A program made the translations under genes and the position numbers. Shown piece after piece: positions 1-64,000 of a stretch of 64,000 bases of DNA (within the stretch, counting starts at the first letter, position 1; each line of letters begins with the position of its first letter). The DNA lies in NCBI RefSeq assembly GCF_036321535.1, contig NC_087450.1:9238001-9302000 (forward strand). The letters run 5' to 3'. The DNA is from Camelus dromedarius. Its lineage: Eukaryota. The notes under the pieces were generated by a model. It searched no databases and was not told the DNA's origin. It saw nothing but the letters and a program-made list of their open reading frames with translations.

Positions 1-422
1 GGGCCCAGCCTCCTCTTCCTGGTAGTGTTTCTTCTTGTGTTTCTTCTTGTGCTTCTTGTGCTTTTTCTTGTGCACTCCGTGGCCGTGAGCACCCGCCAGA
101 CTCAACTCCAGGGCTTCCCCTGCGGAAGGAGAGCCTGTCAATGGTGAACAGCTGCAGCGGGGCAGGGAAACCCCTGAAGAACCCAACACCCTGAGGCGGC
201 TTGGTCTTCCCGCGGTACACGCTATTACCATAACAACAGCCCCGCCTTTCTCCGCCCCGCCTTTCTCCGTCCCACCTGTGGCGAGGTACCCACGAAGCTC
301 CGAGGAGCAAGAAAGGGACTCCTTTCCTGTGAAGGCCTAAGTTGCTTTCTCTACCCGAGCTTACCCGGCTCGGGGACCTCCATAGCCCCAGAGGTGCTCC
401 CGCGCCGCCACAGCTTACTCAT
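1..422 (-). CDS. INO80B: INO80 complex subunit B, 5' part (coding exon 1 422-365; exon 2 119-<1, runs off the window)
   Basis: Exon 1 translates MSKLWRRGSTSGAMEVPEP(G) and ends at a G|GTAAGC donor. Exon 2 follows a CAG acceptor and reads GEALELSLAGAHGHGVHKKKHKKHKKKHKKKHYQEEEAGP. Phases match (1/1). This is the recognisable INO80B N-terminus with its His/Lys tract. Confidence 0.96.
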
Positions 423-760
423 GGGGCCCAGCAAGGAAAGGGGGCTGGAAATAGTTGGGACACAGGCAGACATACATTTTCCGCCCCGCGGAAGAACTGA
501 TTCCAGCAAATAACGGGCTACATCCGGTGTGTAGCGACCATACTTGTGCGGGGCACTCTGCAGCTAAAATCCTCCCGGAGAAACAACGGTTCTTCTAACA
601 AGAGTTCCGCGCCCTCTGAGGCCGGGACCGCTCAAAGGGGCGCGGCTTTCTGCTCGCTCCGCCTCCCCACAATCGTGATCCGAACTCACAGCTGGCGATT
701 CAATTATTATTACACTCAAGCGTGGTGAGCGTATATTCCGGACCAAATTTGGGGCTATGC
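423..760 (-). promoter_or_regulatory. CpG-rich promoter/5' UTR of INO80B
   Basis: CpG-dense stretch directly upstream of the ATG at 422, with a GC box (ccgccccgc ~481-489) and an ETS-like CGGAAG (~489-494). Confidence 0.6.
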
Positions 761-869
761 TATGAGGATACAAAGATGAATACGAACTCTTCGGTCTGCC
801 TTTGAGGAGTTTACAGTTCGGCGGAGGAATTAGAAACTATATTGCCGGCAAAATGGCAAAAGGGCTTAA

Positions 870-1400
870 CATCACATGTGCCCTACAAGCAGAGCAAATG
901 ATATTTCAGCCTAAATTCTCATCAGTAGAGAAATGGATAAATGAATTGTGGTGCGTCTATCTAATCTGGAACACCATGTTGCTAACAAAGGCTGAGGTGA
1001 TAAGTAATTGACGAGATTGTTCCAACTAAAAATTGCCACTTGCCATGTACCCCTGCTTGAATTAAATCATGAGCCTCTGCAGCTGTTGACCTCCAGCACT
1101 CCCTGAAAGGAGTTCAGTTGACATGGAATTTAAGTCCTATTGAGTAATAGCATTGGAAACAAAGTGTGCCTCTAATGAGGCACCAAAGTGATTTGGTACA
1201 TGGATTTGATACATCCATACAATGGGAACTATGCTGCTACTAAAAGAAATGAGGCCCCAGAAGGCTACCCAAGAAACTGGTGACAGCCATCCGATGGATG
1301 GTTGGGGTAATGAGGGTGAGGGGAGACGTTCTTCATAATATTTTGTGCCTATTGAACTCTGTACAAAATGTGCATGTTTTACCTAATTTGAAAAAAAAAA
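870..1400 (+). mobile_element. Old L1 3' fragment, interrupted by a mini-LTR
   Basis: Degenerate L1 ORF2-end motifs (aaatggataaatgaattgtgg; catacaatgggaactatgctgctactaaaagaaatga) and an A-rich end at ~1390-1402. Confidence 0.55.
1018..1123 (+). mobile_element. Internally deleted 106-bp ERV1-type solo LTR, same family as 4686-5194
   Basis: TG...CA termini. The first ~100 nt align to the 5' end of the 4686 LTR (attaaatcatgagc...ctccctgaaaggagttcag), then jump to its terminal ttcagt(t/c)gaca. Confidence 0.65.
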
Positions 1401-1974
1401 AAGGAACAAGGTAGGTCTGTGTGTGCTAACATATGAAGTAAGAAAAGCAAGTTTCAAGATGATGTGATCCCACTTTGTGCTGCACACCAGAAACTGACAC
1501 AGTGTAACTGACTGCACTTCAATTTTAAAAAAGTCACCGAGATGGATAATAAATTATTAAAATTTTTTTTAAAGATGATGTGATCCCATTTTAAAAGGCA
1601 TACTATGCTACTACATACATAACAAAAAAATGAGGAATGTATACTATACCGTAAATGGTGATTACCTTTAGAAGCTAAAGTTGGGAAACTTTCACTGTGT
1701 AGATCTGTAGTGAATTTCCTTTCCTTTCCTTTTTTTATTTTAAAATATTGCTTAGTGTTTTTTAAAATGAATTTTCTTACAGCCAATTTGTATCATACTT
1801 ATATTTAGAAAAAAGCACCACCTATATACAGATATATAAATATATATGAGATGCATGTCTGAACAAGGTAGCAGCAGGGAGCAAAATAAGGGATGAACTG
1901 ATTCCAGAGACACTTCATTGATGAAATTTTAAGAAGTTCATGAACAATTATATATGAAAATTAAGGAAGAACTC

Positions 1975-2150
1975 AGTGTAGTTTAGTGATTAAGATTAAG
2001 AGAATGAACTTTGGAGTCAGATAAGCCTATTATCAAATCCTATTTTATTGGCTGTGTAACCTTGGGCTCAAAGTAACTTAAGCTCTCTGAACCTCATAGT
2101 CCAGCTTTGTAAAATGGAATGAAGTTGGACCCACTTCACAGGGCTCTTTC
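1975..2150 (+). mobile_element. MIR SINE fragment
   Basis: MIR core-like text (ctttggagtcaga...tgtgtaaccttgggc...ctctctgaacctca...tgtaaaatggaatga). Confidence 0.6.
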
Positions 2151-2228
2151 AAGGAATAAAGCAAATCAAGAATGCAAAGTCGTATCTGGCACAGAAGGTT
2201 TTCAGTAAGCAAACAACAGCAATAAAAG

Positions 2229-2352
2229 ACTTCTGAAGATACATGCACCCCAGTGTTAACAGCACCACCATTTACAATAGCCAAGACATGGAAGCAACAT
2301 AAATTAAATGTCCATCGACAGATGACTGGATAAAGAAGTTGTGGTGTATGTA

Positions 2353-2394
<42 letters not shown>

Positions 2395-2880
2395 ATGGAA
2401 TACATAAAAAAGAAGAAAATAATGCCATTAGCAGCAACATAGATGGACCTGGAGATTGTCATACTAAGTGAAGTAAGCCAGAAAGAGAAAGAAAACTACG
2501 ATATCACTTGATATCACTTAGATGTGGAACTTTAAAAAATGACACAAATGAACTTATTCACAACACAGAAACAGACTCACCGACATAGAAAACAAATTTA
2601 TGGTTACAGGGGTTGGGGAAGAGGGCTGGAGGGATAAACTGAGAGTTCAGGGTTTGCAGATATTAACTACTATATATAAAACAGATAAACAACAAGGTCC
2701 TACTGTATAGCAAAGGAAACTATATTCAATACCTTATAATAGCCTATAATGAAAAAGAATATGAAAAGGAATATATATATATACACACCTATATATAACT
2801 GATTCACTGTGCTATATACCAGAAACTAACAAAACAAATATACTTCAATTTAAATAAATAAATAAATAATAAATAAATAA
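2229..2880 (+). mobile_element. 5'-truncated lineage-specific L1 3' end containing a (TG)n(TA)n microsatellite
   Basis: ORF2 C-terminal text (gatacatgcacccc...gcagcaacatagatggacctggagattgtcatactaagtgaag), cetartiodactyl-type 3' UTR (ctactgtatagcaaaggaaactatattc) and a (TAAA)n tail. Confidence 0.85.
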
Positions 2881-3799
2881 CTTCTACATTTCTAGCCCAA
2901 GTATTAGAGGGAACACAGTGTTTTAAATAAAGAAGAGAACATAAATAAAGGAAGAGAAGCAAGTGAGAAGATAATCACTTAATGTTGCCCAAGATGAATT
3001 TGAGATGTATGTGGGAATGCCCAGATGCAGATGGAATGCTAAAAGGAGAAGTCAGTGGAGAAGGTGTGAGTTGGGGGCTTCATTAGTTTAAAAATGGAGG
3101 TTCCCCCTGAAAAGATGGAAATAGATGAGACATTCCGGAATGAGCAAGAAGATGAAGAGAAAAGGACCAGGAGCAGATCCAAGTGGGCCCCTGTCCTGAA
3201 CAGGCAGGCAGAGGGGCCAGGCAGGGTTGAGAAGAGGTCAAGAGAGGCAAGAAAGCTCCACTAGGGCAGACAGTATCAGCAAAACAAGGTTGTGCCCAGC
3301 TGTATAGCTGTATACAGTTCTGCAAAAGCTAGGCTAAGCTCCGAGAACAGGGTGCATTCCAGCAGGATGTGAAGGCAATAGCCCTATATTACCAGGAGTT
3401 TAAAGTGAGGGATCACCTGCAGTTAGTATTTGTTGAACATACTAGAATTTATAACCCACTTTCATATCTTTTCCCTCCCTTGATCCCCATGGCAGCTCGG
3501 TAAGGGAGACATTATTGTTCCCTCCTGAGAAAACAGAGGCTCAGAGAGGTTAAATGATTTGGCCAGAGTCACATGGTTAGGGGGTGGCAGAGCCAGCACC
3601 AAACAGGCTTCCTGACACTAGGCCCAGTGTTGTTTCCTCAGCATCCTGATGTCCAGCAGGGAGGAAATGGTGACAGTAACTAGCCACAGGCTTCATCATT
3701 TTGTTTTGATTTTTATTTTGCTTTGTTTACCTGGGAGAGATTTGAGCAGGTTTGTAGGTTGAAAGGAAAAACTTTGTCCTTCTGAAAAAGTTCTTAGCT

Positions 3800-4685
3800 T
3801 TATTTTTTAAATACAATTTATTTTGAAATAATTTCAAACTTTCAGAAAACTTGCAAGAAGTGTACAAAGAACTCTCTTAGCTCCCTAAATCAGATTCTAC
3901 AATCATTAACTTTTACTATTCCCTCCCTGTTATCATTATTCCTTTTCTGATCAATCTGAGAACAAGTTGCAGACATGATGCCATTTCACCCCAAATATTT
4001 CACTGTGTACTGCCTCAAAAACAAGTACACAGTTCTATAACTTTTGTGCAGTTAATTGGGAAATTAACACTGATACAATATTATCATCCAATTCACAGAT
4101 CCCATTCAAATTTCAGCCACTGCCCTATGTCTCCTTTTCTTTTCTATGTCAGGATCCAAATCCAGAATCAAGTGTTACATTTCTTCATCGTATCTCTTTG
4201 ATTTGCTTTAATCTAGAACGTTTCCTCATTCTTTCTCTACTTTTTGTGACTTTGACAGTCTTAAAGAGTATAGGACTTTGACTTGTAGTATGGTCCAAAT
4301 CTGGATCCGTCCGGATTCCTCAAGTCTAGACTCCTAATCCTTGGCAGGAGTACTAATCAGAAAATATTATGCTATGTTTCTCTCAGTGTATTATATCAGG
4401 TGTCTCTCACATTGTGTGATTTTATTTCAGTCGACACTTCCACCCACCAGGCATACGTAATATCCATTGGTGAATACTGCATGAATCAATTCTATTGTGA
4501 TAATGGCACATGACATCAGCTTATACTGCCACTGACGATGCTAACCTGGATCACCTACCTGGTCAAGGTGGTGTCTCCCCATTTTCTCCACCACAAAGTA
4601 ACCATTTTCAACTATTTAATTAGTGAGTATTTTTCTGGGGAAATACTCTGAAACTATTCTGATATCCAGTTCCCCATCAAACTTC
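3800..4685 (-). mobile_element. Ancient L1 (L1MC-like) 3' UTR fragment, host of later insertions
   Basis: Typical reversed old-L1 3' UTR text (tttattttgaaataatttcaaactttcagaaaacttgcaagaa; tgatgctaacctggatcacc...ggtcaaggtggtgtct). It continues after the LTR at 5195-5265. Confidence 0.6.
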
Positions 4686-5194
4686 TGCTAACTAAAAACT
4701 GGCACTTGCCCTCTGCCTCTCCAAGGATTGGATCACATTGGCACTTGCCATCTAACTCTGCTTGGATTAAATCATGAGCTGTTGCAGCCGCTGACCTCCA
4801 ACACTCCCTGAAAGGAGTTCAGGATGGCGATCAGGAATGAGGCACTCTGTGCTCTGGGAAAACTGGCTGAACAGGCCTTCAGATAGTTAGATATTTTCAG
4901 GAGAAGGTTTTATGAGCCCAAATTCTTGCATCTCCTCGTATCTAGAAAAGCACTAAAATCATTAATGGTGACATCTGCTCCTCGTGACTAGCAGCAGCCT
5001 CTGCCTAAGTGTGTGCTTGACTGCATGTATCCCCCTTCACTGAAATCATATATAGTACTGAGTTTCCCCCTGCCTCTTTGGAACAGTTTTTCAGAGCTTT
5101 CCAAAATGCTGTGTCCCAGGCTATAGTCCCCGTTTTGCCCCAGATAAAACTTAACCCACAACTCTCACGTTGTGTGATTTTATTTCAGTCGATA
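4686..5194 (+). mobile_element. ERV1-type solo LTR with 4-bp TSD
   Basis: Starts TG at 4686 and ends gtcgata (CA decayed to TA). Flanked by CTTC at 4682-4685 and 5195-5198. TATA-like catatata at ~5048 and PAS-like gataaaa at ~5143. Confidence 0.8.
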
Positions 5195-5265
5195 CTTCCA
5201 CCCACCAGGCGTAATATCCATTGATGAATACTGTATGAATCAATTCTATTGTAATAATTGCCAAG

Positions 5266-5921
5266 TGATGATCTATCTACTTCTAAGACAGGAAGGAAGG
5301 GGGCAGGGCACAGCCATTCAAGGAATGACACAGCGGTTAACACCAAGATGGCAGAAGCTTCAACTCCCAGTACGCCTTGAGGTTCAAGGTGGGGGAGATT
5401 TGACTTCCAGTAGACCTTGAGCTTCATTATACATTCATTATAATATATTAACATGGTAAGTGACACTCCCACAGGTGCTGTAACAGTTCCAAGGCTAACC
5501 ATAAAGGGTCAAAAAGTGGGCGGTGACCCAGTTCGTGGGAATCCCTGCCCTTTCTCCCAAAGTAGTTGGAATAATCCACCCACTTGTTAACATGTGAAGT
5601 TACCCAGCCCATAAAAACTAATGACCCTGCACCTCGTGGTTGCTCTCTTGCCGTCTGAGACTGCCCACACTCTGTCTATGGGTTGTGTATCTCCTTTTAC
5701 TTTAAACTAAACACTCCCATGCCTTGTGGCCTCTCTGGCCTTCTGAGACTGCCTGCACTCTGCCTATGGAATGTGCATCTCACTGAATAAATCTACTTTC
5801 ATTCAACTCTGGCTACACTGTGGATTCTTTCCTGCATGAAGTTTGGCAGGGCATGTCCCAGGGACCCCTCACCTGAGACCCTGGTCACGACCATCCTCTT
5901 ATGCCCCACTTTCCTGTGTCA
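5266..5921 (+). mobile_element. Second ERV1-type solo LTR, same family as 41591-42215
   Basis: Shares long blocks with the 41.6-kb LTR (aagatggcagaag.ttcaact; ggtcaaaaagtgggc; tagttggaataatcc; repeated ctgagactgcccacactctgtctatgg units). AATAAA at ~5786. The 3' end is approximate and the TSD is imperfect. Confidence 0.7.
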
Positions 5922-6559
5922 CAGCCACTCCTCATGAACTTTCCCTGGGTGTTATTTTCACTCTTTCAAGATTCAGAGTCCAGTTGGTAGCGTTCCAGTT
6001 GGTTGGCTTAGGCTCAGTTCTATCCTGGGCTTTGGAGAAGTGGGAGGAGGAGGAATGCCTTCTCCAGCTGCCATAAGAAGGGTAGAGCCTCAGTCTACCA
6101 GTGTTGTCCACAGAACACGGTCTGTGCAGAAATAGGAAGATGATTTGAATACCAGGCAGCTAACAATCCCTTCCTGAATATCTACTCATAATTGAGGAGA
6201 CAGAGACCCAGATGTAAGCAAAGGAAAAATTGTGTAAGATTATGCACCAAACCAGCGGCATGCAGGTAAATGTATAACAAAAGCTCTCCAGGGGAGGGGA
6301 AAAAAAAAAAAAAGCCCTGGTTAATAATGTTCACCTATTTCTGCTGTGTAAATACTCCCATCATGGCCAACTTCAAACGTGGCATTACTAAACACAGAGC
6401 TGGCGAGACATGTAGGGTCGCGCACAATCAGACAGCACTTCTGCCGTTCAGATGCTTCAGGTGTAAACAGCCCCGAGAGATAATGGGAGTGTAAGGTACA
6501 TTGCTGTGTTGACTTAGAGCTGGCAGCTCAGAAGGGTAACCGGTTCTGCGTCTCTGAAG

Positions 6560-6790
6560 GAAAGGGTGCTGACCATTGTGTATAACTGTTTATGTACATT
6601 GCTGGATTTGATTTTCTAGCATTATTAGGAATTTTATGTTTAAGTTCATGAGGGATATTGGTCTTTAGTTTTCTCTTTGGGGTACTTTTTTTTGTAATAT
6701 TAGCTTTATAAAATGAGTTTGGAATGTTCCCTCTTCTACTCTGGAAAATATTGTGTAAAATTGGCATTAATTCTACTTGTATGTTTAATT
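6560..6790 (-). mobile_element. L1 ORF2 fragment
   Basis: Minus-strand ORF MPILHNIFQSRRGNIPNSFYKANIT... resembles the L1 RT-proximal ORF2 segment (LPNSFYEASITLIPK). Confidence 0.65.
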
Positions 6791-7448
6791 AAATTCTCCA
6801 GGGAAGTAAAAAAAAAAAAAAAGAAATGAGAGAGATAATGGAAAAATGAAGTAAACTAATTAGGGAGTGATGAGTTTTGAGTACTTATCACCTTTGCTTT
6901 AATGTAATCTATTCAGTTGTGAGTTTTCCTCATTTAATTTTTAATTAAAGCTGTGTTAGCAGCTGGAATGCACAATTCCAGAAGATTCAGGAACTGTCTC
7001 TCACGAGCCAATGCGAGGCACACCACGGTACCAAACTGACGGTAGGGAGAGCATGCTTTTATTCATTTTTTTAAAAAATTTATGTTATTTTTTAAACGGT
7101 AGAATTAGGAATTTTTTTTTAAAAACTGTGTTTTCAGATAAGAATTTAATTAAAAAAAAAAAAACTCCACAGAAACTTTGGCTCTTGTCTCTTCTCCCTC
7201 GGTTGAGAACAGTGTCAGTGGGCTCCCCAAATCCCAGTCACAACCTCCTCCAGCCGGCTTATGCAAGTGGATGGGAGACTGGGATCTCCAAAATGTAACT
7301 CTGGTTGGGTCACTCTTTTCCCCAAGTTTTCAGTCACTTTAAGCACAAACTCTCAGGCAGGATTTGAGCTCTACTTCCTTTCCAAATGTCTTCCATTCCT
7401 CCAGCTTGTGTCAGGGGTTTTCAAACCCTTCTACAGTGCTCACGTTCC

Positions 7449-7500
7449 GTGCGTGAGCGCGCGTATGTGTGTGTGTGTGTGTGTGAGTGAGTGCGCATGC
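7449..7500. repeat. Alternating purine-pyrimidine (GT/GC) microsatellite
   Basis: gtgcgtgagcgcgcgtatgtgtgtgtgtgtgtgtgtgagtgagtgcgcatgc, seen directly. Confidence 0.9.
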
Positions 7501-7714
7501 TGAAGGCCTGTGAAGAGGACAAGATTTGGGGCTCCAGCCCTTGCTTTCATCACAGCTGCTCTGACTCTATTTCACACCTTCCGGGGAAGATTTCATTTGG
7601 GAAAAAAGAGCATTCTGTTGCTAAGAGCCAAACATTTGAAATGAACCATTTTAGTCCAACAGCATGGCTCACCCCAGTCAAGCACTCTCAAATCTGTATG
7701 CTCTCTTAAGACAT

Positions 7715-7870
7715 CTCTTTTTTTCATTTACTTCAACTGATGGTTTATTCAGTACTTCCTTTGGGCCAGGCACTGGGCATAAAGCAGCGGACAAGACAGA
7801 CTGTCCCTCCCTGGGGAGCTCACAGTTTAGAGGAGTGACAATAGATACTAGAAGAAATTCAGAAACAATG
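7715..7870 (-). mobile_element. L2 3' fragment
   Basis: ttcatttacttcaac...tttattcagtacttcc...gccaggcactggg...acaagacagac...ccct...ggagctcacagtttag is the reversed L2 3' consensus. Confidence 0.6.
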
Positions 7871-9229
7871 CCTTCCCTTTCCCCCTGCCCATCCTTTGAG
7901 ATTTCTCACAGAGGCCACAGATTTTATAAAATCTTTTGACCTGCCTTTCCTACTGACCAGAACTCCCTTCTCCACGTGAACCTTGCGTGTCAAGGATGTT
8001 TGTTGTTTTCCCTGTCCAGCACCCTTTCCCTCACCTCCAGTTGATAGTACCTGGAACAGCCTTTGGGAGAACACCCCTCTGTTCCCTCTCTCTCTCCCAG
8101 CTTACTGGGTTCCAGTTGGTCTCCAGGAGTGAGCAAGTGACCCAAGCCTGGCCAGCTGGCACCTAGACTCCTCCTTAGTCATAGCATCTGGTTCAGGTCT
8201 GACCACCCCTGTCTACAAAGATTGGTCTGAGATGGATAAATGATCCCAAATGGCCCATAGTGAATCCCAGACATTGTAGGAGATTCAGGAAACAGATGCT
8301 CCCTTTTCTGCTGACTTTAAGCCCGAAAATACACACATCCAGAATTTTTGGCAACAAACTTGTTATGCTGTGGAGAGTGAAGCCAGCATGGAGGAAAGCA
8401 GACCTAGATGATGCGAAGAGACAGGACAGTTTCGATGCTGAATGCTTGGATCAAGCAGCACTGCAGCCTGAACCCTGGACATCACAGTTCCTTCAGCCAT
8501 TAATTTCCCTTTTGGCTAAGTTAATTCTAAGTCAGCTTTTCTAAAAAGAATGTCGACTAATTTGCCATAGCAGAGCAGTTCTAACCTGGGCTCTCTAAAG
8601 CCAAAAGCTGGTATTTCTCTGACTCTAGCTCATTTGCTGTGAAGGAGCCCAGGCCTCTCCAGAGTTCTTCCCAGTAAGTTCGGAAGTCAGGAGACTCCTC
8701 ATGTGTGGTCGGCAAGCTTTCCCCTGCCATTTCTTTCTCTCCCACAAGGCTCTCTGGGGGTGAGGGGCCCCTTTTTCTGCAGAAGCTGAGAATCCTAACC
8801 CTGTCTCAGCCAGCCATCAAAGCAGCTGAGAGCCCATATTGAAGTCAGGGATATCCCCACCCTCTTAAGGCACTTCTTGCCTGGGTCCAGGAGCTGAGGT
8901 CGCTTGTGGTACAACCAAGGGCGTAAGGGTGCTGCTCCTGATCGTTTTTCTTCATAGCTCCACGCATGGCGCCCTTGTCTTGTGCCAGGCACTATGCTGG
9001 GCATTTTACATTCGTTCTCATACGTAATCCTCATAGCAACCTGAAGGGTGGAGGTAATGCTGTACCCCCACTGAACAGAGAAAATTCCAGGCTCCAGGGC
9101 TAGCAAATAGCAGAACAGGGTAACCGGACAGATGTGCTCAAGCACTGCTGGTGAACTGTGGCCACTAGGGATGGAGGGTAGCTTAAGTGTCGAAGGGGAC
9201 GAAAAAGAGACATTTGGGACTGTAGGAAA

Positions 9230-9737
9230 TTGAAACGACGGCCTCGGAAGCTGCTTAGGGGTGAGATTGGGCGCGGCGCCGGGGCGGGCTAGAGCAGCAG
9301 TATGCCTCGCTACGATCCCTGGGCCACAGGATTTTCCGCGCGCTGGGAGTCGGCTAGCGGGTGGGGGCGGCAGGTGGGGCGGGGCGGGGCGGGGCGGGGC
9401 TTCCCTGGGCCCGCCCCTTGCCCAGGTGAGGCGTCCGCCACCCGGGCTGGAAGGGGTGATGTAACTCCTCGGTGCTCACGAGGTGTAGGGTTCCCTGGCT
9501 GTAGGGCCAGGCCTGTTTGGAGCCCGGGCCTTTGGCGACGCGAAGGGTGGAGGGAGAGGGTGCCGCGCCCTGCGCGGCCCAGGTGTCGTCTCCGGAGGCG
9601 GAGTTTGCGAACCGGGCAGCGGGAGATTCCCGGCCAGACTAGACGGCGGGCGTCGAGGGGACAAAAGCCAGCCAGACGAGGCAGAGCCGGGCGGCGCGGG
9701 GAGTGCAGAGGGCAGGCAAAGGCCCAGGGCCGCCGGC
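9230..9737 (+). promoter_or_regulatory. CpG-island promoter and 5' UTR of RTKN
   Basis: Very CpG-rich, with a tandem GC-box array (GGGGC)x5 at ~9376-9400, directly upstream of the ATG at 9738. Confidence 0.8.
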
Positions 9738-12700
9738 ATGTTCTCCCGAAACCACCGGAGCCGGATCACCGTGGCCAGGGGCTCCGCCCTGGAGATGGAG
9801 TTCAAACGTGGCCGCTTCCGACTCAGCCTCTTCAGCGACCCTCCCGAGGTGAGAGACCCGCGTCCCTGCCTTCCCCTGCCCGGGCTCCAGCGGTCGGGCA
9901 GCCCGGGCCTCCCGCCCCTGCCCGCGCGCGCGGAGGGGCGGAGACGCCGCGGGCCGGGTACGCACCAGCGGTTGTTGACTTAAAAAGTCAGGGCAGACCG
10001 TCTGCGTGTTACTCGGGCTGAGCCACCCGAGAAGTTCCCTGGCCCAGTCAGGATGATTTGCCTCTGCCTGGAAAATCTCTGGGTTGGCTTCAATTTAAGG
10101 GGCTCTAGGCTCGATTCGTAAAATGTGCCTGGACCCCGGCCCCTCCCGGCATCCCGGAGCAAAGAGTGGTGTGCAACTAGTCGGGCCCTAACAGCTCGTA
10201 TTCCCGGCCTCCAGTCGCCTCCCACAACCTGTCTCAGCCGTCTGGGACAGCCACTTTCACCAATCTCACCCAGGTCTGCCCTCTTTGCTGAAACCCTCCC
10301 TAACTGCTCCTCTGTGGCTAGGAGAGTCAGGAGGAAGAAGGGGAGGGGGTGTGTCCCTATTAACGATTTGGAATTATTTCCCACACTCAAACGTTCAGCC
10401 TCCTTTCCTGGGGCTTAAGAGAGGTCTAGCCTCTAGTCTGACAATTGGTTCCCCAGCCCAACACCCTACACGTTACCCAGGTCTGAGCCCCACCTGTAAC
10501 TCCCTAAAAGGGCTGAAAGGTGTGGGGCTGAGCTAGGACTGAGAGGGCGAGTCTGCCCTCTCAGACGACAGACTCTGAGGCTGTCGCCGTGGTCAGCTCT
10601 CCTTCCCTGCTGGGCCTGGAAAGGGTTAAGTGAGGGGGCCTTCTTTCCTCCTCCCTGCCGGGATTCCAGGCCTGGCTTCTGCCCTTTCCCCCACAGACTG
10701 CCCAGAACAAAGGCTCTTTCATACCCGTGTCCCAGTGTCCCGGGCCTTCTCTGACTCAGAAGCCAGCGGATCTGGGGGAGAGAGCCTCCGTCAGGTCCAG
10801 CACCAGCCACGCAGCGTGGGGCCAGCGTGGGGGCGGGAGGAGCAAGGCCCAGGGACCAGGAGGAGGGGCCTGTGAGCGGCGGGTGGGGGCGCCCCGCCCC
10901 CGGGATAGGCCCGGCCTTTTGGGGGCCGTCGGGGAGGAGCCGGGGCGGAGCCGTTGGGCCCGGGCTGAGAGGAGTGTGACTCTGTGGGCCTGCGGGGAGG
11001 GGTGGGGGGCAAAGCTGCAGCTGGCTGGGAATCGGGGCTGGTTTCCTGTCTGGAAGGGAAGGGGCCCGCAGAGGGGAGAGGGGCAGCAGCAGCCAGGCAC
11101 ACCCCTGCCTTTCTCCCTCCCTCTCCTCCCTTCTGCTGGAAAAGCGAGGTAATTGTGAGCCCGGGGTGGGGGGCGGTCTGGATGGGGGACCCAAGTTGGA
11201 AGAGGTGGCCCTAGGGGTGGGGCTACTCTTACCCCTCTGTCGCACTCCCTGGGCTCACTCAAGTCCTCATCTCTTTCCCTCTTCTTCCTCAAACTAAGCC
11301 AGAGCCACTTTCAGAAGGCTCCAACCTCCTGGCAAACCCCACGGCCCTGTAGAACCTGCATGAAGTGTCCCCTCCCTGCCCCCTTCCAGTTGTGCCTGCC
11401 CCTCACACCCTGCAGCACACAGATTCTCTGTCCACTCGGCCAGGGATGTGGGCGGGGGCTGGGGAGGGGCCAGAGTCGGAATGAAAGGGCCCTTTTCTTC
11501 CACAGCTGGGGGAACAGCTGCCACCAAAGCAAGACTGGACACTCTGTGCCCAGAACCCCCTCTGCAGCTGGTCTGCCCTCTCGGGACCCTGCTCATCCTC
11601 ACCTCATTTTCCTCTCCTCCCGTGCCTGGCTCCCACCAGGGCCCTGGAACAGCGGGTAGGCAAGGGAAGTTTGTCACAGCAGCCAGAGGGGTCTAACAGG
11701 AGTGCACGGAGGACAGGGGCTGCCTCTGCCCTCTGCCCAACAACTACCCACCTCTTTCAAGACAAGGGGAGCAGCAAGAGAAGGAATTGTGGGGCAGCGT
11801 GGAGCTTGCTCGCTTCGCTCCTCTGGAGGGGTCAACAAGGGAAGGGGCACCAGGGGGCAGAGAGATGCAGGACAGATTGCACATCCTGGAGGACCTGAAT
11901 ATGCTCTACATCCGGCAGATGGCGCTCAGCCTGGAGGTAACGCCCCCACCCCTGGAGTGCGCCTCCTTCACAGCGCCCCAGCCCCAGTCTCTGCTCTGCC
12001 CATTCCTGCTGGGCTAATCCGGGAGAGTGGGGTCTGCTGAAAGTGGGAAGAGGGGCAGGTGGGTCTGTATACCGTTCGTTGGGTGCTATGTGTGGACCCA
12101 GGCTCAGTTCTGCCAATTAGAGTATTACGTTGGCAACAGGGTCTTCACACCAATTTCTGGAAGCCTTGTGGGTGGGTGTGGACGTGTGTTCTGGGGCTAA
12201 GGGCTCCTTTTAGGTATGGGAAGAACAGAGGTGTTCAATATGAGAGAGGCTGGCAGGAAGGCGATGGCCTTACCAGAAAAGGGGAAGAGGACTCTGGGGC
12301 AGGATATAAGGATTCTGTGGCCCTTAAGATGGCAGGGCGCTGTTTATCCATTTATTTATTCATTATCACATTTACTGAACACCTACTATATGCCAGGCTC
12401 CTTTCTAGATCTTGAGATACCTCAGTGACCAAAACAGGAAAGGTCCATTCTACTGAGGGAACAGATAATAAACATGCAAACACACAAATTATCCCACACA
12501 TGATGATGAAAACCGGGTGGGGGTGTGCTAAACATCAGGTAGGGGAGGCAGCATTAGACGCAGGGGTCAGAGAAGGCCTCTGTGAGATCTTTGAGCTGTG
12601 GCCAGAAACATACAAAGATGTGTGAAGATCGGAGGAAGGGCTTTCCAGCGGAGAGCACAGCAAGGGTAGAGGCCCTTGTGTAAGAATGGCCGTGATACGT

Positions 12701-15700
12701 TTGGGGAAGAAAGAGCGCCAGTGTGGCTGGAACATGACCGTTGGGGTGAGCTGACGGGCAGGGGCCAGATTATACAGGGCTTTGAAGGCCAGTGCAAGGC
12801 ACTTAGATTTTACTCTAAATGGGATGTTGGCCCACGGAAGGGTTTTAAGCAGGGAGACGACTCATCTAATGTTTTTAAATGATGGCTGCTGTGTTTTAAA
12901 TGAATAGGCTAGGCAGGGGTGGGGCGTGGAAGAGGGAAGGGTTGGCAAGAGGGGTAGCAGAAGACCTCCAGCTGGGAGGTTGTTACAGCCTTGGGGGAGT
13001 GAACCTGGTGGTGTGGATTAAATGCTGATGGTGGAGGGAGGGAGAAGGGGGTGGGTTTCAGAAGATGGCGGTAGATCTGACAGGGCTCGCTGATGCACTG
13101 GATGTGCAGAGTACGGCAGAGAGAGGACTCCAGGATGTTTTCCCCCGACTTGTGACTATGCAACTGGGCAGTGTGGTCATTTACTGAGATGGGGAAAATA
13201 GAAGGAGCTGTGGAAGTGACCGCCTGGACCAGGCAGGGACTTGCTGCTGAGGGAGGTCAGAGGCAGGACAATAGAGTCTAGCACAAAAAGGCAATTTATT
13301 GCATGTGTTGCTCCCCCAACCCCATCCCTACTTCTTAGATCATGGCAGACATTACTAGTCAATCATGGCACTCTTCACCAACAAACCCACACATGGCCTC
13401 AGAATCTTTCTTCGCACAACTTTGGCATACATTATGCAGGTTGTGTCCTTCACAAGGGCACTGGGCAGCGGCATTAGTCCTGGCCTGGTTTTGGGCTGTG
13501 TGATTGGGGGGGGGGGACCTTTATCTAATTTGTTTGCCTGGAGAAGATCATCTTTTTCTAAAATTTAGAAAGGTGCCCAACAAGCACCCTGGAACTCTGA
13601 CACTACCTGTTTTCCTGGGCTGGTACATGGGATCAAACCTATTTGCCAGCCCTAGTCCTCCGTACCGCCCATGTTACTAGTTACATGAGGCTATTTAAAT
13701 TCAAAATGAAGTTAATTGAAATAAAATAAAAAATTTAGTTCTTTCATTACTCTAGCCACATTTCAAGTGCTAGATGGCTACTGAACATTTTCATCATCGC
13801 AGACCTTATTGGACATGGATGGTCTAGGTATTTAAATGTTTAATTTGGCATCCCTTCCCCTCCATGTAAGTTTTCTTCATAGGAGCTCTGCCCAAGTTCT
13901 GGGACAGAAGAGGGAGCTTAGATTTTACTTTGGTCATCTCTTGTTCAGCCATGGGTTGGCTAAGGGTGCTTCTTTCCTTCTCCATGAAGCTGAGCAGTTC
14001 CCCAACTCCCATCCTCCTGGTGTTCCTGGGATTAGCAAGAGAGGTAGTCATGGAAGTGTAAACACAAGACTTTCTGGAGGAGAACACTTAAGCTCTCCCT
14101 AAGTAAAGGGGAGGTGGGAGTGCTGGGCCCAGGTAGAGGTCAGACTTTCCCATTTTAATCCTCAAACAGTGATATGAAGGACATGGAATACCCCGAAATT
14201 TACCAACTGAGATCTCCAGAGGTTAAGTTCTCACAGCTAGTCAAGTTCATAAGCCAGGATTTGAAATTAGCCCTGGGGGAGATTCTAAAGGGAACAGAAG
14301 GTGGTGAGAAGCAGAGCAGGAAGTCAGAGATAGAAGCGAGTGGGAGGGACTGGAAAGGATGTGCACGAGGGCCTAATGTGCACTGGGCCTTCTGCCCATG
14401 ACTCATCCTCCTTCAGCCCCTTGGGCCCTGACCCAGGTCCCACTGACATCCAGCTGAGGGCTCTTTCCCAGGAGAGTGTGGTGGCAGTACTGCCTGCCGG
14501 GGGAGAGAGGGTGTGTGGGTGGGGAAGGGGTGACATGGAGCTATCCCTGAGGGAGGGAGATGGGGCGAAGCTCAGGCATACAGAGCCCGCTTCAGGATTT
14601 CAGAGATGATCTGCCCGAAGGGTGAGATTTCCAGATGCTCTCACCATCAGGCCCTGGGAGAGTGGATTCGGATGGAAGGGCAGTGGGGGGGCGGGGGCGG
14701 GGTATGGTAGCCCGGGTAGTGTCTGGGCCCCCAGTCCGGCTCTTCCAGGCTGGTCACAGCGACTTCTCTGCAGCTCCAGTTAATTCCAGGTTAGACAGCG
14801 TCCCCCTCCCGCATGCTCCGAGGCAAGGAGTCACCTGGGAGGGCAACCGCAGCGTGGTCGGGCCTCCTGTCTTCCGGCACCTCCGCGGCCTGCAGCCCTT
14901 TCCTGGGCGAGGCCGGTGCTCCTGGAGGTACCTTCCCATCTCGACTGGGTCTCTGTGGTAGCGCCACCCGGAGCCTAGCCCAGCCGGGACCGCAGGACCG
15001 CCGGCGCCCCGGGACCCCCGGGCCGCTCTCGCGGCGGTTGGGAGCTGACGTCACCGCCGCCGTGGGCGGGGGCGGGGCGGCTCCTCTGGCCGGTGCACAG
15101 CCTGCACTGGCGCCGCACAGGCAATGGCCAGGGCTAGGGAAGAATCCGTGAGTGCTGGGGCCGGGACCAAGAGGCTAGTCAGGAGGGGGCCTCGGGGTGC
15201 TGCTCTGCTGCAACCCCCTCAGCTGTTTGGGGTGTTTGTGGTAGAAGCTGGATGCAGAATGGGATGAGGGGTGGCAAGCAGCAAAGCGCAGCAGAAGTGG
15301 GATGCTGCTGCAGGCGGACTTAGTGGGGGTGGGGGCAGTTGCGTAGTCTGAGGGCTTCCTCGGGGAGGGGGCATTGGAACCGGGTTGGTCTATTTCTAAA
15401 GGGTGAGGAAGGGAAAGGTAGATGGTGAGGGTGATGAGAGTCTGGCTTAGCCCAAGTAGGGAAGGAAGAATCTGCAGGGATGCTGGAAAAGGCAATTCCT
15501 GGAAGCAGGAACTTAGGGTGCTCAAGGCTTGGAGTTTTGAAGGCTGGGGCCACCAGGGGCAGAAGCAAGGGCACAGAGTGTGGGAGAGCTGGTGTGAGGG
15601 GGAAGATGGGTTTTGGTTTGGGGCAGTCACATTCGCCCTCCTCTTTCAACCCGGTGGCTCCACTTGGCTTGTCTGATTTGTACACTGTAAGGGGGTTAGT

Positions 15701-18700
15701 CTTCCACCTCCTTTCTGAAGCCTTCCCGTTCACCTCAGCCAGAAGCAAATAGTGTCTGTTTCCTGTGAGCGTGTTTGTGCCATGACATGGCACTTATGGA
15801 GCAGCCATTAGTGTCTGCACCTCTCACCTCCCAGCCGATTTCAAACGTGGAGCTTTGCACAGCAGAGAGATGCTCCAGTGTTTGTTGGGTGAATGCTACT
15901 GGGGCCAAAGTAGCGTCATTGAAATAAGCACCCCCACCATTCATGTAGATCATATGCTGGGCATTGTGCTCAAAGCCTGCTCAGCCCCTCACTGCTGACC
16001 TCCTGCTTCACCTGCCTTCCCATCCCCACTCCTTGCCTTTGTCCTCACCTCCCAAACTCAGAGGGCCAGCGGGTGGCAGATTCCCAAATCTGGGGTGTGT
16101 AGGGCATCCTTGTGCAGCATGGGTGAGCACTGCAGGCGGTTGCGCCTTCTCCGCTGACCCCTTGCCAACTAGCTGTCCTCTCTCATCACTTGAGCCTTTG
16201 GGGTGGCCCAGCATGGCCTTTACTATCTGTGGCCATTCCCTTTAGATGGTGGTTCCAGCCCGGGCTGTACCTCAGAGTCACGTGGGAAATTTTCCCAGAA
16301 ATGCACTTAGAGATTCTCATTTTGCTGATCTGAGGTGGGGCCTGGTGATTTTTTTTTTAACTCAGAAGATTTAAGTTTTTAAAAGGTAACATAATTTCTA
16401 ATAGTACAATAATAAAGAAGGGTATTTATAAAGTATCATAAATCAGTTTATCATTTCTGGCTCCCGGCCCCACAACCACTATTTTATGCATATCTACGGA
16501 TATGGATATACATGTATAGATATCCTGCACAAATGGCAACATGCTATATTGTTCTACTTTTTTTACTCATTTCATATATTTTGAAGATTAAGTTTTGCAC
16601 ACATGTCTACCTTAGTTTTTAATGTCCGGAATATTCCACATATCATGGTTTAGATGTGCTGTAACTTATTGAACCAATGCCTTGTTGAAGGACTTATAAT
16701 CTTGGTGTTTTGAAATGATGCAATGAACATGGCTCTGCCCACATGTGTGATGATAACCTGTGGGATAAACTCCTGGATATTGGATAGCTGGATCAGAGGA
16801 TATGTGAATTTGGAGTTTTTACAGATTTTTCCAAATTACGCTCAAATGAGGCTGTTGAAATGTTTACTCCCAGAGGGCACCTGTGGTTTTACAAAGCTTC
16901 TCTGGTAATTGTTGGGCAGCTGAGATCGAGACTCAACCCTTGTCCCTTAGTCACCTGGGACGTAAGTTTTTTCTTGTCAGTTTCTCAGGGCCTACAGCCC
17001 ACGTGGAGATGGGAGGGTGCTTTGGCCTGTCTGTCCTCTGACTGCCATTTCCTCTGACTGGCNNNNNNNNNNNNNNNNNNNNNNNNNNNNNNNNNNNNNN
17101 NNNNNNNNNNNNNNNNNNNNNNNNNNNNNNNNNNNNNNNNNNNNNNNNNNNNNNNNNNNNNNNNNNNNNNNNNNNNNNNNNNNNNNNNNNNNNNCGCGTC
17201 CTGAGCTACATGGGCGAGCTGCAGCGGCGCAAGGAGGCGCAGGTGCTGGGAAAGACAGGCCGGCGGTGAGCACGGGGTGGGGGGGGGGGCGGGCAAGGCT
17301 TTGTGGGGGACAGCGGGGCGGCGTGTGTGCACATGGAGTGTGGCCCACCCTGAGGTGGATGTCCTCGTGAAGACTTTTCAGAAGTCACCTTGGTGTTTTA
17401 CCACCACAGTGTGCTGCCCAGAGGGCCACCAGTGAATTTCTGGGGCTGGGCTCAGGGGAGCCAGTGTATCTGGTAAAGGGCTGGTGGTATTTCTGAGGGG
17501 CAGTAATGCAAACGCCCTCATTTGCTAAGCCCTGCCTGTGATCTGAGGACGCAGGCTGGCTGGCTTCTGGAGAGCTAATTTCCTCAAAGCCAGTTCACCA
17601 AGTGGCCAATTTACCTAACTGACAATAAATAGTTCATTGTAGCTGGGATTCACCTCATCACAGAGATGAGGCAGGGACGGGGAAGGGAAATAATGGGGGA
17701 AAAAATAAGGGAAAGCCTACCTATTCACATAAACTAAATTGTATATTCTAAAGGACTCAACTCACAGCCTACACTGACATTAGATGCTGCTGATCTAACA
17801 AATCTGCAGTGAAATCTGCTCTTGTAAATCTAAAACATGGGAGAAAATATTTGGCAAATTGATCACTCTGAGAACTGGCCATTTTTGGTAAATTGGTCTT
17901 TTGGAAAACTGGCTTCTGGCAAAGTAGCCTGCTTGACCCCACCAGGCTGAGTGGGAGAAAGTCCTGGCCCCGCAATGACATGGTGTCCATCCCAGCTCAG
18001 CACACAGGGGAGGCTGCCAGGAGCCCTCCAGAGCTCACCCATGAAGACACCAGGGGAAGGCAGAAAACCTCCTGTGGCTGCTCCGTCACATTAGAGAAAG
18101 GGCAGGCAGGCACGGGGACAGTTTGAACCGTGAGTTTGCTGCTTCCTGAGAGGCAGCCATTGACAGGCTCTGCCCTGCCCAAGTCCCCACACGGCCCGTA
18201 CAGTGTGACCTGAGCTACACCTCGAGTCCCTGGCAGCTAAACACATTGCCATCAGTGCCAAATCATTTAGTTTAAGGCTGTACTAAGTCACTTATTTCAT
18301 ATAATGAAGTACGAATTAGTACAGTTCCTTAGGGGAGGAACATGTGCCTGGTGAGTCTGATGGGCGGGGGGAGGAAGGCCGGGTGCCCCCCTGCAGTGGG
18401 GGGGTGTCTAGGGAACTTGGGACACTGGGAAGGCTCAGCCCACCCAGCCAGGAGGGTAAAGGAGGAGGCAAGGCTGAGAGGGAGGATGGAGAGAGGTTTG
18501 TGGCAAATGGAACACAAATGCACCCTCCTTGGGATCTTGGTTTTCAGACTGACCCGGTACCTTCCTTTGTCAAAGTGATGAGATGGTGAAGACAGGCAGC
18601 CTCTTTTGTTGCTTAAAGGAAAGCCTGCAAACTCCAAGCCTGGGGGTTAATGGAGAAGAGTCCTTGAAAGGGAGTCTCTCTGTGGGCACCGTCCCCTCCA

Positions 18701-21700
18701 GCCCCACCTGCCCCTGGCAGAGGTCTGGGGAGGTGGTCAGGGAGGGTGCCTGGGGGCGGCTGCCTGAGCGTGTGGGGTGTATGTGAGTTGAGTCCCTCTT
18801 GCATTCCCCAGCCCAGCAACCTCCGGGCTGCTGACAGCTCTCCCTGACAGTCCCTCAGCCCTTGCCACGTCAGCCTGGCTGGGACCTGGTGGCTGGGTCC
18901 TGGACCTGGGAGGGTTCCCAGAGCCCTTGGGGACCAGAGCCAGGAGGAATAATGTCTAGAGGCCAGGGTAGGATTTGTGATTTGCCCACAGGCCTTCTGA
19001 CAGTGGGCCACCCGCTGAGCGCTCCCCCTGCCGCGGCCGGGTCTGCATCTCTGGTAAGCAGCACAGCCACCCCAGCTGTTGGCGCTCCTTGCCCAAGATG
19101 TCCTGCCCCATCACAACATCTATCCCTGCTTCTGCCCCTTAGACCTCCGGATTCCACTCATGTGGAAGGACACAGAGTATTTCAAGAACAAAGGCGGTGA
19201 GTCCCACACGTGCTAGGACAAATTTAAGGGAGTACCCTGAGACTGGAGGCCCCTGTGGAGCACAGCTTTACCCGTTTTGCCCTCTGTCCCCAGACCTGCA
19301 CCGCTGGGCTGTGTTCCTGCTGCTGCAGCTGGGGGAGGACATTCAGGACACAGAGATGGTCCTGGTGGACAGGACCCTCGCAGACATCTCCTTTCAGAAC
19401 AACGTGCTTTTGTGAGTTCCTCATCCCTCGTGGCTCCCTCCTTTCTCCACTCAGGAGACCAGGTAGCTACGGGGGAGGGGAGGGAGAGGAGAGGGAGGCG
19501 GGGAGATGGGCCGTCCCCGAGGAGCTGCCCTGTGCTTGCACCATAGCCATCCTCCAGCTCCTCACCCAGACATCCCCAGGACCATTCTCTCTTCCTCCCA
19601 CACTCCTATAGTGCCGAGGCAGGGCCAGACTTTGAACTGCGGCTGGAGCTGTATGGGGCCTGCGTGGAAGAGGAGGGGGCCCTGGCTGGAGCCCCCAAGA
19701 GGCTTGCCACCAAACTCAGCAGCTCCCTGGGCCGTTCCTCAGGGAGGCGTGTTCGGGCATCGCTGGAGAGTGCTGGGGGCTCAGGGAGCAGTCCCATCCT
19801 GCTCCCCACACCGACTGCGCGGTAAGGCCCGACATTCCCCCACTGCTCTCAGCTGGCCACAGGTGGCCTCTGAGCTACGCTGAGCACGCAGAGCCTGTTT
19901 TGCACTGCTGCCAGGACATGCAGACAGACGTGAATGAATGAGCAGTGGCCACATAGCTGGGAAGTACTCTGACCTGGGCTCAGTCCTGCAGGGCTGGGCC
20001 CAAGCTAACTGAGAAGACCAGCAGGAATGCAGGGGGTGTGAGGCTCTGGGCTGTTCACTATTTTGCAGCAGCAGATACATTTGTGTCGATAGGACAGGGC
20101 TACCCTGGTTGAAGCAGGGTAGCCTGGGTCCTGTGGTGTTGCCTGCAGGCACCTGCAGGCACCGAGTAGAATCACTGGGCCTTGGAGGAGCAGTTTGAGA
20201 ACCTTCGGGGTAATGAACAGAAGGCTGGTTTGGGATACAGACATACAATCAAATTCCAATCCCATCACCTAAGCTCTATTTAAGGGCAGATTTCTTAACT
20301 TCATTAAGCCTCAAGCGGCCTCATCTATTAATTAAAGAATGTCACCTCACAGGGCTGTCGTGGGAATACAGTGGGATAACATACTTAAAGCACAGGGTCC
20401 GGCACTTAGCAGGGGTGCAGTAAATGTTTGTTCCAACCCCTGTGGGGGAAGCAATCTGGTTTTCTGTAGGGCAGCCTGAGCCATGGAGGCCCTTAAAGCT
20501 CCTGCCATCCACGCCCTTCACTTGACTGCTGCCCACTTCTCTGTCCAGCAGAGGTCCTCGTTACCACCTCTTGGCTCATACCACCCTCACCCTGGCAGCG
20601 GTGCAAGATGGGTTCCGCACCCATGACCTCACCCTCGCCAGCCATGGTGAGTACGTGTGTACGTGGGGGATGCTGGACGGTGAGAAGAGGGGCTGTTGGA
20701 TGGTCTCCTTCACCCTCCCCACCCTCACCCTGCACTTCCTCCTCCTCCCCTAGAGGAGAACCCCGCCTGGCTGCCCCTTTATGGTAGCGTGTGTTGCCGC
20801 CTGGTGGCTCAGCCTGTCTGCATGATTCAGCCTACTGCAAGTGGTCCCCTCAGGGTGCAGGTGAGGGGCCCTGAGGAGTGGAAGGGAACAGGGAGAAGGC
20901 AGAGCAGCCCTGAATCACCTAGGGATCCAAGGACTATTGAAAAAGCAAGATCTGGGTGGAGGGGGGAGAGGCATGGCCAGAAGAGGGGAGGGTCAGGCAG
21001 GAGAGTGGGCAGAAAGGAGCCCTTTCTCTCTGGGGGGCTGGGAAGGAGGGTTATGAGGGGGGTTGTGATTCCCCTGGGAAACCTTGAGTCATTTACGCAG
21101 CAAGCGGGGGAGCTGAAGGACTGGATGCGAGTACACGGAGTCCTGAAAGGAACAAACCTCTTGTGTTACCGGCAACCTGAAGACGGAGATGCTGGGGAAG
21201 AGCCGCTGTTTACTATTGTCATCAACAAGGTGAGGCGTCCCTGGTGGTGAAGCCAGCAGGTGCCAGGGTTCGGGAGCCTTTCTGTCAGACCCCAGGAGGG
21301 TGGGCACAGACCTCAGAGAGATCAAAGCTAGCCTCCTGCTCCTAAATCACCACCCCCAGCTTCTGGGCCAGGGCTGCTGAGGGGACCATGTTCTCCCCAG
21401 CCAGCATCACTGGAAAAAGACTGTCCCTTCTACTCACCAGCCTCACCTCTGCCAAATCTCAGAGAGGGTTCCATGGCCCGCCTAGGACTTTTCATCCACC
21501 TTCCATCTTTCCCCTCAGGTTCCAATCTGCATCTCCTATACCCTTTCCTGGATTTTTCTCCCAGCCCAAGTCCAAGGACCCTCTTTGTTCCCTAGCCCTT
21601 TTCCTGGTGTCCCTGCTGACTTTTATGGAAGTGTCAAAAAACCTCAGGCCTCAGCGTTCCTGCCTGCCTCCATGCCTTCCCTGCCTTGCTCAGTCTCTTT

Positions 21701-23231
21701 CCCTGTCTCCGTCTGCTCCCCTTTCCCTAAGGACCACCTGTCTCATCCCCGTCCTTTCCTGCCATTCCTTCCCATTCTGAAAACCCCACAAGCTCCTCCT
21801 TCTGAGGCAGGGATGACCAAGCCTGCCTGATGTCACTGCTAACTTCTGTGACTGAGGTGGAGGTGGAAGCAGGCCCCATCTTTCTTCTGCAGGAGACTCG
21901 AGTCCGGGCAGGGGAGCTGGACGAGGCAGCAGGCCGGCCCACGACCCTGACCATCACAAACCGGTGTGGTGAGGCCGAGGTGACGCACACCCTTCAGGCA
22001 GAGAGTCGGGGAGCCCTGCAAAGCTGGATGGAGGCTCTGTGGCAGCTTTTCTTTGACATGAGTAAGAGAAGGGGGCTGGATTGAATCCTTTGGGAGGGAT
22101 TGGAGCTTGTTCTTTTTACTGAAGGCCTCTATTTCAAGAATGTGTGGAAGGGAATGTAGCAGGGGGAGGGGAGCCTGGCCCTCTCACAGTCCTGCCCTAC
22201 CCACCCCAATCAGTGCTCTCCCTTCAGGTCAGTGGAGGCAGTGCTGTGATGAAATAATGAAAATTGAAAGCTCTGCTCCCCGGAAACCACCCCAAGTACT
22301 GGCCAAGCAGGGGTCCTTGTACCATGAGATGGGTGAGTGAAAGTGCGTCCTGGGATCTAACGGGAAGTTGAGTTGGGGGCTTCACGGGAGCCTAGATGAT
22401 GGAAACAGAGAGGCCGCACACTTTGGGCTAAGGCAGAACTCTGGAGACCCAAGTCCCACCAGTTCTGTTGTATTCCTTTCTTTTCTCCAACTCTTCTTAA
22501 CGCCATCTCCACGAAAGTTCAAAACAAAACCCCATACACCCAGATTCATTTCACGGATTCTTCTCCTAATTTCTTCTTTTCTGTTTCCCTTCCTGCACGC
22601 GGATTCCTGTCTCTCCCTCTGACCCTTCACTTGCCTGGCTCTGCTTTCGTTCTCCTCTTTCTTGATTTCTTCACCAACTTCTGCCCACCCCCATCTCCCT
22701 GTCTACCCTGCCCCCCGTACCCCGTAGTCTTGTCAGAATCTGTGGCCCCAGGGGGCCCAGATGAGGGGCCGCTCCTGCAGGATAACACGATCTCGGCTGG
22801 GATCCAGGCTTTGCTTTCCTACAGTGACAGGTGATGCTCAGGGCTGGGGCGGTCTGGGGCCTAAACGCTGACTAGCCCCCTCCCCTCAACCCCTTCCTGG
22901 TGCCACAGCTATTGAGCCGCTGGATGACATCGCAGCGGTGACAGACATCCTGGCCCAGCGGGAGGGTGCAAGACTGGAGACACCCCCACTCTGGCTAGCA
23001 ATGTTTACAGACCGGCCTGCCCTGCCTGACTCCTGCTCGCCTGCTTCAGTGGCCCCAACCCCAGCCCGGATCCATTCCCTGCCCTGGGGGAGACCTCGAA
23101 CATTCTCCCTGGATGCTGTCCCCCCAGACCACTCCCCTGGGGCTTCTCGCTCGGTTGCCCCTCTCCCCCCACGGTCCAGAGGCCTCTGCAGCAAAGGCCC
23201 ACCCCACACGTGGCTCCAGTCACCAGTGTGA
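9738..23231 (+). CDS. RTKN: Rhotekin (HR1, anillin-homology and PH domains, C-terminal PDZ ligand), about 560 aa
   Basis: Exons 9738-9848, ~17066-17265 (5' part masked), 18992-19053, 19143-19196, 19294-19411, 19612-19821, 20552-20646, 20754-20860, 21101-21229, 21893-22061, 22228-22332, 22909-23231. All visible junctions are GT/AG with matching phases, total 1683 nt. The translation MFSRNHRSRITVARGSALEMEFKRGRF...DLRIPLMWKDTEYFKNKG...WLQSPV* matches rhotekin. Confidence 0.97.
11865..11936 (+). CDS. RTKN: RTKN alternative coding first exon (MQDRLHILEDLNMLYIRQMALSLE)
   Basis: 72 nt with a phase-0 GAG|GTAACG donor, in frame with exon 2. Matches the N-terminus I recall for the shorter human/mouse rhotekin isoform. 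Confidence 0.88.
12340..13200 (-). mobile_element. L2 fragment
   Basis: atttattcatt...tttactgaacacctactatatgccaggc, followed by degenerate L2 body text (gggccagattatacagggctttgaaggcca...agattttactctaaatg). Confidence 0.65.
13650..13820. mobile_element. MER3/MER33-like hAT-Charlie DNA transposon fragment
   Basis: ctagttacatgaggctatttaaattcaaa...ctagccacatttcaagtgct...catcatcgcagaccttattggaca. Confidence 0.55.
14950..15147 (+). promoter_or_regulatory. Intronic CpG-rich RTKN alternative promoter with candidate first exon (ATG 15124, donor after 15147)
   Basis: Perfect CRE TGACGTCA at 15046-15053 and GC boxes at ~15064-15080. GCAATGG Kozak, reading MARAREES, then a TCC|GTGAGT donor in phase 0. 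Confidence 0.6.
17063..17194. other. 132-nt N run hiding the acceptor and first 43 codons of RTKN exon 2 (HR1 domain)
   Basis: A 200-nt exon ending at the visible donor (17265) would start at 17066. Visible sequence resumes exactly at codon 44 (CGC, 17195), so the run preserves length. Confidence 0.8.
22728..22830 (+). CDS. RTKN: Candidate RTKN cassette exon in the last intron, giving the alternative C-terminus VLSESVAPGGPDEGPLLQDNTISAGIQALLSYSDSY*
   Basis: Long pyrimidine tract plus TAG acceptor (22725-22727), 103-nt open exon entered in phase 1, CAG|GTGATG donor. Splicing into 22909 gives AG|C TAT TGA (stop 22913-22915). Confidence 0.55.
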
Positions 23232-23565
23232 GAAAGGTGCTGGCAGCAGGATCTGGCCCGAAGAGAAAATGACCTGTGTGCGGCTGGCTGTAGGTACAGC
23301 GCTGTTTGGAGCAGACTGGCCAGCCTGGCCTCCCTCCCTTTGTTGGACTGGGGGTGGGCTGGGGAAGGGGAGCAGAAGCCCCTCTTAAGCTGTGGCTGCC
23401 ATGGTGCTGAGGGACTTGCTCCCAGGACTGGCTGAGACCCCCCAAACCCTTCCTGGGAGAAAACTGGAACCACCCCTGCCCTACCCCCCTGCACTAACCG
23501 GCTCTGAGGATGGCACTGAAGAGCCCCGGGAGGGAACGTCCCGCCCTCGTGACCCCGCGTCAGCC

Positions 23566-23571
23566 ATTAAA
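23566..23571 (+). terminator. RTKN polyadenylation signal (ATTAAA)
   Basis: The only AWTAAA hexamer I see between the RTKN stop and the WDR54 3' end. Confidence 0.6.
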
Positions 23572-23722
23572 GCTATTTAACAGCAGCCTCCACCTGCTTC
23601 TGGACGGCTGCCTCTCGGCTTGGTCGGGACCCGTCCCGTCCCCCCACCATGGAGCTCGGTTCACCTGGACGTGAGTATGCTGTGATGCTGAGGAGTCAAG
23701 ACACGGGCTGGGGGGGGGGGAC

Positions 23723-23728
23723 TTTATA
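23723..23728 (-). terminator. Probable WDR54 polyadenylation signal (variant TATAAA)
   Basis: tttata on the + strand, ~40 nt past the WDR54 stop. No canonical AATAAA on the - strand nearby. Confidence 0.45.
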
Positions 23729-23765
23729 AGTAATACCACAGGGGGGAAGGAGGGCTGCTGCTCTC

Positions 23766-26700
23766 TCACATGCTGCTGAATCTCAGGATCTCAGCGAGGT
23801 CATAGCCAGTCACAGCAAAGGAGCTGCCCGAGGGGTCACAGAATCGGGCACCACACACCTGGGTGTCCGGCACACACGCACCATGACAGTGTTCCACCTA
23901 GGGGAGAGGAGGGCTGCTCAGGGCCTGCGGCCTCACGCTTGGGCCCGCACTCCGCTCCTCTCACAACACACACCTCAATGTAGCCACTCTCTGGGCTTCT
24001 GCTCAGCTTCCAGATGTGTACAAAGGTGTCTTCAGCCGCAGAGAGTAGCTATAAAAAAAAACAAAAAACACAGGGAGGACCAGTGGGAGTCGGAACACGC
24101 TGACAGGTGACTGATACAGGCTGCACCCAACCCAGGCGCCCGGAGAGGGGGCTACACTGAGTGGCAGAGATAAGCCTGTGGACTTCCTCTGAATATTCCA
24201 GCACCAGGAACAAGGTTATAGAGGGATGGAGGAGACTGACCTTGCCCACGTCGGGAGCCAGGTCCAGGGCACAGACGGCCCGGGCGTGCGCGTTGATCTG
24301 GACGTGCAGAGTTCCTGTACTGGCTTCGTACAGACGCACCTGCCCATCCCCATAGCCTGCTGCTATGGTCCCCTGCCACAGCTGCACGGAAGGGCACGGG
24401 ACCCTGCAAGGGTGATACCCCACTTTGATTTCCCAGACCCGGGCCCACTCCCACCCTGAAGCTACCTCAGGAAGGCCTCAGCCCCCTTCTGCCTCACCTA
24501 CCCAAATCCTGGAATTCGGGTCAGTAATTTGAATTCAGGCCCTGACCGCCAGACACACAGCAAGCCTGAGTCATCAGCTGTCACCATGTCAGCCACGCAG
24601 TCCTGAGGGGAAAGGCAGGATCAGCCCTTCCCTTTCTCCCCTGCTGGGTCCTGTACACGGGGCAGGAGGGGAAGGGAGGCAGAATTCGCATCTTTGCCTC
24701 TCCGGGGAAAGGGCAAGGTGCGGAGCCCTCGCTGGCAGCTGGAGGCTCCCCTCAGGAAGCATAAAACACTTTCCTTGTATTCCCTAGAGAGTCTTACTCC
24801 CCACCCCGGACTGAACACACACGCCAGGCGTTAGGAGAGGGGATATAATCGTCCTCACTGGATGGATGATGAAACAGGCCACAGTGTCATGACCTTCTGG
24901 AGGTCTTGAAGTGAGACACTCAGAGTCATGACTAGACTCTGGGCATCCTGAGAGCCCCTAACCCCAAGCAGCAGACACAGCCCACGGGCCCAGCTCTGTG
25001 GCAGGTGCAGCGCAGGATGCAAATTAGAAGATACATACCCTGTTCCCAAGACGCTTAAGACCCAGCTGGGGAGACAGGACTTGTCTCTGAGGGCAGTATC
25101 AATTCAAGGCTCAGCTGAGGGAGACCAGTGGGAGCTGGAATAGGGGGGTGGCTTCCTGAGGTGGCACTGGGGGTGGCCTGAAGAGGCAGGACTCGCCCAG
25201 GTTCAGAGAAGGAAGCTACACATGTCAGAGCTGGAAAGCATCTCAGAAACTATCTGCCCCAACTCTTCAGTTCACACCAGCACTGTAAAGTGTTGGAAAA
25301 CGACTAAATGCCATGTAAATGGAAAGTAACCCTGGCGCTGTCACTGGATCTGAGGTTGCTGAAGCCTAGGAGAGTCTAGCGATTTGCCTAAAGTCATCCA
25401 GCTGCTTGAACCCAGCTCTCCTGCCTCCCAAGGCGGGGAAGGCCCCCAGACTCACTGGAACAGGTAGGCGAAGTCCACTTACCTGGCCCTGGGCGGGCTC
25501 GGTGGCAATGTCTGTGACTGGTGTCTGGTGTCCAGCCAGCTCTTCACTCAGAACGATGTGGGGACCCTTGGCTGGGATGTCAAACACCAGTACCCGGCCT
25601 GACCACGCTCCTGCAGAAGCAGTGCTCCACTGATGGCTTCCTGATCCTCCCAGGTCCCCAGCCCCCACACTCAGCACTTCCTCCATCCCAGAGACCTTAG
25701 TAACAAACCCACCTCTCATTGCTCCAACCAGCCTTGCCCCCATATTCACCACCCTTATCCTATCCCACCCTGCCCCTCTGAACCCCTCCACGGCTTTTTG
25801 GAGTCTTCAGACCCCCCTTCACTCCCACCCTTCCCTCTAACCCTCCAGTTTCCTCAGATCAGCATCTTCCTGGCCAAAGCACACACCCCTATGCCCCAGC
25901 ACCCCACAATGCCCTGCCCTCGGCCCCCTCACCCACACAGATGAAGTGACCACTGGCAGCAATTCCTCGGGCAAACACAGCCTGTACTAAGTATGAGAGG
26001 GGAAAACTATTAGAAATAGCATCTCCCCATCCCCACAAACACTCCCTACCCCTGCCCCACGCAGTCCCACAGGTACCTAGAGAGGCATCTCCAGAGTCCA
26101 GTGCGTGCCAATAGACCATGACGGAGCCATCAGACTCGTACATCTGGAAGACGGGGTGAGAATGTCACAACTCAGCTGACCTTTGCTGAGCTCTGTGCTG
26201 ACTACTCCACGTACTCATGTTAGCCTTAGCCCAATTAATCCTGAAAACCACCCTGGGAGGTCGGCATTACTTTTATCCCCATTTTACAGAGGAGGACACT
26301 GAGGCTCTGAGAAGTCAAATTACCCAAGGACATGCGGCTAGTAAAGAAGCAGATATTGGAGATGGCACCTGAGAACTGAAAAACAGGGAAGGAGAGAAGA
26401 TGAGAAACAAGGAGGAGGGGGCTAAGCACATCAAAAGTTTGGAAATGCTTAGAGGTAAATGGGGGAAAGGTCTAGGGGCCTTGGGGAGAAGTTGAGAACA
26501 CTCTAGTTGGGGAGGGCAGGAAGGTCCTCTTCTTTCTTACCTGTATTCCTCGATGTGAGGCGAGTACCAGCAATACTCGGTCAGGGAGGACACACCAGTG
26601 GACCTGGAGGGCGGTGAGTCAGAGCAGGGAGAAATGGTCAGAACAAGGGACACGAGGACTCACAAGTGTGGAAATTCAGAGGGCTAGACAAGGCCTCTTC

Positions 26701-26987
26701 CTCGGGATTTGGTGAGGAACGGCTGGGCGAGGGCTGGTTTCAGCAGCACCGCTCCCAACGCCATAGCTCACCTGGGTGATAAGTGGGGAACTCACGCCAG
26801 CGCCCTCCTTAGCGTGGAGCTGGCGCTGGGCCAAGGGCACCCCCTCAGGAGCAGCGCTGAGAAGCTGGGCGCTGGGTCCATGGACTACGCCAAAATGTGT
26901 GAGGTTGCGCTGCTGCAGCACACTGAGGTTGTTGCACAGGGCGGCCGCCGAGCCTCGAAGGGGAATGGAGCGCTCCCGGCGGAACAT
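23766..26987 (-). CDS. WDR54: WD repeat-containing protein 54, 332 aa
   Basis: Coding exons 26987-26772, 26603-26541, 26143-26077, 25986-25933, 25610-25483, 24602-24502, 24403-24241, 24048-23974, 23897-23766. GT/AG junctions and phases are consistent. The translation MFRRERSIPLRGSAAALCNNLSVLQ...VHWCVLP...AVTGYDLAEILRFSSM* matches WDR54. Confidence 0.96.
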
Positions 26988-27596
26988 CCTAGGGGAGAGA
27001 CGCCCGAATCACCAGGCTCACAGGAAATAGGCGACGGCGGAGATTCCTGTGGGGACTCGGGGCGCTGTTATGCGGCACTGGGAGAGACCCCTGAGTCTGG
27101 GTCATGATGTGATGGGGGGGTCACGTGGTGCGGGGAGGGTACCATGGAGCAGGTAAGGGGAACCCCAAGGCTGAGCCACGAGGCGATGCGGGGAATCCCG
27201 GAGGAGGAACGGCGATGGCACAGGCCCCAGTGGCCCAAAGAGCCCAAGCCGAGGTGGGATGAAGCGAGGTAGCCCCCAGGCCCTACCTCCCTCCGCTCGG
27301 CTCCCCGAAGACCCCAGGCCAGCTAAGAGTTCACACCATCCGCCCCAAATCGGCTTCCTGTCTCTAGAAGCGTCGTCTCTCCGAATCCGCCACCACCATA
27401 GAGACGACGCACGCACGCACGCACGCACGCACGGCCGCTGGGTGGGGCCAGCAATCCGGAAGTGCGGCTCGCGGCGCGGCTGCGGGGACGACCGTTAGAC
27501 GGGGCGGCCGTTAGACCGGGGCGCCCTTTAGACCGGGGCGACCGCGGAGGGAGTAGGAAGCCCTGCAGCTGCGGGGTCTGAGCTGAGGCTGTGGCG

Positions 27597-31551
<3,955 letters not shown>

Positions 31552-31597
31552 ACCTCAGGCAGTGGGAATCCCGCCTACTTTCTGTCTGTCTGCCAGA

Positions 31598-31603
31598 AAT
31601 AAA
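31598..31603 (+). terminator. AATAAA polyadenylation signal of C2orf81
   Basis: Canonical hexamer ~46 nt after the ancestral stop codon. Confidence 0.65.
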
Positions 31604-32290
31604 CACCTGAGTTGCTTTAAGAATTGGCCCCATGTCTGTCAGTTTCTTCCAAGTGTGTGTTCTCACCGAACTGGAGAGGAGCAGTTGTCCTGCAGGCCTA
31701 GAAGATAGAACGCTGACTCCGGGAATAAGTGCATTACCACCCTTAGGAGACCCCGCTTTAGGGCCAAAGTGACTCCCCAGCAGAGACTGTCTGGAGAGCC
31801 ATCTGTCTGTCCACAAAGGAGCAGATGTAAGAGTTGCGAGTGGGGATCTGTCTCAGTTTGGAGACTTCATCGAGTCTCATTCCAGTAGGGGAGGAAGGGA
31901 TGGCCCTGCTTACGCACAGAGTGATTCAAGACATGAGGAATTTGATTTCCAGTCCCTGGGTCTCTGTCAGTTCACCTTAGAGCACAAATCCAAGTTATAT
32001 GTGGAGACAAATCTGAGCCTATGCAGGGCTCAGGGCTGTCCCAGCTCTCTTGATCTTTGACATGGGCCAGCATTGGAGTGAGGCAACCAGGTCACTTGGA
32101 AAAACAATTTAAGGAGGAACTCACTCTCAGGTTCAAATGAGGTGTTCCAACACATCTAAGAGGGAATGCCTCCTTAAATTTCGTGTCTGCTCCACACCAA
32201 CCTCTTGGTTAGTCCCTATTTAGCTTTGGCTAGTCCGTCCCCACCTTCTTTGTGGGCAAAGCTTCCACTGACAGGCCACCATTCTCTGCT

Positions 32291-35200
32291 ATGTCACTGT
32301 GGTTTCTACTCAGCACCCCAGTCTGGGGTCCCGGCTCCGTCCTCCTCACGGTGGTCCTCCTGCTTAGACTAAGTGTGTGTATCTGGCATAAGTGTTATCT
32401 CTGGGACCTCCAGCACTGCTCCACAGACCTGACCGGGAAGACGGCAGTGGTGACTGGGGCCAACAGTGGTGAGTACTCATCCTGCCCTATCACCTCACAT
32501 GGGCCACAGCCTCCAACAGCCCCAACAGGGAGGGCAGAGAGGAGGATCAGCACCCACTGTCACACCTTTGTCTCTCCCCTTGCTCCGTTGCCCTCTCTGC
32601 ACTCCTTGCACTACCCTTCTCTGAAGCTGCCCTCCCACAGGCATTGGGAAGAGCGTGTCCCAGGAGCTGGCCCGCCGCGGGGCGCGTGTGATCCTGGCCT
32701 GCCGCAGCCGTGAGCGTGGGCAGCAAGCCCTGGCCGAGATACGAGCAGCCTCAAAGAGCAACCAGCTCCTGCTTGGTGAGGTGGACATTAGCTCGATGGC
32801 CTCCATCCGGAGCTTTGCTCAGTGGCTTCTGCGCGAGCATCCAGAGATACACCTACTGGTTAACAATGCTGCAGTCTGCGGTGTGTGTCTTGACTTACTT
32901 CCCCTAAACACATTTCAGGAGCCTCCTTTCTGGCTCAGGGACCCCAAAACAGGCAGCCCCAAGCCTAACCTGTATATCCTGTGGAAACACTCTTAATTCG
33001 GACACTGTCCTATTGGACACTGAAGCTACCTTAAGTTGTAGCTTCACACTTCACTGCCCCGATGTTGACACATACATGCTCCTGTGGCTTTTCTACTGAA
33101 CCCTCATATATCCTCCCCAGACATCATCTCCCTCAGGACTATCATTTCATCACCCACCACCTATGTTTTCATCTCCTCCCAGGATTGCCCACAACACGTA
33201 CCCCAGAGGGCCTTGATGTCACCTTTGCCACCAACTACACTGGACCCTTTCTGCTCACAAATCTGCTCCAAGGTAAGGAAGGATGGGTGCTTATTGTCTG
33301 TGCTGCCCCTGTGTCTTCATTCCTCTGGCATTTTCATGTCTTACTGCCTCCCATGGTCCCCAGATGCTTGCTGAACGATGCCCCAGTACACTTTTGCTGG
33401 ATACAGCAGGGGAACCCACTTGGCACCAGCCAGGTTTAGGAGGCTGGTAATGGAATCAGTCAGCCCCAAATACAAGCAACAGGAAGGTGTAAGATCTATA
33501 CAGGCCGCCTCCCCGTCCCCCAGGTCTGAGTACTAGCCTGACCAGGAGTCACTCATCTCAACAAAAGCTTTCTGAAGTCACTAGGCTGCTAGGATTAAGG
33601 ACGTTCTTCCTGGGGAGGTGGGGCTGGGTGGCAGGCACATCCTCCCTAACAGTGTTTTCTAGATGGTCTAATGACCTCTTAAAAAGCAAATTAATTTTTG
33701 GCCAGGTAATACACTTCCAAAGTACAAAATCGAAAGTGTTGAAGTATACAGAAGGATATACAGAAAAAAAAAGAAAAAAAGGAAGAAAAGGAAGTCTCTT
33801 CTCCTTGAAAAGCAGCTCCCCATCCCCCTCCTGGGGGGCAGCTGCCATTGCCAGGGTCTCATGTTCCCTTTAGCGGGCAATTAAAGTAACCCAACGGGAA
33901 AGTGCAGAAAGGTCAAACTCAATGCATCTGCAAGTATAAAAGTTTTTTCCCCCTTTCCAAAAAGAGTGATATGCTACAACAACCTATGTGTACTTTGCTT
34001 AATAATAGTTCCTTAAACTGTCTTCTCTCCTGTCTTCCCTCCTGCCACTAAATCACCGTTCATCATACCACTGTCTTGCTTCAGGTCCTTTGAAGGTAGT
34101 CTATGCTTTATAAATATAAAACCTAAGCTGCTTCTCTCCACTTACGAGTCCCTCTGCAGACTGAGAGCCTCACCGTTGCCTTTCCCAGACTTACACTCTT
34201 GTCACCAGCCAGCCAATCTGTATCTCTTGGACCACACTCTTTTTTAAATTCTGGCTGCGCTTTTGCACATCTGTTTCCCTTTATCTGGAATATCCCTTCC
34301 CATCCCTTTAAGGCAGAGTAGCTTTAGCTCAGCTGCCAGCACTCAGCACAGATCCCGCTTGTGCTGTGGACTCTGCCCTGACCCCTCTGCCTCCCCAGCT
34401 GCCCCCATTTCCAGGGCTCCCTTCGCCCCTGTGCCCGTCTCTGTTCCTGCACTGACGCTGCTGCGTGAAGATCAGCCTCCAACTCGGCCGTGAGCCCCTG
34501 TCACTGTGTCTGCAAGTTTGGGGTTCATTGTCCTCTTTAAGAATAATTTTCTCTCCAACAACTTTTGGCTAGATACCTCCTGCTCAACTTTTCATTTGTG
34601 ATTCTTCCTTTAAATGTAGGCTCAAGACAGTTTTAGCATTTTGAAACAACAGGCAAACTCATATGTGACAGCTAGTATTTTTCATACTTTATATAATCCA
34701 GACATTTTTTTAATACAGTTACGTACTCTTTTTTCTTTTTCTTTTTTTTAAATTTAACTTGTTCTCTTGAGAGTAATTATACTTTCCTTTTTTTTTTGAA
34801 GGTAGTTTAAAAAATTTTAAAGCCCCACTTTTCCAGGTATCTCTGCATACGGTTCTTGTCCCCTAAACTTAGCACCCATATGTCCTTAGCACGGAGTTTG
34901 TGTCTGCCATAGTCCAGGGGCCTAATGGATAGTCGTGCAATGAATAAGCAAGTGACTGAATCTATGAATGTGTGAAAGACAGCTTTCACAGCGTTTCCAG
35001 TCTCTCCTTCCCCCACTTAGCCCTCAGTGAGATAAAAATATGAACCAGGATCAATTACCTCCAGCTGGCAGGTGGAAGAAGAGCAAGGCAAAACCCCACT
35101 TTTATTTTAGGCAAAGAAACCAAAAAACTCCCACAAAGACCAAAAAACAAAACCCCCAAACAAAACAAAAGACACACTGAAATACAACAAGAGGAAAAGC

Positions 35201-36500
35201 GTGAGGAAAGCAGCTGGAACGGAAACGCAGCCTCGGTCACACCCAGCTCCCCCGCGCCTCACCTGGGCGCCTGCGCGGGGGGCCGCGCTCCCCCGGGGGG
35301 TTAATGGAGAAGCAGGCCGGGGGGGGGACGGGCGGGCGTGGGCGCGAACTCCCGGCCTTGCCCTGAGAGTGTGTGGCCCTCTCTCCTCCCAGGGGCCCTA
35401 CAACGGGCGGGGGCAGCCCGAGTGGTCAACGTGTCTTCCTTCAGGCAAGAGAAAGGGTACATTGACGAGGAGCACCTGACAGGGGCTGGTAGACCTTTGA
35501 CCTTCAACCAGAACTATGACTGCAGCAAACTGCTTTTGGCCTCATTCACTGGGAAGCTTGCCCAGAGACTTCAAGGGACAGGTAATTGCCTCTGGCAGCC
35601 CCTGCTCCTCCACTCCCAGGGCTTCCTCCCAGTCCTTCACATCTCATCGCAGTATGTTTTGATCATGAAATATTCCCAGTGTCCCCCGAGCCAGCTGTTA
35701 ACCTCCACCCTTTGTCATCTGTGCGCCCTCTATTTCTCTCAACCCTATCTTCACGTCTCCCCTTCAACCCTTTTTCCAACTCTCATCACCCACAACTCCC
35801 TCTCCTCCCAGTATTTTCCAGTAGCAACACCATCCATCGTGTTCCCCCCAAAGTTCACCCCGCACTTTCAAATACTTGAGTCCGCTTCCTGGCTCGGATA
35901 TCGCCATTCATGTGAGTTATAGAACCCTGACTTCAGGCACCACCTCGAGTGTCTGGTCACCTCCACTGGGCAGGGCTGGTAGGGCCCTCCCCTCTTTGCA
36001 CATCCTAGAGCCATGTTTAACCCTTTCCTCCTCTCACTGTGCTTTCCACTACGGTTGTCTCTCCCTCTCTCAGGTGTGACTGTGAACTCCGTGGACCCTG
36101 GCGTTGTGTACACGGAGATCATGAAGAATTTCTCTTGGTTATATCGTTTCATCTTCTGGCTCCTCAGCTTCTTCTTCAAGGTGGGTGGGGAGGAGCTGGC
36201 TCTGCCTGAAGGGATTGGGGCAGGGGGTCTGCTGCTCAGTGTGTCCCTTCAGGCTACAGCCTGCCTGGCTTTTAATCCTCCTCCTCCTCCCCCACCCCCG
36301 TGTCTCCGCAGAACAGCAAACAGGGTGCAGTCCCAGTGCTCTACCTGAGCTTGGCAAAGGAGCTAGATGGCATTTCTGGAAAACATTTTAGCAGTTCCGG
36401 TGTGATAACTCTTGCCCCTAAAGCTGCCCGAGATCCTCACGTGGCCCAAAGCCTCTGGGATACTTCAGCCCGACTAACAAATCTAGACAAGATGGACTGA
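32291..36500 (+). CDS. Unnamed classical short-chain dehydrogenase/reductase (RDH11/12/13/14-DHRS13-like), 330 aa, intact
   Basis: Exons 32291-32468, 32641-32880, 33183-33272, 35393-35581, 36074-36180, 36312-36500 total 993 nt. All GT/AG, phases 1,1,1,1,0, no stops. Motifs: hydrophobic N-terminal anchor, TGANSGIG, ACRSR, NNAA, TNY, VNVSS, YDCSK (35515-35529), DPGVVYT. Confidence 0.92.
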
Positions 36501-36699
36501 CCTCTGTGACCCCTGCCCTGACTCGCCGCCTTCCCCCTGACTCCCAGCCCTCACTCGGATTTTGCGTTCTGCTTGTCAGTTCCAAGGAACAATCAGTCAC
36601 CTTGTTGGGTGTAATGACCACTTCCTCTTCCTGTTGGCTCCACGCATGAGAGCTCAGCTTAGCCTGGGGACAGCTCCAGCTTCTACTTTATAGCCATTT

Positions 36700-36990
36700 C
36701 TCAGATGGAAGTGTTCATCTCTTGGGCACTAGGATCTCCAAACCTACCGAGCCCCGTGTTCTGGTGACGGGGGAGTAAAGGTCCTTCCGGTGGTCTATTA
36801 GGGTTCCTGGCTTTGTGGGAGGCAGCACCACATAGTGTCCTCTGGCCCAAGGCATATACCACACGGCTGCAGGACAGCACCCCAGCTGCACAGGGTGTTG
36901 TCTCCCAGCTGGTACAGTAACTGCCCGGGTAATGGTTCCATCTTTCTATCAGACCAGCTGCTCCTGGATGCTGAGTCATGTGATAAGGCA
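36700..36990 (-). mobile_element. ERVL internal (integrase C-terminal) fragment
   Basis: Minus-strand translation HPGAAGLIERWN...VVYALGQR..CGA resembles ERVL integrase (HHPEAAGLIERWNG...AVYALNQRP.YGA), with frameshifts. Confidence 0.75.
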
Positions 36991-37052
36991 GGTGAATTCT
37001 CAGAGTGAGAGCCCACTACTTCTTTTCTGGGGTCTTTGTTCACCAGTAGAAG

Positions 37053-37143
37053 TTTTTTGTTTTTTTAATGGTGGTGCTGGGTATTGAACCTAGGACCTCG
37101 TGCATGCTGAGCATGCTGTCTGCCACTGAGCTGTACCCTCCCC
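37053..37143 (-). mobile_element. Vic-1-like camelid tRNA-derived SINE
   Basis: Reverse complement GGGGAGGGTACAGCTCAGTGGCAGACAGCATGCTCAGCATGCACGAGGTCCTAGGTTCAATACCCAGCACCACC plus an A-rich tail. A and B boxes are visible. Confidence 0.8.
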
Positions 37144-38628
37144 TCATCAACATAAATTTTGGAATCAGCTTTTCAAATTTCACACAAACAAGTCCTTTGG
37201 GGATTTTGCTACATCTACTTGGCAGGATTGATATTTTTATGATAATGTGTTGCCCTAAACATGAACAAGGTGTACTTATATCTATTTAAATCTTATTAAT
37301 ACCTTCATAAAATTTTGAATAATTTTATCCATAAAGATCGTGCGTAAGTCTTACTATAATTCCAGGTTCCCTGCTTTTTAGGCTATTGGAAGTGGTATTT
37401 TAAAATTCGTATATTAATCATATATCAAACAACTTAATTAATTTCTCTAATTCTAATAAGTTATCTGTAGATTCTTTTGGTTTTTCCACATAGAACATCC
37501 CACCATGTAGTGATGATAACAGATTTATTTCTTCCCTTTCAACTATTATGAATCTTGTTTCTTTTCCCAGACCTTAATTGATTTTCTAGTATTAAACCAA
37601 ACTTGCTTTTAAACCAACTTGGTCAGAGTATTACTTTCATATACATTGCTAAATTTAGTATGCTCGTGTTTTGGTTTGGAACTTTTTACTACATTCATAA
37701 ATGAGACTGGCCTTTACTGCCCTTTCCCTTACTTGTATTACCATTGTCTGGTTTTGCTGTCACGGATATATTCATTTTGTAAAATGAATTTGGGATTTGT
37801 GTTCATCCAGGGATATCATGTGAGAAGTAAATGTCAATTAATTGAGGATTAAATATGTACAAGAAACTTGACAGGGGAAATAGCTGTGAGGGAAAATGGG
37901 GAAGAAGCTGGGAGAAGCTGGGAGAAGCTGGGAGATCCACCAGACTGTGAGACAAGGCTGACCCTGAGTGAAGGAGAGAAGGTTGGAAGGAGCTTCTTAG
38001 GGTGCGGTGTGGTAATTTTTCCATTTTAAACCTCCCGCTCTCGTTTTGAAAGTATGCAGTCTATTTCTGCTCTTTATTGGTTAGTCTAAAATTTTTAACC
38101 TGTATGTTTAATTTAACAGTGTTGTTAATGAACATCTTTATTTTTCTTTAAAACGATACATAGATCTTAGAATTCTTCAACATTAATCATTCCCTTTGAA
38201 TTTGTATACTTTTGTAACCCGATATTTTAATTTATTATTTCATTAATTTCACAAATCAGGTATTTTGTTATTTTCAATAATTTTGGTTTTAATTTTCAAT
38301 AAGAAAATTGATATTTTTATCAGTTGATATTTGCGTTGACTTACCCATATGTTTCATATTTCCTCTGCTCGCTCGCCTTTTTTATGTCTCAGAGCTTCTA
38401 TCTGTTATTATTTTCCTACTGTCTTGAAGCATATGCTTTAGAGGTTCCTCTGATGGGGATTCGTGGTAGACAGACTTCTAGGTGGCTCCCAAGGTCCCCA
38501 CCCCCTTGTGTGCACATTCTCCACAGTCTTCTCCTCCTGAGTGTGCGGAGACTCCTGAACACGATGGCAGTGCACTCCTGCGATTATGTTATGTATCTGC
38601 TGATGTAGTGAGAGCCAGAACCATTTGG

Positions 38629-38629
<1 letters not shown>

Positions 38630-38669
<40 letters not shown>
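38630..38669. repeat. (TG)20 microsatellite
   Basis: Perfect dinucleotide run, seen directly. Confidence 0.95.
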
Positions 38670-38673
<4 letters not shown>

Positions 38674-38789
38674 AACATTTTTTCATGTCTACCAGTTTTC
38701 TTCACCTCTTTCAGTTACATGTTTCTGTGTTTGAGTTCCTCAAAGATTTCCAAGGTTTGTGTCATTAATTAATTTATCCATTTAATCAA

Positions 38790-39330
38790 TAAGCCATTTG
38801 CAGCAACATGGATGAACCTGGAGATCATCATTCTAAGTGAAGTAAGCCAGAAAGTGAAAGAAAAATACCATACGATATCACTCATATGTGGAATCTAAAA
38901 AAAAGAAAAAAGGGGACACTAATGAAATCATCTACATAACAGAAACAGACTCGAAGACATAGTGAACAATATTAGGGTTACAGAGCTTAGGGGAAAGGGG
39001 TGGGAAGTAATAAATTTGGGAGTTTGAGATTTGCAAATGATAACCACTATATATAAAAATGGGTAAGAAATATCTTCTGTATAGCACAGGGAACTATATT
39101 CAACATCTTGTAATAACTTTTATGAAAAAGAATATGAAAACAAATATATGTATATATATGCATGACTGGGACATTATGCTGTATACTAGAAATTGATCCA
39201 TTATAATTGAGTATACATCAATAATTTAAAAAAAGCAGCAGTTGTAACAAAATGAAGATGAATCTGTGCCCTTCACCCACAATAAAATACCCATCAATTC
39301 TTGTAAATAAATAAATAAATAAATAAATGT
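38790..39330 (+). mobile_element. 5'-truncated lineage-specific L1 3' end
   Basis: gccatttgcagcaacatggatgaacctggagatcatcattctaagtgaag...ctgtatagcacagggaactatattc...(TAAA)n. Confidence 0.85.
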
Positions 39331-41239
39331 ATGTGTTTGTGGCGTGTCAGCTGATCAAGACATTGTTCTATATGTTACTGTCCTACAGTGATGGATAAAA
39401 CAGCCAAGTATCCATGAAGTCAACGGCGTACATTCTAGCGGAGTGAGAGACATAATAAACACAAATATGTTGTAAGATTCCATAGGCGTGAGTGCTGTGG
39501 ACACAAAAGAAGCAAGAAAGGAAAGAGGGAGTGCCATGATGAGGGGCTGGGGTTGAAATTTTAAATAGGTTGGCCAGGTAAAGACTCAAGAAACCAATTG
39601 GCTTTGAGTTAATCAAAGGGAAGGGTATTTCGGGTGGACCGGACCTAATCAGGTGAGCCCTTTAAAAGCGTTCAGGCTTCCTCAGAAGTCGGAGAGTCTC
39701 CTGTTCACCTTGAAGAAGCACACTGCCCCGTTGTTGAGCAGCCACGGGGCCTCTAGCAGTTGAGGCTTCAGTTCTGCGGTTGCAAGGAGCAGAATTATGT
39801 CAGTAACTGGTGAGCTTGGAAGAGGACTAGGAGCCCAGGTGAGACTGCAGCCCTGAACGACACCTGGATTTCAGCCTGGTGAGATCCTGAGCAGAGGACC
39901 CAGCTAACCTGTACCCAGACTCCCGACCCATAGAAACCGTGAGACAACACATGTTTTCTTTTAAGCCACTGAGGTTGTAATCATTTCTTATCCAGAAACA
40001 GGTCACAAATACAGCATCTAGTAATAGCAAACTGCTTCAGTTTTATTTGTTTGAAAATGTCTTTATTTTGCCCTCATTTTTTAAGAATCATTTTGCTAGC
40101 TAAAGTTGACAGTTATCGTCTCTTATTCAGTTGAAGATAATATTTTTTGTCTCTGGCTCTCATCGTTGCTGTTGAGAAATCAGATACTAATGTAACAGTT
40201 ACTTTGTGGTGAATCTGCTCTCTTGTTCCTTTTCTATACTTTAAATCCCCTTTTCTGTTTTTAAAAATTAGTGAAACATATTCACTTTATGTACTGTAAC
40301 AACATTCCAATATCAGTCATCTTCGCAGGTTTGGATAGTTTATGGTGGCTTGTTTCTTTGTGTGTTTAGTGACTTTGTGCCCTCATGGTACTTGGAGGTT
40401 TAGCTCTAGGAATGATTAGATTCCTAGGATTAAGCTACTTTCCCCAGAGAGAGTTTGCATTTACTTTGGCCAGGTTTCCAGGAGTGCTGTACTGACTTGG
40501 AGCACTTTAACTGACATTTTTGTCTTGGAATTTTTTGGCCACTCACATGGTATACATTCTGCCCCCAAATTTATGTGAGTACAAACTTATTATTTGGAAT
40601 TATAAGTGAGGACTTCCCCCACCCTGCTACACCCAGAACTACGGATGAGGTGAGCTTCTACCCTCACCGTTTCCCTCTGCAGGGCCCTTTTTCTGTCTGA
40701 AGTTCACTCTCTGGGGGGAGTTACTCTTTGAGAAGCCAGGCTTTACTTTATGTGTATGGGGAATAGTTTTTCATGCCAACCTTCTCTGCTCAACCCCAGA
40801 TTTTGTCTCCTGCCCCTGTTTATGGCCTTGTAAGCCCTGGTTTCAGGCCCCCAGGGGCTGGCTTCACAAATCCTGGCTCTAGCTGTCACCTGTGCCTTGG
40901 GAATCATAATTTCATATTTTCTCTCGCTTCTGAGGATTTCCCTTCCTTTCCCACCAGTTCATTCAGACAACACAAATAAACAGGTGTGTGTGTGTGTGTG
41001 TGTGTGTGTGAGAAGCGTTGCATCCAGCGTTTATGGCTGCGCTGCATCAGGGGCGGTCTCTCTGATACTTAGTCCTCTGTGGTGCCAGGAATGGGAGCGT
41101 CCAATGTTTGTCTTACTTTCTCCTTCCTTCTCTCTTTCTTTCTTTTGCATTTGGATAATCAATTGTCCTGGCACTATTTGTTGAATAGTGTGTCCTTTCC
41201 ACACTGATTAATAATGTAAATTTTGTCACATCAGAATTT

Positions 41240-43780
41240 CACGTGTATTCAACTGGAAACATAAAGAGGGAACCACAGCAGGATGGCAGGAGGGGCGTGC
41301 TCGTGGTATAATTGGGCCCCATACCGCTGGGTGGGCGACCCACAAGCTGAAGATTTGTTGAGTCGCAGAGGCCCTCCCACAGGAGTGAGAGCTCTAAGCC
41401 CCATGTCAGGCTCCCCAGCCTGGGGGTCTGGCACTGGGAGGAGTAGGAGACCCGGGGACATCTGGCTTTGAAGGCCAGTGGGGCTTAACCCCAGGAGCCC
41501 ACAGGACTCAGGGAAACAGAGACTTCGTTCTCTTGGGAAGCATACACAGAATCTTGCATCCACTAGGTCCAAGGGCAGAGTCAGTGATTTTGAAGTGGGA
41601 GGAAAGGGGACAGGGCACAACCACTGGAGGAATTACATAGCAAGTGAGGACAGGACAAACTGGTTAGAACAAAGATGGCAGAAGTTTCAACTTCCACTAG
41701 ACCTTAAGCCACATGGTGCACCCACACGTGCTGTGACAGTTCCCAGGCTGACCATCAAAGGTCAAAAAGTGGGCAGAGGGGGCATTTCCTGGAAATCCTT
41801 GACCGTCCCCCAGAATAGTTGGAATAATCCTCCTGCTCATTAGTATATGAAATAATGAAGCCCATAACACCTAAAAACTCTGCACCTCATGGTTGCTCTC
41901 TCTCTCTCTCCCCCTCCCTCTCTCTCTCTCTCTATCCTTCTGAGATGGCCCACACTCTGTCTATGGAGTGTGTATCTGCTTTTACTTTAAAGTAAACACC
42001 CTACACCTCTTGGCTTCTCTCCCTCTCACCTTTCTGAAATGACCCACATTCTGACTATGTAGTGTGTATTTCCTAAGCTGTTTTCCCTTCTGAGTCAGAG
42101 TGTCCACACCCTGCCTAAGGTGTGTGTATGTCTCTAAATAAACCTGCTTTCACTTTACCATGTCTTGCTCTTGAAATCTGTCCTGCACGAGGCAAGAACC
42201 TATTCTCCCCCAACAATTTCATAGGAACCTGGGTCAGACCTGCCTGCTGGTTTTAGAAGTTCTGCTGAGGAGGTAGGTGGTTGGCTGTGGCTTATGCTGA
42301 GGACATAAAAGCTGGTGATGGACATTCTGGGAGTATGCATCCACATGAGCTCTCCTGGAGGCTGACATCTTGATTGGATCACTGGTACCAAGACCTACCC
42401 CCACCCAACAGCCTGTAGGCTTAAGGGCTGAGAGGCCTCAGGCTAAACAACTTACTGGGTGGGAACATAGCCCCACCCATCAGCAGACCTCCCATTCCAC
42501 AAACACCTCTAGACAGCGCCCTACCCACCGGAGGTCCAGGACCAAGCTTCACCCAGCAGTGGGCAGGCCCCAGCTCCTCCCGCCAGGAACCCGCATAAGC
42601 CTCTAGTCCAGCCTCATCCACCAGGGAGCAGATATCAAAAGTAAAAAAATAGCAATCCCAAAGCCTGTGGAAGGAATCCACAAACACAGGCCAGACTCTA
42701 CACTGGGACGGGCTGGACCCTGGCCCTTGGGTGACAAGAGAGGAGTGTGCTGCTGGGACACATAGGACGTCTCCCAGAGGGCCACTTTTCCAAGGTCAAG
42801 AAATGTAACTAACCTACCTAAAAATACAAATAGAAAGACAGACAATATGAGGCGGCAGAGGAATATCTCCCAGGCAAAGGCACAAGATAAAATCCCAGAA
42901 GAAATAACTGATGAGGAGACAGGCAATTTATGCGAGAAAGAGTTTAAAGTAATGATGGCCAAGATGCTCAGAGAACTCAAGAGTACAGATGCACAGAGGG
43001 AAGTTCTTAGCAGAGTTGGAAAATATAAAGAACACCCAGAGCTGAAGAATAAAATCACTGAAATGAATAACACTCTAGAAGGAACCAAGAATAGATTAAA
43101 TGAGGCAAAAGAATGGATGAGTGGGCTAGAAGACAGATGAGTAGAAATCACTACTGCAGAACAGAAAAAAGAATGAAAAGAAATGAGGCTAGTTTAAGAG
43201 AACTCTGGAACAGCAAGAAGCACTCCAATATTTTCATTATAGTGTTCCCAGAAAAAGAAGAGAGAGAGAAAGGACCAGACAAAATTTTTGAAGAGATACA
43301 AACTGAAAACTTCCCCAACTTGGGAAAGGAAACAGTCACCCAAGTCCAGAATATGCAGAGAGTTCACATAGGATCAACCCAAAGAAGAACACACCAAGTC
43401 ACACTGTAATCAAATTGACAAAAATTAAGGATAAGGAGAAAATATTAAAATTATCAAGAGAAAATCAACAAATAACATCCAAGGGAACTGTCGTAAGGTT
43501 ATCAGCTGATTTTTGAGCAGACACTGTACTGGCCAGAAGGGAGTGGCACGATATATTTAAAGTGATCAAAGGGAAAAACTTACAACGAAGAATATTCTAT
43601 CCAGCAAGGCTCTCATTCGAGTTTGATGGAGAAATCACAGCATCACAGACAAACAAAAGCTAAAAGAATTCAGCACCACCAAAGCAGCCAGACAACAAAT
43701 GTTAAAGGAACTTCTCTAGTCATCAAACCCTAAGAAAAGAGAACAAAAAGAAGAAAGAGAAAAAAAAGACCTACAAAAAA
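41240..43780 (+). mobile_element. L1 5' UTR plus disrupted ORF1, with an LTR inserted in the 5' UTR
   Basis: ORF1-like peptides MRRQRNISQAKAQDKIPEE...ELKNKITEMNNTLEGTKNRLNEAKEWMSGLEDR and SNIFIIVFPEKEEREKGPDKIFEEIQTENFPNLGKE, broken by stops and shifts. The L1 5' UTR text resumes after 42219. Confidence 0.85.
41591..42215 (+). mobile_element. ERV1-type solo LTR (625 bp) with ATTT TSD
   Basis: TG at 41591, CA at 42214-42215, ATTT at 41587-41590 and 42216-42219. AATAAA at ~42137. Confidence 0.85.
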
Positions 43781-44060
43781 TTGCTTTGGGAATTCATGGT
43801 TTTTTATGGTTCCGTATAAATTTTGGACTTTTTTGCTCCAGTTCTGTGGAACATGTTGTGAGTATTTTGACAAGGGTTACATTGGGTCTGTAGATTGCTT
43901 TGGGTAGTATGGCCATTTTGATGTTGATTCTTCCAATCCAAGAGCACAAGATACCCTTCCATTTCTTTGTAACTTCAATTTTCTTCAGCAATGTTTTACA
44001 GTTTTCAGAGTATAGGTTAGGTTTATTTCTAGGTATTTTGTTATTTTTGATGCAATGGAA
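43781..44060 (-). mobile_element. L1 ORF2 fragment
   Basis: KKWKGILCSWIGRINIKMAILPKAIYR...TELEQK..KFIRNHKKP is diagnostic L1 ORF2. Confidence 0.85.
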
Positions 44061-44091
44061 ATGTTTATGCCAGTTATAAAATTCTGGGTTT

Positions 44092-44229
44092 AAAATTTTT
44101 TTTAGTTGTTTATTTTTGGGGTGGGTAATTAGGTTTATTTACTTATTTTTGGAGGAGGTACTGGGGATTTAACCCAGGACCTCATGCATGCTAAGCATGC
44201 ACTCGTCCACTTGAGCTAGATCCTCCCCC
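44092..44229 (-). mobile_element. Vic-1-like camelid SINE with 15-bp TSD
   Basis: tRNA-like head plus an AAATAAACCTAATTACC-type tail. TSD taaaattctgggttt at 44077-44091 and 44230-44244. Confidence 0.85.
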
Positions 44230-44299
44230 TAAAATTCTGGGTTTTGAAGTGGGGGGAAGAAAAGAAAAAAGGAATGGAGGGCTGGAAATGGCAAAATAT

Positions 44300-45320
44300 C
44301 CTCCTTTTTAATGGGTGAGCTGTATTCCATTACATATATATGCTACATCTTATTTATCCACTCATCTATTGATGTGAACTTAGGATGCTTCCATATCTTG
44401 GCGATTATAAATAATGTTGCTGTTAATAGTAGGGAGTACGTATCTTTTTGAATTAATGTTTTTGTTTNNNNNNNNNNNNNNNNNNNNNNNNNNNNNNNNN
44501 NNNNNNNNNNNNNNNNNNNNNNNNNNNNNNNNNNNNNNNNNNNNNNNNNNNNNNNNNNNNNNNNNNNNNNNNNNNNNNNNNNNNNNNNNNNNNNNNNNNN
44601 NNNNNNNNNNNNNNNNNNNNNNNNNNNNNNNNNNNNNNNNNNNNNNNNNNNGATGGCCATTCTGACAAGTGTGAGATGATGTCTTATTGTGATTTTGATT
44701 TGCATTCCCCTGGTATTAGTGATGTTAGACAATTTTTCATGTTCCTGAGGGCCATCTGCATGTCCTCTTTTGTAAAAGTGTCTATTCAGTTCTTCTGCCC
44801 ATATTTTAAATGGGTGGGTTGGTTGGTTGGTTGCTTGCTTGCTTTTTAATTGAAGTACAGTTGATTTGAAATGTTGTATTCATTTCCGGTGTGCAGCACG
44901 GATGGACTTGGAGGGCATTATGCTAAGTGAAATAAGTGAGACAGAGAAAGACAAATACTGCAAGGTACCACTTACATGTGGAATCTAAAAAAAAAAAATA
45001 CAATAAACTAGTGAATATAACAGAAAAGAAACAGACTCACAGATGTAGAGAAGGAACTAGTTCATGGTTACCAGCGGGGAGAGGGGAGGGGGGAGGGGCA
45101 GGATGGAGGTGGAGGATTAAGAGGTACAAACTGTCAGGTATAAAATGAGCTGCAAGGCTGTGCTGTACAACGTGGGGAGTAGAGCCCGTATTTTACACTA
45201 ACTACAAATGGACTATAACCTTTAAAACTTTGTGAATCACTATATTGTATACCTGTAACGTATCATACTGTACATCAACTATATTCAGTTAAGAAACATG
45301 ATATTGTAAAATAAATACAT
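44300..45320. mobile_element. Two L1 3' fragments in opposite orientation (~44300-44800 minus, partly masked; ~44897-45320 plus)
   Basis: MQIKITIRHHLTLVRMAI...TKTLIQKDTY on minus. ggacttggagggcattatgctaagtgaaataag...3' UTR on plus. Confidence 0.75.
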
Positions 45321-46599
45321 AAACAAATTTTAAAAATGGTTAAAAAATTTCATGTGTATGCGTGTTTGTTTTAGGTTTAGATCTGTTCCTGTTCTAATGG
45401 TCTGTTTCTCTGTCCCAACATCAACACCACATTGCCTTAATTACTCTAACTTTAATATAAGCACAGCCACCTCCTCAACTACGTTCTTTTTCTTCAGGAG
45501 TTCTTGAAATGTGGCTCATGTGAGTGAGGAAATCAATTTTAAATTTTAATTTAAATTAAATTCAATATAAGTAAAAAATATATACAATCCAGGTATTAGA
45601 AAACTTTTAAGTATGTTTGAAATAAGTTCCACACATGAATCTAGTTTTTCAATTGTGAATTTAATGAAATCTAAATGAGATACAATATTACCAATGAAAA
45701 TACACCATATGAATAGAAATAATGTGCCAAATGCACACACGATTTCAAATGACTTAGTACAAAAATGTAAATTAGTTCAGTGATATATTTGTATTTATTA
45801 CATTTTGAAATAGCAATATTTTGAATATCTTGTTAAAATTAATTTTATTTGTTTCTTTTTACTTTTTAAAATTATGGCTGCCAGAAGATTTATGACATGT
45901 GTGCCTGGCTTATATGAAATTTAATGTTAACAAATTTCTTCAAAAAATTTCAGAACAATTTAGTAGCATATTTCTCAAAGACAATTTAAAATTTTACATT
46001 TCATTTCTTGGTCAGTCCTGGTATAGCTAATATAGATGCTTCCCTCCCTGAATCTGTCCTCCCCCACTCCTGGCTTTGTCACCTTTGATTTGCTTTCTGC
46101 CTTTATCCAATCCCCTCTGCAAGCCTCTCAGCCTGTAAACCATCTCCTTTCTCTGAGAAACAGTTTTCCTTTCTTTAAGGGGAGGTTTGCACCTCTTGGT
46201 TCCTGCCCATGTTCTAGAATGCCTAGCAGGTCCACTCAGATGAGCACAGATGTTCTCTTCTGTTTAGTATCACAGGTTGGGAGGATGGGCTCTAGTCATG
46301 CAAACTGGAGTTTTGGGTCCTTGGGGTCTTGCTGCAGTTCCCCATCATAAAGGGCGTCAGGCTGGCACCTAAGAAAAAACACATAAGACAAAGGCAATAT
46401 TAGTTTTCTCTGAAGACCATTCAGCCTAAACCATTTGTCTTCTATTTGCATGTCTAGTCCTTTAGACTCAGTGGGTCCCCTTTTCATGGTGCTGAAGAGG
46501 ATTTGATCTTTCCTGCATCACTACCAAATTCTACTTGAGGCCTGGCATCTTCATATGAAAACTCAGCACATCTGTTAAAGGTTGTTAAAGCACTCAAGG

Positions 46600-47720
46600 A
46601 TGCCCATTCTAAACACTTCTATTCAACATAGTACTGGAAGCCCCAGCCACAGCAATCGGAAAAGAAAAAGAAATAGAAGGGATCCAAACTGGAAGGGCAG
46701 AGGTAACACTGTCACTGTATGCACATAACAGGATACCCTGTGAAGAAAACCCTAAAGACTCCACACAAAAACTGTTGGAACTAATAAACGAATTCAGCAA
46801 GGTAGCAGCATACAGGAGCAATACACAGAAGTCTGTTGCCTTTCTTTACACTAACAATGACATATCAGAAAAGAAAAGTAAAACTAAAATTCCATTTATA
46901 ATTGCACCCCCCCCCCAAAAAAAACCCATAGGAATAAACCTAACCAAGGATGTGAAAGACCTAGATGCTGAGAATAAAACATTGATAAAGGAAATTGAAG
47001 ACGATACAAAGAAAGGGAAAGATATCCCCTGCTCTTGGATCAGAAGAATTAATATTATGGTCATACTACCCAAAGTATCTACAGATTTAATGTAATCTTT
47101 ATCAAGTTACCCATGGCATTTTTCACAGAGCTAGAACAAATAATCCTAAAATTTATATGGAACCACAAAAGACCCAGAATTGCTAAAGCTGTACAAAGAC
47201 TGCTAAAAAACAAAGATGGGGGCACAACCCTCNNNNNNNNNNNNNNNNNNNNNNNNNNNNNNNNNNNNNNNNNNNNNNNNNNNNNNNNNNNNNNNNNNNN
47301 NNNNNNNNNNNNNNNNNNNNNNNNNNNNNNNNNNNNNNNNNNNNNNNNNNNNNNNNNNNNNNNNNNNNNNNNNNNNNNNNNNNNNNNNNNNNNNNNNNNN
47401 NNATCTTCAACAAAGGGCGTGAGAATACACAATGGAGAAAAGACAGTCTCTTCAGCAAGTGGTGCTGGGACAGCTGGACAGCCCCATGTAAACCAATGAA
47501 GTTAGAACACTCCCTCACACTATACAGAAAAATAAACTCAAAATGGCTTATAGACTTAAATATAAGACATGGCACTAAAAAAGCTCCTAGAAGAGAACAT
47601 AGGCAAGACATTCTCAGACACAAATTGTAGTGATACTTTCACAGATCAGCCTCCCAAGGCAAAAGAAATCAAAGCCAAAATAAACAAATGGCACCTAATC
47701 AAACTTAAAAGCTTTTGCAC
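46600..47720 (+). mobile_element. L1 ORF2 fragment (RT C-terminal region), partly masked
   Basis: LELINEFSKVAAY...[12 protein letters not shown]...[26 protein letters not shown]...[12 protein letters not shown]...KAKINKWHLIKLKSFCT. Confidence 0.9.
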
Positions 47721-48837
47721 TCAGAAGACAGCTCCAGCTCAAATTAAAAATATACACTGGAAAAAATTTCAAGGCAGATCAATAGGTACTAATATGGACA
47801 ACCTCCAAGATGTACTGTCCACTGAAGATAAAAAACAAGGTTCAGGACAATGTGTACAGGAAGCTGTTTTTTGTATCTGGAATGCTTACATTTTCAGAGA
47901 CTGACTCTGGAACCACAAACAAAAATACTGGCATCAGATTTCTTTGGGTAAGGGCCTTGGGGACGGGGTGAATGAGAAACGTACCTCTGTTTTTAAAAAT
48001 GTGCTTATTCACAGTAATCAAAAGCTAGAAACCACCCAAAAGTCCATGAATGGTTGAATGGATAAACGAAATGTGGTCTATCCATACAATGGAATGTTGT
48101 TCAGCTTTGAACAGGAAATGATGACACCTGCTACAAAGTGAATGAAGTTTTGAAGACATAAGCCAGACACAAAGGGACAAATAATGTATGATTCTATTCA
48201 TATGAAGTACTTAGAATAAATAGTCAAATTCATACAGAAAGAAAGTGGAATGCTCGTTACCAGGGACTAGCGTGGAGGAAGAAAAGGGAGTTAGCGTTTA
48301 GAGGTTGCAGAGTTTCAGGATGGACGGATGAGAACGTTCTGGAGATGGACAGTGATGATGGTTGTGCAATAATGTCAATGTACTAGGTGCCAACGAACTG
48401 TACACTTAAAAATGGTTCAAATGGTAAGTTTTATGTTCTGTATGTTTAATCAGAATAAAAATATGTGTACACAGTGCCTTTAAATTTATTTTTAACAACT
48501 TTTCTTTTTAATTGAAAGGGACAGAGGCCATTTCTACTAAAATTATAGATGTCTTTAATATATGGCACAGGTGAATCCTACAGATACACCTGCTTATACA
48601 TGGAATGTCACATGTACATTGCAGCATTGTTTGCAATAGCAAAAGACTAGGAATAAAGTATCCCACTGGAAAAGGCTGGTTAATTGTGTGTATCCATGCA
48701 GCAGAGTACCCTGCAGCTGAAAAAAAAAGAATGAGGAAGATCTCTATTTACTGATTTAGAAAGAGCTCCAGGATATATTGTTAAGTGAACGAATGTAAGA
48801 TACAGCTGTACACAGTATGCTGCCTTTGGCATAAAAA

Positions 48838-49745
48838 ATGGGAGGAGTCATAGGAAGAACACTCTTGGACATAAATCACAGCAATGTATTTTCTGAACTA
48901 GCTCCTAGAGTAATGGAAATAAAAGCCAAAATAAATAAATGGGATCTAAATAAAATTAAAAGCTTTTGCACAGCTAAGGATACCATCAGCAAAACGAAAA
49001 GACAACCTACAGTATGGGAGAACATATTTGCAAATATTGTGCAAATGATGTGACCGACAAGGGACTAACTTCCAAAATACACAAACAGCTCATACACCTT
49101 AATATATTAAAAAAAAAAACAAACAAGCAACCTAATCAAAAAATGGACAGATGACCTAAATAGACATTTCTCCAAAGAAAACATAGAGATGGCCAACAAG
49201 CACAAGAAAAGTTGCTCAACATCACTAATTGTTAGAGAAATGCAAATCAAAACTACAATATTGCCTCACACAGGTCAGAATGGCCATAATTAAAAAGTCC
49301 ACGAACAATAAATGCTGGTGAGGGTGTGGAAGAAAAAGGAACCCTCCTACACTGTTGGTGGGAGTATAAATTGGTGCAGCCACTATGGAGAACCGTATGC
49401 AGGTTCCTTAAAAAACTAAAAATAGACTTACCATATGACCCAGCAACCCCACTTCTGGGCATATATCCAGAGAAAAATATAATTCAGAAAGACACATGCA
49501 NNNNNNNNNNNNNNNNNNNNNNNNNNNNNNNNNNNNNNNNNNNNNNNNNNNNNNNNNNNNNNNNNNNNNNNNNNNNNNNNNNNNNNNNNNNNNNNNNNNN
49601 NNNNNNNNNNNNNNNNNNNNNNNNNNNNNNNNNNNNNNNNNNNNNNNNNNNNNNNNNNNNNNNNNNNNNNNNNNNNNNNNNNNCAAGTGAAGTCAGTCAG
49701 AAAGAGAAAGAAAAACGCCATATGACATCGCTTATATGTGGAATC
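48838..49745 (+). mobile_element. L1 ORF2 3' fragment, partly masked
   Basis: [30 protein letters not shown]...[45 protein letters not shown]. Confidence 0.9.
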
Positions 49746-51279
49746 TAAATATATATATATGTTTAAAGTACTGAAAGAAAAAAAACACCATACAAGAATA
49801 CTCTATCCAGCAAAGTTATACTTCAGTAATGAAGGAGAGATAAAACTTTCCCAGACAAACAATAGCTCAGGAAAATCATCACCAAAACATAGAGAATTTT
49901 CTTGGTTTTGTATAAATATTCAAATCCAAGCAGGAATGTTTAAGAACCTCTGGGGTACAGACAGCGATGCCCTGAAGTCAGCATGCACCAGCTCATGAGA
50001 ACCTACTGTTAAATTTTCAGAAATTTTGCAAGCCAGTTTTTTAAAATTCACATTCCAAAAAAATAAATTACGTAACCTTAAAAATAAATTTCTTCTTTAG
50101 CTAAAGTTTTTCTACAGACAAAAGGCAGGTCAAGGACATGGAGATGGAGGGGGAGTTCTGTCCTGGGAAGGTCCCATAGGTCTTGCTCCATTTCAGAAGG
50201 ACTTATCCAAAATACATAAAGAACTTATACAAGTCACAAAGAAAATGACAGAAAATGAGGTTTTTTAAATGAGCAGAAGATCTGAAGAGGCACCTCATAG
50301 TAGAAAATACTCAAATGAGCAATTAACTTCTGGAAGCCAAAATAGGAAACAACTGCAGACATAAGAATGACTAAAATTTAAAAAGACTGAAAATTTAAAA
50401 CAAGAAGAAATGGGAGGAGTAAGATTATATATTCATATTTGCCAAGCGAGAACCAGTAACAAGGGTTACGTGCGGTGTGCAAGGAAGAAGGAATGGATGG
50501 GAAGAGGGGTGAGGAGAGGTTTCTCAGTGCACAGTCTTCACGTTGTTTTGATTTCCGAATCACGCCAATGCATTTCTATCAAGAATAAGAACAAGAAATA
50601 GAAGATGAAATGAGGGAAAAGGGGGCAGTGGTGGAGAGGTTGCCCAGTTCCTCCTTTCTACCATTAACTCCCCACCTCCATCCCACCAACAACTTCATGG
50701 ATCTCTCAGGTTGTGTTTCATTTTGAGGTTAACTGGGATAAACATAACCCTCCAATAGCTCTCTCTCTTTACATGGATTCACTTAATATTCCTAACAACC
50801 TAATCAGGTAGACTCTATCACTAACATCCTCATTTTACAAAAGAGCAAACAGAGGCTGTGAGAGGTTAAGTCACCGGCCTAAGATCTCACGCAGCCAGTA
50901 AATCGAATTTGAACCCATTGTCTATCAAATCCTGGCTCTCCTAACACCCTTGTACAAATATCTCTGAACATTTGCTCTGTTAATTTTTTCATCACTTTTG
51001 GCTACATTATTAGAAGCGGGTGAACTGGGTCAAAGAACTTGCACTTTTAATGTTTTCTTTGCTTTTTTTTAAATTAAAGAATCCAAAATGTCATTATGTA
51101 AATTTGCATTATTTTACATTTCCACCATAAGGGCGTGAGAATGCCTGTATCTTCATACGATAGGCAATATAGAGCAGCAGCAAAATTTAATCTTCTCCTT
51201 AAGCTACCTGACGAAATATGGTTTATCACTATTGTTTTCATTAGCTGCTTAGTACTGAAAAGCTCAGCGATCCTCTGGG

Positions 51280-51900
51280 GGACCCACCGGCCCAACGCAA
51301 GGGCGCTCCCCGGCGCTTGTGCGCCGTCCGCCCCCGCCTGGGGAGCGCGCCGGCCGCCGCGCGCCGCCCTCCTCTGGGCCCTAATCGGGTTCCCAGGCGC
51401 AGTGCGCACGCGCGCGCTTCGCCCCAGGCGTCCAGCTTTGTGCCTGATCGCTGTCTCCACGGCCGCGTCCGGGGGGCAGCTTTTAACCCGGGCTGGTCTT
51501 CGGGGAAGAGCAGCGTGTCCCCCGGACCCAGCGCGCCTCTGGGCCTCAGCGGCGAGAGGGCCCGGGGCGGGGGATCCTGCGGGTGTCGGGCGGCGCGTCG
51601 GGCAGCCCACGCGGGCGGGGCGGGCCCCCCGCTCGGGCCTGGGCGTCAGTCGCCGGTGGGGCCGGAGCCCGGCGCGGAGCCCCTGGCAGGACAGGTACGG
51701 AGGCGGCGACGCTGGCAACCGTCTCCTCCCCACCCCGTGTCGGCAAGGCTCCCAGCGGTGCACTGGGGGCTCGGCGCGCGGCGGGGCGCGGCCGGGAGCC
51801 GGGGGCGCGGGGCGGGGGCGTCGGGGATGGAGGCCCGCGGCGGGGGTGGGCTCCCGCCTGGGTCTGGGCCGGTCCCACCCGCCCGAGCGCCCTAGCCTGG
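51280..51900 (+). promoter_or_regulatory. CpG island with candidate non-coding first exon (donor CAG|GTACGG after 51694); probably the distal promoter of the next gene, by synteny DCTN1
   Basis: Very high CpG density and many GC boxes (e.g. gggcggggcggg ~51613-51624), with a strong + strand donor. No recognisable coding exon in the window. The DCTN1 assignment is inferred from recalled human gene order only. Confidence 0.6.
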
Positions 51901-53104
51901 CGGTGTTCTCCCGGGGTCAGAGTGCTTGTGCCTCCCAGTTCTTCCGAAACTGCCAGGGTTCCTCTCCATTCCTGGGAGCGTCCGAGGCACCCCTGAGCCC
52001 ACTTCGAGCTACAGGTTTCCTGTGGGGCACATGGTTGAGAAGTTGTGTCAAACGGGGGAAAAAAAAAAACCCAAAACAACATAACAAAAACACAGCCCAG
52101 ATAGAGGATTCAAGCTTGGGGGCCTGGATGTGCGTTTAGTGTGTCTGTTTCCCATTCACTCCTGGGACCCGCCTTACCTGGAAGGATCATCTTGCGAGTC
52201 CCCCCAATGAAATCACTCAGACGAGGAACTCCGCTGTTGTTAAAGAGGCGGTGATGTGGAAACTTGCCTTCATTTTTACAGTGAGCAGAGCAGCACGCCC
52301 ATACGACTTACGAATACAGTGTGCTTAAGGTCCTGAGAGTCGAGGAGCTCTGAGGTGGAGACTGACACTCTTAACCTGACGCAGTGCCAAAGCCCAAGCC
52401 ACGGGACGTTAAGGATAGTAGTTAACGGTAACTGTTTTCAAAAGGCGTTTTGTGCTCAAATATGTTTAGAAACTTCATGGTTAAAGTTTTCTCTACTGTA
52501 GAATGTTTCAGTCTTCAGTATGCTAATGATATTTACCTTGAACTTCCCACTGGAAGTAAACAGTATGGAGAGTTTCCCAGGTTTGAATGGAAAATACTGT
52601 TTTTCTTGGGCACTGCTTCTGTTTAACATATGAAACGGTTTGGGAAATGGAGTTCCAGCATCGGCAACTCAAGGTTTGGAAGGGTGTAGTGTAGGTCAGT
52701 GCTTTTTGAACTTTAGTGGCGCATGCATATGCCTGAGCTAGCCTGCTGGAAAATGAGAAAGCCTGGACACCCTGTCACTTAGCCAACCGGACAACATGTG
52801 GAAAGGCTGAGACCAAAGGGTCTGCCCAGCCCAGCTCAGCGTAAGCTGCTGACCCACAGACTCATGAGCTAAAAAGAGTTTATTATTAATTTTTGGTTGT
52901 TTTTTATGCAACATTCTCGTGGCACTAGATAAATGAAACAGTAGCAACCCCGAAAAAGACTGAATAGAGCAGAGCCATTACATCCACCAACGCCGTCGGG
53001 TTCCCAAAGCGATTAGGTTTTTCTGTGCTGTCACCGTGAGACTTCCAGGTTTGCACGTTACTGCAGCGGAGCCAGTCCTTCCTGACTGATCCACAGGAAG
53101 CAGA

Positions 53105-53807
53105 TCACAGGCCCCCTGCCCGCCCCAGTGCCTCAGAGACCTGAGCAGAGGGGAGGCGGTAGGTAAACTGGATGCAAGGGAGAGCGACTAGCCTGTAGAT
53201 CATGGAGAAGAAGAACTGGCCCGTCTTCTGGAAGCCCACGCGCTGGTAGAGGGCCAGGGCGGAGTACTGCAGCGCACTGGTGCTGAGGACCACTTCACGG
53301 TAGCCCTGGTCCCGTGCGAACTGCAGGACCGCCCTGACCAGTGCTTTCGCGATCCCCTGACCGCGGTGCTCCGAGGCCCCACAGGTGAAACAGCTCCAAC
53401 TGCTCCTTTCGCACGGCGTGCTTCTTGACAGGCAGTGCTCCCACCATGCCCACCACCTGCCCCTCGGACTCCGCCACCCAGAAGCAGGAGCCACTCTCAC
53501 TGAAGTAGGATTTGCTGATGTCAGACATGTCTGTGTGCAAAGACATGACTTTACACTGGATCCAAGGGTATTTGGCAAGGAACCTCAGGGCAGCTAGGAG
53601 GCCGAGGCTGGCCACGAGGGCCAGGACCCAGGCGCCAGAGACCAGGAATAGGGCGAAGGGCCCTCCAAGCAAGAGCACAAGGGTTCGGGGCAGCTTCAGG
53701 ATGTGGCGGAAGGCAGTGGGGGTGTGCTCAGTCATCCCTTCGGAGAACAAGGCCACGACCCGTTTGCGGTCACTTTCCCTGTATTTGCGGATGTGGTAAG
53801 GAGCCAT
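53105..53807 (-). pseudogene. NAT8/camello-family N-acetyltransferase with a single frameshift (pseudogene or assembly error)
   Basis: ATG 53807: MAPYHIRKYRESDRKRVVALFSEGM...LPRTLVLLLGGP...[35 protein letters not shown]...LELFHL. The frame then shifts at 53381-53378, where 4 nt stand in place of 6. The other frame continues [26 protein letters not shown]...[12 protein letters not shown]...* at 53105. Confidence 0.88.
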
Positions 53808-54414
53808 GGGAGGCTTCTGTGTCTGAATCTCGAAGTTCAGGAGGAGAGCCAGGCTTCCCTGTACACCTTCCCAGCAGCCTTGGGGGAGAGAGAGGAAGCC
53901 AGGTGAGTTGCCCCATCCTCCCACCTCCCAGGAGCGGGCAGCTCTGCTCAAGGATGTGTCTTTCTGCTTCTACCCAAGAGAATGTGGCCACAGCCACTGG
54001 CAGAAGGCGTCCGGTCAGAGAGACCTGCGTTTGATGCCGGCTCTGCGCGCAACCTTGGGTGTGTTACATAATCCCTCTGAGACCCACCTTCTGAAGTTGT
54101 GAGGATTTAATAAAATAACATGTATAAGCTCAAGGCCTCCTCCCCTCCCCTCTGTCCCTTTTTGCTCACTCTCCTCTCAGCTTCTCCACACATGGGGGTG
54201 CAGCATGCTGCAGCCAAGCCTGTCCCCCACCCTTTGGTCCCTCTCCCACGGACTGCACACTGCAAGACTCCTGTGTTTCCAAACACAAGTTTCAGCAAAG
54301 GCTCCTTCCCCCTCGATGGCAAATTTTTAGGCTGTTGAGGTGGCATAAGAGCCAAACACCAAACATGGCCCAGGCCGCACTCAGAGCACTGTCCTTCCAC
54401 CCGCGTCCTCTCAC

Positions 54415-54580
54415 CTGCACAAGAGCCTTGAGTGTCCAGGGCAGCCTCAGCCTCACCTCTGTCCTCAGCCTCTGACTGGCATCCAAGAGAGAGTGTGCAG
54501 AGCCCGCTCCACTTCTGGGGATCAGGGCCTGGAGGGCCACCCCACTGGCTGACTCTGCACGTTCGTTAATCATAAACCCC
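54415..54580 (-). promoter_or_regulatory. Non-coding exon 1 and HNF1-like promoter site of the NAT8-like gene
   Basis: Donor GCAG|GTGAGA (exon ends 54415) pairs with an acceptor at ~53829. GTTAATCATAAAC at 54565-54577 is one mismatch from the HNF1 palindrome GTTAATNATTAAC. Confidence 0.6.
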
Positions 54581-56759
54581 AGGATGAAGGAGCCAGGCTG
54601 TGATAGCCCAGGCAGCCAGTTCTCCATTCTCTGATCACTGGGGGATTAGCCTGGAGTGAGGGCCGCAGGGTCTGGGACCGCTCATGGGTCCTCACGCTTG
54701 TGGACGGCCGACACTCCCCCGCCATGGCAGCTCACCTGGCACCTTGGTGCGCTCTGCTGTCCACCTCGGCCCCTCCAAACCGCTGCTGTGGACCTAGGGA
54801 ATGCTCCTCTCCCCCTGTGCTCTATCATCACAGGCCGGAGTCCAAGTCCGCTGGCTCAGCACACAAGGTCCTTCACAGCAGGGCGAGGATGGCAGGGGCC
54901 TGGCCATGCAGGGCCTATCATCAGGTTAAGGAGTTTGGAGTCTTTTCCAGGAGCAGCTGGAGGCCACTGCTGTGCTTTTAGCTGAGGAGAACCGTAACCA
55001 GAGACGGGGGTGCGTGTATGTGGTTCATGTGTGTTACTCTCCCTGCACGTGCAGACTGGTTTGGAGGAGGTGGAAATGGAAGCATATAGCCCCCGCCCCC
55101 CAGAGGCTAGTGCAGCAATCCAGGCAGAAGAAGGGCCTCTAGGTACAGGTATGCAGGTTGCTCACTGCGCAAGAACACCTTGGCAAGGAGGGCAAGTGGG
55201 GACTAGAATCAAGCCTGCTCTGCTCACCAGACCACGAGCTCTGGCACAGAGCTGAGTCTGGCCAAAGAAAAAGTCACCTTTTTCTTACTTGCTCAAAGGC
55301 ATTGCTGCCCCCTGAACTGTGCGTCCGATAGGTTGTGTCTGTGTGAAGGAGGGTTGCCTTGTTCTGTGTTCACAAAGAGCCATGTAGGCCGGCAGGAGTT
55401 AGGAGAGAAGTCAGTGGCTTGGGTGTGACCTGGCCTGCTTGGAGGTACATTTTAGGGGCGGAAATGGCAGGAGTTAGTGACTCTCCAAGGATGGAGGACG
55501 GGTCAGCAATGGCAGCCAGGTTTCTGGCAGGAGCGTCTAGGAGGACACTGGGGAGAGACCAGGCTAGGAGAGAAAGATCATGACAGCCCCAGAGGTGTCA
55601 TCCTGGCAGCTGGAATCCAGGGCTGGTGGCTGAAGGCTGCCGAAGCTCCAGATCTTTGGCACCCGGCAAGGCCACAAAGGTTTACCAGCCCGGGTGCTAA
55701 GCCATGGGTGCGTTACATCCTTTTCAGTACACTTTTAACATTTTCTTTAAATATTTCAATGATAAGCAAAATTTGAACTAGGACTCCAAAATGCAGTCGA
55801 GTATCCTTAATGAGTCTCTAATATTAACCAGTCAGAAACCAAATGGTCAAGCTGAGGGACCAGAGGTCTGTGATCTGTCCCTGCCCTCTCTTTCCTGTAT
55901 TCTCACCTGGCTTCTGTGGCTCCCTCAACACCCATGGCCTGGGTTTACCTTCAGGCCTTTCAGCTTTGCTCATAGCTTTGAACAATGATGACCAGGATTT
56001 ACTGACATGGAAAAACAATTGTCAAAAGAGAGCATCAAGCTGTGAAATGTTATGAAATAGTATGTTTTCATTCATTTTTTGGAAAAACATAACAAAAGTA
56101 ATTTATACCCAGCAGTATGCAGAGAGAAGGTCTGAATGGTTAGACCAGACGTCAGCAGCGGTCTCTCCGGATGGAGGATCTGTGGGCGATTCTGTGTAAG
56201 AGGTGAAGTCTGGGAGTCTCAGCCCAGGCTCGTGGCGCTGCTTTCAGATGATGAACCTGAGGCTTGGGGGTCTACCTGCCTCTGCCTCTGCCAGCTCTTG
56301 AGTCTAAAGAGACCCCAGTAAGATTGGGCGCTCCTACAGCTAAGGCAGGTGTGTCATTTTATTCTATTATTTTATTTTTAATTAACTATTTGCATGTGTA
56401 CAATTCAGTGGCATTTAGCACATTCACAATGTTGTGTAACCACCACTTCTATCTATATAAAGCATTTTCATCGCCCCTTAGGCAGCAGGCAGGCAGTCCC
56501 TATTTCCCCCTCCCCTGAGCCCCGGGCAACCTGCCTTCTGTCTCTGTGCACTGCCTGTTCTGGTTGTTTCGTTTAAATGGAGCCATGCAGCATGGGAGCT
56601 TTTACTTTCAGCTTCGTTCACTCCATTTTCAAGGTTCACCCATGTTCTGCCATGTGTCAGTACTGCGTTGCTGTTTCTTTGTAACACCTTTATTGTGGTA
56701 TGATTCCTGCACAGTAAACCACACATATTTCAGAGGTACAGTTTGATGAAGTTTGATAG

Positions 56760-59700
56760 ATGTGTACACCCATGAAGCCACCACCACAATCAAGACAGCT
56801 AACATTTTCATCACTCCTCAAGAGGTGCAGTTTTCAAACTCCTGATTTATCCCTTCCCACCCCCTTTATCCCCTGGTAGTCATAAGTTTGTTCTCTATGC
56901 TTCTAAGTCTGTTTCTGTTTTGCAGATAATTTCAGTAGTGTCCTTTTTTTTTTAGATTCCACATATAGGTGATATCATACGGTATTTTCCCTTCTGTTTC
57001 TGGCTTACTTNNNNNNNNNNNNNNNNNNNNNNNNNNNNNNNNNNNNNNNNNNNNNNNNNNNNNNNNNNNNNNNNNNNNNNNNNNNNNNNNNNNNNNNNNN
57101 NNNNNNNNNNNNNNNNNNNNNNNNNNNNNNNNNNNNNNNNNNNNNNNNNNNNNNNNNNNNNNNNNNNNNNNNNNNNNNNNNNNNNGTTATCTGTCGATGG
57201 ACATTTGGGTTGTTTCCCTGTCTTAGCTATTGTAAATAGTGCTGCTGTGAACACTGGGGTACATATGTCTTTTCACATTATATTTTTCTCCTGATATATG
57301 CCCAGGAGTGAGAATGATGGATCATATGGTAAGTTTATTTTTAGTTTTTTAGGGAGCCTCCATACTGTCCTCCATTGTGGCTGAACCAATTTTCATTCCC
57401 ACCAGCAGTGTAGGAGGGTTCCCTTTTCTCCACACCGTCTCCAGCATTTATCTGTGAACTTTTGAATGATGGCCATTCTGACTGNNNNNNNNNNNNNNNN
57501 NNNNNNNNNNNNNNNNNNNNNNNNNNNNNNNNNNNNNNNNNNNNNNNNNNNNNNNNNNNNNNNNNNNNNNNNNNNNNNNNNNNNNNNNNNNNNNNNNNNN
57601 NNNNNNNNNNNNNNNNNNNNNNNNNNNNNNNNNNNNNNNNNNNNNNNNNNACGTTTGAGTTGTTTCCACCTTTCGGCTGTTGTGAATAGTGCTGCTATGA
57701 ACATTCTGTACAAGTGTTTCAACACCTGTTTTCAGTTCTTTCAGCATAGACCTAGGAGTGGAATTGCTGGATCACGTGGTCACTCTAACAGTCTGAGGAA
57801 CTGCCAAACTGTACTTTCGCACCAGCAGTGAGTCTTGTTTTATTATCTGCCTCAGCAGATACGGGTGTGACCTGAGCGCTATGCCTGGTGCACATGGAAG
57901 AAGAGACAGCTGTTAGTCACCGAGAAGTTAGGTGCCTGACACTGTGAGAAAGGGCTTTTCCTATGCTGTGCTATTTGATGTTCATAACAAGCTAAGCACT
58001 AAGGTTGATACTGATGTTTCTGTTTTACTGAGGCCCACAGACCTGAGCTAGCCCACCCAAGGCCCTATAGCACATGGCAGGGTGACCGAAGCCTTGGCAG
58101 CTCTGACTCCAAGGCTTCAACATTTTGCTTTTTCCGTGCCACACGCTGACCCCGACAAGCAGGTGTCTGAGAAGTGTGTGAGTTATGGATCCGTGTAAAG
58201 CACTGGATGCCAGGAGAACCAGCTTTCCCTGGTGGGAGGCAAGATTCACCTCCAAGCCTCATCACGCCCCTGTCGTTGGTGGTCAGTGATCAGAAGTTGG
58301 CCAAATTCCAATATGTGCCTAAGGCTCTGTTCTTTCTTCAAGATCCAACTGAATGCTACCTTCTCCATCAAGATCTCTGACCCCTCCCAACCAGATGGAT
58401 CTTGTATCTGCTCCCTCTTTTGAAGCCTTTGCACTTCTCATTAAGCACTTATATTGCTATTAGTTACTTGCTTACCAACATATCATAGTTAATTATTAGC
58501 TAACTTATTAAAAAGTTAATTAGATTAGACATCAACAGTTACAAGCACCCTGGTAGATTTATTTTTCTGTTGCCCATAGGAACCTGTTGTAATAGGTAAT
58601 TATACCATTGGCATCACTGTTATTCCCACAGTTGTGGACTTGAGAGCAGCATGTCAGTGAAACCCCAGGCTTCGGTTTATGAAGAACTTGTCTGGTGGAC
58701 CAGCCCAGCCCAGAGAGGGGCCAGTGAGATGGAACGCAGTCAGGTGGCACTGTGGTTTGGAAATCTCAGAAAGAGGAGGAAAATGTCCTGGACAGAACAT
58801 CTCCCCTGACCTCTCATCAGGGCTCCCTATAGCCAGCCTCAGGTCAGCGCCCTGGGCTTCCACGGAGAACTCATAACAAAGGAGATGAGTGAGGGGAAAT
58901 AAGAAAATTATTTCAAGGGGAAGGAAAGCGGACTGACAGGTCATCCTTGGCAAGATGTTCAGAAATCCTAGGACAATGATTCCAGCTCTACAGAAATCTT
59001 TCTAGTCCAACTGAACCTTTTGACACATTCTCTGAGAAAGGGAGACGGTATCGGGTCCCAACTCTCAAATTAGGGTAACTCGAGCTGATTTTATAGATAT
59101 AGCTCATTAAAGGGACTAATTAAGAAGGTGTGGGTGGATAGAGGGGAACCAGGCACGTTATTGCTCAGAGGGCTGAAGCGAGATGGGAGAGGTGACAGGA
59201 ACCTGACCCAGGTGTTGAGCAGCGCAGACTGTCCTGGCAGGTCCAGGGCCAAAGCCAGCCTAGGGGACCTATCTTTTCAAGTTGGAGTTCCCTCAGGATA
59301 TATGCCCAGGTGTGGGATTGCGGGATCATATGGTAAGTCTATTTTTAGTCTTTTGAGGAATCTCATACTTTTTATTTTTAATTGAAGTACCATCAGTTAC
59401 AGTGTATCAATGTCTGGTGTACAGCACAATGTACCAGTCATGCACATACACACATATATTTGTTTTCATTTTTTTCACTAAAGTTTATTACAATATATTG
59501 AACGTAGTTCCCTGTGCTATACAGCAGAAAACATTTTTTAAAACCTATTTTTATATATAGCGGCTAACATTTGTAAACCTGAAACTCCCAAATTTATCCC
59601 TTCCCACCCTCCTTCCCTGGGAACCATAAGATTGTTTACTGTTTTCCATAACAGCTGCACCACCTACCTTCCCAGCAGTGCAGGAAGGCTCCCTTTTCTC

Positions 59701-62700
59701 CACATCCTCTCCAGCATTTATCGTTTGTGGACTTTTTTACTGATGGCCATTCTGACTGGTGTGAGGTGATACCTCATCGTAGTTTTGATCTGCATTTCTC
59801 TGTTAATTACTGATACTGAACGTTTTTTCATGTGCCCATTGGCCTTTTATATGTCTTCATTGGAGAACTGCTTGTTTAGGTCTCCTGCCCATTTTTTGAT
59901 TGGGTTGTTTGTTTTTTTAAGTTGTATGAACTGTTTGTGTATTCTGGAAATTAAGCCCTTGTCGGTTGCATCATTTGTAAATGTTTTTTCCATTCCATAG
60001 GTTGTCTGTCTGTTTTTATGGTTTCCTTTGCTGTGCAAATCTTAAGTTTAATTAGGTCCCATTTATTTTTACTTTTTCTTTTGCCTTGGGTTTGGGAGAC
60101 TGATCTATGAAAATATGAGTACAATTTATGTCTGAGAATGTTTTGCTTCTGTTCTCAAGATTCATGGTGTCCTGTACTGTTTAAGTCTTTAAGCCGTTTT
60201 GAGTTTATTTTTGTGTATGGAGTGAGGGACTGTTGTAACTTCATTGATGTACATGTGGCTGTCCAGTTCTCCCAACACCACTTGAAGAGACTGTCTTTCC
60301 TCCATTGCATGTTCTTGCTTCCTTTGTTGAAGACTAACCATAAGCCTGTGGTTTATTTGTGGGCTCTCTGTTCTGTTCCACTGATCCATGTCTGTTTTTG
60401 TGCCAGTATCACACTGTTCTGATTACTGTAGTTCTGTAGTTTGTCTGAAGTCTGGGAGGGTTCTACCTCCAGCTTTGTTCTTTTCCTCAGTATTGCTTTG
60501 GCAATTCTGGGTCTTCATGATTCCATATAAATTTTGGGATTATTTGTCCTAGTTCTGTGAAAAAATTCCTGGGTAATTCGACAGGAATCACATTAAATCT
60601 GTGAACTGTTTTGGGTAGTATGGCCATTTTAACAGTATTAATTCTTCTAATCCAAGAGCATGGGATCTTTCCATTTCTTTAAATAAATCATCTTTAATTC
60701 CCTTAATCAGTGTTTTGTAGGTGTCTGTATAATTCATCTCCTTGGTCAGGTTTATTCCTAAGCTTATTTTTTCTTAATATGATTTTAACAGGGATTTGTT
60801 TTTACTTTTCTGATATTTCACTGTTAGTGTAAAGAAATGCAACTGATTTCTGTATGTTACTCTCGTATCCTGCTACCTTGCTGAATTCTTTTATCAGCTC
60901 TAGTAGTTTTTGTGTGGAGCCTCTGTGGTTTTCTATATATAGTATCATGTCATCCCCATGTAGTGGCAATTTTACCTCTTCGTCTTAGTGACAGTTTGGA
61001 TCCCTTTTCTTTCTTTTTCNNNNNNNNNNNNNNNNNNNNNNNNNNNNNNNNNNNNNNNNNNNNNNNNNNNNNNNNNNNNNNNNNNNNNNNNNNNNNNNNN
61101 NNNNNNNNNNNNNNNNNNNNNNNNNNNNNNNNNNNNNNNNNNNNNNNNNNNNNAGTTTGCCATAAATAGTTTTTATTATGTTGAGATATGTTCGAGTTTT
61201 TATCATAAATGGGTTGGGTGCTGAATTCTATCAAATGCCTTTTCTACACCTATTGAGATGATCATGTGATTTCTGTCCTATCTTTTGTCAGTGCGGTGTA
61301 TCGCAACTTTGGGTTTAATCTAGTTAATAACAGTATCTGCTTCATATGATGCTGTGAGAATTAAATGAATTCCTGCACATAAAAACTTGGAACCAGGAGA
61401 CTTGGTAGGGCAATGCTGGAGTAGCCAGAAATGCAGGAATATGAACAGGTGGATATAAAGTTATTAAGACAGGAACCTAGAATATTGTAGATACCCAATA
61501 GATCTTTATCTTTTTAAGTTGAATTTTATCTTTTTAGTTGAGTGTAGTGTAGTTTCTGGTGTGCAGCAGAGTGATTCAGCTATACATTTACATACATAGT
61601 CTTTTCCACTGTGGTTTATTACAGGATATTGAATATAGTTCCCTGTGTGATACAGTAGGACCTTGTTGTTTATTTGTTTTGTATATAGTAGTTTGTATTT
61701 GCTAATCCCAAACTTCTAATTTATCCACCTACTCCCTTAGTAATCGTAAATTTATTTTCTATGTCTATGAGTCTACTTCTGTTTTGTAAATAGTTCATTT
61801 GTGTCATATTTTAGATTCCACATATAAGAGATGTCATATGGTATCTATCTTTTTCTTTCTGACTTACTTCACTTAGTATGATAATCTCTTGGTCCACCCA
61901 TGTTGCTGCAAATGGCATTATCTCATTCTTTTTTATGGCTGAGTAGTACTCCATCATGTACACACATACCACAAATTCTTTATCCAGTCATCTGGCGATG
62001 AATATTTAGGTTGCTTTCATGTCTTGGCTATTGTAAATAGTGCTGCTGTGAACACTAGGGTACATGGTGTCTTTCTGAATTGGAGTTTTCTCCAGATACG
62101 CACCCAGGAGTGGGATTGCTGGATCATATGGTAACTCTATTTTTAGTTTTTTAAGAAACCTCTGTACTATTCTCAATACTGGCTGCACCAATTTATATTT
62201 ACACTAACACTGTCAAAGGGTTCCCTTTTTTTTCCCCACCCTCTCCAGCATTTGTTTTTTGTAGACTTTTAAATGATGGCCCTTCTGACTGGTATGAGGT
62301 GATACTTCACTGTAGTTTTGATTTCCATTTTGCTAGTAATTAGAGATGCTGAGCATATTTTGTGTCTGTTGCCCTTATGTGACATCCAGTAAATGTTTGC
62401 AGCCATTCCAATTAGATAAAAATAAAATATATTTGAACAGAAATTGAAGACTAGAAGACAGTGACAAATAATAGTAACAGTGGTTATCTTTAGAATATTA
62501 AGAGGCAGGAGTGGGAGTGGTTTTTTTCCTTTGTTACCATTCTATGATTTAAAATTTTCTACAACGTGGACTGCAGCATGTAAATCAATGAAATGAGAAC
62601 ACTCCCTCACACCATACACAAAAATAAACTCAAAATAGCTTAAAGATGTAAACATAAGACACTATAAACCTCTTAGAAAAAAACATAGGCAAAACAATAT

Positions 62701-63900
62701 CTGATATCAATCTTAGCAGTGTTCTCCTAGGGCAGCCTACCCGGGCAACAGAAAATAAAAGCAAAAATAAACAAATGGGACCTAAGTAAACTTAAAAGCT
62801 TTTGGACAGCAAAGGAAACCATAAGGAAAACAAACAGACAGTCTACAGAATGGGAGAAACCATTTGCAGACAATGAGACTGACAAGGGCTTAATTTCCAG
62901 AATATACAAAGTTGTATTTCCAGCTCATACAACTCAGTAACAACAACAAAAAAGCAAGCAACCCAGTCTAAAAATGGGCAGAAGACCTANNNNNNNNNNN
63001 NNNNNNNNNNNNNNNNNNNNNNNNNNNNNNNNNNNNNNNNNNNNNNNNNNNNNNNNNNNNNNNNNNNNNNNNNNNNNNNNNNNNNNNNNNNNNNNNNNNN
63101 NNNNNNNNNNNNNNNNNNNNNNNNNNNNNNNNNNNNNNNNATGATAAATGCTGGAGAGGCTGTGGAGAACAGGGAACCTTCCTACACTGTTGAGAATATA
63201 GTTTGGTGCAGCTGTTCTAGAAAACAGTATGGAGATTCCTTAAAAGACTAAACATAGACTTACCGTATGATCCAGCAATCCCAATCCTGGGCATATATCT
63301 AGAAGGAACTTTAATTTGAAAAGATACATGCACCCCAATGTTTCTGGCAGCATTATTGAAAATGNNNNNNNNNNNNNNNNNNNNNNNNNNNNNNNNNNNN
63401 NNNNNNNNNNNNNNNNNNNNNNNNNNNNNNNNNNNNNNNNNNNNNNNNNNNNNNNNNNNNNNNNNNNNNNNNNNNNNNNNNNNNNNNNNNNNNNNNNNNN
63501 NNNNNNNNNNTGAAGTAAGCCAGAGAGAGAAGGAAAAATACCACATGATATAACTTACATGTGGAATCTTAAAAAAAGACAAATGAACTTATTTACAAAA
63601 CAGAAACAGACCCACAAACATTGAAAATAAACTTATGATTATGGGGGGGGAGGGATAAATTGGGAGTTTGAGATTTGCAGATACTAACTACTATATATAA
63701 AATAGATCAACAGCAAGGTCCTACTGTATAGCACAGGGAACTATATTCAACATCTTGTAATAACCTGTAATAAAAATGAATATATATTTATATGTAACTG
63801 AATCACTATGCTGTACACCAGATATTAATACAATGTTGTAAACTGAATATACTTAAGTTAAAAAAAGATACATATAATAAATAAATAAAAATTTCTTCAA
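56760..63900. mobile_element. Cluster of L1 fragments (minus ~56760-57480, ~59270-61310, ~61520-62370; plus ~62570-63900), several partly masked
   Basis: Repeated ORF2 C-terminal peptides (MFTAALFTIAKT.KQPKCPS; [19 protein letters not shown]; EVSQREKEKYHMI) and L1 3' UTR text. Confidence 0.85.
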
Positions 63901-64000
63901 CAAACATAATAAATGTAATAATCTGGAAAAAATAACCAATGTTTTTAATAAATGCTGAAAACTATTAATATTTTTCATTTCATAAAACGTCTTTTGTTGA

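What the first reader, a model, noticed from the sequence alone, without database searches (positions are those of the whole stretch)
32291..36500. Intact, unnamed membrane-anchored retinol-dehydrogenase-like SDR gene
Six exons join into a clean 330-aa ORF: MSLWFLLSTPVWGPGSVLLTVVLLLRLSVCIWHKCYLWDLQHCSTDLTGKTAVVTGANSGIGKSVSQELARRGARVILACRSRERGQQALAEIRAASKSNQLLLGEVDISSMASIRSFAQWLLREHPEIHLLVNNAAVCGLPTTRTPEGLDVTFATNYTGPFLLTNLLQGALQRAGAARVVNVSSFRQEKGYIDEEHLTGAGRPLTFNQNYDCSKLLLASFTGKLAQRLQGTGVTVNSVDPGVVYTEIMKNFSWLYRFIFWLLSFFFKNSKQGAVPVLYLSLAKELDGISGKHFSSSGVITLAPKAARDPHVAQSLWDTSARLTNLDKMD. The N-S-Y-K catalytic tetrad is complete. Basic residues after beta-2 (ACRSR) with no acidic residue there predict NADP(H) preference, so probably a reductase. 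The N-terminal hydrophobic segment predicts ER anchoring as in RDH11/12. Unusual substrate-side residues (NNAA, NYTGPF, SSFRQ) and a second hydrophobic patch (FSWLYRFIFWLLSFFF) set it apart from RDH11-14/DHRS13. I know of no named human or mouse gene between C2orf81 and DCTN1, so this looks like an uncharacterised SDR7C-type enzyme lost in the model species.
Basis: partly seen in the sequence, partly recalled or inferred. Interest (0 to 1): 0.88.

Follow-up and report, generated by a model that had tools for sequence, protein, structure and literature searches.

The report
Conserved unnamed SDR7C reductase gene in camel
This dromedary gene is an intact, selectively constrained member of an old vertebrate family of retinol-dehydrogenase-like enzymes that has no named human or mouse counterpart, appears lost in primates and rodents, and has never been studied biochemically.

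Summary

The window is Camelus dromedarius. The gene is already auto-annotated as "retinol dehydrogenase 12-like", and its fish relatives as "zgc:64106".

It is not an ortholog of any named human SDR:
- It is 30-39% identical to RDH11-14, DHRS13, DHRSX and WWOX, but 88% identical to its ruminant ortholog.
- Its intron phases (1,1,1,1,0) differ from those published for five human SDR7C genes and match a fish zgc:64106-type gene column for column.
- A 100/100 clade joins mammals, sauropsids, amphibians, ray-finned fishes and a skate.

It is under purifying selection: omega 0.37, and 0/993 exon versus 29/3210 intron differences between the two camel species.

No primate, rodent or rabbit protein exists in the database except one colobus model that lacks the catalytic Tyr.

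Not shown: expression in camel (the one read-laying run failed, and RNA-run word shares are not exon-enriched), cofactor, substrate and location. Spliced mRNAs exist in a bat-like mammal and in chicken.

Another reader of this scan had already noted a decayed partial duplicate about 1.7 Mb away.

The parts
32130..32290 (+). Probable 5' UTR, contiguous with exon 1
   Evidence: The 5' UTR of the orthologous mRNA contig L001 (nt 9-155) aligns here without a break.
32291..32468 (+). Exon 1: ATG, N-terminal hydrophobic anchor (residues about 13-31), start of the TGxxxGxG motif; intron phase 1
   Evidence: Kyte-Doolittle 19-residue mean is 1.97. AF2 predicts a helix at residues 2-36.
32641..32880 (+). 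Exon 2: GIGK, beta-2 with invariant R81, the NNAA motif; intron phase 1
32776..32777 (+). Internal GT donor inside exon 2, as used by the predicted 295-aa isoform X2, which drops residues 105-139
   Evidence: P0007 and P0008 join L104 to G140. The sequence G|GTGAGG is read.
33183..33272 (+). Exon 3: catalytic Asn157 within TNYTGPFLLTNLL; intron phase 1
35393..35581 (+). Exon 4: catalytic Ser185 and Tyr211-x-x-x-Lys215; intron phase 1
36074..36180 (+). Exon 5: PG motif and the hydrophobic lid segment (residues 252-267); intron phase 0
   Evidence: Hydropathy is below the transmembrane threshold.
36312..36500 (+). Exon 6: C-terminal helices; stop TGA at 36498-36500
27597..31551 (+). Upstream neighbour: C2orf81 (DUF4639) gene model, degenerate in camels
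   Evidence: L007 gene 5307-9261 gives a 408-aa product with no Pfam hit. Bactrian camel gives 171 aa, against 606-659 aa in ibex, rhinoceros, manatee and otter.
23766..26987 (-). WDR54, a conserved synteny marker
   Evidence: L007 gene 1476-4697 (-), Pfam WDR54. The same order is seen in ibex, rhinoceros, otter and manatee.

Best explanation
This is a functional gene for a membrane-anchored classical short-chain dehydrogenase/reductase of the SDR7C (RDH11-like) group. It belongs to a separate, ancient jawed-vertebrate orthology group (fish 'zgc:64106', tetrapod 'RDH12-like' LOC genes). That group sits next to C2orf81-WDR54-RTKN in placental mammals and has been lost or inactivated in primates and rodents, probably across Euarchontoglires.

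Shown here: gene structure, motif integrity, fold, paralog status and purifying selection.

Inferred: an N-terminal helix anchors the protein in a membrane, either ER like RDH11/12/14 or mitochondrial like RDH13. The invariant Arg81 after beta-2 and Lys63 in GIGK favour NADP(H). The enzyme would therefore work in cells as a reductase of hydrophobic carbonyls, most plausibly retinaldehyde isomers and medium-chain lipid aldehydes. The Tyr211/Lys215/Ser185/Asn157 tetrad would do the chemistry, and the aromatic lid (residues 252-267) would shape the lipid-facing substrate entrance.
For: - Exact six-exon ORF and adh_short match.
- AF2 model with pLDDT 87; TM-score 0.83-0.88 (by query) and 33-39% identity to RDH11-14 and DHRS13.
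- 330-331-aa orthologs at 70-88% identity in Cetartiodactyla, Perissodactyla, Carnivora, bats, pangolins, Eulipotyphla, Afrotheria and Xenarthra, and about 50-69% in marsupials, monotremes, birds and reptiles.
- A 100/100 clade with amphibians, ray-finned fishes and a skate, separated from rdh14b, DHRS13-like and invertebrate SDR7C by a stem of 0.42.
- Five introns at identical alignment columns and phases in camel and Betta. Published human formulas are 122221, 122222, 0 and 2022 (PMC9859523).
- Cattle have Swiss-Prot RDH12, RDH14 and DHRS13 at 34-38% identity, while the ruminant ortholog is 88% identical.
- Selection: omega 0.37, 2dlnL = 101 against omega = 1; pairwise dN/dS 0.16-0.38; dromedary versus Bactrian 0/993 exon and 29/3210 intron differences; alpaca 12/993 versus 191/3188.
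- Tetrad, glycine motif and R81 kept in 47/47 non-primate orthologs.
- Conserved order RTKN-WDR54-C2orf81-SDR.
- Spliced mRNA contigs in another mammal and in chicken.
- SDR7C enzymes prefer NADP(H) and reduce retinaldehyde (PMC7022914).
Against: - No direct evidence of a mature transcript in camel. The single read-laying run was lost to a filter.
- RNA-labelled runs hold intron 3 as well as they hold the whole gene (0.27-0.55 versus 0.35-0.41), so the signal may be pre-mRNA, DNA or repeats.
- Omega of 0.37 is only moderate constraint. The mammalian stem is long (0.51), and the gene was dispensable in a whole superorder.
- The tree contains rdh14b and DHRS13-like but not bona fide vertebrate RDH11/12/13. 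Exclusion of those rests on identity and intron phases.
- Fish synteny is not shared at 10-kb scale.
- Cofactor, substrate and location are untested.
Confidence: 0.72

Rival explanations
1. It is simply the camel ortholog of a named human SDR (RDH12, RDH11 or RDH13), as the automatic names suggest.
For: NCBI and UniProt names such as 'retinol dehydrogenase 12-like', '11-like' and '13-like'. The best Swiss-Prot structural match is mouse RDH12.
Against: Identity to RDH11-14, DHRS13, DHRSX and WWOX is only 30-39%, against 70-88% among true placental orthologs. The intron-phase formula 11110 differs from those of the five human SDR7C genes tabulated, RDH11-14 and DHRS13. Cattle have separate RDH12, RDH14 and DHRS13. 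The locus is RTKN-WDR54-C2orf81.
Confidence: 0.03
2. The open reading frame is intact but the gene is silent or on its way to loss in camels. That would match the decay of its neighbour C2orf81 and the loss in primates and rodents.
For: No exon enrichment in RNA-labelled runs. The upstream C2orf81 model is degenerate in camels. Constraint is only moderate, omega 0.37. A duplicate of exons 1-3 is decaying.
Against: There are no coding differences between the two Camelus species, against 29 in the introns; about 9 would be expected if neutral. Against alpaca there are 4 nonsynonymous and 8 synonymous changes, and exons are five times more conserved than introns. All catalytic residues are intact. 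The decaying duplicate shows what relaxation looks like at this very sequence: about 13 of 17 exon changes alter the protein, and there is a 6-bp deletion.
Confidence: 0.1
3. It is a working SDR7C enzyme, but retinaldehyde is not its physiological substrate. It may act on other isoprenoid or lipid carbonyls (polyprenal/dolichal as DHRSX does, steroids, oxo-eicosanoids), possibly after a functional shift at the base of mammals.
For: There is a long mammalian stem branch (0.51) inside an otherwise slowly evolving clade. It is 30-35% identical to the polyprenol dehydrogenase DHRSX and to WWOX, as well as to the RDHs. The lid and loop residues differ from those of fish and bird orthologs.
Against: The nearest characterised relatives by identity and fold are the retinaldehyde reductases RDH12, RDH11 and RDH13. 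Zebrafish zgc:64106 is expressed in eye tissues, namely cornea endothelium and the ciliary marginal zone (PMC4334901).
Confidence: 0.3

Closest known systems
RDH12 / RDH11 (SDR7C2 / SDR7C1), NADPH-dependent microsomal retinaldehyde reductases
   Same: Same fold (TM-score 0.84-0.88). Shared features are the N-terminal anchor helix, TGANxGIGK, ACR with the NADP-favouring Arg, the N-S-Y-K tetrad and a hydrophobic lid before the FxK-x-x-x-GA segment. Length is similar.
   Different: Only 35-39% identical. Six coding exons with phases 1,1,1,1,0, against seven exons with 122221. GPF replaces GHF after the catalytic Asn, and there is a one-residue insertion before the conserved Cys298. The locus differs. 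No biochemical data exist.
Fish zgc:64106 (UniProt name of the teleost orthologs)
   Same: Same 100/100 clade. The Betta representative has the same five intron positions and phases and the same motifs.
   Different: About 46-48% identical. The fish genes evolve much more slowly (eel to gar 82%). Neighbouring genes differ in Betta. Only an expression pattern in the zebrafish eye is published (PMC4334901).
RDH13, RDH14, DHRS13, DHRSX, WWOX (the other SDR7C-like enzymes)
   Same: Rossmann SDR core, NADP-type Arg and catalytic tetrad. Identity is 30-36%.
   Different: RDH13, RDH14 and DHRS13 have different intron patterns. Teleost rdh14b and DHRS13-like proteins fall outside the clade. WWOX has WW domains.
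Carp RDH13L (Sato et al. 2015, J Biol Chem; cited in PMC7022914 and PMC5133129)
   Same: A fish 'RDH-like' SDR7C enzyme with no identically named mammalian gene. It catalyses 11-cis-retinol/aldehyde redox coupling in cones.
   Different: The literature calls mouse RDH14 its homolog (PMC5443843). Its sequence and paper were not available here, so whether it belongs to this clade is unknown.

Membership tests
Classical SDR (Pfam PF00106 adh_short) | Profile match above the curated cut-off | tested here: met
   121.6 bits against a cut-off of 26.6, residues 50-251.
Classical SDR (Pfam PF00106 adh_short) | TGxxxGxG cofactor motif and NNAG-type motif | tested here: met
   T55-G56-A-N-S-G60-I-G62. 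N134-N135-A136 followed by A or G; NNAA and NNAG alternate among orthologs.
Classical SDR (Pfam PF00106 adh_short) | Catalytic tetrad Asn-Ser-Tyr-Lys | tested here: met
   N157, S185, Y211 and K215, kept in 47/47 non-primate orthologs.
SDR7C (RDH11-like) | Closest similarity to RDH11-14 and DHRS13 in sequence and fold | tested here: met
   The top ten Swiss-Prot structural hits are RDH12, RDH11, RDH13, RDH14 and DHRS13, at 34-39% identity and TM-score 0.84-0.88. Assignment by the SDR-nomenclature HMMs themselves could not be run.
SDR7C (RDH11-like) | NADP(H) preference (basic residue after beta-2, no acidic residue) | tested here: inconclusive
   R81 is invariant across the clade and the outgroups, and K63 is invariant within the clade and in most outgroups (two outgroup rows differ). 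R83 is variable. The sequence rule is met; binding was not measured.
SDR7C (RDH11-like) | N-terminal membrane anchor | tested here: inconclusive
   Hydropathy 1.97 over residues 13-31 and a predicted helix at 2-36. ER versus mitochondrial targeting was not tested.
SDR7C (RDH11-like) | Retinaldehyde reductase activity | not testable with these tools
   Needs an enzyme assay.
Ortholog of a named human SDR (RDH11/12/13/14, DHRS13, DHRSX, WWOX) | Ortholog-level identity to that protein | tested here: not met
   30-39% identity to each, against 70-88% among placental orthologs of this gene.
Ortholog of a named human SDR (RDH11/12/13/14, DHRS13, DHRSX, WWOX) | Same exon-intron pattern | tested here: not met
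   Phases 1,1,1,1,0 over 5 introns, against 122221, 122222, 0 and 2022 for RDH11/12, RDH13, RDH14 and DHRS13 (PMC9859523). No pattern for DHRSX or WWOX was compared.
zgc:64106 / 'RDH12-like' orthology group | Monophyly with fish, amphibian, sauropsid and other mammalian members | tested here: met
   IQ-TREE support 100/100 for 28 rows. FastTree support 97 for the corresponding 26-row clade among 132 rows. The hagfish protein named Zgc:64106 falls outside on a long branch.
zgc:64106 / 'RDH12-like' orthology group | Shared intron positions and phases | tested here: met
   All five junctions fall in identical alignment columns and phases in camel and Betta.
zgc:64106 / 'RDH12-like' orthology group | Shared synteny | tested here: inconclusive
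   RTKN-WDR54-C2orf81-SDR is seen in five placental orders. The Betta neighbours are KIAA1328, an MIP aquaporin, a Nop-domain gene and UBAP2. Only 10-kb flanks were seen.

The most novel reading that the evidence does not exclude
Jawed vertebrates ancestrally carry one more SDR7C enzyme than the human-centred nomenclature lists. After a burst of change at the base of mammals it took on a role different from that of its slowly evolving fish and bird orthologs. It then became dispensable and was lost in the lineage leading to primates and rodents. Retinoid or lipid-aldehyde metabolism in livestock, carnivores, bats and birds would then include an enzyme that human and mouse studies cannot reveal.
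Probability: 0.3. Interest if true: 0.6.

Novelty: new member of a known kind. Interest (0 to 1): 0.45.

Why it matters
The catalogue of retinaldehyde and lipid-aldehyde reductases (RDH11-14, DHRS13, DHRSX) was drawn up from human and mouse. This gene shows that most other vertebrates, including cattle relatives, pigs, carnivores, bats, chicken and teleosts, keep a further constrained paralog that automatic annotation hides under misleading "RDH12-like" names.

It is a clean case of an old enzyme gene lost in primates and rodents. It is also a caution when retinoid-pathway knockouts in mouse are extrapolated to other animals. Function can be tested in chicken, and in zebrafish if zgc:64106 is confirmed as the ortholog.

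It is not a new kind of enzyme, and lineage-specific losses of metabolic paralogs are common. The interest is therefore moderate.

Tried and rejected
No read-level junction evidence in camel was possible.
- **Intron 3 as a control** for the RNA-run word shares was not exon-depleted. The RNA-run listing was therefore dropped as evidence of expression.
- **Naming paralog representatives** with the listing of cluster members used all three calls. It gave rdh14b, DHRS13-like and invertebrate names, but no authentic vertebrate RDH11/12/13 sequence. The formal tree lacks those.
- **rdh14b (a 2R ohnolog, PMC8073704)** as the identity of the gene was rejected. Teleost rdh14b falls outside the clade.
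- **Hagfish 'Zgc:64106'** did not join the clade and sits on a long branch. The origin is stated as jawed vertebrates only.
- **Chicken genomic synteny** was not obtained; only mRNA contigs were returned.
- **P0007 and P0034** were not on record for the look-up of encoding contigs.
- **Solved structures:** there is none for SDR7C. The nearest are protochlorophyllide oxidoreductases and a mycobacterial SDR at 24-28% identity.
- **Literature searches** found no description of this clade. The carp RDH13L paper is not held.
- **Atlas search** added nothing.
Full report
**Observation.** Each intron starts with GT and ends with AG after a pyrimidine tract. Pfam places residues 50-251 in adh_short at E 3.6e-35. 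tblastn finds no second copy in the window.

**Source genome.** The window is 100% identical to Camelus dromedarius chromosome CM070324.1 of assembly GCA_036321535.1. The same protein, letter for letter, is encoded in C. bactrianus.

**What it is related to.**
- A search of 5.8 billion proteins returns 330-331-aa orthologs at 70-88% identity. They come from ruminants, whales, hippo, peccary, warthog, rhinoceros, carnivores, bats, pangolins, moles, hedgehog, manatee, aardvark, tenrec, golden mole, elephant shrew, armadillo, sloth and anteater.
- Marsupials, monotremes, birds, crocodilians and turtles match at about 50-69% (aligned).
- All carry automatic names such as "retinol dehydrogenase 12-like", "11-like" or "13-like".
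- An exhaustive profile search shows a gap below the family. The own 50% cluster scores 552 bits, a caecilian and an eel 291 and 287 bits (47-48% identity), and other single-match, full-length relatives 217 bits or less, mostly around 40% identity or below.
- The eel protein's relatives across ray-finned fishes are 73-88% identical to it. UniProt repeatedly names them "Zgc:64106".

**Is it an ortholog of a named human SDR? No.**
- An AlphaFold2 model (pLDDT 87) was searched against Swiss-Prot structures. It matches RDH12, RDH11, RDH13, RDH14 and DHRS13 with TM-scores (by query) of 0.83-0.88 but only 33-39% identity. DHRSX (polyprenol dehydrogenase) matches at 30-32% and WWOX at about 34-35%.
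- Bos taurus has its own Swiss-Prot RDH12, RDH14 and DHRS13 at 34-38% identity, whereas the ruminant ortholog of this gene is 88% identical.
- The intron phases here are 1,1,1,1,0 over five introns. The published formulas are 122221 for RDH11/12, 122222 for RDH13, 0 for RDH14 and 2022 for DHRS13 (PMC9859523).
- A zgc:64106-type gene of Betta splendens was spliced from its genomic locus. It has five introns at exactly the same alignment columns and phases, with exon lengths 157/240/90/189/110/180.
- An IQ-TREE analysis (LG+C20+F+G4) of 44 proteins gives a 100/100 clade of placentals, marsupials, monotremes, birds, reptiles, amphibians, ray-finned fishes and a skate. Its stem is 0.42 long. It stands apart from teleost rdh14b, fish and ray DHRS13-like proteins, amphioxus and other invertebrate SDR7C proteins (a 132-row FastTree agrees).
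- Inside the clade the branching broadly follows the species tree. The mammalian stem is long (0.51).
- Limits: I could not obtain authentic vertebrate RDH11/12/13 sequences as tool objects, so their exclusion rests on identity and intron pattern rather than on the tree. A hagfish protein named Zgc:64106 did not join the clade.

**Is it under selection? Yes, moderately.**
- I spliced the coding sequences of Bactrian camel, alpaca, ibex, black rhinoceros, sea otter and manatee from their loci. All reproduce the annotated proteins with the same exon lengths, apart from one extra codon in manatee exon 3.
- Pairwise dN/dS is 0.16-0.38.
- A Goldman-Yang codon model gives omega 0.37. Fixing omega at 1 costs 2dlnL = 101, p about 1e-23.
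- Between the two Camelus species the exons show 0/993 differences and the introns 29/3210. Against alpaca the figures are 12/993 and 191/3188.
- The glycine motif, R81, and N157, S185, Y211 and K215 are kept in all 47 non-primate orthologs examined.
- A built-in contrast exists. A partial duplicate holds the 3' part of C2orf81 plus SDR exons 1-3, at 92.7% nucleotide identity, and lies 1.75 Mb away on the same Bactrian chromosome. It carries a 6-bp deletion and 17 exon changes, about 13 of which alter the protein, many at CpG (Arg to His or Cys).
- The annotated dromedary protein P0003 shares these substitutions. Another reader of this scan had noted such an insertion about 1.7 Mb away in this genome.

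**Loss in primates and rodents.** No primate, rodent, lagomorph, tree shrew or colugo protein appears in the camel-based search or in a search started from the one exception. That exception is an Ensembl model from the red colobus, 308 aa long. It has G62R in the glycine motif and R81Q, and it lacks the segment containing Tyr211. It therefore looks like a pseudogene read as a gene. This supports loss or inactivation in the human and mouse lineages at the level of annotated proteins. I could not inspect primate or rodent DNA, so the number and timing of the loss events are open.

**Genomic context.** RTKN, WDR54 (opposite strand), C2orf81 (Pfam DUF4639) and then this gene lie in the same order in dromedary, Bactrian camel, ibex, rhinoceros, sea otter and manatee (RTKN lies beyond the fetched flank in the last three). 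The camel C2orf81 models are short or lack the domain. DCTN1 was not found inside the window, although only ORFs of 90 aa or more were scanned. The downstream feature I could identify is a GNAT/NAT8-like gene split over two frames at 53.1-53.95 kb on the minus strand.

**Expression.**
- Camel expression is not demonstrated.
- RNA-labelled runs that hold 35-41% of the words of the gene hold intron 3 just as well (27-55%). The signal is therefore not exon-enriched.
- Elsewhere there is direct evidence of spliced transcripts. Five public RNA-seq-derived assembly contigs carry the uninterrupted 993-nt ORF of a bat-like ortholog. One of them aligns to the window with breaks at the five junctions and a contiguous 5' UTR.
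- Two chicken contigs carry the chicken ORF.
- Zebrafish zgc:64106 is reported in corneal endothelium and the ciliary marginal zone (PMC4334901).

**Likely mechanism.** The protein has a hydrophobic N-terminal helix (hydropathy 1.97 over residues 13-31; predicted helix 2-36) and a Rossmann core. The Arg after beta-2, invariant in every aligned SDR7C sequence, goes with NADP(H) preference. K63 in GIGK is also kept in most. The tetrad is complete. Characterised SDR7C enzymes prefer NADP(H) and act as retinaldehyde reductases in cells; RDH13 sits in mitochondria and the others in the ER (PMC7022914). The best inference is a membrane-bound NADPH-dependent reductase of hydrophobic aldehydes. Substrate and compartment are unknown.

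The hydrophobic patch at 252-267 is the family's lid segment and falls below the transmembrane threshold. NNAA alternates with NNAG among orthologs. The Gln in SSFRQ is His in most mammals. R83 is variable. The real clade marks are N[Y/H]xGPF instead of NHLGHF, and one extra residue before Cys298.

**Known or new.** The gene is predicted in public annotation. I found no paper that recognises it as a separate vertebrate paralog or reports its loss in primates and rodents. The carp cone enzyme RDH13L is a possible relative that I could not check.

**Verdict.** This is a real, conserved, so far uncharacterised extra member of a well-known enzyme group, of moderate interest.

Noticed in passing
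L006:7614-12845 (C. bactrianus CM109920.1, 66.49 Mb), matching window 29898-35125: A partial duplicate of the C2orf81 3' part plus SDR exons 1-3, at 92.7% nucleotide identity, lies 1.75 Mb from the intact copy. It has a 6-bp deletion and many CpG-type Arg-to-His/Cys changes. Annotated proteins P0086 and P0003 derive from it wholly or in part, and P0003 looks like a chimeric model.
   Followed up: partly
window 27597-31551 (+): The C2orf81 (DUF4639) gene just upstream gives a 408-aa product with no Pfam hit in dromedary and 171 aa in Bactrian camel. Ibex, rhinoceros, manatee and otter give 606-659 aa. It appears degenerate in camels. Fused C2orf81-SDR models (P0074, P0079) exist.
   Followed up: partly
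window 53105-53951 (-): A GNAT/NAT8-like acetyltransferase is split over two overlapping reading frames. The C-terminal part matches Acetyltransf_1 at 5e-11 and the N-terminal part lies in another frame. This is consistent with a frameshift.
   Followed up: partly
window 32776-32777 (+): A strong internal donor (G|GTGAGG) inside exon 2 matches the predicted 295-aa isoform X2 of alpaca and Bactrian camel. That isoform removes residues 105-139, including the NNAA motif, and would be inactive.
   Followed up: no
window 36512-40233 (+): The 3' UTR of the orthologous mRNA (L001) aligns only to 38162-38599 and 39626-40233. The camel 3' UTR region may therefore be interrupted by about 1.6 kb and 1 kb of extra sequence, or may end earlier.
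   Followed up: no
window 33300-35380 (intron 3): RNA-labelled public runs hold 27-55% of the sampled words of this intron, as much as or more than for the whole gene. This could be pre-mRNA, DNA carry-over or repeat-derived words; it is unexplained.
   Followed up: partly
tree, mammalian stem: The branch leading to all mammals is long (0.51 changes per site). Ray-finned fish orthologs are very conserved by comparison (eel to gar 82% identity). This suggests a rate shift or change of role at the base of mammals.
   Followed up: no
P0010 / P0011 (Trichosurus vulpecula): Brushtail possum models of 557 aa fuse this SDR with a domain of the MTHFD type (PF02882). This hints at a different neighbour or a read-through model in marsupials.
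   Followed up: no
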